Positions 1 to 64,000 of a stretch of DNA of 64,000 nt are shown piece after piece (the stretch's first letter is position 1; each line of letters opens with the position of its first letter). This DNA is from Klebsormidium nitens. Taxonomy: Eukaryota > Plantae > Klebsormidiophyceae. The notes under the pieces were generated by a model that worked only from the letters and a program-made list of their open reading frames with translations, did no database searches and was not told the origin of the DNA. The stretch is from contig DF237180.1 of the NCBI GenBank assembly GCA_000708835.1, positions 62,001 to 126,000 of the forward strand. Direction: 5' to 3'. The position numbers and the translations under genes are program-made.

Positions 1-379
1 TTGTACGTTCAAGTTCCTCGACATTTTTTCGTGCCTTGTACGGCGCAAAGAAGATCTAGGCCTAAATACACGCTCTGCTCGCGGTTCAAGTTCAACACTT
101 TCTTCCTCTGACCGATGTTCACCTTTGACGTCGTCTGCAAATTGACTTCGTTCGTTTCGTCGTCAGTTGCTCTCCTATTCGCAATCGCACAACTTTATCC
201 CCGTCTTCTTTTCTGATTACTGACTCGGCCTCTTTCCCGCAACCCCCTGGCCGGTTGAACCTCTGGGTGCTGGGGTTTCACCTGGGTTTTCCTCTTACTA
301 CCACCCGCGCCCATTGACTAGGATCTCGCAGTTGACTCGGTCCTTGCACCGCTTGTTCTTTCCATCCCCTCGGTAATTT

Positions 380-1112
380 GGACGTTGTTGGTACACCAGT
401 GCAAAGTCTTGGGGAATTTTGCTCTTCCGCCCATCTGAACTCGTTCTTTAGACTTGTCGACTGTTTCTGGCTCTTGACTCACCCTTTCCCCGCAGGCTGG
501 ACGACTTCGAGTGCAGTCTGTGCTGAGAGTTACGTCCACGATGTCCGCGCTCGTCAGGAGACATGTAGACGGATCTACGCTCTCCTTGCAACCTGTCCCC
601 TTACACTTTGGACGAATGCGGATGGAGTCTGTCCGTTTATCTTTCGAATGTGATCCCACTCCGCCATCACAGATGTCAGTGCCGATGACCTTTTGACCGA
701 CTCCACTAACATTGCCCCTGCAGGCTGGACGACTTTAGTTACAGTTTGTGCTGGGGTCTCATTCAAGGTTTCTACTCGTGTCAAAATATTCGCATGACTG
801 AACACTTGTTTTCTTTCAACTCTTTCCCCTCAGGTCGGACGTCTTCATGTACAGGCTGTGCGCCGAATTTCCTTGAGTTGACACGCAGATATTGACTTGG
901 CCGCTCAGATGATGGCGTTTCAAAACTGACTCTTGGTTTGACTCCAAACAACACTTCCCCCTCGCAGGTGGACGACTTCGGGTACAGTCTGTGCGTTGAT
1001 CTTGCAAAGGTTTCCTCTCCGCGACACTCATAATTCCGTATCCTTGGTCTTGAACTGACTCTACCAATAAATTCCCTGCAGGCTGGACGACTTTGGGTAC
1101 AGCCTGTGCTGG
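380..1112 (+). repeat. Degenerate ~114-bp tandem array, each unit = polypyrimidine tract + CAG acceptor + first ~30 nt of the 1082 exon
   Basis: The core CAG|GCTGGACGACTTYRRGTRCAGYYTGTGC recurs with the AG ending at 495, 723, 833, 967 and 1081. More decayed copies without AG lie near 380 and 608. Confidence 0.85.
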
Positions 1113-3510
1113 GAGGACCACGTGGTGGTGTCGGGGCGGTCCTTCTACCTGCCCGGCTCGCTCGATAAAGCAACGGAGGCTAACCTGGACCAGTGGAACA
1201 AGGTCACGCCGCCGCTGTACCTCTGGAGCCACAACGCCTTCTTCGACAAGCACATGCAAATTGCGCAGGCCAATGGGCATAACAGCATCTTCGACCCGTT
1301 GCAGGTAAGGTTCGGGTTCCTTGTGTGGACAGTCGATGTTCGATTGTTGGGGGTTACAGAAGTACGCCTCTGGTGCAGGGTCCTGGATTGGCTTGGGGGA
1401 GTTGCTGTGATCTAACTGCCGTTGACATTCTTCATGACAAGAGCGCTCCTCAGGGCAGATGTAAGACTAGGAAACCCTCATGACGACGCTGCTCTGAAAC
1501 CCGCTTTCGGAAACGGACGAATCTCGTTGCTTCCAAAGGAGCCGTCACACTGCTCGCTTAAAAACGCGGCATCCGTTGACTTCTACTTTTCAAACGTAGC
1601 CGTTCGTCACTTTTTCCTCGATCGCACACCGCAATGACCCGCCTACTAGCCGCCGCCGCAAATGCTGGTTTTCTAAGCTACCCACCCTCCATTCACCACG
1701 GACTTTCCCATACGTTTCAACACTATCCTTCCTCTGGCTGACTCTCTTTCCGGTTTTCTCTGCCGCAGCCGCCCGCTCCAGGGACCAACCCCGCCTGGGA
1801 GCTGCAGCAGGCGCAGCAGCAGGCCTTCTTCCACCAGCAGCAAATGCAGGCGCTTCAGCCTCAGTGGGGGCCGTTCCCCGGCGTCCTCCAGCCCCCCCCC
1901 TTCGCTCCTGTGCCCGGCGCCCCCCGCCACCCGGCTTCCAACCGGGGGCTACGGAGGGCCGCAGTTCGAGCCGCCCCCCCTCAGTTGCCCGCCGGGGCGA
2001 ACCCCCTCGAACTGCGCATGGCGGCGGACCAGGCGCGGGCGGCGGTGCAGGCGGAGACGGACGCGCAGCTGCAGGCGCTGCGGCGGACGCTGGATGACGC
2101 GCTGGCGGAGATTCAGCAGTGCCAGACCACCAGGTAAGAGCGAAGAGTCTTTACATGAGCGCGACGGTTCTTTTGTTCGAGTTGAGAACCGGGGTTGAGT
2201 CTTGAAGCGAGCTGGGAGCTGCTTTCGTCTCATCCCCGGGAACTTCGCTGCGCCTTCATTCCCGATTTACTTACTCATTTTCTGTGCGATATGAGTTCGG
2301 CGCAACATGTAAGTCCTTGTCGGCAGGTGCTGGGCCGCCTGCAAACCTCGCTTTCTCCTTGTCTGTACAGAGAAAGTTCTCCAAAAAGCTTGGCGTTCTG
2401 ACAGGAAGTTGGAAGTTGTTCTCTGATGCGGAACCCCTTTGAGCGCTTCCCTAGCGACGAGACTAATCAGATGCAGCCCGGAAAGTACGTTAAACGCATG
2501 CAAAGTTTCGTATAAGTTCGCCTGCATCCAAAACGTCTTCGTCAGAGTCGACTAGCTGCTACACCGTCAATCAAGCCTCTTCTTGACCCGAACGTACGGT
2601 TGGTTGCAGGCAAGCCTGGCTGTTGCGCTTCTACGAGCTCAAGGCCGAGAACGCGCGGCTTAAGGCCGAGCTGGAAGAGCAGGGCGCGCGGATCCGGGGC
2701 TGTAAGGAGCGGAGCCAGGCGTATTTCAGCGAGGGAAACATTCCGTTGCAGATCCAGTGCGATGCAGAGTTGATCGGGCTGCAAAACCACTGGCACGCGG
2801 TGGAGAGCGAGATCAACGAATCCGAGGCGAACGGTGTGCCCGTGTACGAGACGCTCACGGGCTTCGACGGCCGGGTGAAGGAACTAGAGGCGCGGATCAA
2901 GGAGGCGGAACTAGAGATGGAGAGAGTGGCGGCCCGGCAGCGGGAGCAGCTGGCGGCGCTGGAGCAGCACGCGCACCACTTCGGGGGGCCTATTCACATC
3001 GATGGGGGCCACGGCCACGGGGGGCGATTTGGCGGCGACGGCGGACACGGGCATGGGGGAGGCATGCCCCCCCACGGCGGATACCTGCACGGGCGTCCGG
3101 AGAGCGCGTACGGCGCCGACCGTCCGCACCTCCGGGAGGAGCATCGACGGGAGCGGCGCGAGGCAGGCGCCCCATACCGGAACAACGGGGACCGTCGGCA
3201 ACGGCCTTCGTCTCAAGAGACCGGGCGGAAGAATTGGGCGACGAGACCGGCAACCCGGGGGCGGGGCAGAGGGCCGGGTGGGGGCGCTGGAAGGGGCTCG
3301 GGCTGGGCAGACCATGGAGTCGACTCGATAGGGCCGATCGAGAGGGGTGAGCCGTTGATGCCGATGGACGGGCAGTGGCGGGAGAACGAGGTCAGGCCGG
3401 ACTTCTTCGGACAAGCGTTGCCACCTCCGCCGCCCTTTGTCCCTCCCGAGGCTGAGTTCCAAGGATTCCCAGGCGCCCCGTTTGAGCCACCGCGACCTCC
3501 ATTCTTTTGA
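1082..3510 (+). CDS. 5'-partial multi-exon gene of unknown function (short N-terminal globular-looking exon, Gln/Pro-rich linker, coiled coil, Gly/His/Arg-rich low-complexity C-terminus)
   Basis: Exons 1082-1304 (LDDFGYSLCWEDHVVVSGRSFYLPG...DPLQ, donor GTAAGG), 1769-2133 (PPAPGTNPAWELQQ...QTT, donor GTAAGA) and 2610-3510 (RQAWLLRFYELK...PPFF*). Phases 0 and 2 join in frame, giving 1489 nt = 1+496 codons. No start codon was found, so upstream exons probably lie outside the window. No family recognised. Confidence 0.7.
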
Positions 3511-3548
3511 CCAACGGGACACGGGGGTGTGTAAGTTGGTTGTACCAT

Positions 3549-3676
3549 GTCAGAGTGTTTGAGCCGAACTGCGTAGCCTAAATCCTGTTTCATAAGAGGC
3601 AGTCAGTGTGTCAAGCGAACCATCTCGTGTAGCCCAGATCCTGTTTCATAAAGCTAGTTAGTGTGTTCAAGACGAA
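3549..3676. repeat. ~56-bp imperfect tandem repeat (about 2.4 copies) just downstream of the gene 1 stop
   Basis: GTAGCCTAAATCCTGTTTCATAAGAGGCAGTCAGTGTGTCAAG (3573) vs GTAGCCCAGATCCTGTTTCATAAAGCTAGTTAGTGTGTTCAAG (3629); a partial tail copy is at 3549. Confidence 0.75.
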
Positions 3677-6503
3677 GAAGCTTAATTCTGTTGGATTCAG
3701 GGCGCCTTTCAAGTACGACCGAGGGGATGTGCAAGCATACAGCAGCTGCTGGCGACATAGGGATATCTTAAAAAGGAGCTTTGAAGTAGAAGGGTTCTTG
3801 TCACATTAACATGTCGGCCAACTGTTGACCGGCATTTGTGGTCACTAAGCGAAGATTGCGAGATTGGAAGTTGTACAAAAGTACATGATTCTGATGCTGG
3901 TGCTCGCGGACATGAGCGCAATTGCTGATAGGTAATGTCAAACGAAATGTGCTTGCTGACGTCCTGAACTCGATACAAGATTGCGCGCATGAAAACATCC
4001 ATTGTATCATTGGAATGAGTATGTTTCCAAGGATGACATGCTGATTGCACATTTGAAGTTGAGCGCAGCCATGCATGAGCCGGGTCCAAAGGAACACATG
4101 TGACATTGTGCAGCTCTGCATGCTAATGCAATGCGAGCTCCTGGCTGGACCATACTAGCTATAGGATATGCAGATTAGTCGAACTTGCGATATACCTAAA
4201 GCATGCGCGATCTGCTATCATGCATCATGTGCAAATGCTACTACCATTATGTACGCCTGTCCCCCGCGAGCCGTGGAAGGCATGTGTTGATTATACACGG
4301 ATTATACACTCATGTGTAAATCCTTCAATGTTGGCAGGCACATGAGACAATCAACGAGAGAATCTGAAATTCTAGGTCGATTTGAACGTGCGCAGAAGCT
4401 CTAGTTCTCTACAGCACAGCCTACCCGTGCAGGCTTGCTGCAAGCGTGTGTCTGGATGCAGTACTTCCCGTAGTGCAAGTTTGAAGCTGAAGCGCGCCAA
4501 TGACTAGTTGACTCCAGACTCTCGAGTCTTGGGAAAAATTCGGACCACTGCAAAGTACTCTCCGAAACAATGATGTGAATGAACATAGTTTAGACCTCTG
4601 GTTCCACTGGGCTTTAGACACGGGTTCGACGTGTCCATCGAAATACGGTAACTGGATCGATACGCCTTTTGCCCTTCTCTCGCGGTCAGAAACATTTTGA
4701 TCCACACCTGTCGAGTCGAGTAGTCCCGCTAACCCTACCTTGTAACCCTCTTCTAGTGGTAATTCACATGCTGCCTAATTCCTCCTTGCTGGACTCGGCT
4801 CCGCTTTCGCAAGCTGAAATGAAGGGCTTTTGGAAGAGGGCAGCAAGCTCTGACTAGGGCTTCCATGTGAATTGCTCACGTGTAGTGCTTCTCTTGAGAA
4901 GCTATCCTACCTTTGCACCTTCGAGTGTTGGCAGGACCCACAACTTGTCTGATGATTGAGAATGTTGAGGGCATAGGGTCTGCAATCGGCGACAATCAAC
5001 TTTGTGCGGAGCTTCCTTGAAATGTAGGTACCGCTGATGGGACACAATTGGACTGCACATGCTTAGTTGTGTTGGAGCCACACCGAGAGTAGCAGATTGC
5101 ACTGACGGCAAGAGCACACGAGCCCTGACTGCAAAAGAGGACAACTGGAGCCGTGCGGGGGGCACTCGACAGCTGTTGCTGGGTTTGGTCCAATCAAGGC
5201 ATGCAGCCATCTCTCAGCCATCTCTTTTGTGCTCGACTGCTGCTTTTGGTAATGCTTGTGGGAAGGATTGAGCCGCCGGCTGTGCATTTATCGGAAATTT
5301 TACCCTTCTACAGTGAAGCAGGGAGATACGTTCCTGTACTAATGCACACACCTCATAGAAGCATTCATTTGCTGTACACCTTTTGTGTGGCACTCCGTGT
5401 GCTTCTGTGGGGCAGGACGAACGTTGCTCTAATCCCGGATATACTTTTTGTGTCCGTGGTACGCCGTGCTTTGCCACGCTGATCATAAACCAAGCCCCAT
5501 TTTTCCGCTGTCTTCCCGTAGTTCGATTTCAGAGCGTTAGAGTGCTTGTGCAGGTGTCTAGGGTTTCGTTGGAGGTGCATTCAGGCTGCACTCAAGGACG
5601 AACGAGACGTTTCAGGAGGTCACGGTGGGGCTTACCTCCTTGCTCACAACCCTAAAAGTTGCGACTGCTGCCGTGAGCTGTCACATCCGGTTCTGCCGCT
5701 GTCCCTGCATTGGGGAAGCAAGCAAACCTAATCGTTGCTTTGGGATCTAGCCCTTCCACACCCCTGGGCTCTGGCGAAATCGTCTATTATATCAAAGGAT
5801 CAACAGACTTTTCATCTTTCAATTCATCGTCCTTCCCCAACATGCCCGGTTTTGTTGTGTCGCTCTGTGATTAGAAGTGTGCATTCACAGTATTCAACGA
5901 AAGCAATTGCATTCCGTAGCTAGATTTGGTTCTGCACGATAGCCTCCCAGGGTGGGTTTGTCATCCAAGGGCTTGCCTTGAAAATCGACATTCTGTGTTT
6001 CATGGACAGCTTTGCCTTATGTACGTTTTAGGGTTCTGCTCGGTAGGAAATCTGCTCAATTCTTGTGTTCCTTCCGGCATTCGAGTATTTGGAGCACATG
6101 CCCCCAGGACGTTGTTCGTCAAGGGCTCTGAACTTTGAGCAAGCAGGGAAAACTTTTCAAATAAAACTTTGTTTTTCATATCCCATGCTCCATCTACTCC
6201 TTCTAAGCAGCATTCTTTCCTTTTTAGGTCCCATCCGCGAAGTATATTGAAAGTAGATCATCGCATCCTGCTGTCGAAAACCTAGTCTTTTTGTTGCACC
6301 CAGTTGAAGTTTGAAGTAGGCTTGTCAACATATTCAAAAACGTCTTCATTGCTTCATCTTGTCCGGTACTGTAAAGGAGACAAAGGCTGGTGAGCGTTAT
6401 CTACCAAGAGAAGCTTCTAACCGCTCCTTTCTGTCTTGTCAGGCGCCCTTTCACGCCGTCAGATTGGATGCTGATGGTATCTCCTTAGAGAAGGAGCGCC
6501 AGT

Positions 6504-9500
6504 ATGTCAGCCGAGGCTGCTGGTAGGTTTGCGCTGTTTCTTTTTTCTTGATCGTCCTTCAAATCCGGCTCTGCTTTGAGGCTTTGCCTGAACAGGTTCT
6601 GTTTCCATTTAAGGCTGTCGGAGACTTATTCCAAAAGAATCTAGTATTCAGGCGTGTCGATCTTCCTCAGATATCTGCAATTCAAAGCCTGCTTACCTTT
6701 CGTGAGAACAATGTTCATCCTTGTCGGTTTCGACAAAATGTATGAAAATACTTGTTGAGTTTCGACACTTCAAAGTCATTGGAACGTCAGGCATGGTATT
6801 TATTCACTTCATTAGTTTTCAGTGAAAGCAGCCCTAATATCGTTAGAAACCGTGTCAACTTTTACTTGCTTTCCGCCTCTGTCTGGCTGTGTTGAATGGA
6901 AAAACGCTGGTTCCTTCTTCTCCTAGAAACGATTTGCAAGGGGTTTTAGCCGTCAAAATTAGAATTTAGAGACAGCTCAGGTCTGACTACAGCAGTCAGG
7001 TTTGCACCCTTGATTGGTTGTCCACACTTCATTGCAGACCCCCCAAGCCTCCCCTCTGTCTCCCAAGATCCTGATTTACACCAAGGAGGTGGCAACCTCG
7101 CTGCCAACCCTTCAGACCTGGGAGTGACGGGTGTGAATAAGGGCAATGAGACTCTAGCGGTATCGTGGGAGCGGGTCAACGAAGCTCCAGCTTCTCCAGG
7201 GACTGTGGCCATTCGCACTGTCGAAGAGGAACTCAGGTGAATGGATGGCTGCCTGCCGGCGGTTTAAGATGCCAGCCTGTCGTGCGCTTTCCATTCTTCA
7301 ACCATTCTTTCAAACTTCACATTGTTCTATGTTGCCCTCTATCCTGACAAGTCTCACGTTATGCGGCTTACATTTGGGATTCCTGAGACAGGCCCTGGAT
7401 CGGATTTGCCTGGTCTGCACTGAAGCATTGCAAACAGAAACATTTCCAAGATGGATGTAGGACGTCCACTGACAACAAGATGTTCGCTGAAGTCATCACG
7501 GTTGAAGTCGAGTAGAGGTTGTGTACGAGCTGTGTAATACAAGGAGCATATATTGAAGGACTCGAATCTGCTCACTTCCATAAGTTCAGAAGATGCTAAA
7601 CCCCAGACACTGGTTTCGGTTTTTCAGCTCTTTAGCTTCACCTTTTGCAGCATCTTTCATCTTGCTTCTGTTGACACGTTTCTTTTATGCCGTTGGCAGA
7701 ATTGTTACGCAATTTGCTCATGCTTTCATTTTCTGATAGCGAGTTGCCGGTTGGTCTTGGTGTCTTACTTGGTAGAAAGATCTGGGCCTGTCAGATACAA
7801 TCTACTGAAGTTGGGCCTTTCTTGGAGGTATACAACCTCCCCCTGGTGGTAGATAAGCGGCTTTGAATATGTCCTCGGAAGTTGAACTTTCCTCTGGGAA
7901 CCTGAGGAGTTTTTGTGGATTTGTTTTCCACTCTGTCCGACCATCTTTCGTACACCTTTCAGTGATTGAGCAGATCATGTCCGCAGCAACAATTGCAATT
8001 GATCGGGCTTGCGGGTGAACAAGGTGCCAGTCTTGCAGGCTTACAAAAGCTGCCGAAATCTTCGTACTGACCCCCCTCTGACCATCTCTTTCAGGCAAGA
8101 GTTTGCTGCCCTGAACGAGCAGCGCCGGGAGCTTGAGTTCCTGGAACGGGGGGGCAACCTCCTCGACTTCGACTTCACCCCCCTTCCCTCGACGAACGGC
8201 ATCATCCACAAGCACCCCCCCATTCCGGCGGCCGCGGAACACAAAGAGAAGGCCGGTTTGCACCCCCGAAATGGAGAGACTCTGGCGAGCGAGCGGGACG
8301 GGAGTCGGACAGCCAGCACGAGCGGGCAGGAAAACAGGGTGTTTGCGAATGGTCTCTGGAGGGGGCAGGGCGTGGTTTCGCGGGACAGCACCAGTCCGGA
8401 GAGGTTGAGAAGCGCCTTAGAACTAGGCGCGACAGGTCTCAGCGCGTGGGGAGGCGGAGATCTGGAGCCTGGAAAGAAGGAGGGGATCGGGGTACTGCCA
8501 AACGGATTACTGGCGTCAGCTGCAGAGGCGCTGATGTCAGCGGGCACTCGGGCAGGCTCGGTGGGCCTCTCCGAGACCACAAACGGGAGCCACGTGACAG
8601 GAGGTTATCCAAGCGACGTTGCGATGCTTGACGTCAGCATGGTCCCGCTGACGTCACCCGTGCCTCCAGGGGCTGATCTCGCGTTTGTAAAGCTCCCAGG
8701 GGACGAAGTGCTCCCTCAGGTTCCGGCGCTGACGTCATCGCCGATTCTCGACCCCCTTCCCGCCTCCGTAGCCCCCCCTCAAGTCGCAATTCTGCCCCTC
8801 CCAGCTGAGCTGAATAAAATGCCCCTAGAACCCCCCCCAGAAGTGGCACTGGTCGTTGTTGGCACAGAACCCCCTGAAAAGAAGAGGTCGCACCATGGGG
8901 GCTCGGTAGGGGTGATGCATGGGGCACGGTTGGGGGACAAGGGCGTGCCGATGCCGTGGGAACAGACGGAGGGGGGGCTCCTGGCGAGGGAAAAGAAGAG
9001 GTTGGCGATGATCGAGAGTGCAAAGCGGGCGCACGAAGACTGCATACTGGAGGAGGCAGAGATACTCAAGGTACAGCTTTTGCATCGTTGTTCGCATTTA
9101 GAAGAGCATCAATACTGAAGACGTTCAAGCAGCCTTTCGGTATTCTTAGTTTTCGAGCGAGCAAGAAGATCCCGGATCCAGGGTTCATGAAACTTGTCGA
9201 TTCGAAGTATATCAGAGTTCAGGAACTGAGAACCGCGGGCTTGGAGAATTATATACTTGGAAGAGCCACTTCTGGAAGGTGTTAACCATATTTGCTGACG
9301 TTCCGAACCTGCAAAACAATGGGTCAACAACCAATAAGGAATCTCAGTGTGAAATCCCAGCTTGAACGTTTTGCTTTCCGATGAAATACCAACATCGTGA
9401 CAAGCTGATCTGAACTGAGTGCGTCTTCATCTAGTAACATTTCAACTTCACTCCGCACACTTAGAGACCTGACAGACGACCTGATAGAGATAGTGTGTCG

Positions 9501-12500
9501 GTGCAACTCGATTGCCCGGTCTTAGCTGGTTGAGCATCAAACGCGGATGAGCGAACGTTGATACCAAGCTCTCAGAGTCTCTGCTCCTTGGTCAGGCTGC
9601 TCGAAAAGCAAACCTCGAGATCTCGCGGCGGAAGCCAGCAGCGGAGCCCCCCCGGTTCAAGACCCACTGGGACTACGTGCTGGAGGAGATGACATGGATG
9701 GCCAACGACTTCCAGCAGGTAAAACCCACTCGAATCCCTGGGAAAGCTGTTGGCATCATCTTGATTGTACCTATAGTCTCCGCTGGTCCAGGCTGGTTCC
9801 AGACAGTAAGCATCAGGTTCGCAATGGGGAGTCTCAAAGAGTTGGTGATTCTTTCCGTTCTCGTTGACTGTCACGCAGCGTTTGAAATGACTACTGCTGC
9901 TTTGTAGTCGTGTTCGGGTTGCTGCTGCTTTGAGCACTTGCAAGCAGCAAATGAGACGCTCCTTTTCGGCTTCCCTTCTCAGGAGCGAGTATGGAAGACG
10001 ACGGCAGCCGCGAGCGTGGCCGGCTGGGTGCGGGACGACTTTCTCGCAAAGGCCAAGCCCACAGAGGACCGCGAGGAGCTACGCAGGATCGTGGCGCGAA
10101 GGGCAGCCGAGGCGGTCTCGGGCTTTTGGTACGGTGTAAAAAGGCTCGACGATGATAAGGCCGGAGAACTAGAGGGGGGGTCAAAAGACGTGCAAGCCGA
10201 GGGAGCGAGGCCGGGGGTCAGCTTGGAGTCACAGGGGTCTGGTGCCAGGAACAAGAGCGGACGGCTGAAAGGCAGGGAAGTGACGTCACCTGGGAAGGGG
10301 GAAACAGTGGAGAAGCCGATGAGTGGGGCGGGGCATGCGGGGGTGCTGAAAGAGGACGGGCTGCCGACGGGGGTGAATCCGGACGGTATTGTACAGGTGT
10401 CGGTGCCGGAAGTGGGTCCGACGGAGGCGGAACGGGAAGAGGCCCCGTTGGAGGAAACGGGGTCGGTTGAGGAGTATGCGTTGCGGGTGCTTCGGGAGCA
10501 GAAGGGGCCTTCCGATGGGCCGGGGACGCCGGAGCAGGACTGGGAACGGGGGTGCGCGGTCCTAGAGGACCCGTTGATGTGGTTCGTACCGAAGGGAAGC
10601 ATGGCGGCGTACCGGGCGCTCGTGGAGCGGGAGCAGAAGGAACTAGAGGCGGAGCACGAGAAGCGCGTGCGGGAGCACGAGTCGGCGGTGGCGAGCGCGC
10701 AGCGGGAGCTGGAGGCGGAGGAAGCGACTAAGGCGATGAAAGACGCGGGGCTGAATCTCGACTTCGAGAATCAGTACGATGCTCTGAACGCGCTGAATGT
10801 TGACTTTGATGGGCTGGAAACGGCGCTCGGGGAAGGCGGTTTGGGTCTTCTGGTTGGGGACGTTGGCGTTTCGGGCGGGGGAGATATGGTCGATCCGTTG
10901 GGAGACATTCCGCTCAGTCTGCACAACGACTTCACGGTTCCGGGGATGCCGGTCGTGAATAAGAAGAAGCGAAAGAACGACCGGAAACGGAAGAAGCACC
11001 ACCGGCTGAAGGAGAGAAACGAAGACGAGTTTGGGGAGGCGCCGACGCCGTCGCAGTCAGGGAACGTGTCGGGAAGTTTGGCGGAGGATGCCGAGAACGG
11101 GCTGGACTTCAGGAACGAGTATGGGCAGAGTGCGGAGGTTTTCGAGCGGCCGGTTGTGCAGCGAGCGTCAGAGCCGACAACCAACAATAACAGTCACCCG
11201 GGGACGCCGGCCGGGTTGAATCCTACGAAGCGGAAACGGACGGACCGGGGCCGGCACGGGGTTAAGGCGGAACCCAAGGCGGTTAGCGAGGAGACTGCAA
11301 ACGGGGCGGGGGGCAGCGTCGAGCGGAAACGGGCGGACTCGGATAGCGATGACGACAATCCGATCGGGCACTTGATACGGGAAAAGAAACGAGAGCGGGG
11401 CGATCCGGATGAAACGCAGCCGTTGGCAGTGCGGATACGGAAGAAGAAGCGGAAGGACCTGAGCAAGATTGTGGACTCGCTGAGAGGGGAGTCGCCTGCA
11501 GAGGAAACTCTGGAGGCGACGAGGCTGAACAGCGGGCAGTACGCGAAGAAGCGGATACGGGTGAGGGGCCGCTCAAAAAGTTGTTGAATTCATTCGTTGG
11601 TTCTTTTCTTGGACGCAGTCCCGAAACTGGCTGGCGTTAATCGTTTGGCACAGTCCTTTTTGGACCTATACCGACGTTTCTGTTGGACCTTTCAATCAGT
11701 TCGATGTACAATGTCCTTTAAACTGGGCTCTTCAAGAAGTCGTGTTGCTGTCATCCCTGTCGATTTTTATTCAGCCCTCTGCGAGTCTAAGCCCGAGGAA
11801 TGTCGTCTGATTTGCAAGCTCCCCCAGCTCCCTGCAACGATAGTGGGGAAGAGTTCAGAGAGTTGTGCAACGGCTTGCGCCTTGGTCCATTGACTGGTCA
11901 CCAAAGAGGGCGTTCTCAGCGGCCCCTAGAGTTCGTCTGACCCCCTCCACTCGCCCAGAATATTCTTCATCGACAAATTTGTCCAGGCTTGTCACCCTTT
12001 TTCTTTTTTAACACCGCATATGCACCATTTCTCGTTTTTCCTGCTTGCAGACGAGCAACAAGCAGATCCGCATCCCGTCCGATTACGACGACAACGAGGA
12101 CTCGCCCCTCTCACTGAAGCGCCCGTTCTCCCCGTCACCCGACCCGGACCGCCCCATCTCCGCGAAAAGCAAAAAGCTCAAAAAGGGCCAGGAAAGCCCC
12201 GGGGCGTCGCTCAGGGGGGCAAAAGACCTGCCAACGGAACCCCCCGAGGACGACGACGAGCCGCTGCTCCGGCCGAACAAGAAGAAGAAGAAGAAAAAGC
12301 AGGAGGCGCCGCTGCCGCTGCAGCGGATCTCGCCCAATCAGGAAGGGGTGCACGTGCCATGGGCACCGGGAGAGGATGCGGTGAGCAGGGGCTATAGGAA
12401 TTATGTTTCACCAGCGTTTGTTTGCGGGCTTATTTTGCAGGTTCTTGGGATTGAAGTCTAGCATGTCGGCCTTGAAAGGTACTTCAATTCAAGGTTCTTG

Positions 12501-15500
12501 CAATATCGTCTGTTTCGTATCAAAGTAGTAAAGGTGTCTGAGTCTCCATAAAATGCAAAGCTTTCCTTTGGACGTTTGACTTGAGAAAGCATACATATGA
12601 AACAGAGCTTCTTTCCTTCCACGGTCTACTGGCCGCAATGTATCCGAGTTGGGCCGAACTGGCCAGTACTACGAAATGACCTGCTAAGTGCAATAGTACC
12701 CGACTTGGGCCAAGTTTTCGGACCACCAGAGTGCACCCTCAAGCTTTTGCCCGAGTTTCTTTGGACTGTTGCACGTTTGCCCGAGTCTCGCAATTTTGCG
12801 TTCACCTTTCGTTAGATTCTTCACGCAACATGCCATCTTGACAAACGTTCATCGCTGTTTTGCAGATGCTGGCTGCGATTGTGTCCGAGTTGGGCCAGAA
12901 CTGGAACCTCGTCAGCGACACGCTAAGCGCCACGGTGGCCCTGAAAGGCGTCTACCGGCAGCCCGCCCACTGTAAAGACCGCCACGCCGCCCTCGCCGGC
13001 ACCGGGGAGAACGAGCGCCTCTCCCCGGAGGAGGCCGCCATAGCAGCTGTTGGGCTCACCAAAAAGGTGAGACCGATCATATCTTGGTATTTTTTTATTT
13101 TCTAGATGAGAGAGAGAGAGAGAGAGAGAAAGCACGGCACGCCAGGGAAGAGCCTTGAAGAACAAGCTACTACAAGCTCCGGTGGTTCAAATCAGATTAG
13201 ATCCAGACCCTTCCTCGTAGACCAATCGTTGATTTGAGGTTCGACGAATGGAGGACTGCTAAGGACCCAGCTAAGGGTCATGCTCGTTTTAAATGTCAAG
13301 AACTGGCCACACATGTGCTAGGCAGTAGACAAACTCGGGTAGCTGGTTCCCTTTGTATTTGGCTCTGTTTCATCTGTTGCACGTATCTGAGATGCACTCA
13401 AGATTCGAGTCTCGTCCCTTGCCTCTCGAAAGCATGCCGAAAACGAGAAGCGTAATTCTTGTTTGGATTCCGCATGAATGGAGGTTTTTGTAGCAGGAAG
13501 CCATCTCTTTCAGGATGGGAGCTTGAGCGTTTTGGAATCAAATGAGCTCTGCCACTGGCGAATTGCTCACTGATCCTCGTCTTTGTCCTTGCTCTTGCAG
13601 CATGCGGCACGCGAGCTTTTGGCGACCCACGGCATGGCCGACGACGAGACAATCCAGAAGCATGTAGAGCGCATTGTACAGCTAGCGAGCAAGCACAAGA
13701 CTAGGAAGGCACAGGTAAGCGACTTTCCTTGTCTGCTGCCTCTTCATGCATGTCTGTTCTCTATAATTTGTTGACTGTTTGCAGATTGGTCGCTGGCTTG
13801 CTAGTTGACACAGATAATCAGCACAACATTGGAGCGACGTCTTTGGCTTACTGCATCTGTTCTGTTGACAGCATTTTTTCCTCTAGTATCTCCTCTAGTA
13901 TTTCCTCTAGTAGTGTGGGTTAGGCTTGAGTCGATTATTGCTGGAGTTCGTCTCTGTGGCAGTATTTGTATCACTCTGCTTGTTGAGTTAAAGACAAAAG
14001 CCCATGCACAATCAAAGGCTTGTGGCTCTTCTTGGTATGGATGTTCAAAGCAGTCTCACGGTGTTTTGCCACTGGCTAGACTTGGGAAGCATGGTTGATC
14101 ACGGCCCCGCACAAAGCATCATCGCAATCTCGGGTCGTGTCAGCTCACATACTCCGTCGTGTCTTTGTGTGCAGCAGGATGCTCAGAACGAGAAGGGGCG
14201 GGTGCACTCTCCGCACCCATCCCACCAAGCATGCATGGCGCAAGCCATGGTCCCCAATAAAGGGTTGTTGAAGTGAGCACCTCTCGCCCGTGACTCTGTG
14301 GAGCCCCGTCTTTTATTCTCGAATAGACTGTTCTGGATAGTCTATTCTTAAGGAAGCAGAGGGAGAAGGCGCGTTGTGATCCTTCAGCATTCCGAAAGGC
14401 TACTCTACGAACGTTTGTTGCTCGAGTGGAACCCAGCCCACTGTCAGAAATTTCGTCCCTGTGCCTGATTAGATTTACTTGCCTTCATTTAGGCAGGCCT
14501 CTTGAACGGGACAAAAGCCTGTTATCGTCCATTACTACTTAGATTGGCTCACGATAAAATTCACAGCAACAACAGTAAATTCGAGTTGATTGTATCCTAT
14601 GCCCCTTCTAGTCGAGCGAGTGTCCATCCACATCGGCTCTACTTGCTCGACATGAACCAACGATGAATGATTCTCAGCATCAAACCTAGTTGTAAAGCAA
14701 AATAGAACCCAACGCAGCTGTCTCCACAGGTCCCTTCCGTTTATGCAAGCGAATCCCTATTACAAATTAGAAAGTGTTTTAAAAGTAAACCCTATGCATC
14801 CTTTTCCACAGCCCCCTCGAGTTGTGCGAGCGCCCCTCCGGCGTTGCGAGCGGGGACGTGCCGGCGCTCCCCCCGGGCGCGTCGTACCTGGCGAGCATGA
14901 GCAACGGCTCCTCCGGCGACTTGCAGCACCTCTCCTCCATGCTGCCCCCTGGCGTGCAGCTGCAGCGCCCGGTGCAGCCCATGCAGCCAGGCCTCCACAT
15001 AGCGCAATCGTGAGTCTCTCTTTTCGGGGGGGTAATCTGGCTTGTCTGTAACGGGTGGGCAAGCTGTGCAGCCAGGCACTCACATGGAGCAGTCGTGAGT
15101 TTGTTTTCCCGGGGGGGACTGGCAAGGTCCGCTGGCAAGGTAGCTCAGTCAGTGCGGCTCGCAAGCCAGCTCCGCACACTGCGACTTGAGTTGTTCCATG
15201 AGAACGGAGTTGCACGGGCTCAGAACCTGATGACTTGATGAGATGCTTTGGTTACATATCGAAGCACATTCTCGGAGGATGGCCTTCTCGTGAGTATGTG
15301 CAGAGGTTGGTTTTCCTGAGATCCGGGTTCTTGTTCAGCCGTTTTCAGTCTCTTTCCCTCTTTCTGTAGTTGAAGACTTGCTTGGGGGCAGAGGACCCTC
15401 CGTGCGATCAGAGCCAGGCCTTTACAGCGTGCGACCCTAACTTTGACGCATTCCAGGTGTTTGTAAAGCGATAGTGTCCTGATCTGTCTTCGGCGCTTCT

Positions 15501-17898
15501 GGACGCTTTTCGGTCGTACCCGTCACTCACTTAGACGCCCAAGCCCTATCTCCAAGGCCTGTGCGGTCTTCTCAATGCCTGGGCGCTTATCTCGGACGCT
15601 TCTTTCTGCAGTGGCACCACGCGCCAGATGACCGCAGACCAGGTGCGCCAGCTGCGCTACCTGGCGCAAGCCAAGCTGCAGCAGCAAGCGGTTGCTGCGG
15701 GCAACGGCAACAGTCCCAGCCTCGAAGCCGCTGCCTCGATGGGGCCCCCCGGAAGCGCCGCCACCGCCGCGCTCCTGAACCGGAACCTGAGCCTGGCGGC
15801 CAACCGGAGCTCGCCAGGTGGCGCCGGCACGATGCTGCCACCTGGCACGACGCAGCTCCAGGGGAACGTCCCGAAGAGGAGGCCCACGACGGCGGCGGAG
15901 GCGATCGATCTGGCGCGGAGCGGGCGGCTGACGGAGCAGCAGAAGCAGCACATACTGCAGCAATTGCAGGTGGGGTCTCGTTCAGTGGTCTTGGATTGGA
16001 GAGTGGTGGCGTTCCGCTCAATACTGAAGCCATATTTTCAAATAAACGTTCGCCCCGGATTTGGAATGAATCATACTCATACCAGCTCCAAGCTTCCATA
16101 AGCTTTCCCACCCGGCTCTTGGTGCACCGACCTATTTGTGATTGACAAAAGCAGCGTGATGTCGTAAAGGTAGGTAGCTGGGACATGCACGGGGTCCTGT
16201 TTTGTACGGAGTTAATTCGGACGTTCTTACATCTACAGGGAGGGAGATACTGCAGGTGCAGGGGTTGGGTTTGAGTGCTGGCTCTTCAGCAACTCCTACA
16301 CACTCTTAGACCCCCTAAGGACCCGCTTCCGTTAGGATCAGTATCTTCCAGAAGTTGAGCAGACCTTGACCCGCTTCTTCAGCCAAGCCTTACGAGCGTT
16401 TCAACATCCCCCTTTTCCTCCATTACAGGTTCAAGCAGCGAGCGGCAATTCGACGGCAGCGGCCGCAATTGCGCAGCTCATGAGCATCACCGCAGGCGGG
16501 GGGGCGGCGCCCAACTCGCAGCAGCAGCAGCTGTCCCAGGCCATGGCCGCGCGCGCCCGTCAACTCCAGGCCCAAAACCAGACGCAATTGGTGCAACAAC
16601 AGCAGGCCAGCCAGGCGCATCTGCTTTCGCACGGCCTCGGGGGGGTCCAGGGGCGCGTCCCCCAGATGCAGAAGCAAGGCTCCGCGATGGGGGGAATGAA
16701 CAAGCTGGGCCCTNNNNNNNNNNNNNNNNNNNNCAAGCTGGGGGCCATGGGGCGGGGGGGGGGCATGATGAGCTTGCAAGGCGGGGGGGGAGGGATACGG
16801 CTACCGCAGGGGATGACGGCGCAGGCGCTCGCGAAGACGATGGCGATGGCGCAGCAGGGGGGAGCGCAGGCGAACATGCTGCTGTTGCAGAACCAGTTGG
16901 CGGGCCAGCAGTTGGCCAACAGTCAGCAGAAGCTGTTGGCGCAGCAGAGGCAGCAGCAGCAGGCGCAAGCTCAAGCCCAGCAGCGGCAGCAGTTCGCGCG
17001 CCAGCTGTCAGCGGGCAACTTACCGAAGCTCCAGAATCAAGCCCCCCCTCAGCCGCGCCAGGGGGGCCCAGCAAACGGGCGCCAGAGCCCCCGGCTAGGG
17101 TTCAGCCAAGGCCTGGTGTCCCCCCTCTCGCAAGGGATCAGCGCGCCTATGATGACGTCACCCCAAGGTGGCGGAGTCACACAGGCGCTGTCTCCCGGGG
17201 CCACTGCCGGTGCGAACGGGCCCCAGTGGCGGTCCACGCAGACGCTCACTCCGATGACGTCGGGCCTGTACAACCTCTCGCGGGGGGGCGACGTCAGCGG
17301 GGGTGCGAACGCCCCCCGGTTGCAAATCCCGCCCACGAACCTGAACAGCCCCCGGGGCGGGACCACGCTGCTGTCGCCGGCTCAGGTGCTGATGTCGGCA
17401 GAGCGGCCGGAGAGCGCTGCGCGGACGGCGATGATGTCAGCGAGGAGGAACGGGAGCAGCGGGGACGTGCAGGAATTGCAGCGGCGGCTGTCGGCGGGGC
17501 AACTAGCGGGGGTGAAACCCGAGCAAGGGGGCCAGGGGGCGTCGGAGGGGGGGGCCGCCGGCCAACTGCAGGTAGGGGCCAGGACACTACCGCTTTCGTT
17601 CCGTGCTCTGATGCGAAAGTCTTAGTCGATGTCTGGTTCTGAGGACGGAAAGGGACTTTCTTGTGCAAAACGGAGTGAGCAATTCCAAATTTTCTACGAC
17701 ATGGCAAGCAGGGAGCAGCTAGCTCCATCAGGTGTCCTTTTTGGGGTTCAAGTATACAGTGGATTGTTTTGCAACTTCGATGTGGGGTTTTCGGCCTGAG
17801 CTGTACTTGGTTCTTCTTTGTGACCCTTGTGCTGAAGTTGGCCGGACCTATTTCCCTTGCAGGGCCAGTCTGATAAGAATCAGGGCGATGCAAGCTGA
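6504..17898 (+). CDS. EAF1: Chromatin modification-related protein EAF1 (NuA4 scaffold; HSA and SANT/Myb domains, Gln-rich C-terminus), 13 coding exons, about 1790 aa
   Basis: Exons 6504-6522, 7038-7236, 8095-9070, 9596-9718, 9983-11560, 12051-12380, 12866-13066, 13601-13714, 14178-14272, 14812-15009, 15612-15969, 16429-17571, 17863-17898; all GT-AG and phase-consistent (5370 nt). Motifs matching plant EAF1: EEELR|QEFAALNEQRRELEFLERGGNLLDFDF; HSA THWDYVLEEMTWMANDFQQ|ERVWKTTAAA; SANT WAPGEDA|MLAAIVSELGQNWNLVSDTL...CKDRH. The small terminal exons are the least certain. Confidence 0.9.
13107..13129. repeat. (GA)n microsatellite in an EAF1 intron
   Basis: Run of GAGAGA... directly visible. Confidence 0.9.
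16714..16733. other. Assembly gap (20 N) inside an EAF1 exon
   Basis: 20 Ns flanked by CAAGCTGGG on both sides, consistent with an unresolved short repeat. Confidence 0.95.
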
Positions 17899-18968
17899 AT
17901 CAGTTAGCCGCCCCGAGGTACCCGAAAAGGCGTCCCTCAGCAAAGAATTGCTCAGGGCGCCTGTCTGTCCTTCCGCGCAAGGAAGCGTGAACTTGTGTGG
18001 ACTTGAAGAAGCTTGTAAAATATGCCTCGACGACTTTGTAAAGCTGGGCCAAATGTGTCTAATCAAAAGCGCTTGCTAGCTTATGTTCAAAATTTACAAC
18101 TGAAACTTCGGTCAAAGAAGTGTTACTTACCTTTGCTGCACGCGTCATCACTGGTGCAACCACACCATGAGCAGCAACTGATTTGAGATTGATAATCTCA
18201 AGTTCCGTTACATCGCGTGAGACTCGCCCATAACTGCGCTGATTCTGAGTTTCTGATCGTCTCGCCACAACATATCGGCCATATATCTCGTGACAAGCTA
18301 TAAAATCGGCTGTATGCACATGACGTAAAGCCCGGCTGTAGACACGTGACTGTATATGCACATAACTCAAAGTGCGGCCCTGCAGACATGTGCATGCATC
18401 ACGTACTTTACACTGACTGGATGTCGAACATGCAACCGCTTGCAAGCTGCCGCACTGAGCGCGTGGTATGGTAGTGGGCCACCGAGAAAGCCCAGTGTCA
18501 ACCTCAATAGATAAATAATAGGCGCAGTTTTGGACGTGGCTTTTGATACCTCGTATTTTCCCAATAAATTGCACATGATGTCTCAGATCCCCTTCACGAC
18601 ACATCTTCCAAAGATCCAAGTACATACCTTCCAAGAACCACCTGTAAATGTGGAACTGGCAAAATAGCAGATTCGTTCTGTTTTGGAACAGCATAAACAA
18701 GTCCCCCGCTGAATGATTTCAAGAACTTAATCTACCGGTGCTATGATCTCTTAGGCGGCATTGCCCATACCTTTCTGCGAAATAACGTTACATCCAGTAG
18801 GCTGCGACACCAACCCTTAGTTCCAGGGATTTCAACTTGAGCTGATACACTTACAATTCTGGACTCTGGCCACAAATAGCGTCGCATGGTTTCCGTGGCG
18901 TGGCCATTCTTGAGCTGCAAATTACGATCAACAAGCACCGCTCAACCTCCAGCCTTTCTTTCAACTTT

Positions 18969-20926
18969 CTAAGATATGTTGGTCACGTCAGCCAGGTGGG
19001 GCTTCCACTTCTTGGCCACCTCTCTTCGTACCTTTGCTTCATACTCGGACTTGCTCCGCCTGCGGATACACAAGCCTAGTAATGAGACACGATTTGCACC
19101 ATTTTTTGCTAAGACGTGATGGTCAAAACTATGTCAAAGAGCAATTGGAAGAGACGAGATGTGTCATTCTTGTGCGTGGTCTCAAATGTTATCCTGCATC
19201 TTGCGTTGGACAGGCATGTGAAACCCTGACCTCAAAAAGGCAAAGATTGCAACACACACTTCTTTGACTGAGCAGTAAGCGGTGGGTCGACTCGACTCAC
19301 CCGTATAGGTCATAAGCTGCCTGTTGCGCAGCATCAGCATTGTTTGGACTGTTGAGTAAGCTCTGGATCCCGCAAAGGATCTGCATTAAGACGAAGGCGA
19401 GAAATGCATGAGGATGCATGTGATGCATTTTCAAACATCAGCTCCAGACGCCAAGCACTCAAGCAATGTATTTGTACTTTAGACAGGCCGGCCAAACATG
19501 CCTGGTATCAAAGAACAACTATATCAACTTACCTGTTTGACAGTGATAGACGGTTTCCAGGTTCCCTTGTTCTCGGGGGGGTTGATGATGCTCAAGCAGA
19601 TCTTTCCAGAGGGGTAGACATTGGGATGGAAGAATCCAGCCGGAAAGGCGCATCTGCATGGAAGAAGGCAATGACTCAAATTACTGCTAAGATAGAAAGT
19701 TTGATAATCAGATGATGGTGCAAAGCTACAGCTAAACCTGAAGAGAGGAGGAGAGATTTACCAAGAGGTTTATGTGAGCACTTTGACTGATGCACTATGT
19801 TATCCAATGCTCTTCGTTGAGAAGGCAACACTGACACGGCCAGTCTGAACACTGAACTTGTTTCTGCACAAGCTAAAGAGGTTACTTGCACGAGGGGAAT
19901 GAGATCTGAAGATTCGATGCTTACTCTGGGGACCTAGCTGGATAGTCCGCAGAAAATTTGAGAGTCACTGGAAACGCGCCCCCTTCCCAAGGTGTCTGCA
20001 TTTGATTGTGCAGCGTTAGACATCTCAAAGTTGCAGCTAATAATGACACATGTGCCGGATCGAAGCTCACAAATGTTGTACCTTCTTCTGTTGGACTTTC
20101 CTTCTTATGTGTATTTGGTGGAAGGGATGCTTAATGTCCACGATTGTCCACCAGAAGGCCCAAAAATTTGGGAGGAGTTTTGGCAACATCTTTGGAGCTC
20201 CACAAAAGATGGTTCCAAAGACTTTGGTCATTTCGAACTGGGGCCCTCATTTCAGGCTTTTGTGCTCTTTGAAAACTTCTTGTCATCCCTACCATATCTG
20301 CAAAATCCAAGATATAGAGCTGGGTGAAGTAGCTTGTGAACTGCCGGAAAAGGAGGAGCGTACTGGGATAAAATGGAGATAGACTGGAGTTGGTTCGGCA
20401 CCTGAGGTAGTTGGCAGAACTCGCGGAATTGAGGTTGCTATAAGTGCATTTAGCTGGATTGTTGACCTGTCTGCGTACAGTATGCAACGAGTCCTGTCAT
20501 CCCACATACTTTTCAAAGTGAAGCTGGTGCGCGAAGTTTCATCAGAAGGAATCAATGCAGATAAGGTGTTCTCTCATCCAAACGCAGTGTTTGGATGCGG
20601 TCCCATGATACAGATAGGACAATTGTTTTAGCTCGCTGTCTCAGAAAAAGGTGGTAAGCAAACTTGCATCACGAATAGCACGAAGAATACTTTCGTTCAC
20701 CCAAGCTGCACAGAGTATGGATACGGTCACATTAGGAACTCAGTGCAGAAGAGAACAAGTTGGGTTAACTCACCTTTTCAGGGCCAGTGATCATGCACTC
20801 CCAAACCAGCAGGTTCTCTGTACCATCTGCTTGCTTCTTTGGTTTTGCCAACCACCCGTGGGGATGGTCCTTCCTCCATGCTTTTCGTTCCTGCATAAGT
20901 CGCGCCTGCGCCATCCCCTGTGCCAT
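18969..20926 (-). CDS. SCE1: SUMO-conjugating enzyme E2 (UBC9/SCE1-like), divergent, 171 aa, 5 exons
   Basis: Minus-strand exons 20926-20774 ([51 protein letters not shown]), 19995-19925 ([23 protein letters not shown]), 19653-19533 ([40 protein letters not shown]), 19380-19301 ([26 protein letters not shown]) and 19059-18969 ([29 protein letters not shown]). All GT-AG and in phase. The UBC9-specific [11 protein letters not shown] and [10 protein letters not shown]-x-x-C motifs are present. Confidence 0.93.
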
Positions 20927-21605
20927 GTTTCTGGCCTGTTATGGTAGCTCTGGGTGCAACAATGCCTCTGCGTTCCTCTTGATCTTAGTATGCCAGCCAC
21001 CTAAGCAGAAGAGCTTATATTAGCGAACTTGACGCCAACAGGTGCAGGGATGCATCACGTTCTTGGCAGTGAAACCTTCGACTCCCGCCCTGTACACTGA
21101 GTGCTTTTGCGTTTGTCACTGTCACTCGCCGCCACCAGGACGCGCCTACACCCCTCTCCCTTTCTGCAATTTTGGTTTTGGAAGGCGGCATCCTGTTCAA
21201 CTTCAAGTTCTCAAGTCAGCCTACGTCTTCACTGTGACCTGGACTCGGAGCGACCAGTGGCCCAGCAGCACAACAGATTTCAAATTTTCAAATTGGCTCC
21301 CGCCCAAAGGAGCCAATTTGGGTTAATCCATTCTACTACTAGCTTCTATCTTTGACCCAAACCCAACACGTTTTCAGCGCGCGAGCGCGGCGCGCAAGCC
21401 AGCAGGCATGGCCAGCGCTCTAGGGAATTCCGAATGAGGAAGGAAGGAAACCAGTCCAACACCTACGCAATTCTGGGTCCTGTTTCGCCCAAGCAAATGC
21501 TGGCTTTCTAGATTCTAGTCTCTAGGCTCAGCTGAAAGTCCAGAAGAAGGTGGGATTTCCTGCCCATACCAAAGAAGCAGCTGTACCTTTCACAGGGGTG
21601 TAGGA
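20927..21605. promoter_or_regulatory. Probable divergent (bidirectional) promoter region between the SCE1-like and ankyrin-BTB genes
   Basis: Head-to-head start codons 680 bp apart, with a CpG-dense patch (CAGCGCGCGAGCGCGGCGCGC) near 21376-21396. Inferred from geometry only. Confidence 0.4.
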
Positions 21606-24600
21606 ATGGCTGAGGAGAATTCTGCGGCGGAGGCGCTGGAGTCGATGCACATTTCACATCCAGGAACTGACAATGCTGGAGCGGCTGGCCAAGAGAAGGA
21701 AAAGGAGCTGAATCAGGCCACTTTCTTCCACTGCGTCGAAGCACAGAATGCAAAAACTCTGCAGATCCTGACTCGGACAAGACAGGTGGATGTCAATGCC
21801 GTCAATCAAGAGGTGAGTTGAAATGATCAATCCCAGATTGCAGACGTTTGTGGCAAGAAAGCATCGCCGTAAGTGTCCCTCTAGCCTTAAAGGAAAATTG
21901 CCCTGCAACTCATCCCTGGACAATGTAATTGAAACGCCAATTCTGCCATCACCTTGCAATATATTTCTCTAGATACTTATGATGAGCTGAAGTTACCTAG
22001 ATTAGGAACAAAGCTAACACTTGATCCTCAGCCCACTTTACTTGCTCCATGTCCGTGCCCATCCAAACCCACCTCACTAGCCCCACCCATCCGACAAATA
22101 ATCGCGGTAGTTACCAATTTCTTTGGTCTGTGGTCTTTGGAAAGTGTCCCAACATAGTCCTGGCCCATTATGAGAGTAAGGCACTCCTTGTCTGATTTTG
22201 CACTTCTGCTCAGAGACAAGGCATACCCTGACAGGGAAACCGGTCGTCCTTGATGCCAACTTTTTTCTGTCCTTCTGATTAACTCAGCTTCAATTCCAGT
22301 TGCAGTTGGCTGGCAGGCTCCACACCAGTCTGAAAGGGCCAGGTCACTACATAAACATCGGTCGTGCACCAAAGATTCTCCTTCTCCAGATTCCCCTCCG
22401 TAATCAGACTGCCCTGTCTCCTCTCGCGCTCGAAAAACCTAATGCAGCAGACTACTTGCAGGCTCAAAAGTTGGCCTGAGCTTTTGAGTTTCAGTATTCA
22501 CCTTAAAAGGTATAACAGTCAAGTCCTCAGCGAGTGCTGAAAGTATGATTGCTTGGCCATCGATTAGAGACCTGCAGGCGGTGCTGAGTTTGGAGACGGT
22601 GTGAAATTGAAGGGGATTCTCATGCATTCAAGATTATCTTTTCTCCAGGGGTTGACTGGTTTGCACATTGCCGTGAGTCAATATGACAAAACCCGGAACA
22701 CCGACATTGTAAAGATTCTGCTGGAGGTAGGGGCAGACATCAACAAGAAGGCAGCTGACAAGGCAGCAGACAAATTCCTGAAGTAAGTCAGTCCCCAACC
22801 TTCCTCGACTCTACAATGTTATAGGAGTAAGAAAATCAGTGTAGGAACAACAGCTGCCGCTAAGTAGAAAGAATTGCTTTGCAACTCCTAACGCCAAAAC
22901 AGAAAGGCAGGGATCATTCAGGAGCACTCAAGTTGAGAGACGCTAGAACCTTAGTGTCCATAAATCAGGCATGTTTGTGTGTTCAGCAGATGCTTTTCCG
23001 TTCAGCCGCTGGCTCCTTTCCTCCCACTCTCGGGCCATGTTTCTGGACAGCCAATCAATACAGATTAGCAGTGCTTTCTTCCGTGACTCTTTTGCAGCAT
23101 TGTCCGCGTGTCAGATTCCAAGCATGGCAAAGAGGAGACGGCCAAGATCAAGGTCAACGGCATGACGCCCCTGCTGTTGGCTCTGGAGCTCAAGTCTTCG
23201 CTGTATGTTAAAGGTGGGTTCTCAATCTTGGTATCGCGGGCTGAACTGAGGTTTGCAAATAGTGTCAAGTTTTACTCCTTGAGGCTGGGTTGAAGGTTGA
23301 AAGGAGCTCTTCAAGAGCATCTAGAATCAAACAGTTGGATTTTTCATACCAAGGCATGGCAACTTCGTTCAAATATCGCTCAAACCAGGTAGACTCGACT
23401 CAAACGGATCGGACATGCAGTTTCACCTTCTCTCGGCCCACTCCTAGGGCTCCGGTCAAACATAGCTGCAAAGACCATCACAAGCCTGCAGACTCTAAGG
23501 TAATACATCCTGAAGCAATAATATTTTTCATAGTTGATTCTGGCACACAGACCTTGCAAGCAAACACCTCACCTTCACAGGGTTAGGTCTGAGAGTTCAA
23601 GCCTACCTTTTGCCCGCACTAGACAGCTGCAATGTGGAGGACCTCCGAATCTCTGCAAGTGATGCCCCACCTGCACTTCGCATGTCATACCCTCAGGAAG
23701 GAAAGTCGAAACCGAAACTTACACTTCGGAACTACAAACACAAATTGAACAACGAAGAGATCTAACCGCGCTTGTCTATTCTGCTCCAGGGATGGAGTAT
23801 CGCCACTGGGACGCCATGCTGTCGGTCCTGGCAGCCGCCACCATCAAGCAGGCCTCCAACGCCGACGTACATGCAGCGACACAGGAGGCCGAGCACACCG
23901 CCTCGCTGGCGGCATTGCAGCAGGGCTGGGCCGCCGTGTTTGACAGCGGGGCGCACGAGCTGGTGGACCTGCGGGCGGAGGGGAAGGACATCCCGGCGTT
24001 GAAGCAGATCGTTATGCACTCCTCCAAGGTGAGGGGGAGGGAGTGGGGAGTTTTGTCTGCTGCTGACTGCGCCAATGGATGTGTCGGCTGATGGATGTAC
24101 GCACACTTGCATTCGGATGAGGAAGGAGGGCGGCTGCACAGTGAGGTTGATTGATTTTGTGTCCTCAATTGACGGGCGTCTGTAGTTATGCACCCCCTTC
24201 AAGCATGATACGCAATCACGGAGTGATTGATGCTCGTGTCTGCAACCACGTTGGGGACTCGCCTTCTTTGAAGAAGCAAAACTTATCGGTGACCAAGTTG
24301 GATCACTTAATGTAAGGGCCTTTCCGTCAGGCGTGGTTGATTGTTTGCCGTCATCTCTTGTTGAAACACTTGAGATCGAGGACACCGTCTCGTGATTGCT
24401 ATATGAATATCCTGTGATGTGAAGGAGCCGCTGAGAATGTTCAATTTAGCGGTCAGTCTGACTGGGCATCACGAGAAGCATCTCACTCGGTATCTTTGTT
24501 CACGGATGGTCGGCCCTTCTTGCGGTCTGACGGCAGGAGACTCTTAATATAAGCAGCCAATACTTGTTTGCTGCTTCCATGATCCAATCAACGGGCACGG

Positions 24601-26126
24601 ACTCCCAATAATTAGAGCGAACTTGCCATACTGCCTTCTACCCAAGCCTGAAGAAGTATACCTAGTCTGCGTCATTGCCAACTCTGACTCTGCCAAATCC
24701 AACTCGTCCGTCCGCAGCGGTGGAAGCGCGAGATCGAGTCACAGGACTCCACCGCGCGCTCGTCTCTCACGCGGGGCGGCCTGCTGCTCGAGGTCAAAGA
24801 AGCATCGTACACCGTCATCCAACACCTGGTGCGCTACCTGTACTCCGGGCTGGGAGACGACGAGTTTGTCAAGACCAGGGGGGCCGACGTCTTCCTAGCA
24901 GCCTACAGGGTAAGCAAGGGTATAAACAAATCTGGGTTTTCTGGGGGGCTGTTGGATTTTTCCGGGGCGTGATGGTTCTGCTTTGCGGGCTTTAACGCAG
25001 TCGCTCTCACAGGACATGCGTAAGGTGTTGACAAGTTAATCAGCAACTCATTGACAACACGAGATTTGACGAACCCTCACGCTTCTCGAGCGATGGAAAG
25101 TTTGTTTGGGTGCGCAACTCGGCACTGCGTCGATGTAAGTCGATTCCGCGTGTGGGGTGATCCGAAGGTCTCGAAAGCAAACGTGGATTTTGAGTCCACC
25201 CGTCTGCTTTGGCTACGCTCTATGTCCCCTTTGCTTCTGCTTATCAGGGTCGGCGATAAAGCTTTCAGACATTGTGAAATCGTGGAGCATTCTCGTCTTA
25301 ATCGACGTTCGATCCAACCTTCGTTCTTCTGAGAATAAAGCTCGATTTCCTTCATAATGTTGGTCTTTGCACCCCTTTGCACCTGCTGGCTTCCTTCATT
25401 TGATTGCTCCTTCAGCCCGCGAGACCACGTCTCGGTTTCGCATAAGCCTCGTCAGTCATGTGACGCAATGTGTGATTGCCCTGTTTGACTTTATTGCATC
25501 CGGTTTGCAGTACGAGATCCCGGACGTGTGCCAAGTGTTGGAGAAGAAGCTCGACATCACCCCGGGTAAGAAGCATCTCTGTAGGAGGCTTTCTGTCCTT
25601 GACAGTCAGAACACATTTCCCTTTTGCTTTCTCAGCGCCCATCGATGTCGCACGGGCTCCTTTCCTTCAAGCGATGAAGATTCCGATTCGCTACCAATCT
25701 CTCCTTTTGTTTCCCAAGGCAAGTCGATTCCTCAGGAACTTCCTGCCCCAGACGCTTGTCGACCGCTGGATCATCGTCCTTCGTTCATCTCATCTGTCTG
25801 TTTACCATCGCCTGCTTCTCTTGTTGCTTCCTCCTATCAAGAATCATTTTCCTTCCTTTAGTTTCCTCGCTTCTCAACTCCCGTGTCTTTTCCTTTCAGA
25901 CAACTGGATCAAGGTGTTGTCGGTGGCAATCGTTGCCGGCTCGTCCCTACTCACTCTGCGCGTGGCCCAGTCCATCAAGCACCTCTTGGATAAGCGCCTG
26001 TCCTTCTCTCACATTCGCCGGCCCTCGTTCTCTTACATGGAGTTACCCCCTCATCAGCCGTTTGGCAAAGCGGAGAACGAGAGTGCTGAGAACCTGCGAA
26101 AGATTGAGGAGAGCAGCCGGGATTAA
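21606..26126 (+). CDS. Ankyrin repeat + BTB/POZ (+BACK-like) protein, about 389 aa, 7 exons; probable CUL3 substrate adaptor
   Basis: Exons 21606-21812, 22649-22782, 23098-23213, 23790-24028, 24718-24909, 25511-25565, 25900-26126; phase-consistent (1170 nt). Ankyrin motifs GLTGLHIAV...IVKILLEVGADIN and NGMTPLLLAL; BTB VDLRAEGKDIPALKQIV...LEVKEASYTVIQHLVRYLYSG...AYR|YEIPDVCQVLE; BACK-like DNWIKVLSVA. Confidence 0.85.
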
Positions 26127-26917
26127 GGGGTACCGCGCCGATAGATTGGGCGCGTCACGCAAGGTTCTGCAAAACGAGATTCAAAAGACTCTTAAGGGGA
26201 GGAATACTAACACTAAGAAAGTTTCGCCAGGTTCTGGATGCATGCTTTAACGATCATACACAATTTTGTGGATAAACCATTAAGGCCCTCAAGGGTGTAC
26301 TAGACTACTATATATATGGTGAGTACGATAGATAATGCTTTTGGGGGAGTTGAACGGCTAGACGCAAGTGGCCGCATGTATGATACAAGAAAGCGCAATG
26401 AGCAAGAGTGTAGGCAAGACATGGGTTTATGGGGGCTATGAGAAATATCAAATATATGCAGATAAGGGGCTAAGAGATACACGGCGGTTTTGATTGCGGG
26501 GCCAGAAAAGCTTGAAAGTTCGACTTTGTAATCAGGACGGTACAATATTGACACGGCTTATATATAAAGATTTGATATGAGGAATCCGATAAAGAAGGGC
26601 AACTTGCATTTGCGAAATGCTGCCGAAGTTAATCCTGTCTGATATGATTACTAGCATGATCTTTGGCATGACGTACCAGGATCGGTCACCGATCAGATGG
26701 CGCGGCCGACTTTTTCATCCCTCGGGAAGCATGAACAATTCGGGGCGGCCACGCTTGAAAAGGCGACAATGGACAGGCCGGACGGTTGTTATGGCACGTA
26801 CGGATCGAACTCACCTGCACCGAGCACATTCCTAAGGCAAGAGTCGAATTGGCGCTCATCTTGGATCGAGGGCCCTTATGAGCGAGCCGGGCTGTCCGCG
26901 AGCATCTAGATTCGTGT

Positions 26918-29859
26918 TCATTTGACGCCGAGAATCCAACCTTCTTCAGCCACAACAGTTGCAAGGTCCACCGGGACCGCATCCTCTGCAACACCGCTAC
27001 CTGTCCCCGTCAGTTTTAAGCTACGCGAACGGTTGTTTGAAGAAGAGGGTTTTGCATTAACTTCTTGTCCGCTGGGCTCACCCTTTCGATCGCTGTACTT
27101 TTCATCAGTTTCTGGAGGCCCGAAAGGTCCGTAGAAAAGGTGCTCCAGCTGCCCAGCTGCGTCGAGGGCAGCAAAGTGCGAAGCGAGAGCTCGCACCTGC
27201 AACGCAATCTTTGGTCCGTCAGACTTGCATTAGAAGAAGTGAGACACTTTTCCTTCAGCCTCGATCTTAAGCGACTTCTTGCATCGGAGGAAACAGCTCT
27301 GGATGGTCCCAGCATGAGTGCAGCTTCGTCATTGATTAAAGCATTGATCGATGGGTAGGCTGGAAGCGACGAAGTAACATCGACGTCATCAAGCAAGATT
27401 CGGGACCTTAATGCGGTCGCTGCACCACACAAACCATGCCAAGGGCGAGCACGGGCTGCTTTTGCTCGATCCAATCTGACTGCATTTGCAACATCTGAGA
27501 CCCGTGCAACTCTTTAGCATATCGTATTGTACAAGGTAATCAAACCATAGCACTGACGGCTTCCACGTTGAAGTTGAATCCTTGGAGAATTTTCTCTTCT
27601 CCTGCGTTTTACGCACCTGCCCTGCGTCTTTTGGTTCTTTCCCGACACAGACCGGGGGAACTAGGGACGGGTACGCCTCAGCCATGACGATGGACGGCCC
27701 GGAGTGCCCGGTACTTTCCCCCGGGGGCCGAAGGCCGGTCTCGAAGGGCCACACCCGGGTGCAGTCTCGCAGGTCCGGGTGGTGACGTATGTTGAAGACA
27801 CGTGGGATGCCCAGGAGAGTCTGCGAAGGGCGCTTTTTATTGAATGACTCGCTCAACATGAGCTTTCCGAAGATCCAAACACTTCAAATACAGGAGTAGG
27901 GCGTTTTTTCGGAGGGCGAAGCCGGATTTATATATCAGCAACAGTGACCCTGAGAGATTTGACTGTGAGGTAGGTGAAGTGGGGACTAGTCCGCAAACCT
28001 AGTTTGCATTGGCCCCACTTGTTGAGCAGCAGCGAGGTTCACGCTATCTCACTTGTGTGCTCGAACTCACAACCACGAGCGAGTCTAGGAAGAGAGATTT
28101 TGTGGCGGCCTTTCAGTCGTGAGGTACTCCTAATCCGCTTCATACAATATCGAAGCTTTCATTAGCACTCCTGATTGTCATTCCCGACCTTTTGTGAGAG
28201 CAGACTGAACGCACCTCAAAGTTGAGGGGAGACATTTCGGGAAAGCTGATTGAGAGTCGTTGAAAACGTATCCAGGCTCATACCCAGTAGAAAGACGTAA
28301 TTTTCATTTCAATCAATTTGGAGTGCTACTATTTGAACGACCGTCAAATGAATGGCGTTCAAGGGAGACCAAATCGCAAAGACAGGGAATTAGGACGACA
28401 GGACCAGAAAGAGATTGCTTTTCAAAGCAGAAGTAGAAGTTTAATCTTTTTGGTGATGATGACGTGGTGATGGTGACGTGGCCTTACTTGAGAGCCAACT
28501 GCACCGGTCGTGTAGAGCTTCCACGTGGTCTGAGCAGTGCACCTGCTTTCGGCCGCCCTTTTCTCAGGAAATACCGGCGAACTAGGGAGGGGAAGTTGCT
28601 TCTTGGGGCACAGGAAGGGTGAAGCTCGAGAGGGCGGGCAGCCCCAAAAAGGGTAGGGAGACCCGGACACCTGTACAGATTGGATTGATTCGATTGATAG
28701 GAGAGAGTGCTCAGAAGCTGACTTGTTAGTTGCATCGGCCTTTTTGATCTGCATGAGTTTTCCAACCTGTTGCTGCTCACAACGACCCTGAGCCAAAGCA
28801 GGGAAGGGCGAGGTCTTTGAGAGTTTGTCAAAGCTTCTTCCATGATACTCCATGTGTTTTGCAGGACTTTTGGCAGCAGGTCAGCATACTCTATACTAGG
28901 AGTTCAAGGGACCAAGACTCACATGTATCAGCGACAAAACGGAGGACAGGGATTGTCAGAGCAAGCCGGTGATGACTTTGTGGCATTGGAACTGGTTTGA
29001 AGCTCACCAGTTCATTCAGCCGGGCGGCCACCTCAAAGCGGTTATTGCTATTGTTGTCCTCATCGACAACATGCTGGTGCAGGTATTGCCAGACAGTTTC
29101 CCAACCAGGACACGGGTCCCCACTCCCACCGCTTTTGCCCATAACCTCCGCCCTATCCACCACGCACGCCGGGTTTCCACCCAAGCTCCCATTAGCTATT
29201 GATTCCGCTGCACGGTTAAGTCGGATCTTTTCAGCAAGAGCGGCTGCGAAACCCCTGCTAAACCCAAGGGAAAAGTCAAACCCAAGCAAAACCCTTCGGC
29301 CCCTGGCAACCAGTCCCACCAGCTTCTCAATCAATACTGCTTCAGCCATGGCCCTGGTTGGAATGTTCTCAACCACTGGAACTGCCTCCCCGCACGAGCC
29401 AGGTGGCGGGCACAGATTGGTCGTCACGGGAAGGGAGGTGCTGCTGGTGTTGGTTTCTGCTAGGAAGGTTGGGTGTGCCACTCGGGGGCACTTTGTGCGC
29501 TGCTCAACGATTGGCCCAGAAGCAGAGGTTGGAGCAGCTTCTGTGATGCCAGCTATCACACTCCTTTTGCGCCCTTGTCTTTTAGCAACTTGAGGCATTG
29601 ACGCAGACGTTTCGCTTCTCTCCACCAACAGATCCTTATTCAGTTCCTTACACTCGATTGTTGTAGCACACCTTTTGCTTTTCCTCCTTGCAGCTTCTTC
29701 CCTTTCACATCCAGTTCTTCCTCTAAGCCCCACATCCTGTGCAAGGGGTTTGCAGAAACAAGCGTCCGCAATGCAGTACCAGATGCTATCTTGCCCCATT
29801 TTCGGCACACTGGATGCTGACCAGTCTACAATTACATACGTATCAAATAAGCGGGCCAT
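26918..29859 (-). CDS. Bacterial-type DUF429-like (RNase H-fold predicted nuclease) protein, about 505 aa, 4 exons
   Basis: Exons 29859-29008, 28670-28488, 27820-27617, 27196-26918; three phase-0 GT-AG introns. Spliced motifs: LFDTYVIVDWSA, DSIWYC, ENIPTRAMAE, RVLLGFDFSLG, NNRFEVAARLN, PFWGCP, TWKLYTTGAVGSQ|TLLGIP, VWPFETG, IVMAEAYPSL, KDAGQ|VRAL, EEGWILGV. This order resembles a bacterial family I recall being auto-annotated as CbiG- or molybdopterin-related hypotheticals. An upstream in-frame ATG at 29928 is possible. Confidence 0.8.
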
Positions 29860-30956
29860 GGCCCGTCTTCTAGCTGCCGCAATGTCCTGAAGGCGTCGTC
29901 TCTCCGCTTGGCAGAGCGCCTGCTTCAATGGATCACAGCAGATGGCATTGCAAAGTAAAATGCTGCATTTCTTGTCACGGTAAAGCGGGGCTGCAATTTG
30001 CAGATTGCAGGCTGCGTCTGCTCGTTTGAAAAGAAACAGTGTCTCAGGCTCGTGAGCAATAGTAATACCGGTATGGCACGATGCGCAATCATGCTGACGC
30101 TCAGATCTTCCGGCATAAGAAACCCTAAATTGCGCAGAACAAATCTGGTCAGACCGAGCGTTACGCTATTAACTGTAGCTGTCGCCCGTGTTATTGCCCG
30201 ACCGCGAAGCGAAATTGAGTGGTAACGCAGGTCGTTTCCGGAAACCCAAAGAATGTTCAATTAGCTCAACCGAGATACGCCCGGCCACATCCGCAAGATT
30301 TTCATAATACCGTATGTAGGACTGTGTAGGACTAGGATACGGTGTGCCATGCAGAAAAATTCATTGAAATGTGTACAGTTTTTGCTCGACTGCGAGTTAT
30401 AACCTGTTGTCGCATTTGAAATGCATTGAAAGTGTTGATTTTGATGCATGTATCATGCAATTATGAGCCTTTTGCATGTATTGCACATGCACGTACTGGC
30501 AATCGAAACATTGATGCAAGCCGGTCCATGCGACACGATTTCAGCACAATCACGAAGTGAGGACATGCATCATATTCAAGGCAGTATATGAAACGCGTAT
30601 ACAGGCAGATTGCAGTATGTTTATATCACCATCGTAATCAGTTACATGGAACTTTTGATTTTCACCAGCTACAAGTATCTAAGGGACGAGATATGAAGTG
30701 CGACGCTGATTACCTCGTGTCAACTCATGGAAGATTCAAAAACGTCTTGTCGGGAAAATTGCTGTTCGTATCGTCAGAACTATACCACGCCATTCAGGCT
30801 GCCCTGTACACTTGACGACTTTGGAATCCGACTAGGTTCACAATTACCCGACGTGCCACGCCGCGATCCGTCAACGCTGTCTTTGTTTGCCTCACAATAC
30901 CCTATATACAATTCTACTTCGCTCTATCTCAAAAAGGGCACTCTGATCTTCGCAAC

Positions 30957-33900
30957 TCACTTTGTCGCCCCGCTTTTCTCCTCTACAGAATCCTTCTCCC
31001 CAACTTTCCGCATACCCCCCCTCTCCAACTGCTGCTGGTTAGGCTCGCCAAGGCCCCCCCCAACCGCATCTTGCACCCTTTTCAACGGAGACGGCTTCCC
31101 CGTAAGAATCGACCGCAACAGGGGATCCAAGATCTCAGGAGCAAGGAGGCGGAAATAAGCAAACAATCCGTACCAGACGGGGAAAATGACGTCAGGCTTG
31201 CGCTTGCGGGTGGCGTCGACAGCAGCGCGGGCGGCGAGCGCAGTCGGGAGGAGCGGGATCAGGCCGAACCCATTTTGCTGCAAAACAATTGTACACGTTC
31301 AACCAATTGCTGGCGAATGGGATTGTTGCTAAGTTGGAACGGCGCGATTTGGAAATTCTCCAGTGTAGCAAGCTTCTGACATCATTGCAAAACAGATCAG
31401 AATTCCAAACGTCGTTTTCTATGCTCTCCCCATCCCTTCCTCTAAATTACGCAAATTAGGTATGTGACATGGAAAAGTTTGCAATGCAAAATGGTTTTTT
31501 AGGAGTCTTGCTTCTTGCTGGCGAATACCATCCCTTTTAAGCGCAAGTGAAGGGATGACAGCTTTGCTCTGGCAGACCCAAGAGGACTGCCTAGGTGATA
31601 AGGAGTGGGTGAAGAACACACTTTGGATGAGTCAAAAGATTCGCAATCACCAGAATCCGAAGTTTGCTGATTCAAAGAAGACGGGTTTTCAAAGAGTTTC
31701 GAGACACTGAGAGATGCAAAAATGCGAGACGTAAAGTTCCAGAGGCTCAGAATACTTCACTGCAGGCCAGCCAGTTTCTTGGTCCTGTGTATTTCAACTC
31801 CCACGCCTGTCTTAAACAATCTCCTGAAACGTCTACCGCATAACTATTAGAGCCTAACTTTACCAGAGCCAGGACAAGCCCTGAGTGAATGGAAAGACAC
31901 TAACTCAAAGCAAACCCGCCAGGAAAATAAAAAACGAACTTGCAGGAAACTCCGTAAACGAAACGCTCACCCTGCGCAATTGAATGCCCTCCTCGTAGTC
32001 CGCCACGTGCCCGTCCGGCTGGATGAACTTGCCGTCCGTCATTTCGGACTTGACGATGCCTGGGGAGAACATGGTGATCGGCACCTTGTCGCCCAACTCA
32101 ATGCGGAGCGTGTGGTAGAAACTGGCGACCGCAGACTTGGACGCCTGCGAAATGTATACAACATCGAGACGGCTTTCAATATCATACCTACGCTCATCTT
32201 TCCAGTAAGATGGGTCCACTTCTGGCGAAAAAAGGAATGGGATAAACGTTTTGCCCTCTTTACTCTCAGATCCTAACTGGACAGGATCGTGTTCCAAAAT
32301 GCCATTGAGCTATTACGTTCGACCAGAATTGCGCTTCGGTACCACTTATCGCCGCACGGGTTTTAATAAAACACGGCTTGAGTTGGAAACAATCAGACTA
32401 AAGAGAAACGACAGGGCTACCTGTCAGGCGCCCGCATTTGACGGCAACTGGAGGTCGATACCAGCAAGTTATCGCCTTCCGTCGACACAGAGCCTCGCCG
32501 TGGTTGACACACCAAACACATAGCTTCACCCGTCTTCCAGCCCTTTCGCCATATCTATTTTTCTCCAGAAATCATGTTCCTCTCAACAAGACACCGCGAA
32601 AGGCACAACATTCTCACGATATTTTGCCGCAATTGGCCCCCACAGAGTCCCTCAAAGACCGAAACTTCCACAAGAGCAGCTTAGACTCACGTTGTACAGC
32701 GTGTTCATGGGCACAGGCGCAATCGAGGAGACGGACACGGTCACATAGATCTGGCCCTTGCTGGCCTTGAGGTGGGGCAGAGCGTGATGCGTCAGGTTAA
32801 CGGCGGCCCAAAAGTTGGTATCCTGCGCAGGCAAGCAGAGGAAATTGATTAGAACATACATATCGTACTTAGAGCAAACGTAGCATCGTCCGTTCGTCGA
32901 ACAAAGCGGAAAACCCAAAGCTAGATCCTCATCAAAATTCCGCCGTCCAGCCCACTGCAATCATACCTGTCGGAAGACTCGTTACAATGAAACCGAACAA
33001 GGACTACGTGATCGACTGTTTTTCCTTCTGGAAACTCTGCACGAGTTTTACTGATGTATTTCTACTGACCATTAATATGCGATTGAATGATTCAAGCAGT
33101 GGAGCACGAGAAACAGTGTCATCATTGAAACCGCCACACGGCCGGGACATTTCCACGGACTAACATGTTCAGGACGTCCAACAAACAATAAGGCAATGAA
33201 GCTACCAATCAGAACGTGCAGCAGACCCTATCGTCAAGCGTCTGTTGTCAAGAGTCAACCTCATTCAATGTTGGGAACTAGTGCTGTTCGATCCTTGATG
33301 ATGAGCCTGAAGTCAGAAACACAGTTAAATAGACTTGTGTGACAACTCAGATCTTCACAGCCAATGGATCAACGCACTCCGATCAAAAGAAGCTTCGAAG
33401 ACTCAAAATACGCAGGAAGTCCGTTGTTCCTTAATACGATGCCAGTACAATTTTAGAAAGTCGCACTACACAGGGCGCGTTGGCTTCGATGAGGAGCGAA
33501 ACGAGCCCCGATCCGAACCAGAGCTTCCGCTCGAAGCGGTGGCGGACAAACCGGAGCCGGCTTAGTTCTGCAGGAACCGTCCCCGTTTGCAGGAACCGTT
33601 CCCCTTCACTACGAACCAGCCTAGAACCAGGGTCTAGCTCCGGTTCGTCCGCGCTTTTCTAGGGCAGGATGTTCGCTCCTTTCAAAGGTCGTGTCTGTAT
33701 ATGACCCAGCCCTACCTCTAGGACAGCCCTCGGGGTTGCTTACCACTGGACTGGAAGCCCAGGTTATCGCCAAACGAGCCAGGTCAAACAGCGTCCCCAG
33801 ATCACTCCCGTTGCCAAGATCTTTCAATATTTCTAATCTGGCGCTAACTATCAAGGAGAACCCTGGAGGAGCTCATCAGGATGGACTGAAAGCCCGGGTT

Positions 33901-36539
33901 ATCATCAACCGAGCCAGGTCTAACAGCGTCCCAAGATCGTCTAACTCCCTAACATGACCCTAACCATCAAAAACGACCCTGGGGGAGCTTACCAGAATGG
34001 ACTGGAAGCCCTTGGTGTCCTTTGCATCGTCGAAGTAGAAACTGTTGAAGAGGCCCGCGTTGTTTACCAGCAAGTCCACTGCAACAACAGTAAACATTAC
34101 TTCGCAAATCGCTAATATGCAGTGAGAATGTGCAATGAAACATATCCAACAGACAGAACGCTTTTCCACAAGCTTTCTGCCACTCTCGGAAAGAAAGACC
34201 GCGTGCACAAAGAACCGTTGATAAACGTGGTTGAACGAAATTTTAGCCTCATGTCCCTCTATCTCACAATGTAGATCTTGCCAGGGGCGCAGATTTTAGT
34301 TGATGCAACCTTAGTAGGAATGGACCTTAAAAGCAGAGACACTTTTTTCCAGTTTGGTTTGATTCGACATAAAAGTGTTGTCCTTATCCTCAGTTGCTTC
34401 GCAATCTCACAAGCCGTTCGAAGTGCGGACGGTGAGTTTTAGAAGGCGCACATGGCTGCGTTTCTCGACCTGAATTTCGAGAAAGAACTCGAAGCGCAGA
34501 AACTATAAGCTTGTTCGAAGCCCAAATGTTTTCCTCTCTGAACAAAATGGACAATTATCGTTGAAGGACGATCGATCGAGCTTCTCACCATGTTCAGCTA
34601 CTCAAGCAAGCTTTCTTCAAAGGAAGCTAATGTCAATGAACAATCCTCCTATTCCAAAAATCAAGACTAAGTCACCGGAGGGACATTCTCCGTTGCACTC
34701 ACAGTGATCGTAATGTTCGAGAGTCTTGGATAGCGCCAGCTTGCACCCGGCCTCGTCCCCGAGGTCAGCCTCCACAATCATGACATCATGGGCGCCCAGA
34801 GCCCTGCTCAGCACAAGCGCTTCACTTCAAAATTTGTAACAAATCAAGCGGCAGTTAAGCAAAAAACCTTACACGTTCTTTGCAGTTCAACCGGAAGATT
34901 GTAACAAAAGCAACGATCGATTTCTTGAAGAGATTGGTCTTTAGGCAAGTGGGATGCATCAGTTCCGTCAAGGACAACATCAACTGCAGATTGCTAGAAG
35001 CTCAACGACCAAGAGGCCTCAAAAAGGTGATGTTCTTATTTTGCACAAAGTGCAGGGGGTAGATTCATGTGTTCTCAATTGGACGAGGGGCTCACAGTTC
35101 CTCTTCCATGGTCAACCTGCCACTTTCCCCTAGGTGGCAAACTTTCTTGAGGGCTCTGAACTACCACAACAAGCACAAATAATTGTTGAATGGAGTCTGC
35201 CATTGGTTCAAAGTTACTGACCAAGAGTTCGCCTCCACTTCGTGCAGCTTGTCCTTGCGACGGGCAACAAGAGAGAGCCGGGCCCCCAAGCGTGCGTACT
35301 CATATGCCATGTGCTGCATTACACAGTTCAGCATATATGAATAACATTTGTATGAGATGCCCAAGCCAATGCCGTCCCAATTGAGCTTGTTCTTGAGGTC
35401 TCTGTTTCTGAGCAACTCTGGCAAATCTCACATCCAGAACCCTCTTAGAAACTTCACCTTTGCTTCAATCTGTGACCAGATTTAACTTAGAACCGGAATT
35501 CGCAAGGGAACTACCATACTGAAGCATATCCCGTAATGAAGCAGGATTGTAGTCAGGAAGTGACGATCAGGTTGGAAGCAATCAGATTCACATGCATGCA
35601 GTAACCCTCTAAAACAACACAAGGATCAAAAAGCCCAAGTTTCTCAAAGCTTTCAATATATCTCATATATACTTTTGCATGTACCCCTGGTCTCAAATCA
35701 TACTTGGAAACGGGGCCGACAGGTTCTCAGCCCCTGTCCACTACTTTACCCACTTCCTTTGATGACGGTATCAAGAACATCACTGGTATGCATACATTGT
35801 CATCCATGCAACACTGACCCAACTTAAAATAAAAAATTTACGAAAGTCTTTGCAAGTCTCATCTCCAAATCAGGCAACAAGTTCACATTCTCCCATCCAA
35901 CTTACCCTCACCTTGCCAACTTCATAAGCTCCCCGCTCACGTGCCACATTAAAGAGTAAGATGGAGTCTCGAAGTGCCCTGAACACTTGCCAATTTGCCC
36001 CTGATTTACTCTCAAAAGCACCCGACGAGAATAGATGTAAACCCCTCTTTTCAGCTCACCTCTCCAATGCCTGAGCTCCCCCCTGTAATCAGCACCACCT
36101 TGTCAGTCATATCCTGGGGCTCTTTGAATGCCTCGTAGAACAGCCGCCGCACCCAGATGAACGGCAGCGTGACCGCCAGCACGCCAAACCCGATTGGATA
36201 AGCCACTACATTCAGCAGCTGGTTTGAGGCTGTCAATAAGCGATCCCCCAAGGGCACCGACTTATTGAGCTTGTTCCTTCTCTCTGCAGCCTCCGCGTCC
36301 GAGATGCCCCTCTTTGGACGATTGTTGGTGTCCGGAGCAGCTGGCCGGCGCTCCTTTACGTTGCTGTTGCTGGCCATTCTGACGCTGCGGTTTTGACGGG
36401 CGGGGGGTAAGCACTGCAGCAAGGGGATCCCTCCTCTGAGAAATGGCGCCTGGAAGAGCTGGGTCTGGTTCCCAAGTCGCCTGGCGGTGTGTAACGCGGT
36501 GCAGCCCGCCCGGGGCAACACGGCCACAGCAGAAACCAT
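30957..36539 (-). CDS. Short-chain dehydrogenase/reductase, 11-beta-hydroxysteroid dehydrogenase/steroleosin (HSD)-like, about 461 aa, 7 exons
   Basis: Exons 36539-36060, 35313-35222, 34803-34703, 34078-33993, 32822-32691, 32144-31971, 31277-30957; in phase. Motifs KVVLITGGSSGIGE|HMAYEYARLGARLSLVARRKDKL, LDLLVNNAG, DTNFWAAV and catalytic YN|ASK. A Pro-containing hydrophobic stretch precedes the Rossmann fold, as in plant HSD1. Confidence 0.9.
33700..34030 (-). repeat. Three ~116-133-bp tandem copies of the HSD exon-4 end + donor
   Basis: Minus-strand GGGCTTCCAGTCCATTCTG|GTAAGC (real, 33993), GGGCTTTCAGTCCATCCTG|ATGAGC (33877) and GGGCTTCCAGTCCAGTG|GTAAGC (33744). Confidence 0.8.
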
Positions 36540-37930
36540 AAAGAGCTGTAAAGGGCAGTAATGAATGAAGTGCAGTCAAACAATGTGGAAATTGACCTCC
36601 TGTAGCTGCCAAACGCAGGGCTGAGCTTCGAAGAACTCCTTCTTGTCCTTGGCTGTTTTCACCACAATTGGACGTGCCTTCCTGCTTTTCGAGCTGCTTG
36701 CCTTGCTGCCAGCATGCCAAATGTGATAGGAAGTCCCCATTGCACCCGAGACAGAGAAGGGCTGGGGACACGTCTCCCTGCGAAAGGGTCACCTGGGCAG
36801 GCAGAGCGGGGCCCCCCCTGAGGCTTGGGGGCCAGCATGCAATTCTCCTTTCAATGTGCGGCATGCATAGCCACCATGCAAAGAACCACGTCAACCTGCA
36901 CTTCGGCCATGCCGCCACCTTTTCTTCCGAGTCCTGCTCCTGATTGCCTGCAGACTGAAAACAACCGGCTTGCCGTTTGTACTTTCGTATCCCGGCCCGC
37001 AACTGAAATGGGCTGTACTACAGCCACCAGACGTACCTGTTGCGAAAACCGGCACATTTACTACAAGGTCGCCAGGCGTTCGATGAACGAAACTCGCCAC
37101 TTCGAAGGTAAGTTGGTCTTCACACAGGCAGCCTGGCTGCATACAAATGTATGTGCGCATTAATGCATCCCTGGCACTCCTCTCGTTTTATCCAATAGGA
37201 TTTGTCATGCGTTCTTGCAGACGATTGGCAATGACAGTAGATGGCATGACGGCGACCCAGCAAGTTCTTGAGCTCATTTAGTAATTTTGAGCTCCAGAAC
37301 TTTCCGCCTCTTGACACGCCGTACGTTACAGCTAAGCTTACGATAGCTCTATTCAAACAGAAGCGCCTGTCAACAATCATTCACCATGCAAGCCGCTGTA
37401 GAAGATTATTATGTTCAATCGGGGCGCAATAAAGTAAAGACTGCAATCACCTTCACAACTCGGTACCGATGATTGCGATCATGCATGAACGATTTGAGTT
37501 TTATACAGTACACGAAATCTGTTTAACCGTCCATTCATGCACATGTGTTTATTGCTGCCCTTATATTAGGGCATGCATACATGCACGAGAACGTATACAA
37601 CGGTTGGCTTTCAGCATAGCAAACAATAACCCGCACACAGTGCAGTCTGTTGACCTCATTGACGTGCCACTCCAAATTGGCCTTTGACCATTTGACGAGT
37701 TTCGAAGATATCTAGTCTACGGGCAACAAGAAGAGCAGTAACCGGAGCTCCGCACAAAGGCTTTCTAGGACTGCATTCTTTCAACACCGCATCTGTTAGG
37801 TAGAGAACGGCGAACATTGATGGCCGTCCATTGTCCTCTTCCAAAGGCAACTCTCAAAAATGTGTAATGTACAAACTTACCACAACTCTTGGTGAGGCCA
37901 GTGTTACGTTTTCAACTTCGGGTTCCTCCT

Positions 37931-40900
37931 CTATTGTAGCCCTTCCATTTTGAGTTTCTCGTTCGACATACGCACGGTGTTCAGCCACCGCCGATTGATG
38001 CGTGCTATCTGCAAGCAAGACAGAGTTTTTGGACGTTGACAATATTCAATTCCCGAATTGCGCCTGCGGTCATCGAAGTCGGAAAGACTTGCCTCAGATG
38101 GCGACAACCTACGGGTATAGTGCGGATCTTCACATAGATTTGACCGGTACCGACACCGCGCGATGGCTATGCACCCTGGAGAGCCGAACGTGCAAGTTAG
38201 TGTCTCAAATTCAAAAACACGACATTAATCTCGACGACATCCTTGCACGAGTCAAAGTGCTGTGACGTCTTCGAACACCAAAGCCACCCTTGACTTGCGT
38301 CGGTGAATGCCGACGCTCCGAAATTTGGCTTGCTCTCGAATTCCCTGTATCTTTTAACGTCCCGACCGTCATCCGAGCAAGCTTTAACCCATCAACACCA
38401 CTGTTCATCAGTTAGACCGGCATACAGTGAGGGCATTAGAAGGAACGACTAAGCATACAAACTCATGCAAAGATTGTCTGATTATTCAGCGCGCAAAGCA
38501 TCAAGTCTGGTAGAGTCGTCCCCGCTGCCTGCGGCCGCATCTCTCGTCGTCTTACCTCCGAGTACGGCATGAGCGTTTCTGACGTCAGGCTCTGTATGGG
38601 CGGGTACACCCGGTTGGGGAACCAGTTACTGATCTGGGTTAGCGCTAACTGCCTCGCGATGCTGACCGCTGCCAGGGCACGAGACCGGGGGAAGAAGTTG
38701 TCGGTTAGCTCCGCTAGGGCTTGACCCTCGGGGACCATCAACTCGGAGTAGCGGGGCAAAGCCGCATCAATGTCGTCACGGGACTCGCTGAGGATGCGGT
38801 CTAGAGCGACGACGTCCTGGAGAGGACAAGCAGAGGGTGTGTTGCAGGAGCACGTTCAGAGACTTATCTGCATGCCCGAAAATCGGTATCTCAGTACAGT
38901 AATGCTACTGAGTCGCCCGGACAGCGATAAAATAACCGGCGACGAAACAAAAAGGAGAAAGACATGCTCAAGCGAAAGCACAAAAGCAAGCCAATAGCGA
39001 TACAACGAGATTTGAATGCTCAACCCACGTCGAAAGAACATAGACAAAGCACGAGCCAGGACGGAAAGGTTGGAAGGAAAAGCAACGGCCCCGTCGGTCA
39101 ATCCTGGTCGTTCGACCTGCCTTCAGTACGACTCCTTAAAGTCCAGCTACGGCGTATTAGCACCTTCGTCCACAAGAAGTGCAGGCTAAGATCGCCCAGA
39201 TTCAAAACACTTTTAGCAGGGACAATACGACGTCTTTGGCGGCCCGGGTCGAGTTGTGATTGTCCGAATCTCGAGTTACAGATTGTCACAGGCGGCCGAG
39301 ACAACGATGGGTACGAATTGGAAAGCCGCTTGCAACGTCAGGAATTCGCTACATTCATCTGGTAATATGCGCGAGCAATCTCACCTGAAGGGAAGAATTG
39401 GCACCCTGTCCGAGAGCTGACGAATTTGCGTGTGCAGCGTCGCCTATGAGAATCGCGCGACCGGCGGAGTCGTGGTAGCGGCTGCAGCGGACCTGCACAA
39501 AAGGCGACCACATTGGAGACTGGAAGGAGGTAGATCTAAGTTTGAAGTTCACAACGGCGCAAAGATAAAGAAAGCGGGTACTAAGTGCTTGGAATGAGCA
39601 CCTACCCCTGAACGATTGCAACGAATGTCAGCTGATTGATCAGATTTGACGAAACGGCAAGTGTCTACCTAGGTCTGGGAGGATGTAGCTGGCGACACAA
39701 AAGGCCACTTGCAAAAGGATGCCGCGTGCCGCAATAATCGATCTCCCACGAGAGACTAACAGCTTCCGCTCCGACCTATCCTGCTGGCGGAATGACGCGC
39801 CAGAGGCCAACATGATAGCCCGGGTCGCACAGTAACGATCGACTCAAACCACTCCAGCTTTGTGGGTGCCAACGCTTGGTCTATAGTCCAACTTTCGCCG
39901 AGCGTCAACTAGTTGTGGTACGGAGGGAACGATTGGTTTGGGGAAGATTTCAACCGAAGCTTGCCTGCATGTAGCCGGACGCCCTCTGCTTGAGGAAGTC
40001 TTCGGCCGCCTCGGGCGAGACTGTAATGCCGGGGATGAGGCGCTCCAAAAAGGCCGACATCTGGAAAGTGTGTAGTCAAGAGATTGTGAGGAGACGAAGC
40101 GTCGTTCGAGGACGAGAGAACAAGGCGAACACCGCCGTTGTCTTGCTACGACAATCCAGAGGCAACTCAATGTTGCATTAGATGTATCAGAAGTAAACTG
40201 AAAAATTCGTTAAAAAAAAGTTGATCTTTGAAATAACCACTTCAAAGACACTCACTGCATGTCAAGTTGACAGTACCAGTCGATCTTTAGGATAACATAT
40301 TCAGAGATACTCGCTGCAAGTCATACTGACAGTATGCCCATGCCAGAGAAAGAGGCAAATCAGATGGTGCGACCGACCCTTCCTGCGTTGGACAGTACTA
40401 CGACGCCAACCGCGCTTTCTCTTACGCCAAAGTGTAGATAGAGACTCATCACGACAATCTAAGTAGATGCAATGGCGTCTATGAGTCTAACACACTGTTG
40501 CGGAATGAGCCGAAAAAAAATGTGATCAATATTCAGATGCTGATACGTCCATAAATAAAGGCAGCTCGGGTTGACACCCACACATACACAGCACAAGGCG
40601 GAAGGCGTGCACGCAATTATTCCATTGCATTCCGCCATACCTCGTCAGTTCTCTCAATCGCCAGGAAGTCGCGCGGGGGCTTCTTGGGATCCCAGCTGAT
40701 GAGAACGGAAAGGCCGCCGTCGTTGGTGGGGATGGCGAGAGCGAACACGTCCCCTTGCGTCGGGTCCCGCTTTGCGAACAAGCCGAACGGACCCCCGCCG
40801 CTCTGTCCTGCGGCGCAAACCTGGAAGCCAGTTTGGGACCCATGCAGGCAGCCAGCGAAGTTGTCGTGGAGAGCTCAAGAGATCCAGCACATTTTGTGCA

Positions 40901-43318
40901 TGAAGCAAGACGTTACGGAAACAATATGTCAGGAAATTTGAAAAGATGATTCACAGCTCGACAGAGCGGGCTTAGTTGCCGCCAAGTCGCGGCATGAATA
41001 TCGGCGAACGTTCCGCAAACATCTTGAGGTGGAATGGACATGAACTTGTAGGGCATACTTCGTGACTTGAAAGCAGAACGGCCATTTTCGTACAAAGTCA
41101 GATGGATTCCCAAGGTGCAAAGTTAAGAGGTTCACTCGCGATCACAATTCCGGCTCTACCTCTGTTTAACATCCCTCTTTCTCATGTCCATCTTTGCAAT
41201 TAAATAAAATCGGCTTCGAACGTGAACGAAGACAGGCAGTTGAAGGCTACCGTCTTCTGTCCAGCCCAGCCAAGCTTGTCGAAGAAAAAGAGAGGAAGCG
41301 CAAGAAGATCAAGCGCACCTGGCCTTTGAAACCGATAGTTGTGCACGGCGTCGACCGCGATGCCGGGCGGACGTGGCACGTGCAGAACTTTCCACGCGTT
41401 GTCCACGCTCCGCTGCTGATAATCAAACTCACGACGCTTCAGGAACTCCAGCCGGACCGCCGACCGGACACCATCGGCACCCACGAGCAGGTCGTACGGA
41501 CACTTTTCGGACGCCGAGAAGGAAGCGGTGCGGGCCGCGAAGTCGGCTCCCAGGCAGCGGGAGTTGAAGTGCAACTGCGGAAGAGGGCAAGGATGTCAGG
41601 AACTGGGGTCTCCGGCAATTACGTGACCCAAAGGCCTTTGGATGAACTGGTCGGTTATTGCAATTGGGTATCTAAAGAACAGTTCGTTACTGGTATTGTC
41701 AGATCGCTTTCCCTCGTGCTTCGAGTTGACGTTTTGTAACAGCGTGGCCGCTAGCTTGGGCCTCAAAGCAGACAGACACGGTTTCAAACAAAGGAGGCGT
41801 TCCAAATAGAAGTGTGCAATAATCTCGGAGCCGGTTGTATTGTGCCTTCGGTTCAGTTCGGCTTAGCAGCAGAGCTAGCATTCACAAGGGCTGACGATTA
41901 ATTTGAAACCTGTTCTTAGGAAAAGTTTCTCTGAAACAGCGCAAACCGTGTGCAGATTCATCAAATGAGGAAGACACTCACTTTGAGCCGCTTTGGACCA
42001 TGCCTCCGCTCTAGCTCCGCCAGCAATGTCGCCGCCAGCTGTGACCGATTGATTAGCAGGCTTGGTTTGTCGGCTCGCCGCTTGAGATTCTGCTCCCGCT
42101 TCCCAAAGTGCAGCACGAAGCGGCTGATCTCAGCGCCCTCCTTCTGTACTAGCGGCCACAGCCCCTCTACGCCCTGGATGGCATTGCGACCACGCTCGCT
42201 GAGGCCGATGGCATACTGGCGGTTTCGGGCACTGCAAATCCAATAGAAGGGGACCCATTGAAACTGGTATGGACTTCCCTGGCTGTTGCAACCAAAGACT
42301 TGAGATAATACAAAGCAGAGAGTTTCTGAGAATCTTGAGGAGCCTGTGGGTACCAGTGGTTGAGGCCGATGCCGTGCTGGCACTCTGCTTGAGCTGAGAG
42401 ACATAGCAACACACTATTGTTGATCCAGCGCCTGGCATCAACGATTGTGTGCCCTTGCTGTCTGACTAAGTGAGGCTGATTCACTCTGCAAAGGAAGGGT
42501 AGTTCCCAACAACGATTCCCGCTGAAATTTACGCCAAGCTGCTTTAACATTCACCAATCCACTTGACTCTCAGACGAACAGGTGGACTTTGAAGCAGCTC
42601 ACGGACTCAAAATGCTGGCACGCCGTGAGACGTTCCTACGAACAGATTGAACACCGAGCTCTATGGTATGAGCAGCCATGTGTTGACACCCTTTCACTTG
42701 CAACTGGGTCCAGCTGAGAAGGTCATGGAATGCTATCCAAAGGGTTTGGCCATACACACCATGTGACCCAGCTCACTGTTCTGCAGAGACATCTCTACAT
42801 CCAGGTAACATGACGGGACCTCGTTCAGTATGGCGACAATGTGTGTAGCTCAGGAGACTGACAACAACCAGGTGGAGCCAGAGTGTGCTGTCATGCAGCT
42901 TCAAAAGCTCACTCCTCTGCTTCATTCCCCCAGCATTGACGCAAAGCCAGTAGCCCATTTTGTTGTATGCATGCAAACACCTCCACTGGAAAATCATGCA
43001 GAGACTATCTATCGCCAATTTGAACCAGCAACTCCTTGCCGGGAAAGCCTGTATGTGCCAGCATTGTGCATCGTGGGGCAAGCAAGCTGAGCACAGGCTG
43101 TACAGTTGCTGGTTCTATCTTATTTCAGCACCACTTGCAAAGTAAATTGGGAGCCACACATGACGCTTAAGAGAAGCTTACGCAATTGACTCGGTTCTCA
43201 GGTCTGGACGCGCCTCATGCAGCTCTGCTGTGTAGGCATCCCCCCGCTGGAGAAGATAGTGCGCCAGCAGCAAACCAGCTGGGCCACCCCCAACAATCAC
43301 CACATTTGCAGCAGCCAT
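37931..43318 (-). CDS. FAD-dependent monooxygenase, kynurenine 3-monooxygenase-like, about 450 aa, 8 exons
   Basis: Exons 43318-43182, 42231-41982, 41574-41319, 40807-40641, 40060-39965, 39492-39385, 38816-38556, 38008-37931; in phase, with one GC-AG intron. Flavoprotein motifs VVIVGGGPAGLLLAHYL, YAIGLSERGRNA, YDLLVGADGVRSAVR and LIGDAAHANSSALGQGANSSLQ|D. The last exon (IARINRRWLNTVRMSNEKLKMEGLQ*) is the least certain. Confidence 0.85.
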
Positions 43319-43552
43319 GGGCTTGTCAGCTTGAGCCAAGAGTTTCTGCAAAGAGTTCAGTCTAAGCTTCAACTACTAAGAAGTTTTGAGGCACCTTTGA
43401 AGAGCAGCAAATCCAGCTGGGGCGCCCTTAGAAGTGCTTGTCTGCTTGTGGAACTTTGTCACACAGCAGATGGTCGAGGCTATAGGAAGGCTGGACGAGT
43501 GTACACTGTGTAGTCCCTCGATTGGTTTACAACTGAAGAGTGGCACTAGCTG

Positions 43553-44160
43553 GCTCGTTAGGGTACCGTCATTTTGTAGCTGGTACCCCCCCATTCTTTT
43601 ATAGGGGGTACCCGTTAGAGGCCCATGACTCGGGAATTTTAGCCGCCCTGGGGGGGTGGCTAGGAGTGAGTCCGAGCTCCCTGGCGGGGAGGGGGGCGGG
43701 CTTGAGGCTTGGGCCGGCGGCCCATGCAAGCACAGGCGCTTGATTGGTCAAATACCCACATAATCATCAAAATCTGTAATGAGATGGACTCGAATATATA
43801 CGACCAGAAAGTGGGCTTTCTTGTCTTCCACCAAATGCACAGTGGGGTTGAGAAGATGCAGAAAGCAGTGCATGAGCGTGCCCAATTTAAGGTACCGGTA
43901 TGCCTCCGGTATGCATCTCCTTTTGCTTCAAATCTTCAAAAATTCCACTTCAAAAGCGGGGCCTAAAATGCGAAAATCTTGGCTTGGGGCCAGATCGAAG
44001 CTAAGTTCTGTGACCGACAAGCCAGGGGGGGGGGGGTGGCTTGGGGCTTGGTCGCCCGAAGGAGGCCACCAGGGGGTCCTAGGAAGGTAGCTTTCGAAAA
44101 AATGGTCGATTTAAGAATGGGGGGGTACCACTTACCAAATGACGATACCCTTAGGAGCTC
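43553..44160. mobile_element. MITE-like non-autonomous element with ~48-bp imperfect terminal inverted repeats
   Basis: Left arm GCTCGTTAGGGTACCGTCATTTTGTAGCTGGTACCCCCCATTCTT (43553-43597) vs reverse complement of the right arm GCTCCTAAGGGTATCGTCATTTGGTAAGTGGTACCCCCCCATTCTT (44112-44158). G-rich internal direct repeats; no coding capacity; no target-site duplication identified. Confidence 0.65.
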
Positions 44161-45017
44161 CCCGGGCAAATGAATCTTGCGATACGTCAACGGTTTTCCA
44201 AACAGGTGTCTGATTGAGGTAACGGTAATCGAGCGCTTAGTGAATTTTACTTGCTGTCTTGACAACGATCGTGCGCATGCATATTGAACCGGCGTTTTTG
44301 ACGATCCCGCCTCATCAAAGTGCCCGGTACAAGAAGAGGCTTCAATCTTTCGCACTGCCCAGCGCTAGCTACGGTAAATCTGAGGACATGTTAATCTCAT
44401 GAGTCATGTGTGTGGCGCATGCCGGGCCGGTGGCCCAGGAGCATGAGCAGCTGCAGCATGAGCCGGTGCATGTGAGACCGTGAGCCTGACGTCTTGCATT
44501 GGCAGGCGCAATCAAATAGTATACTATCTATACCTCCAATTTAAGTGGCTGTGAAATAATGGACGCCCATGTACGATGGACCGTTGCCCTTCCCATGAGG
44601 TATCTGATAAAGAAGGCAACTTCCTACTTTTTGATAAGTCTAGCACTAACAACAAACAGCCGCCCTGACATGATTACAAACATTGATGATTTTGAGCTGC
44701 GGTCTTTTCACTCTTATGAGGGCGTCCAGCTTTACAGCTTCGAAGGAATCTTGAAGCTACATAAAACGTGCATAAAACGAGTGGAGTTGCTCAGGTTGCC
44801 AGTCATACAACTTACAACTAAAATGGTCAAGTTCTACATATTGAAGATTGAAGCGGGAAAAACCCTGTGAAGCCTTGACGTATAAGTTTAAACTCGTGAC
44901 GGAGCCTCCTCCTATGATTTCGAGGACCAGGCATACTCTTCTTAATGCATTTCCTTTTTCTAACTCAATGTCAGTGCACAAACTAGCGGTTCAGTGCGCG
45001 GCAAGCTGCCAACTTAG

Positions 45018-48000
45018 TCATCTCCTGTTAGTCGGAATGACACCCCCGTAACCGTGGTATCTCATCTCGATGTACAGCTGACTCCCGGCAAATGACAGCA
45101 ACATACAGATCCACATGGCCGTCACTGAAGCCTCTGCGTTTGTGGTGCCCAACAAGAGGTGCATAAGAGGCGCCACGGGCCGCACGTATACCACAGAATA
45201 TCTGCAAACGTGACAGAGGTCAGAGATGCTAGTAAAGCGCGAAGCTTTGAATCCCCTCGATCGAAGGCCTGATCTTATTCGTATTCCAAGTACGTGGACA
45301 AATATCTCCGTTGCATTAACACCGCCCATCAGGCAAGGGCAAGCTTTTTTCACGGTATAGTCCGTTTCCCGTAAATTTATAAGGGGCTTCCTTAATGGAC
45401 TGGCGGCTCAGGAATCTACCAAACCCGCAAACCGCAATGAGAATCTAGGACGTGTGCATATGGTTGGAGGAATCAGCGTATATGAGCCAGGCGCTAAAGC
45501 AAACAAGGCCCACCGTTGCTTAAAGCGCTTCGTCTGGAAGTCAGGACAAACCTCGTCAAAAGGTAAGGATCCAGAACTACGCTTTCACCCTTACGGATTT
45601 CAGAATTTTTTGATGAGATGCCTTTCCTTTTATCCCAAATCGTTCTGAGCAAAGCGGCCAATCGAAACGGCTCTCCTCACCCGATCGCCGCAGTCCTGAT
45701 CATCCACTCGCGGTGCGCTTGCATCCTCTTCTGCTTGATGCTCCACAACGCGTTTCCGGCCGAAAACAACCAGGCCGGCGCCAGGATCGCTGACGTCACC
45801 ACAAAGCCGGGGGCCATTTCGCTGTGGGGGGACATGACGACACCAGTCACCGCTAAAATGGCCCCCGAGGCAAGAAAGGCGTATCCACTCGCCCGGTGGA
45901 AAGGGACACGTGTCAGGCGCACACGGTCGATGAACTGCAGGGGGGCCGTAACGAGGTAGACGAGGGCAAGGAGCGAGTGGGCTTGCCAAAGAAGCATGTG
46001 GTCGATGATGCCCTGGGAGTAGGTGCCCGTGTCGGGTAGGCCGTCTTGCTTGGCTGCACACGATAAGTAATACTCAGTTTAGATTGGTGTTCAGCTTTAG
46101 TGAAGTCTAATCTGCAAAATACTCCGGAAGGTATTATTTCAGAAAGATAGGCGTGGTGATATTTAGGTTTTACACGCCCAAGTTGGAAGCTGTATGTTGT
46201 AAGAATCGAGAGTTTGGAATATGCACCGCTGTTAGAACTAGTCTGCCAGAGTTTCGAAGGAAATGAAAGCTCACAAGGAGTACAGTTGTAGTCACTGTTT
46301 ACGTGAACGGGAAGGCTTTAGTCCTAAAGACAACGGTCTTCGACTCGTTGGGAAGAAGCAGATAAACTGCGGACTCGATCTCGTAGTTCATGTCGTTTCC
46401 GGCTGCACTGAGATCAAGAGGAAGAACCATCCGTGCATGCGTGCACAATGATTGCCCGTTCATTGAGCAAGAAGGGAACCAGTCAAGATTGATTTCGGTT
46501 GCAATATTCGCCCACGACTTGCTGCAATTGAAAACTACCGAAGGACATCGACTCAAACCAACATCTGAAGCGCCAATGCCGATTATCTGCATCCAGCGAA
46601 GGATCGTTTCGGTTTTCACAAACAATTCGCAGAGGGTGGTCTGCAAATTGTGTGAAAGCTAGGCCCGTGGACATCTCGAACGAAATCAATCAAAAACGCA
46701 AGCCAGCTTGCCACTACTCAGAAAGGAGTAAAGAAGCCAGGAATATTTCCACGCTTGTGAAGAAGCAGACTTTGAAGCAGAGAGAGCTTGGATGTGCCAA
46801 GCCAGTTGGGAGAATTCAATTTCATCAGGGCCCAAGGGGTTGAGGGTAAGAGGCAAGCTGGCTAAAAGATGGAATATAAACAATCCTATGTAGGCAACCG
46901 AGATCGTTTTGAAACAATTCTTTGTGGCACAGATCTCACCTGGACTAATTTCTCTAATTGCAGGCTCGTATGCCAGGACATAGATCTGCAATGCATCAAT
47001 TTCAGTCAGTTAGTCATCTCTCTGGCTGACTACTAAAGTTGAAAAGTCATGCTGATTGCCTTCACCTGCCAATTTTGCCAAAGCAGGGAGCGGCTTGTCA
47101 GACCTCAATTGACCTTGTGGATTGCTTTTGAGCAGGACAAAATGAAAATTGTCATCAAATAACAAAAAGCACAGTAATTGAAGATGAATAGCCCTAGCCA
47201 ATGTCAACATGTACAACTACTACGTCCCCCAACTGTGCCCCCAACTTTCATACCACTGAAAGCTACGCCGAGGTCTTAAGAGGCTAACCAAGGCATTACA
47301 AGCTGTTGCAGAGGGCCCTGACTTTGAAAAGGATGTAATGCTAGTTTGGAGTAATCTGTGGTCAGATACTCAATGGCCTTTCAATGGAAGAGCCTCAATC
47401 TTATGTAGGTTCAGAATCTTTTGTTGAGAGTAGAACACATTGACTGGACTGCATGATGATAAACAAGCTGAAAGAACCTGGACCTCTCTGAAGCACATGA
47501 TCAAGCAGAAAACTTTTGAGGATCTGTCTGGACGTTGGCCAAGAAAGGAGCCCTCAATCTCTTTTCGTGAGTACTGCCAACGCGTGCAGCGGAACCATAC
47601 ACACGACTTGTCGAACATTAAACATATGGACTGTACAAGTTTCAGTCTCAACCACTGAGCGTCAGCCAACTGGAAACTCCAACAATGCAGGAAATAGGCA
47701 CCACCACTGCAGCCTGCTAAACACAGTACTATCAGCTAGAGACAGATAATTCACAATACACGGGTCCCTGTTCACTATGGAAAGGTGACAAGTCTTTTTG
47801 ATAGAAGGGTAAAGCCTCACCATAGCATACGCAGCGAACGGGACCGACAGGATCACTGTGGCCCACCACCAGAAGTTTGGCAAGAAAGAGGTGATAAAGT
47901 GACGTGCGCGGCGTTGAAGAGGTGACAATCTCGGCTGGTCCGCTTCGCCTTTGAGCTCGCTGCGACTTTTTGTAGGTGCTGGAAATCCATTTGTTCCAAC

Positions 48001-48066
48001 ATGGCTTGTTGGTTGCACAGTTTCTGCTTTTGAGGCAGCGGCAGCGTGCCGCTCCTGGACCGCCAT
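45018..48066 (-). CDS. DUF2306-family predicted membrane protein, about 282 aa, 4 exons
   Basis: Exons 48066-47821, 46985-46940, 46053-45681, 45201-45018; in phase. Motifs AHSLLALVYLVTAPLQF...RVPFHRASGYAF and IKQKRMQAHREWMIRTAAIG|YSVVYVRP match the DUF2306 H...PLQF...HR..G and AHRxWMxR pattern; several hydrophobic segments. Confidence 0.8.
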
Positions 48067-48830
48067 TCTTCTCCAACACGCTGTTGCTAGCTCCTGCTTT
48101 CCAGTATCTCCAACCTTGTCAATGTGCAGTGAACAACGGCGGCAGAGCTCTGCCAAGCTAGCTGCAGATGCTCCTACAGACTGGTTGACTGCGAACGACC
48201 GAGATGTCGTTTTCTGCTACCGTACCTGCATTTGATTTCGGCGAAAAATAAATAATTATTTGGCCGGCTGAAATTTTCAGAAAATATCTTGGGGCGATAA
48301 TGGTTCGATAATGTATTTTTGCAGGTAACGTCGAGCCTGCTGAAAGGGATAAAAGTTTCATAATTAACTATTTTGCGTCGAAGGTGCCGAAATCAAATAC
48401 AGGTACGGACCACGGTACTGGCAGCTGAGGAAGTGCAGCTGCTCATCTACCGCCTCACCTCCACATCCACAAACGGGTTCTGCCAGATGGTTAATATTGT
48501 GACCCGACCAAGCTATCGACGCCAGCTGTGGACTTGAAGAACCGGCAGGCCGCGCTAAAGCATGTCGGCTGTCTGCTTGGCGAAGAACCGGCCGCCCCAG
48601 CGAGCTTTCTGACAATCCAGCAAAAAGGAACTCCCCAAACCCGGAAGTTGAACTTGAAGTTGAACCTGCGCTCGACCTTGCGGAGCTCAGCAGATTCAGC
48701 TGGAGTCGAGCCGAGCAGCATTGAGCTCGATCATGAAAGGCTTTATTCATTTTCAGCTTTAGATTCTGGCAGCTATAGAGAGAGATTCAAAATCATAGAC
48801 GCACTCGGGGACACTTCCTGATCCTGGAAA
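48067..48830. promoter_or_regulatory. Probable divergent promoter region between the DUF2306 and FEY-like genes
   Basis: Head-to-head ATGs 765 bp apart. Inferred from geometry only. Confidence 0.35.
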
Positions 48831-51800
48831 ATGGAGCCCTCCGACATCACTTCGTTTCTGCAGGCTGCTCTTGCCCCAGATGAGATCGTTAAGTTCCTGT
48901 TTAGGGCGTGGCTGATCATTGTGGGCCTGTTCTGGAACACATGGGCAGTGCTGGCGCAGAGGTAAGACTTCATTTTCCTCTTTTGAAGCTTTCAGTTTGT
49001 TCTTCTCTTGCATGCATGCACCTTGATTGAGGTTCAGTCGGTTATCAGGGGTTGCTCTAAGATAGACTAACCGCTGCATCAGAGAAAGAAGATCATTTCA
49101 ATGCTTGGCGTAAGTTTCATGCACAGAAGTACTGGGGCAGGAGATGCTATTAGAGAACTGCTGATAGTGTCTGGTGCAAGAGATGCTACGAGAACACCGT
49201 TGATAGACTTTGGTGCAACATTCAGGTTGAGCTGCAGTTGCTGGCCAAGAATCATTTATCGCAGTCTATGATTTAAGCCAGTGCCCTCGTCAGCATTGCA
49301 ACTTTTGTAAGTTATGCCTTGCTTGCATGCATCACATGCACTCAGTCTGGTGGTCAAGCGGTGTTTGCGTCTTTAATGCATGGAAGGGAAAATAAGAGTT
49401 CTTAGCTGACCCTTAGCACGTGCTCTCGTTCGAGCTGTGAAATTTCCCTGGCAGTCGCCTTACCGTCAAGTGATGGGATTTGAGAGGTTTGACCTTCCAT
49501 ATGGTGATGCTGTTAGCTGTGCCCTTTGCAGCCAGAAGATCTTTCAGAAGCAGTAAATGCTCATTGTCATCTAAGTGATGAGAAGTAAAGCTGACAAGCA
49601 TATCAACGCCAGACCCATCAATCTGTTGGAGTTCGGCTTACTACAGCTGACCCTGATACTCTGGACCCTTTTATTTGCCAGGTTATTCAGCACAGTAGCA
49701 GGATTTTTCTGACAATCCAACAACAGTTGTGACCCCTTCGAATCTACGAAATGACCAGTTTGTATTCATCCGCCTCTTTTTCACCAGGTGGCAGACCCGG
49801 CGCTGGAAGCAGACCCCTGATGCCGTCCACCCGTACTTCACCCGTGGCCGCAACTTCATTGTCACTGGCCCCACGAGCGGCATCGGGAAAGAGACCGCAA
49901 AGGAGCTGGCCCTGTGCGGGGCAAACGTGGTCCTGGCGTGCCGGGATGTGTCGGCGGGGCAGAAGGTGCTGAGCGAGATCAAAAAGGAAGGGAAGAAGCA
50001 CAAGGTGGAGGTGAATGTGGAGGTGAGGCAGAGGACGGGGAGGACTTTTCATAGTTCCTGGTTCTAAGTGGTGACAGTCAAGTTTGCATGTATCAAGTCT
50101 ATTCTATATCGATTGGGGCTGTGAGTGAGCCGTTCTTCCAAGCATTCAAGGACGCCTGCCTCTGCTTGATGGTTGGACAATATTCTTGCCGCTTTCGCGC
50201 ACCCTAAGAACCCATGATTATGATGCCCTGTATGCAAATGCATTCATTCAGAGCCTCTTACTTGGCGTCCCAAACAAAGAAGCCTCAAACTAGAAAAGCA
50301 GATTGTCTTTTCATCGACCCACTTTCCAGATCAAAGTGATAGGCTTCAGCTCAACTTCAACTTCCAAATTTGGATTCACTTTGGAGAAAGGACAGGTGCT
50401 TCAACGAAGTCTACAAGGCTGTCTTGATGGTGAATCTCAGTGAAGCTTCCTGGCAGAATCTTCTAGAACCTTCCAAGAGAAAAGAGCACGCTCTTTCGCA
50501 GGTGGTGCATCTGGACCTGCGCTCATTCATGTCAGTGCGTGCGTTCGCTCACGAGTGGGAGCAGCGGGGGCAGCCACTGCACTGCCTGATCAACAATGCA
50601 GGCGTCTTCATTCGTGGCCTCAACTGGGCGCCCATCACTGAGGAGGGCTTTGAGGAGCATTTCCAGGTGAGCTACTAGGCGTTGCCTAAATGAATGTCAA
50701 AACGTCCGGAGTGCTACTAACGATGATGCTGTGAATACGATTTGTGACTGAGTTGGATGAGGGAAGAGCCTGGTTGGGCCAAGCATATGAGAGTACACAA
50801 TGTACTGGGTCTCCCTTGAGCCAAGGCCTGGTTTAGCTACAGCCTTTCTGAAGTGTACCTCCTAGCGGCCTGGTCTTAATTGCTTCGATGATTCAATCAC
50901 AATAATTCTTCTGCATCCATCTTAGCAGTCAGCAATGGGTGTGACTACATTGGAAACGTGACTTGCACCTGTCCCTTTTCGAGTAGTTCTAGATCTAAGA
51001 TAGCTTGCCTGCCAACTTACTGCTCCCTTTTGTCGACTCCAGGTCAACTTCCTGGCCCCCGCCCTGCTGTCCCTGCTGTTGCTGCCGTCCCTCCTGCAGG
51101 GAGCTCCTTCTAGGATCGTCAACATCACCTCAGAGGTGAGATTTCAGGCACTTTCGTCGGGCTGAAGTTGTCCGGCCCGTCGCGTTTGGAGGACAAATAC
51201 TTGTTAACTTTTAATACTGACCGGTCCTCTTCGTCGGATGAAAAACTCTATTACAGATAATCATTGGCGGTCGGTTTCCGCGTAATGAAGGTCGAAGCTT
51301 GTCATGACCACTCCCCCGCAAAAACAGACTTTGTCCCCGCATGTGAAAGCCCGTTAATTTCAAAACACAAAGACTGAGACTAGCTGAATGAGGTTTCTTC
51401 TGCGGGAATGTCTCCATACATTTTCTGGTTTTTCCAAGCTAGATCATAAGCAGCTGTTCGTACAGTTGGTCGGCCGTACATCCTGAGGATCTGAGCGGTA
51501 GCCTCTTCTTTACGAGCCTTGGTACCAGATCAATCGGTACCGATCTGATTGCTGCGGACTCACTTATCAAATTGGGTGACTGACTTTGGTAACGTTAATG
51601 GAGCCCGTCTAGAACGTCACCATCCTTCCAATATATGACCATTGTTGGGTCGCTTCTGAGGGTCGGCGTGGCACAGCAAACTCGTCAAGTGACGATATGT
51701 GCCGTCAGAGTCGAGGCAGAGTGGAAACCGGCGGTCGCGACGCTCTGCGTCTTCTCTTTTTTCCTTTTGAAAGATTTCGAGCGCCAGCGCTTGTGAACGG

Positions 51801-54051
51801 AAACGGAAGAAGCGTGCGACTTTCTGAGTGACACAACCTGTGCCCTCGCAGAGCCGCCGGTTCTTGCGCAATTTCCGGCTGGAAGAAGGCCGTTAAAATT
51901 TTGCTATCATACCCGGTCCTCGATGTCGGACCTGTTGTCGCACCTGTGACTCTGCAGACCTCTTGGCTTGCAACACGGTCGGATTCCTTTGGCTCCATTC
52001 TGAGACCTCCCGGCACTCGTCGATGCCAACTGCAGAACCACCGGTCTATGGCTCTCTTTGGCTGCCAGTCGACCGCCAGCTTGTCGATGTATATCCCCAC
52101 TCAGAAATCTTTCCCCAACCCTCCATTTACCTCAAGACCCTTTCCTAACCGTCGATCCCGCTGCTCTGCAGGGCCACAAGCTCGTGACGACCGTCGATCT
52201 AGAGGGCATGCGGCGCGGCAAGGGCAAGCACTGGTACGCGTGGAGCATGTTTGGCGCCTACTGCCAGAGCAAGTTGGCATCTACCATCTTCAGCATCGAG
52301 CTGCACCGCCGGCTGCCGAGTACCGCCCATACGGAGGTGGTTGCCATGCACCCCGGCTTCTGCGGAACCGAAGGTAGGTTTTGGTCTACTGGGTTGAGAC
52401 GTCTTTGGTAACCGGACGGGGCGGAGAGAAAAGTTTTCCTTGTCCGGATTGCAAGTTGCGATTCTGAATGTTTGCCCTCTGCTCCATCCCAATGGAGCGG
52501 TAAACGAGGGTCATCTTGGAGGCAACAAGTCTGACTAGCGCCCGGGTCGTATCGCAGGTTTGGTATTGTTGCAAGCAGAAGCGGATCTTGCACGCAAAAT
52601 CGATTTCGCGAAAGCGTCGCCCTCTTGACTGTCAGATTGAGAGCTTTACAAAGCAGATGTCCTGACCGGAAGATAGGACTCCTCACAGATCGTTATTATC
52701 GTAATTCAATCTCAGCGATCCGCAACTTACCTGTGGGTAGTGCAATGGTTTCGAACGATTCACAGACCCTGCTGCTCCGTTCGAGGGTTTCGAAACAGCG
52801 CCCATTGATTCCGAGAAGTGATCTGAGAGACAAAGTCGCTTAACGTAATACTTTTCGTGCCAGGCATCCGCAACTTCCTGTGGGTGGTGCAATGGTTCTA
52901 CAAGGCGCTCGGCCCGCTGCTGGGCATCTTCCTGACGTGCAACGAGGGCGCGCGGGGCCCTCTTTTCGCGGCGACGAGCCCGGTCGTAGTCGCGCAAGCC
53001 AGGAGGCTGCGGGCGCTTCAGTCGCGGAAAGGGCCCTACTATAATGCGGGGGGGTATGCAGAGACCGTCGGCCCCCAGGCTCAGGTAAGGCACTTGTGCG
53101 CTTCGTCTTGTTGGCTCTTTGTTTCTGGTGAAGGAGAGTGTTAAGTGTTTCTGTTGTAGAGTATCCGATTTCTGGGGGCTTGTGATTTACATTGGCTTCT
53201 CCGGCAAACGGGGGTTGCTCCAAAGAACTGATATCGGACCCTGGTTAGGAGAACTCGGGTTCTGATGTGTGTTGAAATCAGAATGGATGGTGGACGGAGT
53301 TTGGTCCTAAATTTTCGAACTAGCTGTTTGTTTGGCTGATATAAAAACTTCTTAAATCATGAACGTTTTTGCGCTAAGCGTTGAGCATCAGCTTATACTC
53401 GGCGCCGGACCGCTTCGGCGACCCCAGAGCCAATATTAGATTTTTCCTTCCACGATCAGCCTTAGAATAAACGCGAGACTTCTACCAAGTCGGTAAGGTA
53501 TCAAAGTCTGGTCGAAGGATAAGCTGTCTATTTAGCCCCGCGCTCGAGAATGTCGTAAACTGGCGTCAAACTCGGGCCCTTCGGCCCGTAAAACTCAGTT
53601 TCTTTTTACGCAAAGCTTCAACGTTCGCTCGCATGTTGGATTGAACATACTTGTTCTTCCGTAGCTCTGCATTCTTTGTATTCAAGGAGTGGCACTCTTG
53701 AACGGCCTCGGATTAACGTCAGCTTATCTGCTACTTCATTTGGGTGAAGGTTATTCGACATTGAGCAATGGCTTACGTTATCGTGTCGCTTTCATTTCGC
53801 AGGACCCTCGCCTGGCTGCGGAGCTTTGGGACGAGACGATGCACATCCTCAATCTGCCCACCGACTATGTGGAGCGGAAAGTTTCCGCTCACCTGAAGAG
53901 CCGGCCGGAAACCGCAGGGAGGGAGGCGGAAATGATCGAAGCGGAAGCCATGAACGTCACCTTGCCGGAGGAGAATACGGGGTGGAGCAGGCTGGTCGGA
54001 TACGTTCCTCAATCCTGGTTCAAGTGGGTCAAGTGGGTGAAATGGTTGTAA
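48831..54051 (+). CDS. Short-chain dehydrogenase/reductase, FOREVER YOUNG (FEY)/retinol dehydrogenase-like, about 431 aa, 7 exons
   Basis: Exons 48831-48961, 49788-50022, 50502-50666, 51043-51135, 52172-52373, 52864-53084, 53803-54051; in phase (1296 nt). Motifs FIVTGPTSGIGKETAKEL, LHCLINNAG, FEEHFQ|VNFLAPALLSLLLLPSLLQGAPSRIVNITSE and YCQSK; ELWDETMHILNLPTDYVE resembles Arabidopsis FEY as recalled. Confidence 0.88.
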
Positions 54052-55488
54052 AGTGGGCAAAGCTTGTGTAATATTCTCAGTGCTTCTTGACTTAAGAGCT
54101 ATTGTAGGCTGAGGTCGTGGTAATCGACAAGAGGGGATATGCTGTCATTGATCGGACTTTGGTAGGCTAGTAGCTTCGCGCACGCGCAGTTTGACACAAG
54201 AAGAGGCTCGTAGAGCATATGACGCCATTGCATGTACGGCATGTATAGATTGCCATGCATATACGCACCTTTCTTTGCAATGTAATTTGAAAGCATCGAA
54301 GGTTTTCTTGAGGATTGAGCATTTGGATCAGGAATTGCTGTTTAAAGGGCAGTGATCAGTATATCAATTTACAAGTTAAGAGCACTATCGTTTGACCTGA
54401 ACGATAGTGCATCAATCTTGCCAGGTTGATGCAAACTATCTTGACCGGGACCCACTACAGTAGATCTGTAGACGTCTGACTGGACTGTGTGTTTTTTATA
54501 AATTTGATCGAGCCGCCACTTACCGGATTTGACATCAACGCTTCCCATTCCTTGCATGGGCCTGTCATAGTTTTTCTAAAAACTGGTTTGGAGGAAAAAA
54601 GAATACGTGCAGTGAAAATGGTTGTAGAAATGTCTACATTTTCTGAATGTATGAATCGATCGAACCTCTACTTTTAGGAGGATGTATAGCCTGCCAGGCA
54701 AACATGCGTTTCTTTCTCCTAAATTTCTTATCAGGATATGTCCGTGTTCTAGAGGCGCATCTAGGGGGTGGTCAGGCTTGCCGCCGTCGCCTGTCGCGCA
54801 TGGGACCCATTGCCATTGGAGCCTGGAGGCTGAAGAAGGCTTATACAGTAATGATCGGATCATCATACATAACCGAGGTCTGTCATACTGGAATCTGGAT
54901 TCTGAACATTCAACACTCCCATCCGACATATCTGCTTGCACCTTTTGCCATGACATGCATTATTCACATGCTCCGAGTTTAATGATTTCAATCAAGGTCC
55001 GGACTGCGGAAGATCAGGGCGAAAGCTGTCAGATCGTACGGTCGTCACCATGCAGCCTGCAGGTCTACCGTCTCCGTCGGAGTCCGGAGTCCGTCCAATC
55101 ATCAAATTGTCAGTCCGTACCATATCGAGATTCGGCGCCCCGAATTACGGGCTGCAAAATCGGGCCGGGATTGCTACCAGGCTTGCAGCCTGCAGGTCCG
55201 TCGCGACGCGTCGTCCAGAAATGTGGCGCAACTGCAACATCTGGCGAGCCTCATGGTGCTGCTGCCGCCAAGAGAGCAAAATGCAGGCCGCCGCAGGATC
55301 CATGAACTTGAAGCGGCATCCATGACGACGTACATACGTGAAGGACAGGAATGAAGTCAGCTTGGGATTGCGTTAAATAGGTACGTACTTCGACTCTTTT
55401 GAGTGGAGGCCCCTTGCTTAAGTGAACAGTAGCTTGTGCCAGCAACGTGCATGAGAGAATAGCATGGTAGCAGGGACGGTAGCAGATC

Positions 55489-55531
55489 TCGATCTGGACT
55501 TCTTCTCAATTCGATCTGGACTTCTTCTCAA
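55489..55531. repeat. Perfect 21-bp direct repeat separated by 1 nt
   Basis: TCGATCTGGACTTCTTCTCAA at 55489-55509 and 55511-55531. Confidence 0.85.
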
Positions 55532-56499
55532 GGCGCCAAAGTCAACAGGTAGCTCAACGATCTCAATGCTGCACCTAATTGAGTGTTGCTAACTCCAATC
55601 AGCAAGAAGGGATATGTGGCAGCCAGCTGGACTAGCAGACTGGACTCTTGTGAGACAAAGCAGCAAGTCATTGATGAGACCTATAGGGCTACAACAATTG
55701 GGGATGTATGACGATGATTGACGGCCAATTACATACTGGAGACCGACAAAGTTGACTCTGCTCAAACTTCTGTGCGCGGCTCAGATTACTATGCCTTACG
55801 CGCAGAGTCTACAAAGGAACCTGCGAGATTCCATGCTTATCTGAGAGTAGCGAGCTATTGAAATCAAGAGCCAGCAATTTTTTTTGGGCAATGAACGGAT
55901 CAAGCAATAAACAACCACCCCCTTTCAATTGATGCAGCTTTAAGTCATAACTAGCTGAGAATCTTGCTTGATGCATCAATCCAGGTGAATCCATCTGCAA
56001 GTGATGGATTACTACGGTACCGGTCTTGGATAGCAAAGAAGCTCTGAATTATTACAGATCGTTGTGGAAGGGTCCAAGGGAAGTGAGACGGTATGTTGGA
56101 CCTGGTGAGCTGCAAATCTTTTTACTCTTTTGTACTAGGAAGCGTTCGTCATGTATCTGATTCCCCTCGTCATCGTCATTGCCTGAATGGACCACATTTC
56201 GCTCCCTTATGATTGCATTCTCCAATCTGAAGGTGATTGCAAACCACTGGCAAAAGTAAACACCCAGATTGCAAGCTGGATGATTGCCACAGGAAGGACT
56301 CAGCTGCGGCAGTCTCAAATGATATTGGGCTTACGTCTGACCAAGTGCTGAACGTACTTAGTCTGGCACGACAAACGCATAGGAACTCTTTAAGCTGTCC
56401 CTTGTGCAATGTATTTGAAAATGGGTTGCAAAGTCCTCTGACCCTGAACTCAGCTCGTAAGCGCCGGTAGTGCCTTCTCCTTTGCAACAAACTGTGCTG

Positions 56500-59400
56500 A
56501 TGGTGTCAGTTGATGGTCACAGTCCTCCGCACTTGCAGGAGTCAGCATCTCTGGATCAGGACAGACTACGAAGGCCTGAGTATTATGCACTCCCGGCCAA
56601 AAACATGAGCATGGCGTCACCTGAACCCCTCATGGACCTCAATGGGGTGCCGTCAATGTTAGAGAAGGCCCTCTGCTTTCTGGAGACAAGAGGCGCGGTG
56701 GCGGAGGGAATCCTGAGGAAGTCGGCAGATGTTGAGCAAGTGGAGTACAGGCTATCCACATATTATCAAGGTGCGAGTCATACCCCTCATACACTAATGC
56801 ACTCTAGCTCTGTCGCCCTCTGAGTAATCTGGAGCCTGGTCCATAGAGGGCAAAGTTTTTCAGAGGCCCCTTGTCTGGTCCATCACTTCAATTGCATGCC
56901 ATGTAGCCAGACTGTGCTCTGCTATAACAAAAGTTGAGGAGGCTGGTACTTCAAAGGCCCTCATTGATTGCCGACCCTGCTTCTTCAAGAGAGTTTCGTG
57001 ACATTCTCCCTGCTTTTGTTTTCAATCCTGAGTGGTGGCTGCGCTCCGGGGACTGCACTCGCTGCTTTCAACGTTCAAATGAACGTGCTTGCGAAGCCCA
57101 AAGCGTATGGATTTTACTATCATACCTTCCTTCACTCATGTAGGGAAAGATGAATTTGGCGAGCGTGAAAACCCCCATGTGGTGGCGGACTGCATGAAAC
57201 ACCAGCTGCGGCGGATGGCCTTCTCGCCCGTGCCTGAAGAGTGCTGCACTGCGCTGCTCCAAGCCTACTGTAAGGTTTTACAGAAGTCACCCACTTCAGC
57301 TTTCTGTATCTGGTGGGTCTTTCAGGTTTTCGAATGTGCAGACTCCCGCCTTGGCAGTTTCTGAGGGGTGCTGCAACGCGCTGCTCCGAGCCTACTGTAA
57401 GGTCCAAAGGAGCTCGACCCTTTCTTGGTTTTTGGAACCCAGTGGGGTACATAGGAGTTTAAGGTCATCAGATCTCCCTCCTATCAGTGCGCAAGGAGTG
57501 CTGCAGACTGCTGCTCGGTGACTACTAGGTTATTGCAATGGACCCAGTTGCTAAGCAAACTTGTTCAGGGTTACTAAGTTCTTTGGTGGTCTAGGACTTT
57601 CGAATCTATGAAGCTGGTGGATTCTCCAAGATCCCGCTCTCCGAACTGCCTGAGCTCAGATGCGCGGTAAGACCGAGGGCCTTATGTATTGATCAACTCC
57701 ATTGAGCAGTTTCCACAGTGTTCAAATATCTGAAGGGTGAAGCTGGAGATAAATTAATTTCCTGTTGAGAATTTTGATCTGCCGTCCAACCCAACATTAA
57801 AATGTCAAAACATGCTTCCCAAAGTTTCTGATACTTACTGTGTTGTGACCGACATCTCACGGTGACTGCTAGTCGATGCATCTGACACTGGCTTGCCGCT
57901 CAAAAGAAGTTGGATCTGGTAGCCCTACATGCATCGATCCCACAGAAACCCCGTTGAAGAGTATCTCGAGATTTGATGCTTAAGGGAGCAGCGTCTTAGC
58001 ATCTTTGTCTGCTTGCTAGGGTGTAGGAATTCGCGTGCCGCGTCTGCAAAATCAAATGCGCACTACAGGTGTGAAGATGTTCAGAGATTTGATGGACGGC
58101 TCGTCGCTTGTTGATGCAGTTGCGTCGCCAGCTGGCACGGAGGCCGAGGCTCTGCACACAGCAGTGGTGGAGACATGCCCAGAGGAAAACAGGAGACTTA
58201 TGCACAGGCACGTGACCCCCCGCTCTTATTCTCCATGCTTTGCCTTCGATTGTTGGCTTGGATAATACTTTGCCGAAGGATGTGGTGCATTCGTTTCTAA
58301 AGGAAATTGAAACTGCTTGGAATAGGGAGAAGGTCGTGCTTTGTTGGCTGAGATGTTCCGCAAACCTTCAAAAGGCCAGCTGCAGATTTGTTTTCAGGGA
58401 GAGGCCATAGGGCACTTTTTTCCAAAAAGACTTTCCATTGCGACAAACGTACTGGAGTAGAACTGGGATCTGGCGGCTTTCTCCGAGCAGCGCTTGTTTC
58501 CGCGAATTGCGATGTCCTGGCAAAGACCCTCTGAATCGTAGACTGTCGGGTCGTGCTATTGGGAATCGTGTTGGAGATTTAAAGCGTACAGCTGCGGTTC
58601 CTCAGCTTGTTGGTCCACTTCAAGTAGAGAAGCAGCCCCGATTCCAAGGAAGGCGTGAATCATTCAGTGAAGGCGTTTGCGGTCACTTCTCAGATCCCGT
58701 CCAGTATCATCCGAAACTTCGAAATCAGTCCGGATGTCTAAGACACATAGACCAACTTTGAACCCGCATCGACATCCGTTTTGACTGTATGAACGCTGTG
58801 CACGCTGCATACGTCGGCCGATGACCTGGCTTTTCAGTCCGATGTTATCCGAGATCCTTTGATCCCCTGAAACTCTCCTTTAAAGTTCCAATCAATTTAT
58901 AAGAACCTCCAGATCGACCACACACACCCGTCACCCGTGTCCGGTTCCGCAGCGTCCAAGAGCAAGCTCACTGTGTAGACCCGACTGTCCAAACTGTCCG
59001 GTTTGCTGAAGCCGTCCACACCGTCCGCAGGATCCTGCACACCCTGCACGTGGTGTCGTGCCACGTGGCGGCCAACAGCATGTCCACGGACGCCGTCGCG
59101 CGGTGCATGGCGCCTCTCTTACTGCGGCCGCTGTTCCTGGGGGAGATCTTCCCGGGCGCGAACGAGAGCGGCTCCTTTTCCGGCAGCCGCCACGGCAGCA
59201 GCGGCTCCTTTTCCGGCAGCCGGCACGGCAGGAGCGGCTCGTTTTCCGGCAGCCGTCACGGCGAGGGCAGCGGCTCATTTTCCGGCAGCCGGCACGGGGA
59301 GAACAACATCGTGAGCGCCATGAGCGCGGCCAGCTCGGCGGTGGACCTGACGGTGGCGCTGATAAACGCGCACGACACCGTTTTCGAGGTAACGAATTAG

Positions 59401-62400
59401 GTAGAATTAGGTCTGTTTCTCCATTCTCGAATCTGCGGTCCACGATCTCGTTCTACCTTTTCCTTTTTGTGTGCTCAGTTCCAATCGTCTTTTCAATCCA
59501 GCGAGCGGTGGATCTAAATACCGGCGCTGACCAAGCTGACGTGCGATGCTGTTTTTGGTGACGGGTGGTGTCCCCTGGTTGTTCCATTTTGTGGTTCCTG
59601 CGCGCTCTGAAGAATATCACTTCGACGGTGGGCCCCTTTTGTGGCGGTTATCAGGGCGCATGACACCGTGCTCGAAGTGGATTCTTTTGTGCTTCTGATC
59701 TTTGTTGCTCTGAATCTGCATTGTGAGTTTACGATAGTGCTTTTGTGATAGTCAGTACGATCAGCGCCACCAGCTCGGCGTTCCGACTTTAGGGGGGCGC
59801 TCGACAGAGCGTTCGACGCCTGATCTTGGATTGCTTCCTCTCATTCCTTCAGAAATTCCTTCAATACGGCTTTGTGCATGAAACATGCAAATCAAGCTCT
59901 CGCTCCAAGCCGAAACGCCTTCGCAGGCTGCCGCACATTCCGTCTCATGTTCAATGGAATCTAGCAGATAACGGTTGTGTCATCCTAGGGCACTTGTTAC
60001 ACGGTTTCCGCCCTGGCTTGTCGCCCCACATGACCCTTTTCGTTACTGCCCACAAGATATTGGGGCAACAAAAAAGTACAAAACGATGGTCTCGAGATCG
60101 GTCCTGAAGCTGCGTGGCTGGACGTAACTTTCAACATGGTGGATCTGTGGCTCTACAGCTTGTGTACTTCCTATTTAAGCGGAAGTATTGATTAGAAATG
60201 ACAGTATGTTGTCCTAAAGAAGCGTGGGATAAGCCACGGAAGTGGCCCGACTTTTAACAAGTCTGATCGCAGATTGTCTGTTTATCCCCGCTCTGCAGTC
60301 GGTCCAGCTGTCCCCGTTCGAGCAGCAGCTGGTGCAGAAGACGTGGAAGCTTCTGCAACCCCGGTTAGCGGATCTGGGGCAAGCCGTCTTCACACAGTAA
60401 GGCCACCGGCATGTGTTCCAAACGGGGTTAAGGAGAACCCGTCAGAGGTCAATCCTGGCAGATTAGCTTGCGGAGGTCAGACGTACCAAGGTTTGAGCAA
60501 GAGAAGATGGCAAAGCCAGTGTGCTCCAAGCAGTCAATAAATTGTGGTTTTTATTTCGTCGATCCTACGCGCTTTATCTGCTCGCCGCTTTTCCTTTGTG
60601 GCTTTGCTTCCTAGGCCTGATAAGCTGCAATTCACCAATTGCAAGCACTGGTAAAATCCAGGCGCCCGTTCTGGTGCTTCTCCACTTCGAAAGGGCCAAC
60701 CTTCAACCTCGTCCGGTTTGGCAGTATTGTGCCTGTCTGCATTTCCTGAAGACAATTTGTCGGCCTTCGCCTCGCAGTCTGTTCCAGAAGGCGCCCAAAA
60801 CCCGCCCGCTGTACACGTGTCCGCTCCGGCTGGCGGACGGCGACCGCCGGACGCCGGACGGGCACGCCATCCCGACGCACGCGGTCGAGATCGTGTCCAC
60901 CGTTAGTTGCTAGACCCTGTTGCTTCATTTTCCAGAACAAATGAGTGTTTGCGGAGGAACATGTTGCGAACATGGGCGCGGCTGTTTGAATGCATGCGGT
61001 CAAGACTGTTGCCACCGCGAGTTACTGAACACCTAGACCGAAAGGGTTCAGTGAGATGTGGGCTTCCAACACGGGCTGGCCGCTGGTAACGTTAACCGTG
61101 TCCACGCTGAGTCTCTGGACATCAGGTATGGCCTTTTTAGAATAGTATGGAGTCCTTCGCGAAGAAAAGGAGAGTGGGTCCCCGCTCACGGCTTCAACCG
61201 TGATCGGTACTGCCTTCCATCGAAGACCATTGCTTTTGCATCTGCGGTGTCCAAAGTTTGCAAAGAAGAAAGAACGTTTGAAGGAAGGGGCACCTCATTG
61301 TGACGCACGCGGATGCGATTCTGTCACCACCGTGGGCCGTTGCTTCGCTCGTTGAGTTCAGGAGTACGTTAGCGCCCGCTGTGCTGCTCCTTCTCATTCC
61401 AGTGAAAGCGCGACATCAGGCTTCGTTCCTTTTTCTCAAATTGGTATTACTTGGCGCCTTAGTAACGTCGAACGAGCAGGTTCTGATGTTCTTTCCGTCA
61501 ACACGGTCGGAGTCTCTTGACGAGAATCCGAGTCCTTCTTTGTGGCTAGAAAACACCAAGATCGACAACAGCCAATCCCCTTGTTATGCGGGGAGACCGA
61601 ACAGTAGCTCCTCAGGGTACTCAAACAGCTAGCTAGCAAGTGTCAGGTCAAACACCTGAGACCATACAAGCAAACCGGAGCAGCAATGCCTACAGACGCC
61701 CCGACCAGCTTCCACAACCGGGTGCGAACCAGCTTCTTAACCCGTTGCAAACCCCTTTCCCGCCGCAGATCGGCCTGGCGGCGTGCCGCATCGGCAGCTC
61801 CTCTCGGATCCTGGCCGTCCTCGAGAGGCTGGGCCAGCGCCACGTGGCGTACGGAGCTGCTCCGGACATGTTCAGCGTCTTCAAGGAGGCGTTCCTCGTC
61901 GCCTTGAAGAAAACTCTAGGTGAAGCGGCGAAACTTGCTGACGTGGCGGCGGCGCCATCTCGAGTGCACAAATGCGCAGTTTCTGCCGCTTCTGTTATTT
62001 TGTGGGCGCCACAGGTGTAGGCCGAATGTAGAAGCGGTTGATCCGCATAGACTAAAGGACGGAGAAGAATCTGCGCGTGATTCACGTGACCTCCAGACAG
62101 ATTGTGGAAAAATTCTCCGAGAGGCCGCCGGCGAACCGGCCCCGTGGGCGGCCAAATCGCGGAGGCTCCCCTCTGATGGTCGCTCAGAAAGGGCACAAGC
62201 GGTTGAGGTCGCAGCGACACTCATTCGCCAGTCAAGTTGTCTATGACGCCTGCGTTTCACCGCGGGCAACCGTGGGCAGTGATCTCTTCTAAGGAACGAG
62301 TTTCAGAAGTAGGGTCACCAAATAGCGGACACGCGATCCGCTTCTCAAGCCCGAGTACCTACCTCGAAAGAGCACGCGAAAACCAGCAGTTTCACTCGGG

Positions 62401-62745
62401 TCGTCTTTCTGCGGTCGAGCAGCCGGCCGTTCTATCTTGATTTTGCCGCTCTACTTTTTCTTTCTAGACCTGTCGCAATCTGGAGGCAGTGTTCAGCTGC
62501 ATCTTGCCACTGTCAGCATCACGGCAGAAAGCTCGAGAACCCTCTCATCCTTCATGAGACTGCGACATACAAGAGACTTGAACCGACGCTGTGGTCTGAA
62601 GCACTTGCACCCGATCTGTTCTGCAGGGGGAGAGCACTTCACGGCGCAAGTCCACAAGGCTTGGTCCAAAGCCCTAGACTCCGTTGTTGCCCACTTGAAG
62701 AAGGGCCTTAAAAGGGGCATCGCCAGCACGAGGGCTAGTTCTTGA
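56500..62745 (+). CDS. RhoGAP (plant REN/PHGAP-type GAP domain) fused to a C-terminal 3/3 globin domain; about 461 aa from ATG 56500, 5' end uncertain
   Basis: Exons 56500-56770, 57144-57269, 58069-58207, 59031-59388 (GAP), then 60299-60396, 60778-60901, 61769-61919, 62627-62745 (globin); 1386 nt, all junctions in phase, one GC donor. GAP: GVPSMLEKALCFLETRGAVAEGILRKSADVEQVE, PHVVADCMKH, CCTALL, PEENRRLMHR|ILH, MSTDAVARCMAPLLLRP. Globin: LSPFEQQLVQKTWKLL, GQAVFTH|LFQKAPKTRPLY, PTHAVEIV, LERLGQRHVAYG, AWSKALDSVV. The RhoGAP and globin identities are each high confidence; the fusion junction is inferred. Confidence 0.72.
59167..59298 (+). repeat. Coding tandem repeat, 4 x (SGSFSGSRHG), ~33-bp unit, inside the RhoGAP domain
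   Basis: AGCGGCTC(C/G/A)TTTTCCGGCAGCCG(C/G/T)CACGG repeated four times in frame. Confidence 0.95.
60299..62745 (+). CDS. Globin domain (3-over-3 fold, phytoglobin-like intron positions) encoded by 4 exons
   Basis: SVQLSPFEQQLVQKTWKLLQPRLADLGQAVFTHLFQKAPKTRPLYTCPLRLADGDRRTPDGHAIPTHAVEIVSTIGLAACRIGSSSRILAVLERLGQRHVAYGAAPDMFSVFKEAFLVALKKTLGGEHFTAQVHKAWSKALDSVVAHLKKGLKRGIASTRASS*. A12 Trp, B10 Phe, C2 Pro, E7 His, F8 His and H8 Trp are recognisable; CD1 is Tyr. Confidence 0.93.
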
Positions 62746-64000
62746 CCACATACCGGTTTGCGTCAAACCTGAAAGCGGCGACTTTGCGCCCTGGTCCGAC
62801 TAACACTACATTAATCACCTATCAATCTCCAAGTAACCCGTCGATTCAAGTGTGAAACGGTTATAAGCACCGGTACCAGGTTAAACGCAAACCTGAGTAC
62901 TTTTACCCGCACTAACCGAAACCCTTGCTTGGAGGACCTTTGACCATTATTCGACTATTCGGAACGAGTGGTGATGGAGACCACATTTGAGAATGATCGG
63001 TGCTTCGTAATTGTCTTGAGGCCAGGAAGGGGGGGGGGGGATATTAAGTATCAGGTTGGAACATTTCCAAAGCATAGGAGTCAGCTGTTATAAGGTAACG
63101 CTTTGCTTCCTATTATGAGCGCTAGCTAGCGACTGCAGGAAGTATACGTTGACGATAATCAGATTACCCGTTCGCAAAAGTGTTAGACTACCCTTGTGAT
63201 GAGGATTGATAAATTGCTAACGACCTTTTTAAATTCAAACGTTGGGTCAAACATTAACCAATTGGACAGGCGTGACGGTCAAGTATATGGCCGTTCGCAT
63301 AGGTAGCAAGTAATGTCGCAAGAGGCACAGCAAGGTCGGTGGTGTTGTCAAATAAGGCCTTCAAACATTCATATAGGATCTGACACGAACAAATCCATCG
63401 ACATTACGATGGGCGGCCGATCGACTTCCTCTAGGTAACTTAAAGCTAGGTGGCACCTGTGTCCTAATTCTTGAACCCTTGCAGATCAGCACTGAGCATT
63501 TAATTTACAGCTAGCTAATCATGCGCTGAGATAGATCAGGGTCCAAGTGAATCATGGAGGCTTCAAGTGTGTCGGTGACCTTCGATATCGAGTATGGCGT
63601 GTCGACCAGATCCGACACAAGCTGCCATAAGTCGAGGCCGGACTGTATCGCGGGATCTTTGGAGCATTCAGCAAATTTACATGACCAAAGCGGGATCGAA
63701 AAAAGGATGATGCATATGTCATGCATGGTCTTGTCTAAGTACGACATGACACTTAGTAGCCAGATGGCAAGCTCGGGGCTAAACCGTGGCGGCAACGCCG
63801 GCTATCATTGCTTCAACGGGGGATCACGTTCCATGATAGCTATATCGTTGTGAACATCTACTGCTGCCTCCTGCTGCCTTTATAAAAGCCTAATTGCTTT
63901 CGAGGATGCACAGGATGAGTCGAGGCATTCCTCATGCAGCTTGGATCCACTCGACGCCTATCCTAACTTCTACTCTATTTTTTGCAACATTCATGATGTA

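Follow-up and report, generated by a model that had tools for sequence, protein, structure and literature searches.

A truncated RhoGAP gene upstream of a plant-type haemoglobin gene in Klebsormidium nitens and their predicted in-frame fusion

Globin-coupled sensors of bacteria and archaea carry an N-terminal sensor globin, related to protoglobins, and a C-terminal output domain. In plants, ROP signalling, NADPH-oxidase ROS, hypoxia tolerance and phytoglobin/NO chemistry interact, only through indirect steps. Transcription-induced chimeras (conjoined genes) are formed when the last donor of one gene is spliced to its downstream neighbour on the same strand, at the first internal acceptor of that neighbour, whose own first exon is thereby skipped. 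PHGAPs carry both a PH domain and a coiled coil (PMC11194304), as the initial annotation had stated for REN/PHGAP RopGAPs. Introns of plant haemoglobin genes are found at B12.2, E15.0 and G7.0 (PMC4732748). K. nitens possesses NO synthases, one of which, KnNOS2, is a NOS-ankyrin-globin protein with a C-terminal globin (PMC8728061).

Here, we analyzed a window of 64,000 nt from the Klebsormidium nitens scaffold DF237180.1, in which a truncated RhoGAP gene lies directly upstream of a plant-type haemoglobin gene on the same strand. We propose, with a probability of roughly one half, that this locus (KFL_002310190) is a young chimeric transcription unit made of a truncated PHGAP copy upstream of a class-1 phytoglobin-like gene. 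Its GAP part shares the arginine finger and a class motif with the PHGAP/REN1 class, but it is devoid of the PH domain and coiled coil, and its GAP domain is trailed by a repeat linker and the globin. Its globin part resembles class-1 phytoglobins in full-length similarity, His E7 and F8, Phe B10 and two intron positions, whereas its first globin exon has no start codon, CD1 is Tyr, the third intron is shifted and the domain may be joined to a GAP. KnNOS2, androglobin and the multi-domain globins of eukaryotes likewise combine a myoglobin-fold globin with a signalling or enzymatic module, but the partner here is a RhoGAP. With globin-coupled sensors the locus has in common the idea of a globin and a signalling domain in one polypeptide; in contrast to them, its globin stands at the C terminus and belongs to the plant/neuroglobin (myoglobin-like) type, so that any analogy with these sensors is functional speculation and not family membership.

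Exon structure and domain identity

The GAP part (56500-59388) and the globin part (60299-62745) comprise four exons each (Table 1). RNA evidence came from contigs of four K. nitens runs, including X1-X3, at a depth of about 3x. The contigs confirmed five junctions other than 59388>60299, all used precisely. In runs X1-X3, the e1>e2 junction appeared as a loose end of 149 nt (...ATTATCA) ahead of 57142, and 57269>58120 (e2>e3, GT..AG) was present in X1; in the globin part, we identified 60396>60778 (g1>g2), 60901>61769 (g2>g3) and, in X1-X3, 61917/9>62625/7 (g3>g4). All internal junctions except e3>e4 and e4>g1 were thus observed. The e3 donor, which has no listed junction, appears to be of the GC type (CACAG/GCACGT), and the X1 contig on e4 begins at 59028 and carries 19 more upstream letters that fit the e3 end ...CAG. 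The resulting RNA-supported structure has eight exons and encodes 444 aa, with the e4>g1 join itself predicted. The joined frame is open through to the TGA at 62743-62745. The eight exons and single open frame of the initial annotation were retained, but not its length of 461 aa.

Table 1. Features of the locus, in window positions (a slash within letters marks a splice boundary)
Feature	Positions	Strand	Description
GAP exon e1	56500..56770	+	ATG, 50-aa N terminus, RhoGAP start with arginine finger EGILR; donor CAAG/GTGCGA, phase 1
GAP exon e2	57144..57269	+	KDEFGERENPHVVADCMKHQLRRMAFSPVPEECCTALLQAY; donor ACT/GTAAGG; Pfam RhoGAP profile positions 49-83
GAP exon e3	58120..58207	+	ASPAGTEAEALHTAVVETCPEENRRLMH; based on RNA junction 57269>58120
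GAP exon e4	59031..59388	+	RhoGAP end NSMSTDAVARCMAPLLLRP, Ser/Gly-rich repeat linker, final helix; donor GAG/GTAACG, phase 0
Four tandem 33-36-nt repeats in e4	59167..59301	+	Encode SGSFSGSRHG(x); 82-100% identity; repeat family D1 and translation
Gap	59389..60298	+	910 nt; intron of the fusion transcript, or intron plus the globin's own 5′ exon
Candidate globin exon 0	59885..60100	+	RNA island 59885-60076, ATG 60086, donor TCG/GTCCTG at 60100, phase 0
Degenerate echo of g1	60098..60151	+	Local alignment to 60318-60380, score 37, p ~0.004 against 2000 shuffles
Globin exon g1	60299..60396	+	A and B helices, no Met; acceptor CTCTGCAG/TCG, phase 0; donor ACA/GTAAGG at B12.2
Globin exon g2	60778..60901	+	C to E helices, Tyr at CD1, distal His E7; donor ACC/GTTAGT at E15.0
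Globin exon g3	61769..61919	+	E to G helices, proximal His F8 (LGQRHVAYG); PDB alignments
Globin exon g4	62627..62745	+	H helix, stop TGA 62743-62745; Pfam Globin profile positions 97-116
Predicted e4/g1 junction	59388>60299	+	...GTTTTCGAG/TCGGTCCAG

The fusion is already present in databases as an unreviewed entry of 429 aa with Pfam RhoGAP and Globin domains (GAQ85363.1, UniProt A0A1Y1I4E0). The independent gene prediction behind this entry chose the same 59388>60299 join, which supports the fusion. However, the public model mis-splices the GAP: e2 runs on into the intron (CKVLQKSPTSAFCIW) and e3 is absent, which is contradicted by the RNA junction 57269>58120, and the model of KFL_002310190 needs correction for the missing exon. 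No publication on the fusion was found when the literature was searched for a RhoGAP combined with a globin, for Rho-linked chimeric globins or for identifiers of the gene. The earlier statement that no RhoGAP-globin chimera had been described thus agrees with the literature searched, but not with the UniProt and NCBI databases.

With Pfam, the public fused model matched both expected families. RhoGAP (PF00620) scored 52.5 bits against a cut-off of 24.5 and covered profile positions 1-146 of 148; exon by exon, e1 accounted for positions 1-32 and e4 for positions 114-146. As the initial annotation had stated, the arginine finger is kept: AEGILRKSAD in e1 aligns to the profile start. The domain also contains an NxMS...CMAPLLLRP motif, which we take to be typical of PHGAP/REN1-class RopGAPs. 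The nearest predicted-structure clusters were streptophyte PH + RhoGAP (+ Lzipper-MIP1) proteins, at TM 0.66-0.68. Pfam found no PH domain in the public model or in ORFs of at least 55 aa in 54.1-56.5 kb, the stretch that separates the ATG from the upstream dehydrogenase gene. Neither a C-terminal coiled coil nor an Lzipper-MIP1 match (Pfam) was found; what follows the GAP domain is the repeat stretch, a single helix and finally either the globin or a stop. The public model had no PBD match in Pfam, and hence no CRIB/PBD motif of the CRIB-type RopGAPs.

The Globin family scored 59.6 bits on the same model, and no match to Protoglobin was obtained; g3 alone covered Globin profile positions 46-94 at 23.4 bits. 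The best solved matches were class-1 plant haemoglobins over the whole domain (2oif, 2r50 and 1d8u, E = 1.6e-15 to 7e-13), with neuroglobin also among the best. The top match, 2oif_A (E = 1.6e-15), aligned query residues 5-153 with chain residues 11-159, and g1 aligned to plant haemoglobins starting at residue 3-5. In these alignments, THA and LGxxHxxYG line up; His E7 (PTHAVEIV) and His F8 (LGQRHVAYG) are kept, as had been claimed, together with Phe B10. CD1 is Tyr, not Phe (PKTRPLY aligns with PSARQMF). Two introns occupy B12.2 and E15.0, positions shared with plant haemoglobin genes; the third, at KKTLG/GEHF, is a phase-1 intron at the G-helix end and not at G7.0. These results placed the globin with the plant class-1 type at the C-terminus, and not with the sensor-type globins that stand at the N-terminus. 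A single-sequence AlphaFold model of the globin was poor (pLDDT 56) and was not used.

All eight exons have open frames and a GC3 of 0.59-0.95 (0.92 in e4), compared with about 0.5 in the introns. Their pieces are collinear on both Pfam profiles, which, together with the RhoGAP and Globin scores, argues for the fusion. This strong codon bias, the catalytic and haem-binding residues, the five precisely used junctions and the full-length alignment to functional plant haemoglobins (E = 1.6e-15) speak against a reading of the locus as evolutionary debris with noisy transcription, in which a decaying PHGAP duplicate and a start-less globin copy would be joined in frame by chance (1 in 3 by phase) and would give no stable protein. 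For such debris, on the other hand, one may cite the absence from the GAP of the PH domain and coiled coil that its family carries, the replacement of the conserved Phe at CD1 by Tyr, introns littered with degenerate exon echoes and local duplications, and the finding of no orthologue of either part in protein searches. Moreover, expression was very low, the best runs reaching a depth of no more than about 3, and pieces of intron were nearly as abundant as exons, which also weakens the case for the fusion. Altogether, we consider debris distinctly unlikely.

The e4/g1 junction and the intervening gap

The initial annotation had joined e4, ending TTCGAG/GTAACG at 59388 in phase 0, to a phase-0 acceptor at 60299 that opens into the globin A helix without a Met. 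Both sites were found in the sequence and its translation as described, and read-through past the e4 donor gives FEVTN followed by the TAG at 59398-59400. The in-frame signals and the public join thus agree with the proposed splice; against it, no RNA contig in the four runs bridged 59388>60299, which leaves e4>g1 a prediction, and a rival first exon is present at 60086-60100. The contigs on e4 (59028-59330 in X1 and 59114-59336 in X3) also end short of the donor, which counts against the fusion. Depth on e4 was 3-5 in these two runs, and despite this coverage no contig lay within 59352-59751 in any of the four. The interval 59389-59884, which includes the TAG, was present in none of the listed RNA runs. 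The lack of RNA in this interval indicates that e4 has no collinear 3′UTR, is not terminal and must splice onward, which favours the fusion.

On the acceptor side, the g1 contig (X1) ends at 60298, 1 nt past the acceptor, indicating that the acceptor is in use and supporting the fusion. The same contig-fork logic was validated by the contigs at g3, with ends at 61798 and starts at 61769. However, a mixture of unspliced ...CAG and e4-spliced ...GAG molecules predicts an end at 60297 and not at the observed 60298. To give 60298, the upstream exon would have to end in C, T or G followed by G, unless the end is a coincidence of 1-3%; this argues against e4 as that exon. We enumerated ATG-to-donor mini-exons in the gap and found a candidate, exon 0, whose end CG matches the contig end. 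Spliced to g1, it gives MVSRS/SVQLSPFEQQ... in frame, a predicted stand-alone globin of 168 aa. The RNA island just upstream of its ATG is an X1 contig with a depth of 3.9, and the ATG stands in a strong context, with A at -3, G at +4 and an A-rich leader; both points weigh against the fusion.

Exon 0 gives substance to the reading that two separate genes were merged by annotation. The globin would then have a promoter in the gap, a 5′UTR that includes 59885-60076, a mini-exon from the ATG at 60086 to 60100 (MVSRS) and a 198-nt intron to 60299, while the GAP fragment would be either a short gene in its own right or a partial duplicate in decay. The 198-nt intron would have arisen by tandem duplication of the first exon, which would have left the g1 echo. 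This echo starts exactly at the candidate donor and has in common with the first bases of g1 the 7-mer TCGGTCC, for which 0.06 occurrences are expected in the gap. The contig end suits an exon ending CG and not AG, the depth of the island equals that of the globin contig in the same run, and the mini-exon supplies a normal globin N terminus in frame behind a well-placed ATG. Merging of genes on the same strand is a common annotation error, and the public model is demonstrably wrong at e2/e3. However, the donor GTCCTG of exon 0 is weak, the island ends at 60076, 24 nt before that donor, and contains four or more upstream ATGs, and no junction contig joining exon 0 to g1 was seen in the four runs. 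Separate genes would also leave the GAP mRNA with no 3′ end, as e4 is covered and the 59389-59884 interval is not, and one would still expect the g1 acceptor to be paired with the e4 donor, which is strong. We regard separate genes as possible, although we lean against them, and we put the existence of a fused mRNA, probably alongside a stand-alone globin, at about even odds.

Other properties of the gap agree with an intron of a fusion transcript. Its GC content of 0.49 is flat over codon positions, and both composition and length are like those of six neighbouring introns. An echo of the e4 end and donor lies at 59641-59678, and analogous exon-end and donor echoes occur in both RNA-verified long introns, after e2 and g2. 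From the stop at 60230-60232 up to the globin A helix, the frame contains no ATG. Each of these observations supports the fusion. One may speculate that an ACG in the context GCCACGG at 60236 is a mutated or near-cognate start.

Two further candidate exons were set aside. A terminal GAP exon (Exon X) with an acceptor at 59852/59853 is in frame with e4 and has 84 open codons that include the RNA island, but its GC3 of 0.51 is intron-like compared with 0.59-0.95 in real exons and it has no Pfam match. A mini-exon at 60198-60203 (ATGACA/GTATGT) has the best donor in the gap but is disfavoured, as the g1 contig has G and not A before the acceptor.

Relatives, origin and possible function

The same architecture was sought in other organisms, and no second RhoGAP-globin protein was found in protein, representative or metagenome-contig searches, which counts against the fusion. 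Word-indexed protein searches with the e4 frame gave zero matches, swamped by the Ser/Gly repeats; with g3, at candidate lengths of 70-222 aa, they gave nothing, and with the globin part of the public model only the public model itself. A scan of metagenome contigs with the public model gave no relative. Two Logan contigs (L002 and L003) contain a homologue of g3 only. The closest relatives found were two metagenome loci (L004 and L005), whose globins are about 50% identical and agree in their intron positions. In these relatives, the globin is preceded by an N-terminal extension of 85 aa that brings its own ATG, and the 6.4-7 kb upstream contain no RhoGAP, both of which speak for separate genes and against the fusion. 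These two loci, non-syntenic with the window and without an upstream GAP, were set aside as evidence of orthology, and no convincing remnant of their N-terminal extension was found in the gap. The top matches of the representative search were multi-globin proteins of echinoderms and dinoflagellates and not relatives of the fusion. On the other side, K. nitens has another globin fusion in KnNOS2, which we count in favour of the fusion (PMC8728061).

In the chimeric unit that we propose, a PHGAP copy reduced to its GAP domain, the Ser/Gly repeat linker and one helix, without PH domain, coiled coil or terminal exon, would have come to lie upstream of the globin gene, probably by exon shuffling. 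The last GAP donor at 59388 would be spliced to the acceptor of the first internal globin exon at 60299, and the product would be a protein of 444 aa whose N-terminal part is the GAP and whose C-terminal part is the globin. The globin gene probably retains its own promoter and its tiny first exon (ATG 60086-60100), so that a stand-alone globin would be made too. This model with both isoforms follows the pattern of transcription-induced chimeras, except that the upstream GAP seemingly has no terminal exon of its own, and the chimera would therefore be obligatory, and not occasional, for the GAP mRNA.

If the fusion protein is made, the two domains may be functionally coupled in either of two ways. 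The state of the haem, through its ligand (O2 or NO) or redox state, may alter GAP activity on ROP, or a globin of the NO-dioxygenase type may be brought to sites of bound ROP-GTP. NO is a plausible ligand, given the NO synthases of K. nitens. We hold it doubtful that this early-diverging streptophyte has, in one polypeptide, a competent RopGAP domain and a phytoglobin whose haem O2/NO/redox state directly sets the rate of ROP-GTP switch-off. In Arabidopsis, the hypoxia/ROS 'ROP rheostat' runs via transcription of RopGAP4 (Baxter-Burrell 2002, as cited in PMC3634410), and a GAP set by haem would, if true, be a hard-wired form of this rheostat. A fusion whose domains communicate would connect a haem-based sensor of gas or redox state directly to a Rho-family GTPase switch, and would be the first to do so. 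Even without coupling, the locus would show cleanly how a chimeric gene can arise when a truncated copy lands upstream of the first intron of another gene.

The annotated gene and its exon structure

The locus lies on scaffold DF237180.1 of Klebsormidium nitens NIES-2285 (assembly GCA_000708835.1), where the annotated gene KFL_002310190 spans 56500-62745, exactly the coordinates of the initial annotation. Its product (GAQ85363.1 / UniProt A0A1Y1I4E0) is a 429-aa 'Globin domain-containing protein' with precomputed Pfam RhoGAP and Globin domains, so the RhoGAP-globin architecture is already public as an unreviewed prediction. A full-text literature search using the gene identifiers, RhoGAP with globin, and Klebsormidium with globin retrieved no paper describing such a protein. 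The initial statement that no RhoGAP-globin chimera was known thus holds for the literature searched but not for the databases. The upstream neighbour on the same strand is a short-chain dehydrogenase gene (adh_short; 48832-54052, or 2332-7552 on L001, the contig covering the locus and its flanks) and the downstream neighbour on the opposite strand is an ankyrin-repeat gene (L001 18120-21585); neither shows a link to the RhoGAP-globin finding. Between the dehydrogenase and the GAP, an ORF at 54986-55351 matched Pfam 'Effector protein Avr2' with 22.4 bits, below the cut-off of 27, and this match is probably due to chance since the composition of the ORF is non-coding-like.

We built an exon model on RNA junctions from Logan contigs of four K. 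nitens RNA runs (X1-X4). The predicted fusion comprises 444 aa, with 281 aa of GAP (exons e1-e4) and 163 aa of globin (exons g1-g4), which replaces the 461 aa proposed initially. The public model is mis-spliced within 57144-58207: its e2 runs on into the intron (CKVLQKSPTSAFCIW) and e3 is omitted, a structure contradicted by the RNA junction 57269>58120. Through this error, part of the RhoGAP domain (ETCPEENRRLMHR) is lost. Judging from the reading frame and the RNA contig, the e3 donor at 58207/58208 appears to be GC rather than GT (CACAG/GCACGT...CCGCAG/G). One X1 contig begins at 59028, 3 nt before e4, with 19 extra letters upstream, and e3>e4 is not among the listed junctions.

Coordinates of exons, repeats and globin relatives (window coordinates unless a contig is named)
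Feature	Position	Strand	Description
e1	56500-56770	+	GAP exon
e2	57144-57269	+	GAP exon
e3	58120-58207	+	GAP exon
e4	59031-59388	+	GAP exon
g1	60299-60396	+	globin exon
g2	60778-60901	+	globin exon
g3	61769-61919	+	globin exon
g4	62627-62745	+	globin exon
Four tandem 33-36-nt repeats	59167-59301	+	encode SGSFSGSRHG(x), between GAP core and last helix
Echoes after e2	57357-57396, 57487-57526
Echoes after e4	59641-59678, 59748-59780
Echoes after g2	61288-61325, 61097-61120
Echo of g1	60098-60151		upstream of g1
Globin relative	L004 6392-6733		JGI metagenome 3300060285
Globin relative	L005 7061-7402		JGI metagenome 3300060284

The last GAP exon ends in ...GTTTTCGAG/GTAACG at 59388 in phase 0, and read-through would add VTN before a TAG at 59398-59400. 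A pyrimidine tract precedes the next strong acceptor, CTCTGCAG/TCG at 60299, which is likewise in phase 0; upstream of it, a stop at 60230-60232 closes the frame and no ATG is present. Joining e4 to g1 keeps the frame open until the TGA at 62743-62745. The sequence therefore contains all the signals described initially, namely the phase-0 donor, the phase-0 acceptor without Met and the open joined frame. The gap of 910 nt between the two exons (59389-60298) is flat in composition with a GC of 0.49, matching the six neighbouring introns in both length and composition, while exon GC3 is 0.59-0.95.

The RhoGAP and globin domains

As anticipated, both domains were identified by Pfam on the public model, with 52.5 bits for RhoGAP (cut-off 24.5) and 59.6 bits for Globin. 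Exon pieces matched RhoGAP profile positions 1-32, 49-83 and 114-146 of 148, and Globin positions 46-94 and 97-116 of 117. The claimed arginine finger was found as AEGILRK, and with e3 put back the GAP domain has the residues that catalysis requires. Among predicted structures, the clusters nearest to the GAP half were streptophyte PH + RhoGAP + Lzipper-MIP1 proteins (TM 0.66-0.68), the PHGAP/REN1 class. Proteins of this class carry a PH domain at the N terminus and an extended coiled coil at the C terminus (PMC11194304). In contrast, KFL_002310190 has no long C-terminal coiled coil, with one helix following the e4 repeats, and neither the public model nor any of the ORFs lying between the dehydrogenase gene and the GAP ATG gave a PH match. 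The repeats, which swamped the word-based protein search, are Ser-rich with S-x-x-x-S spacing and may form a flexible, possibly phosphorylated linker.

The globin half aligned full-length to plant class-1 non-symbiotic haemoglobins (2oif, E = 1.6e-15; 2r50; 1d8u), followed by neuroglobins at ~1e-10. The distal His E7 (THA) and proximal His F8 (LGQRH) are both kept, as had been claimed, together with Phe B10, whereas CD1 is Tyr and not the Phe of class-1 plant haemoglobins; the globin has the residues required for haem binding and for coordination on both sides of the haem. Globin introns 1 and 2 occupy B12.2 and E15.0, two sites that the haemoglobin genes of plants have kept (PMC4732748), while the third lies at the G helix end in phase 1 and not at G7.0. 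From the full-length match, the E7/F8/B10 residues and the first two intron positions, we assign the domain to the phytoglobin type and not the sensor type. Moreover, its C-terminal location places it outside the globin-coupled sensor family, so the parallel drawn with those sensors is a speculation about function and not a shared family.

RNA evidence around the gap between the two halves

The four RNA runs contained 5-19% of the gene's sampled words, and their contigs were placed on 56752-62750 at a depth of only ~3. Five junctions were confirmed: e1>e2 (as a loose end), 57269>58120, 60396>60778, 60901>61769 and 61919>62627. At this depth, no contig in the four runs bridged 59388>60299. The e4 contigs, at depth 3-5 in X1 and X3, halt at 59330 and 59336, respectively, all four runs lacked contigs within 59352-59751, and a second index search found 59389-59884 in no listed RNA run. 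With e4 covered and nothing collinear beyond it, these data speak against e4 as a terminal exon carrying a 3'UTR and for use of its donor.

Logan contigs act as de Bruijn unitigs (k = 31), with an expected overlap of 30 nt at a fork. This logic was validated at g3, where records 5 (spliced) and 6 (unspliced) both end at 61798 and record 7, the contig common to both, begins at 61769. Read in the same way, a g1-g2-g3 contig whose left end is 60298 implies that acceptor 60299 is used and that the crossing molecules share G at -1 and differ at -2. A mixture of unspliced RNA (...CAG) and e4 (...GAG) predicts an end at 60297, not 60298, which hints at an upstream exon ending in C/T/G + G, the other option being a chance end (~1-3%); the argument concerns one nucleotide of one low-depth contig, and unexplained mismatches of 1 nt are present at the ends of two other contigs.

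The RNA data offer a definite candidate for a first exon of the globin's own, running from ATG 60086 to a donor at 60100 (exon 0), whose end (CG) fits the contig end. A 192-nt X1 contig (59885-60076), equal in depth to the exons, lies within the gap, and ten bases past it stands ATG 60086 in the gap's best start context (A at -3, G at +4, A-rich leader), followed by the phase-0 donor TCG/GTCCTG. Splicing 60100>60299 would encode MVSRS/SVQLSPFEQQ..., a 168-aa stand-alone globin that looks normal. The donor also sits at the start of a degenerate g1 copy (60098-60151, aligning to 60318-60380; p ~0.004), and its first 7 nt, TCGGTCC, also open g1, with 0.06 occurrences expected in the gap. Such a pattern would be left if an ancestral first exon had been duplicated in tandem and splicing had then run across the decayed copy. 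However, the exon 0 donor is weak, the RNA island ends 24 nt before it and contains several upstream ATGs, purely intronic islands also occur in the verified g2-g3 intron, and no 60100>60299 junction contig was found in the four runs. We consider it possible but doubtful that two separate genes, the globin with its own first exon, were merged by prediction.

A model fitting every observation is one transcription unit with two starts. GAP transcripts would start upstream of e1, lack a terminal exon of their own and splice e4>g1 to yield the fusion, while an internal start in the gap would join exon 0 to g1 and yield a stand-alone globin. The fork of ...GAG/ versus ...TCG/ would account for the contig end at 60298, onward splicing of e4 for the missing 3'UTR, and exon 0 for the island at 59885-60076. 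We put the probability of a fused mRNA, whether as the sole product or together with a stand-alone globin, at about 0.5-0.55, and decaying debris seems a quite improbable explanation of the locus. The fusion remains a prediction already in the public annotation, and the RNA neither bridges nor excludes the junction.

RNA contigs from the different runs together covered nearly all of the g2-g3 intron within 60912-61768 (60912-61133, 61171-61549 and 61359-61917). The last contig is collinear with g3 and spliced to g4, and g1 and g2 had no coverage in X2 and X4; the intron RNA could stem from a retained intron or from a transcript that starts internally and is truncated at its 5' end. Degenerate echoes of exon ends with their donors were also seen in the three longest introns or gaps, 130-440 nt downstream of the exon ends, and echo scores were 31-61 against a shuffle maximum of 23-26.

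Relatives and possible function

An exhaustive HMMER search with g3 identified only four short relatives of ~50% identity besides the window's own protein; multi-globin proteins of echinoderms and dinoflagellates were unrelated. Two of the four come from L004 and L005, both long metagenome contigs, where the globin gene, which is from an alga, has introns at B12.2, E15.0 and the G-end as in K. nitens, including the unusual third one. Their A-helix exon is a single open frame with an 85-aa N-terminal extension from an ATG (MNITIPSSDWPEDGG...) that has no Pfam match, and no RhoGAP was found within 6.4-7 kb upstream of the globin. These loci are not syntenic with the window, and the globins may therefore be paralogues. 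Protein, representative and metagenome-contig searches returned no second RhoGAP-globin protein. The fusion, if real, is lineage-restricted and probably young, a variant on chimeric globins and RopGAPs so far seen in one species.

If the fusion protein is made, its substrate would be ROP, and the haem state may influence the GAP; alternatively, the globin could act as an NO dioxygenase brought to ROP-GTP. A biological setting for such a haem-GAP link is plausible: K. nitens possesses NO synthases, one of which carries a globin at its C terminus (PMC8728061), and Arabidopsis ROP and RopGAP4 are described as a rheostat for oxygen-deprivation tolerance (Baxter-Burrell 2002, as cited in PMC3634410).
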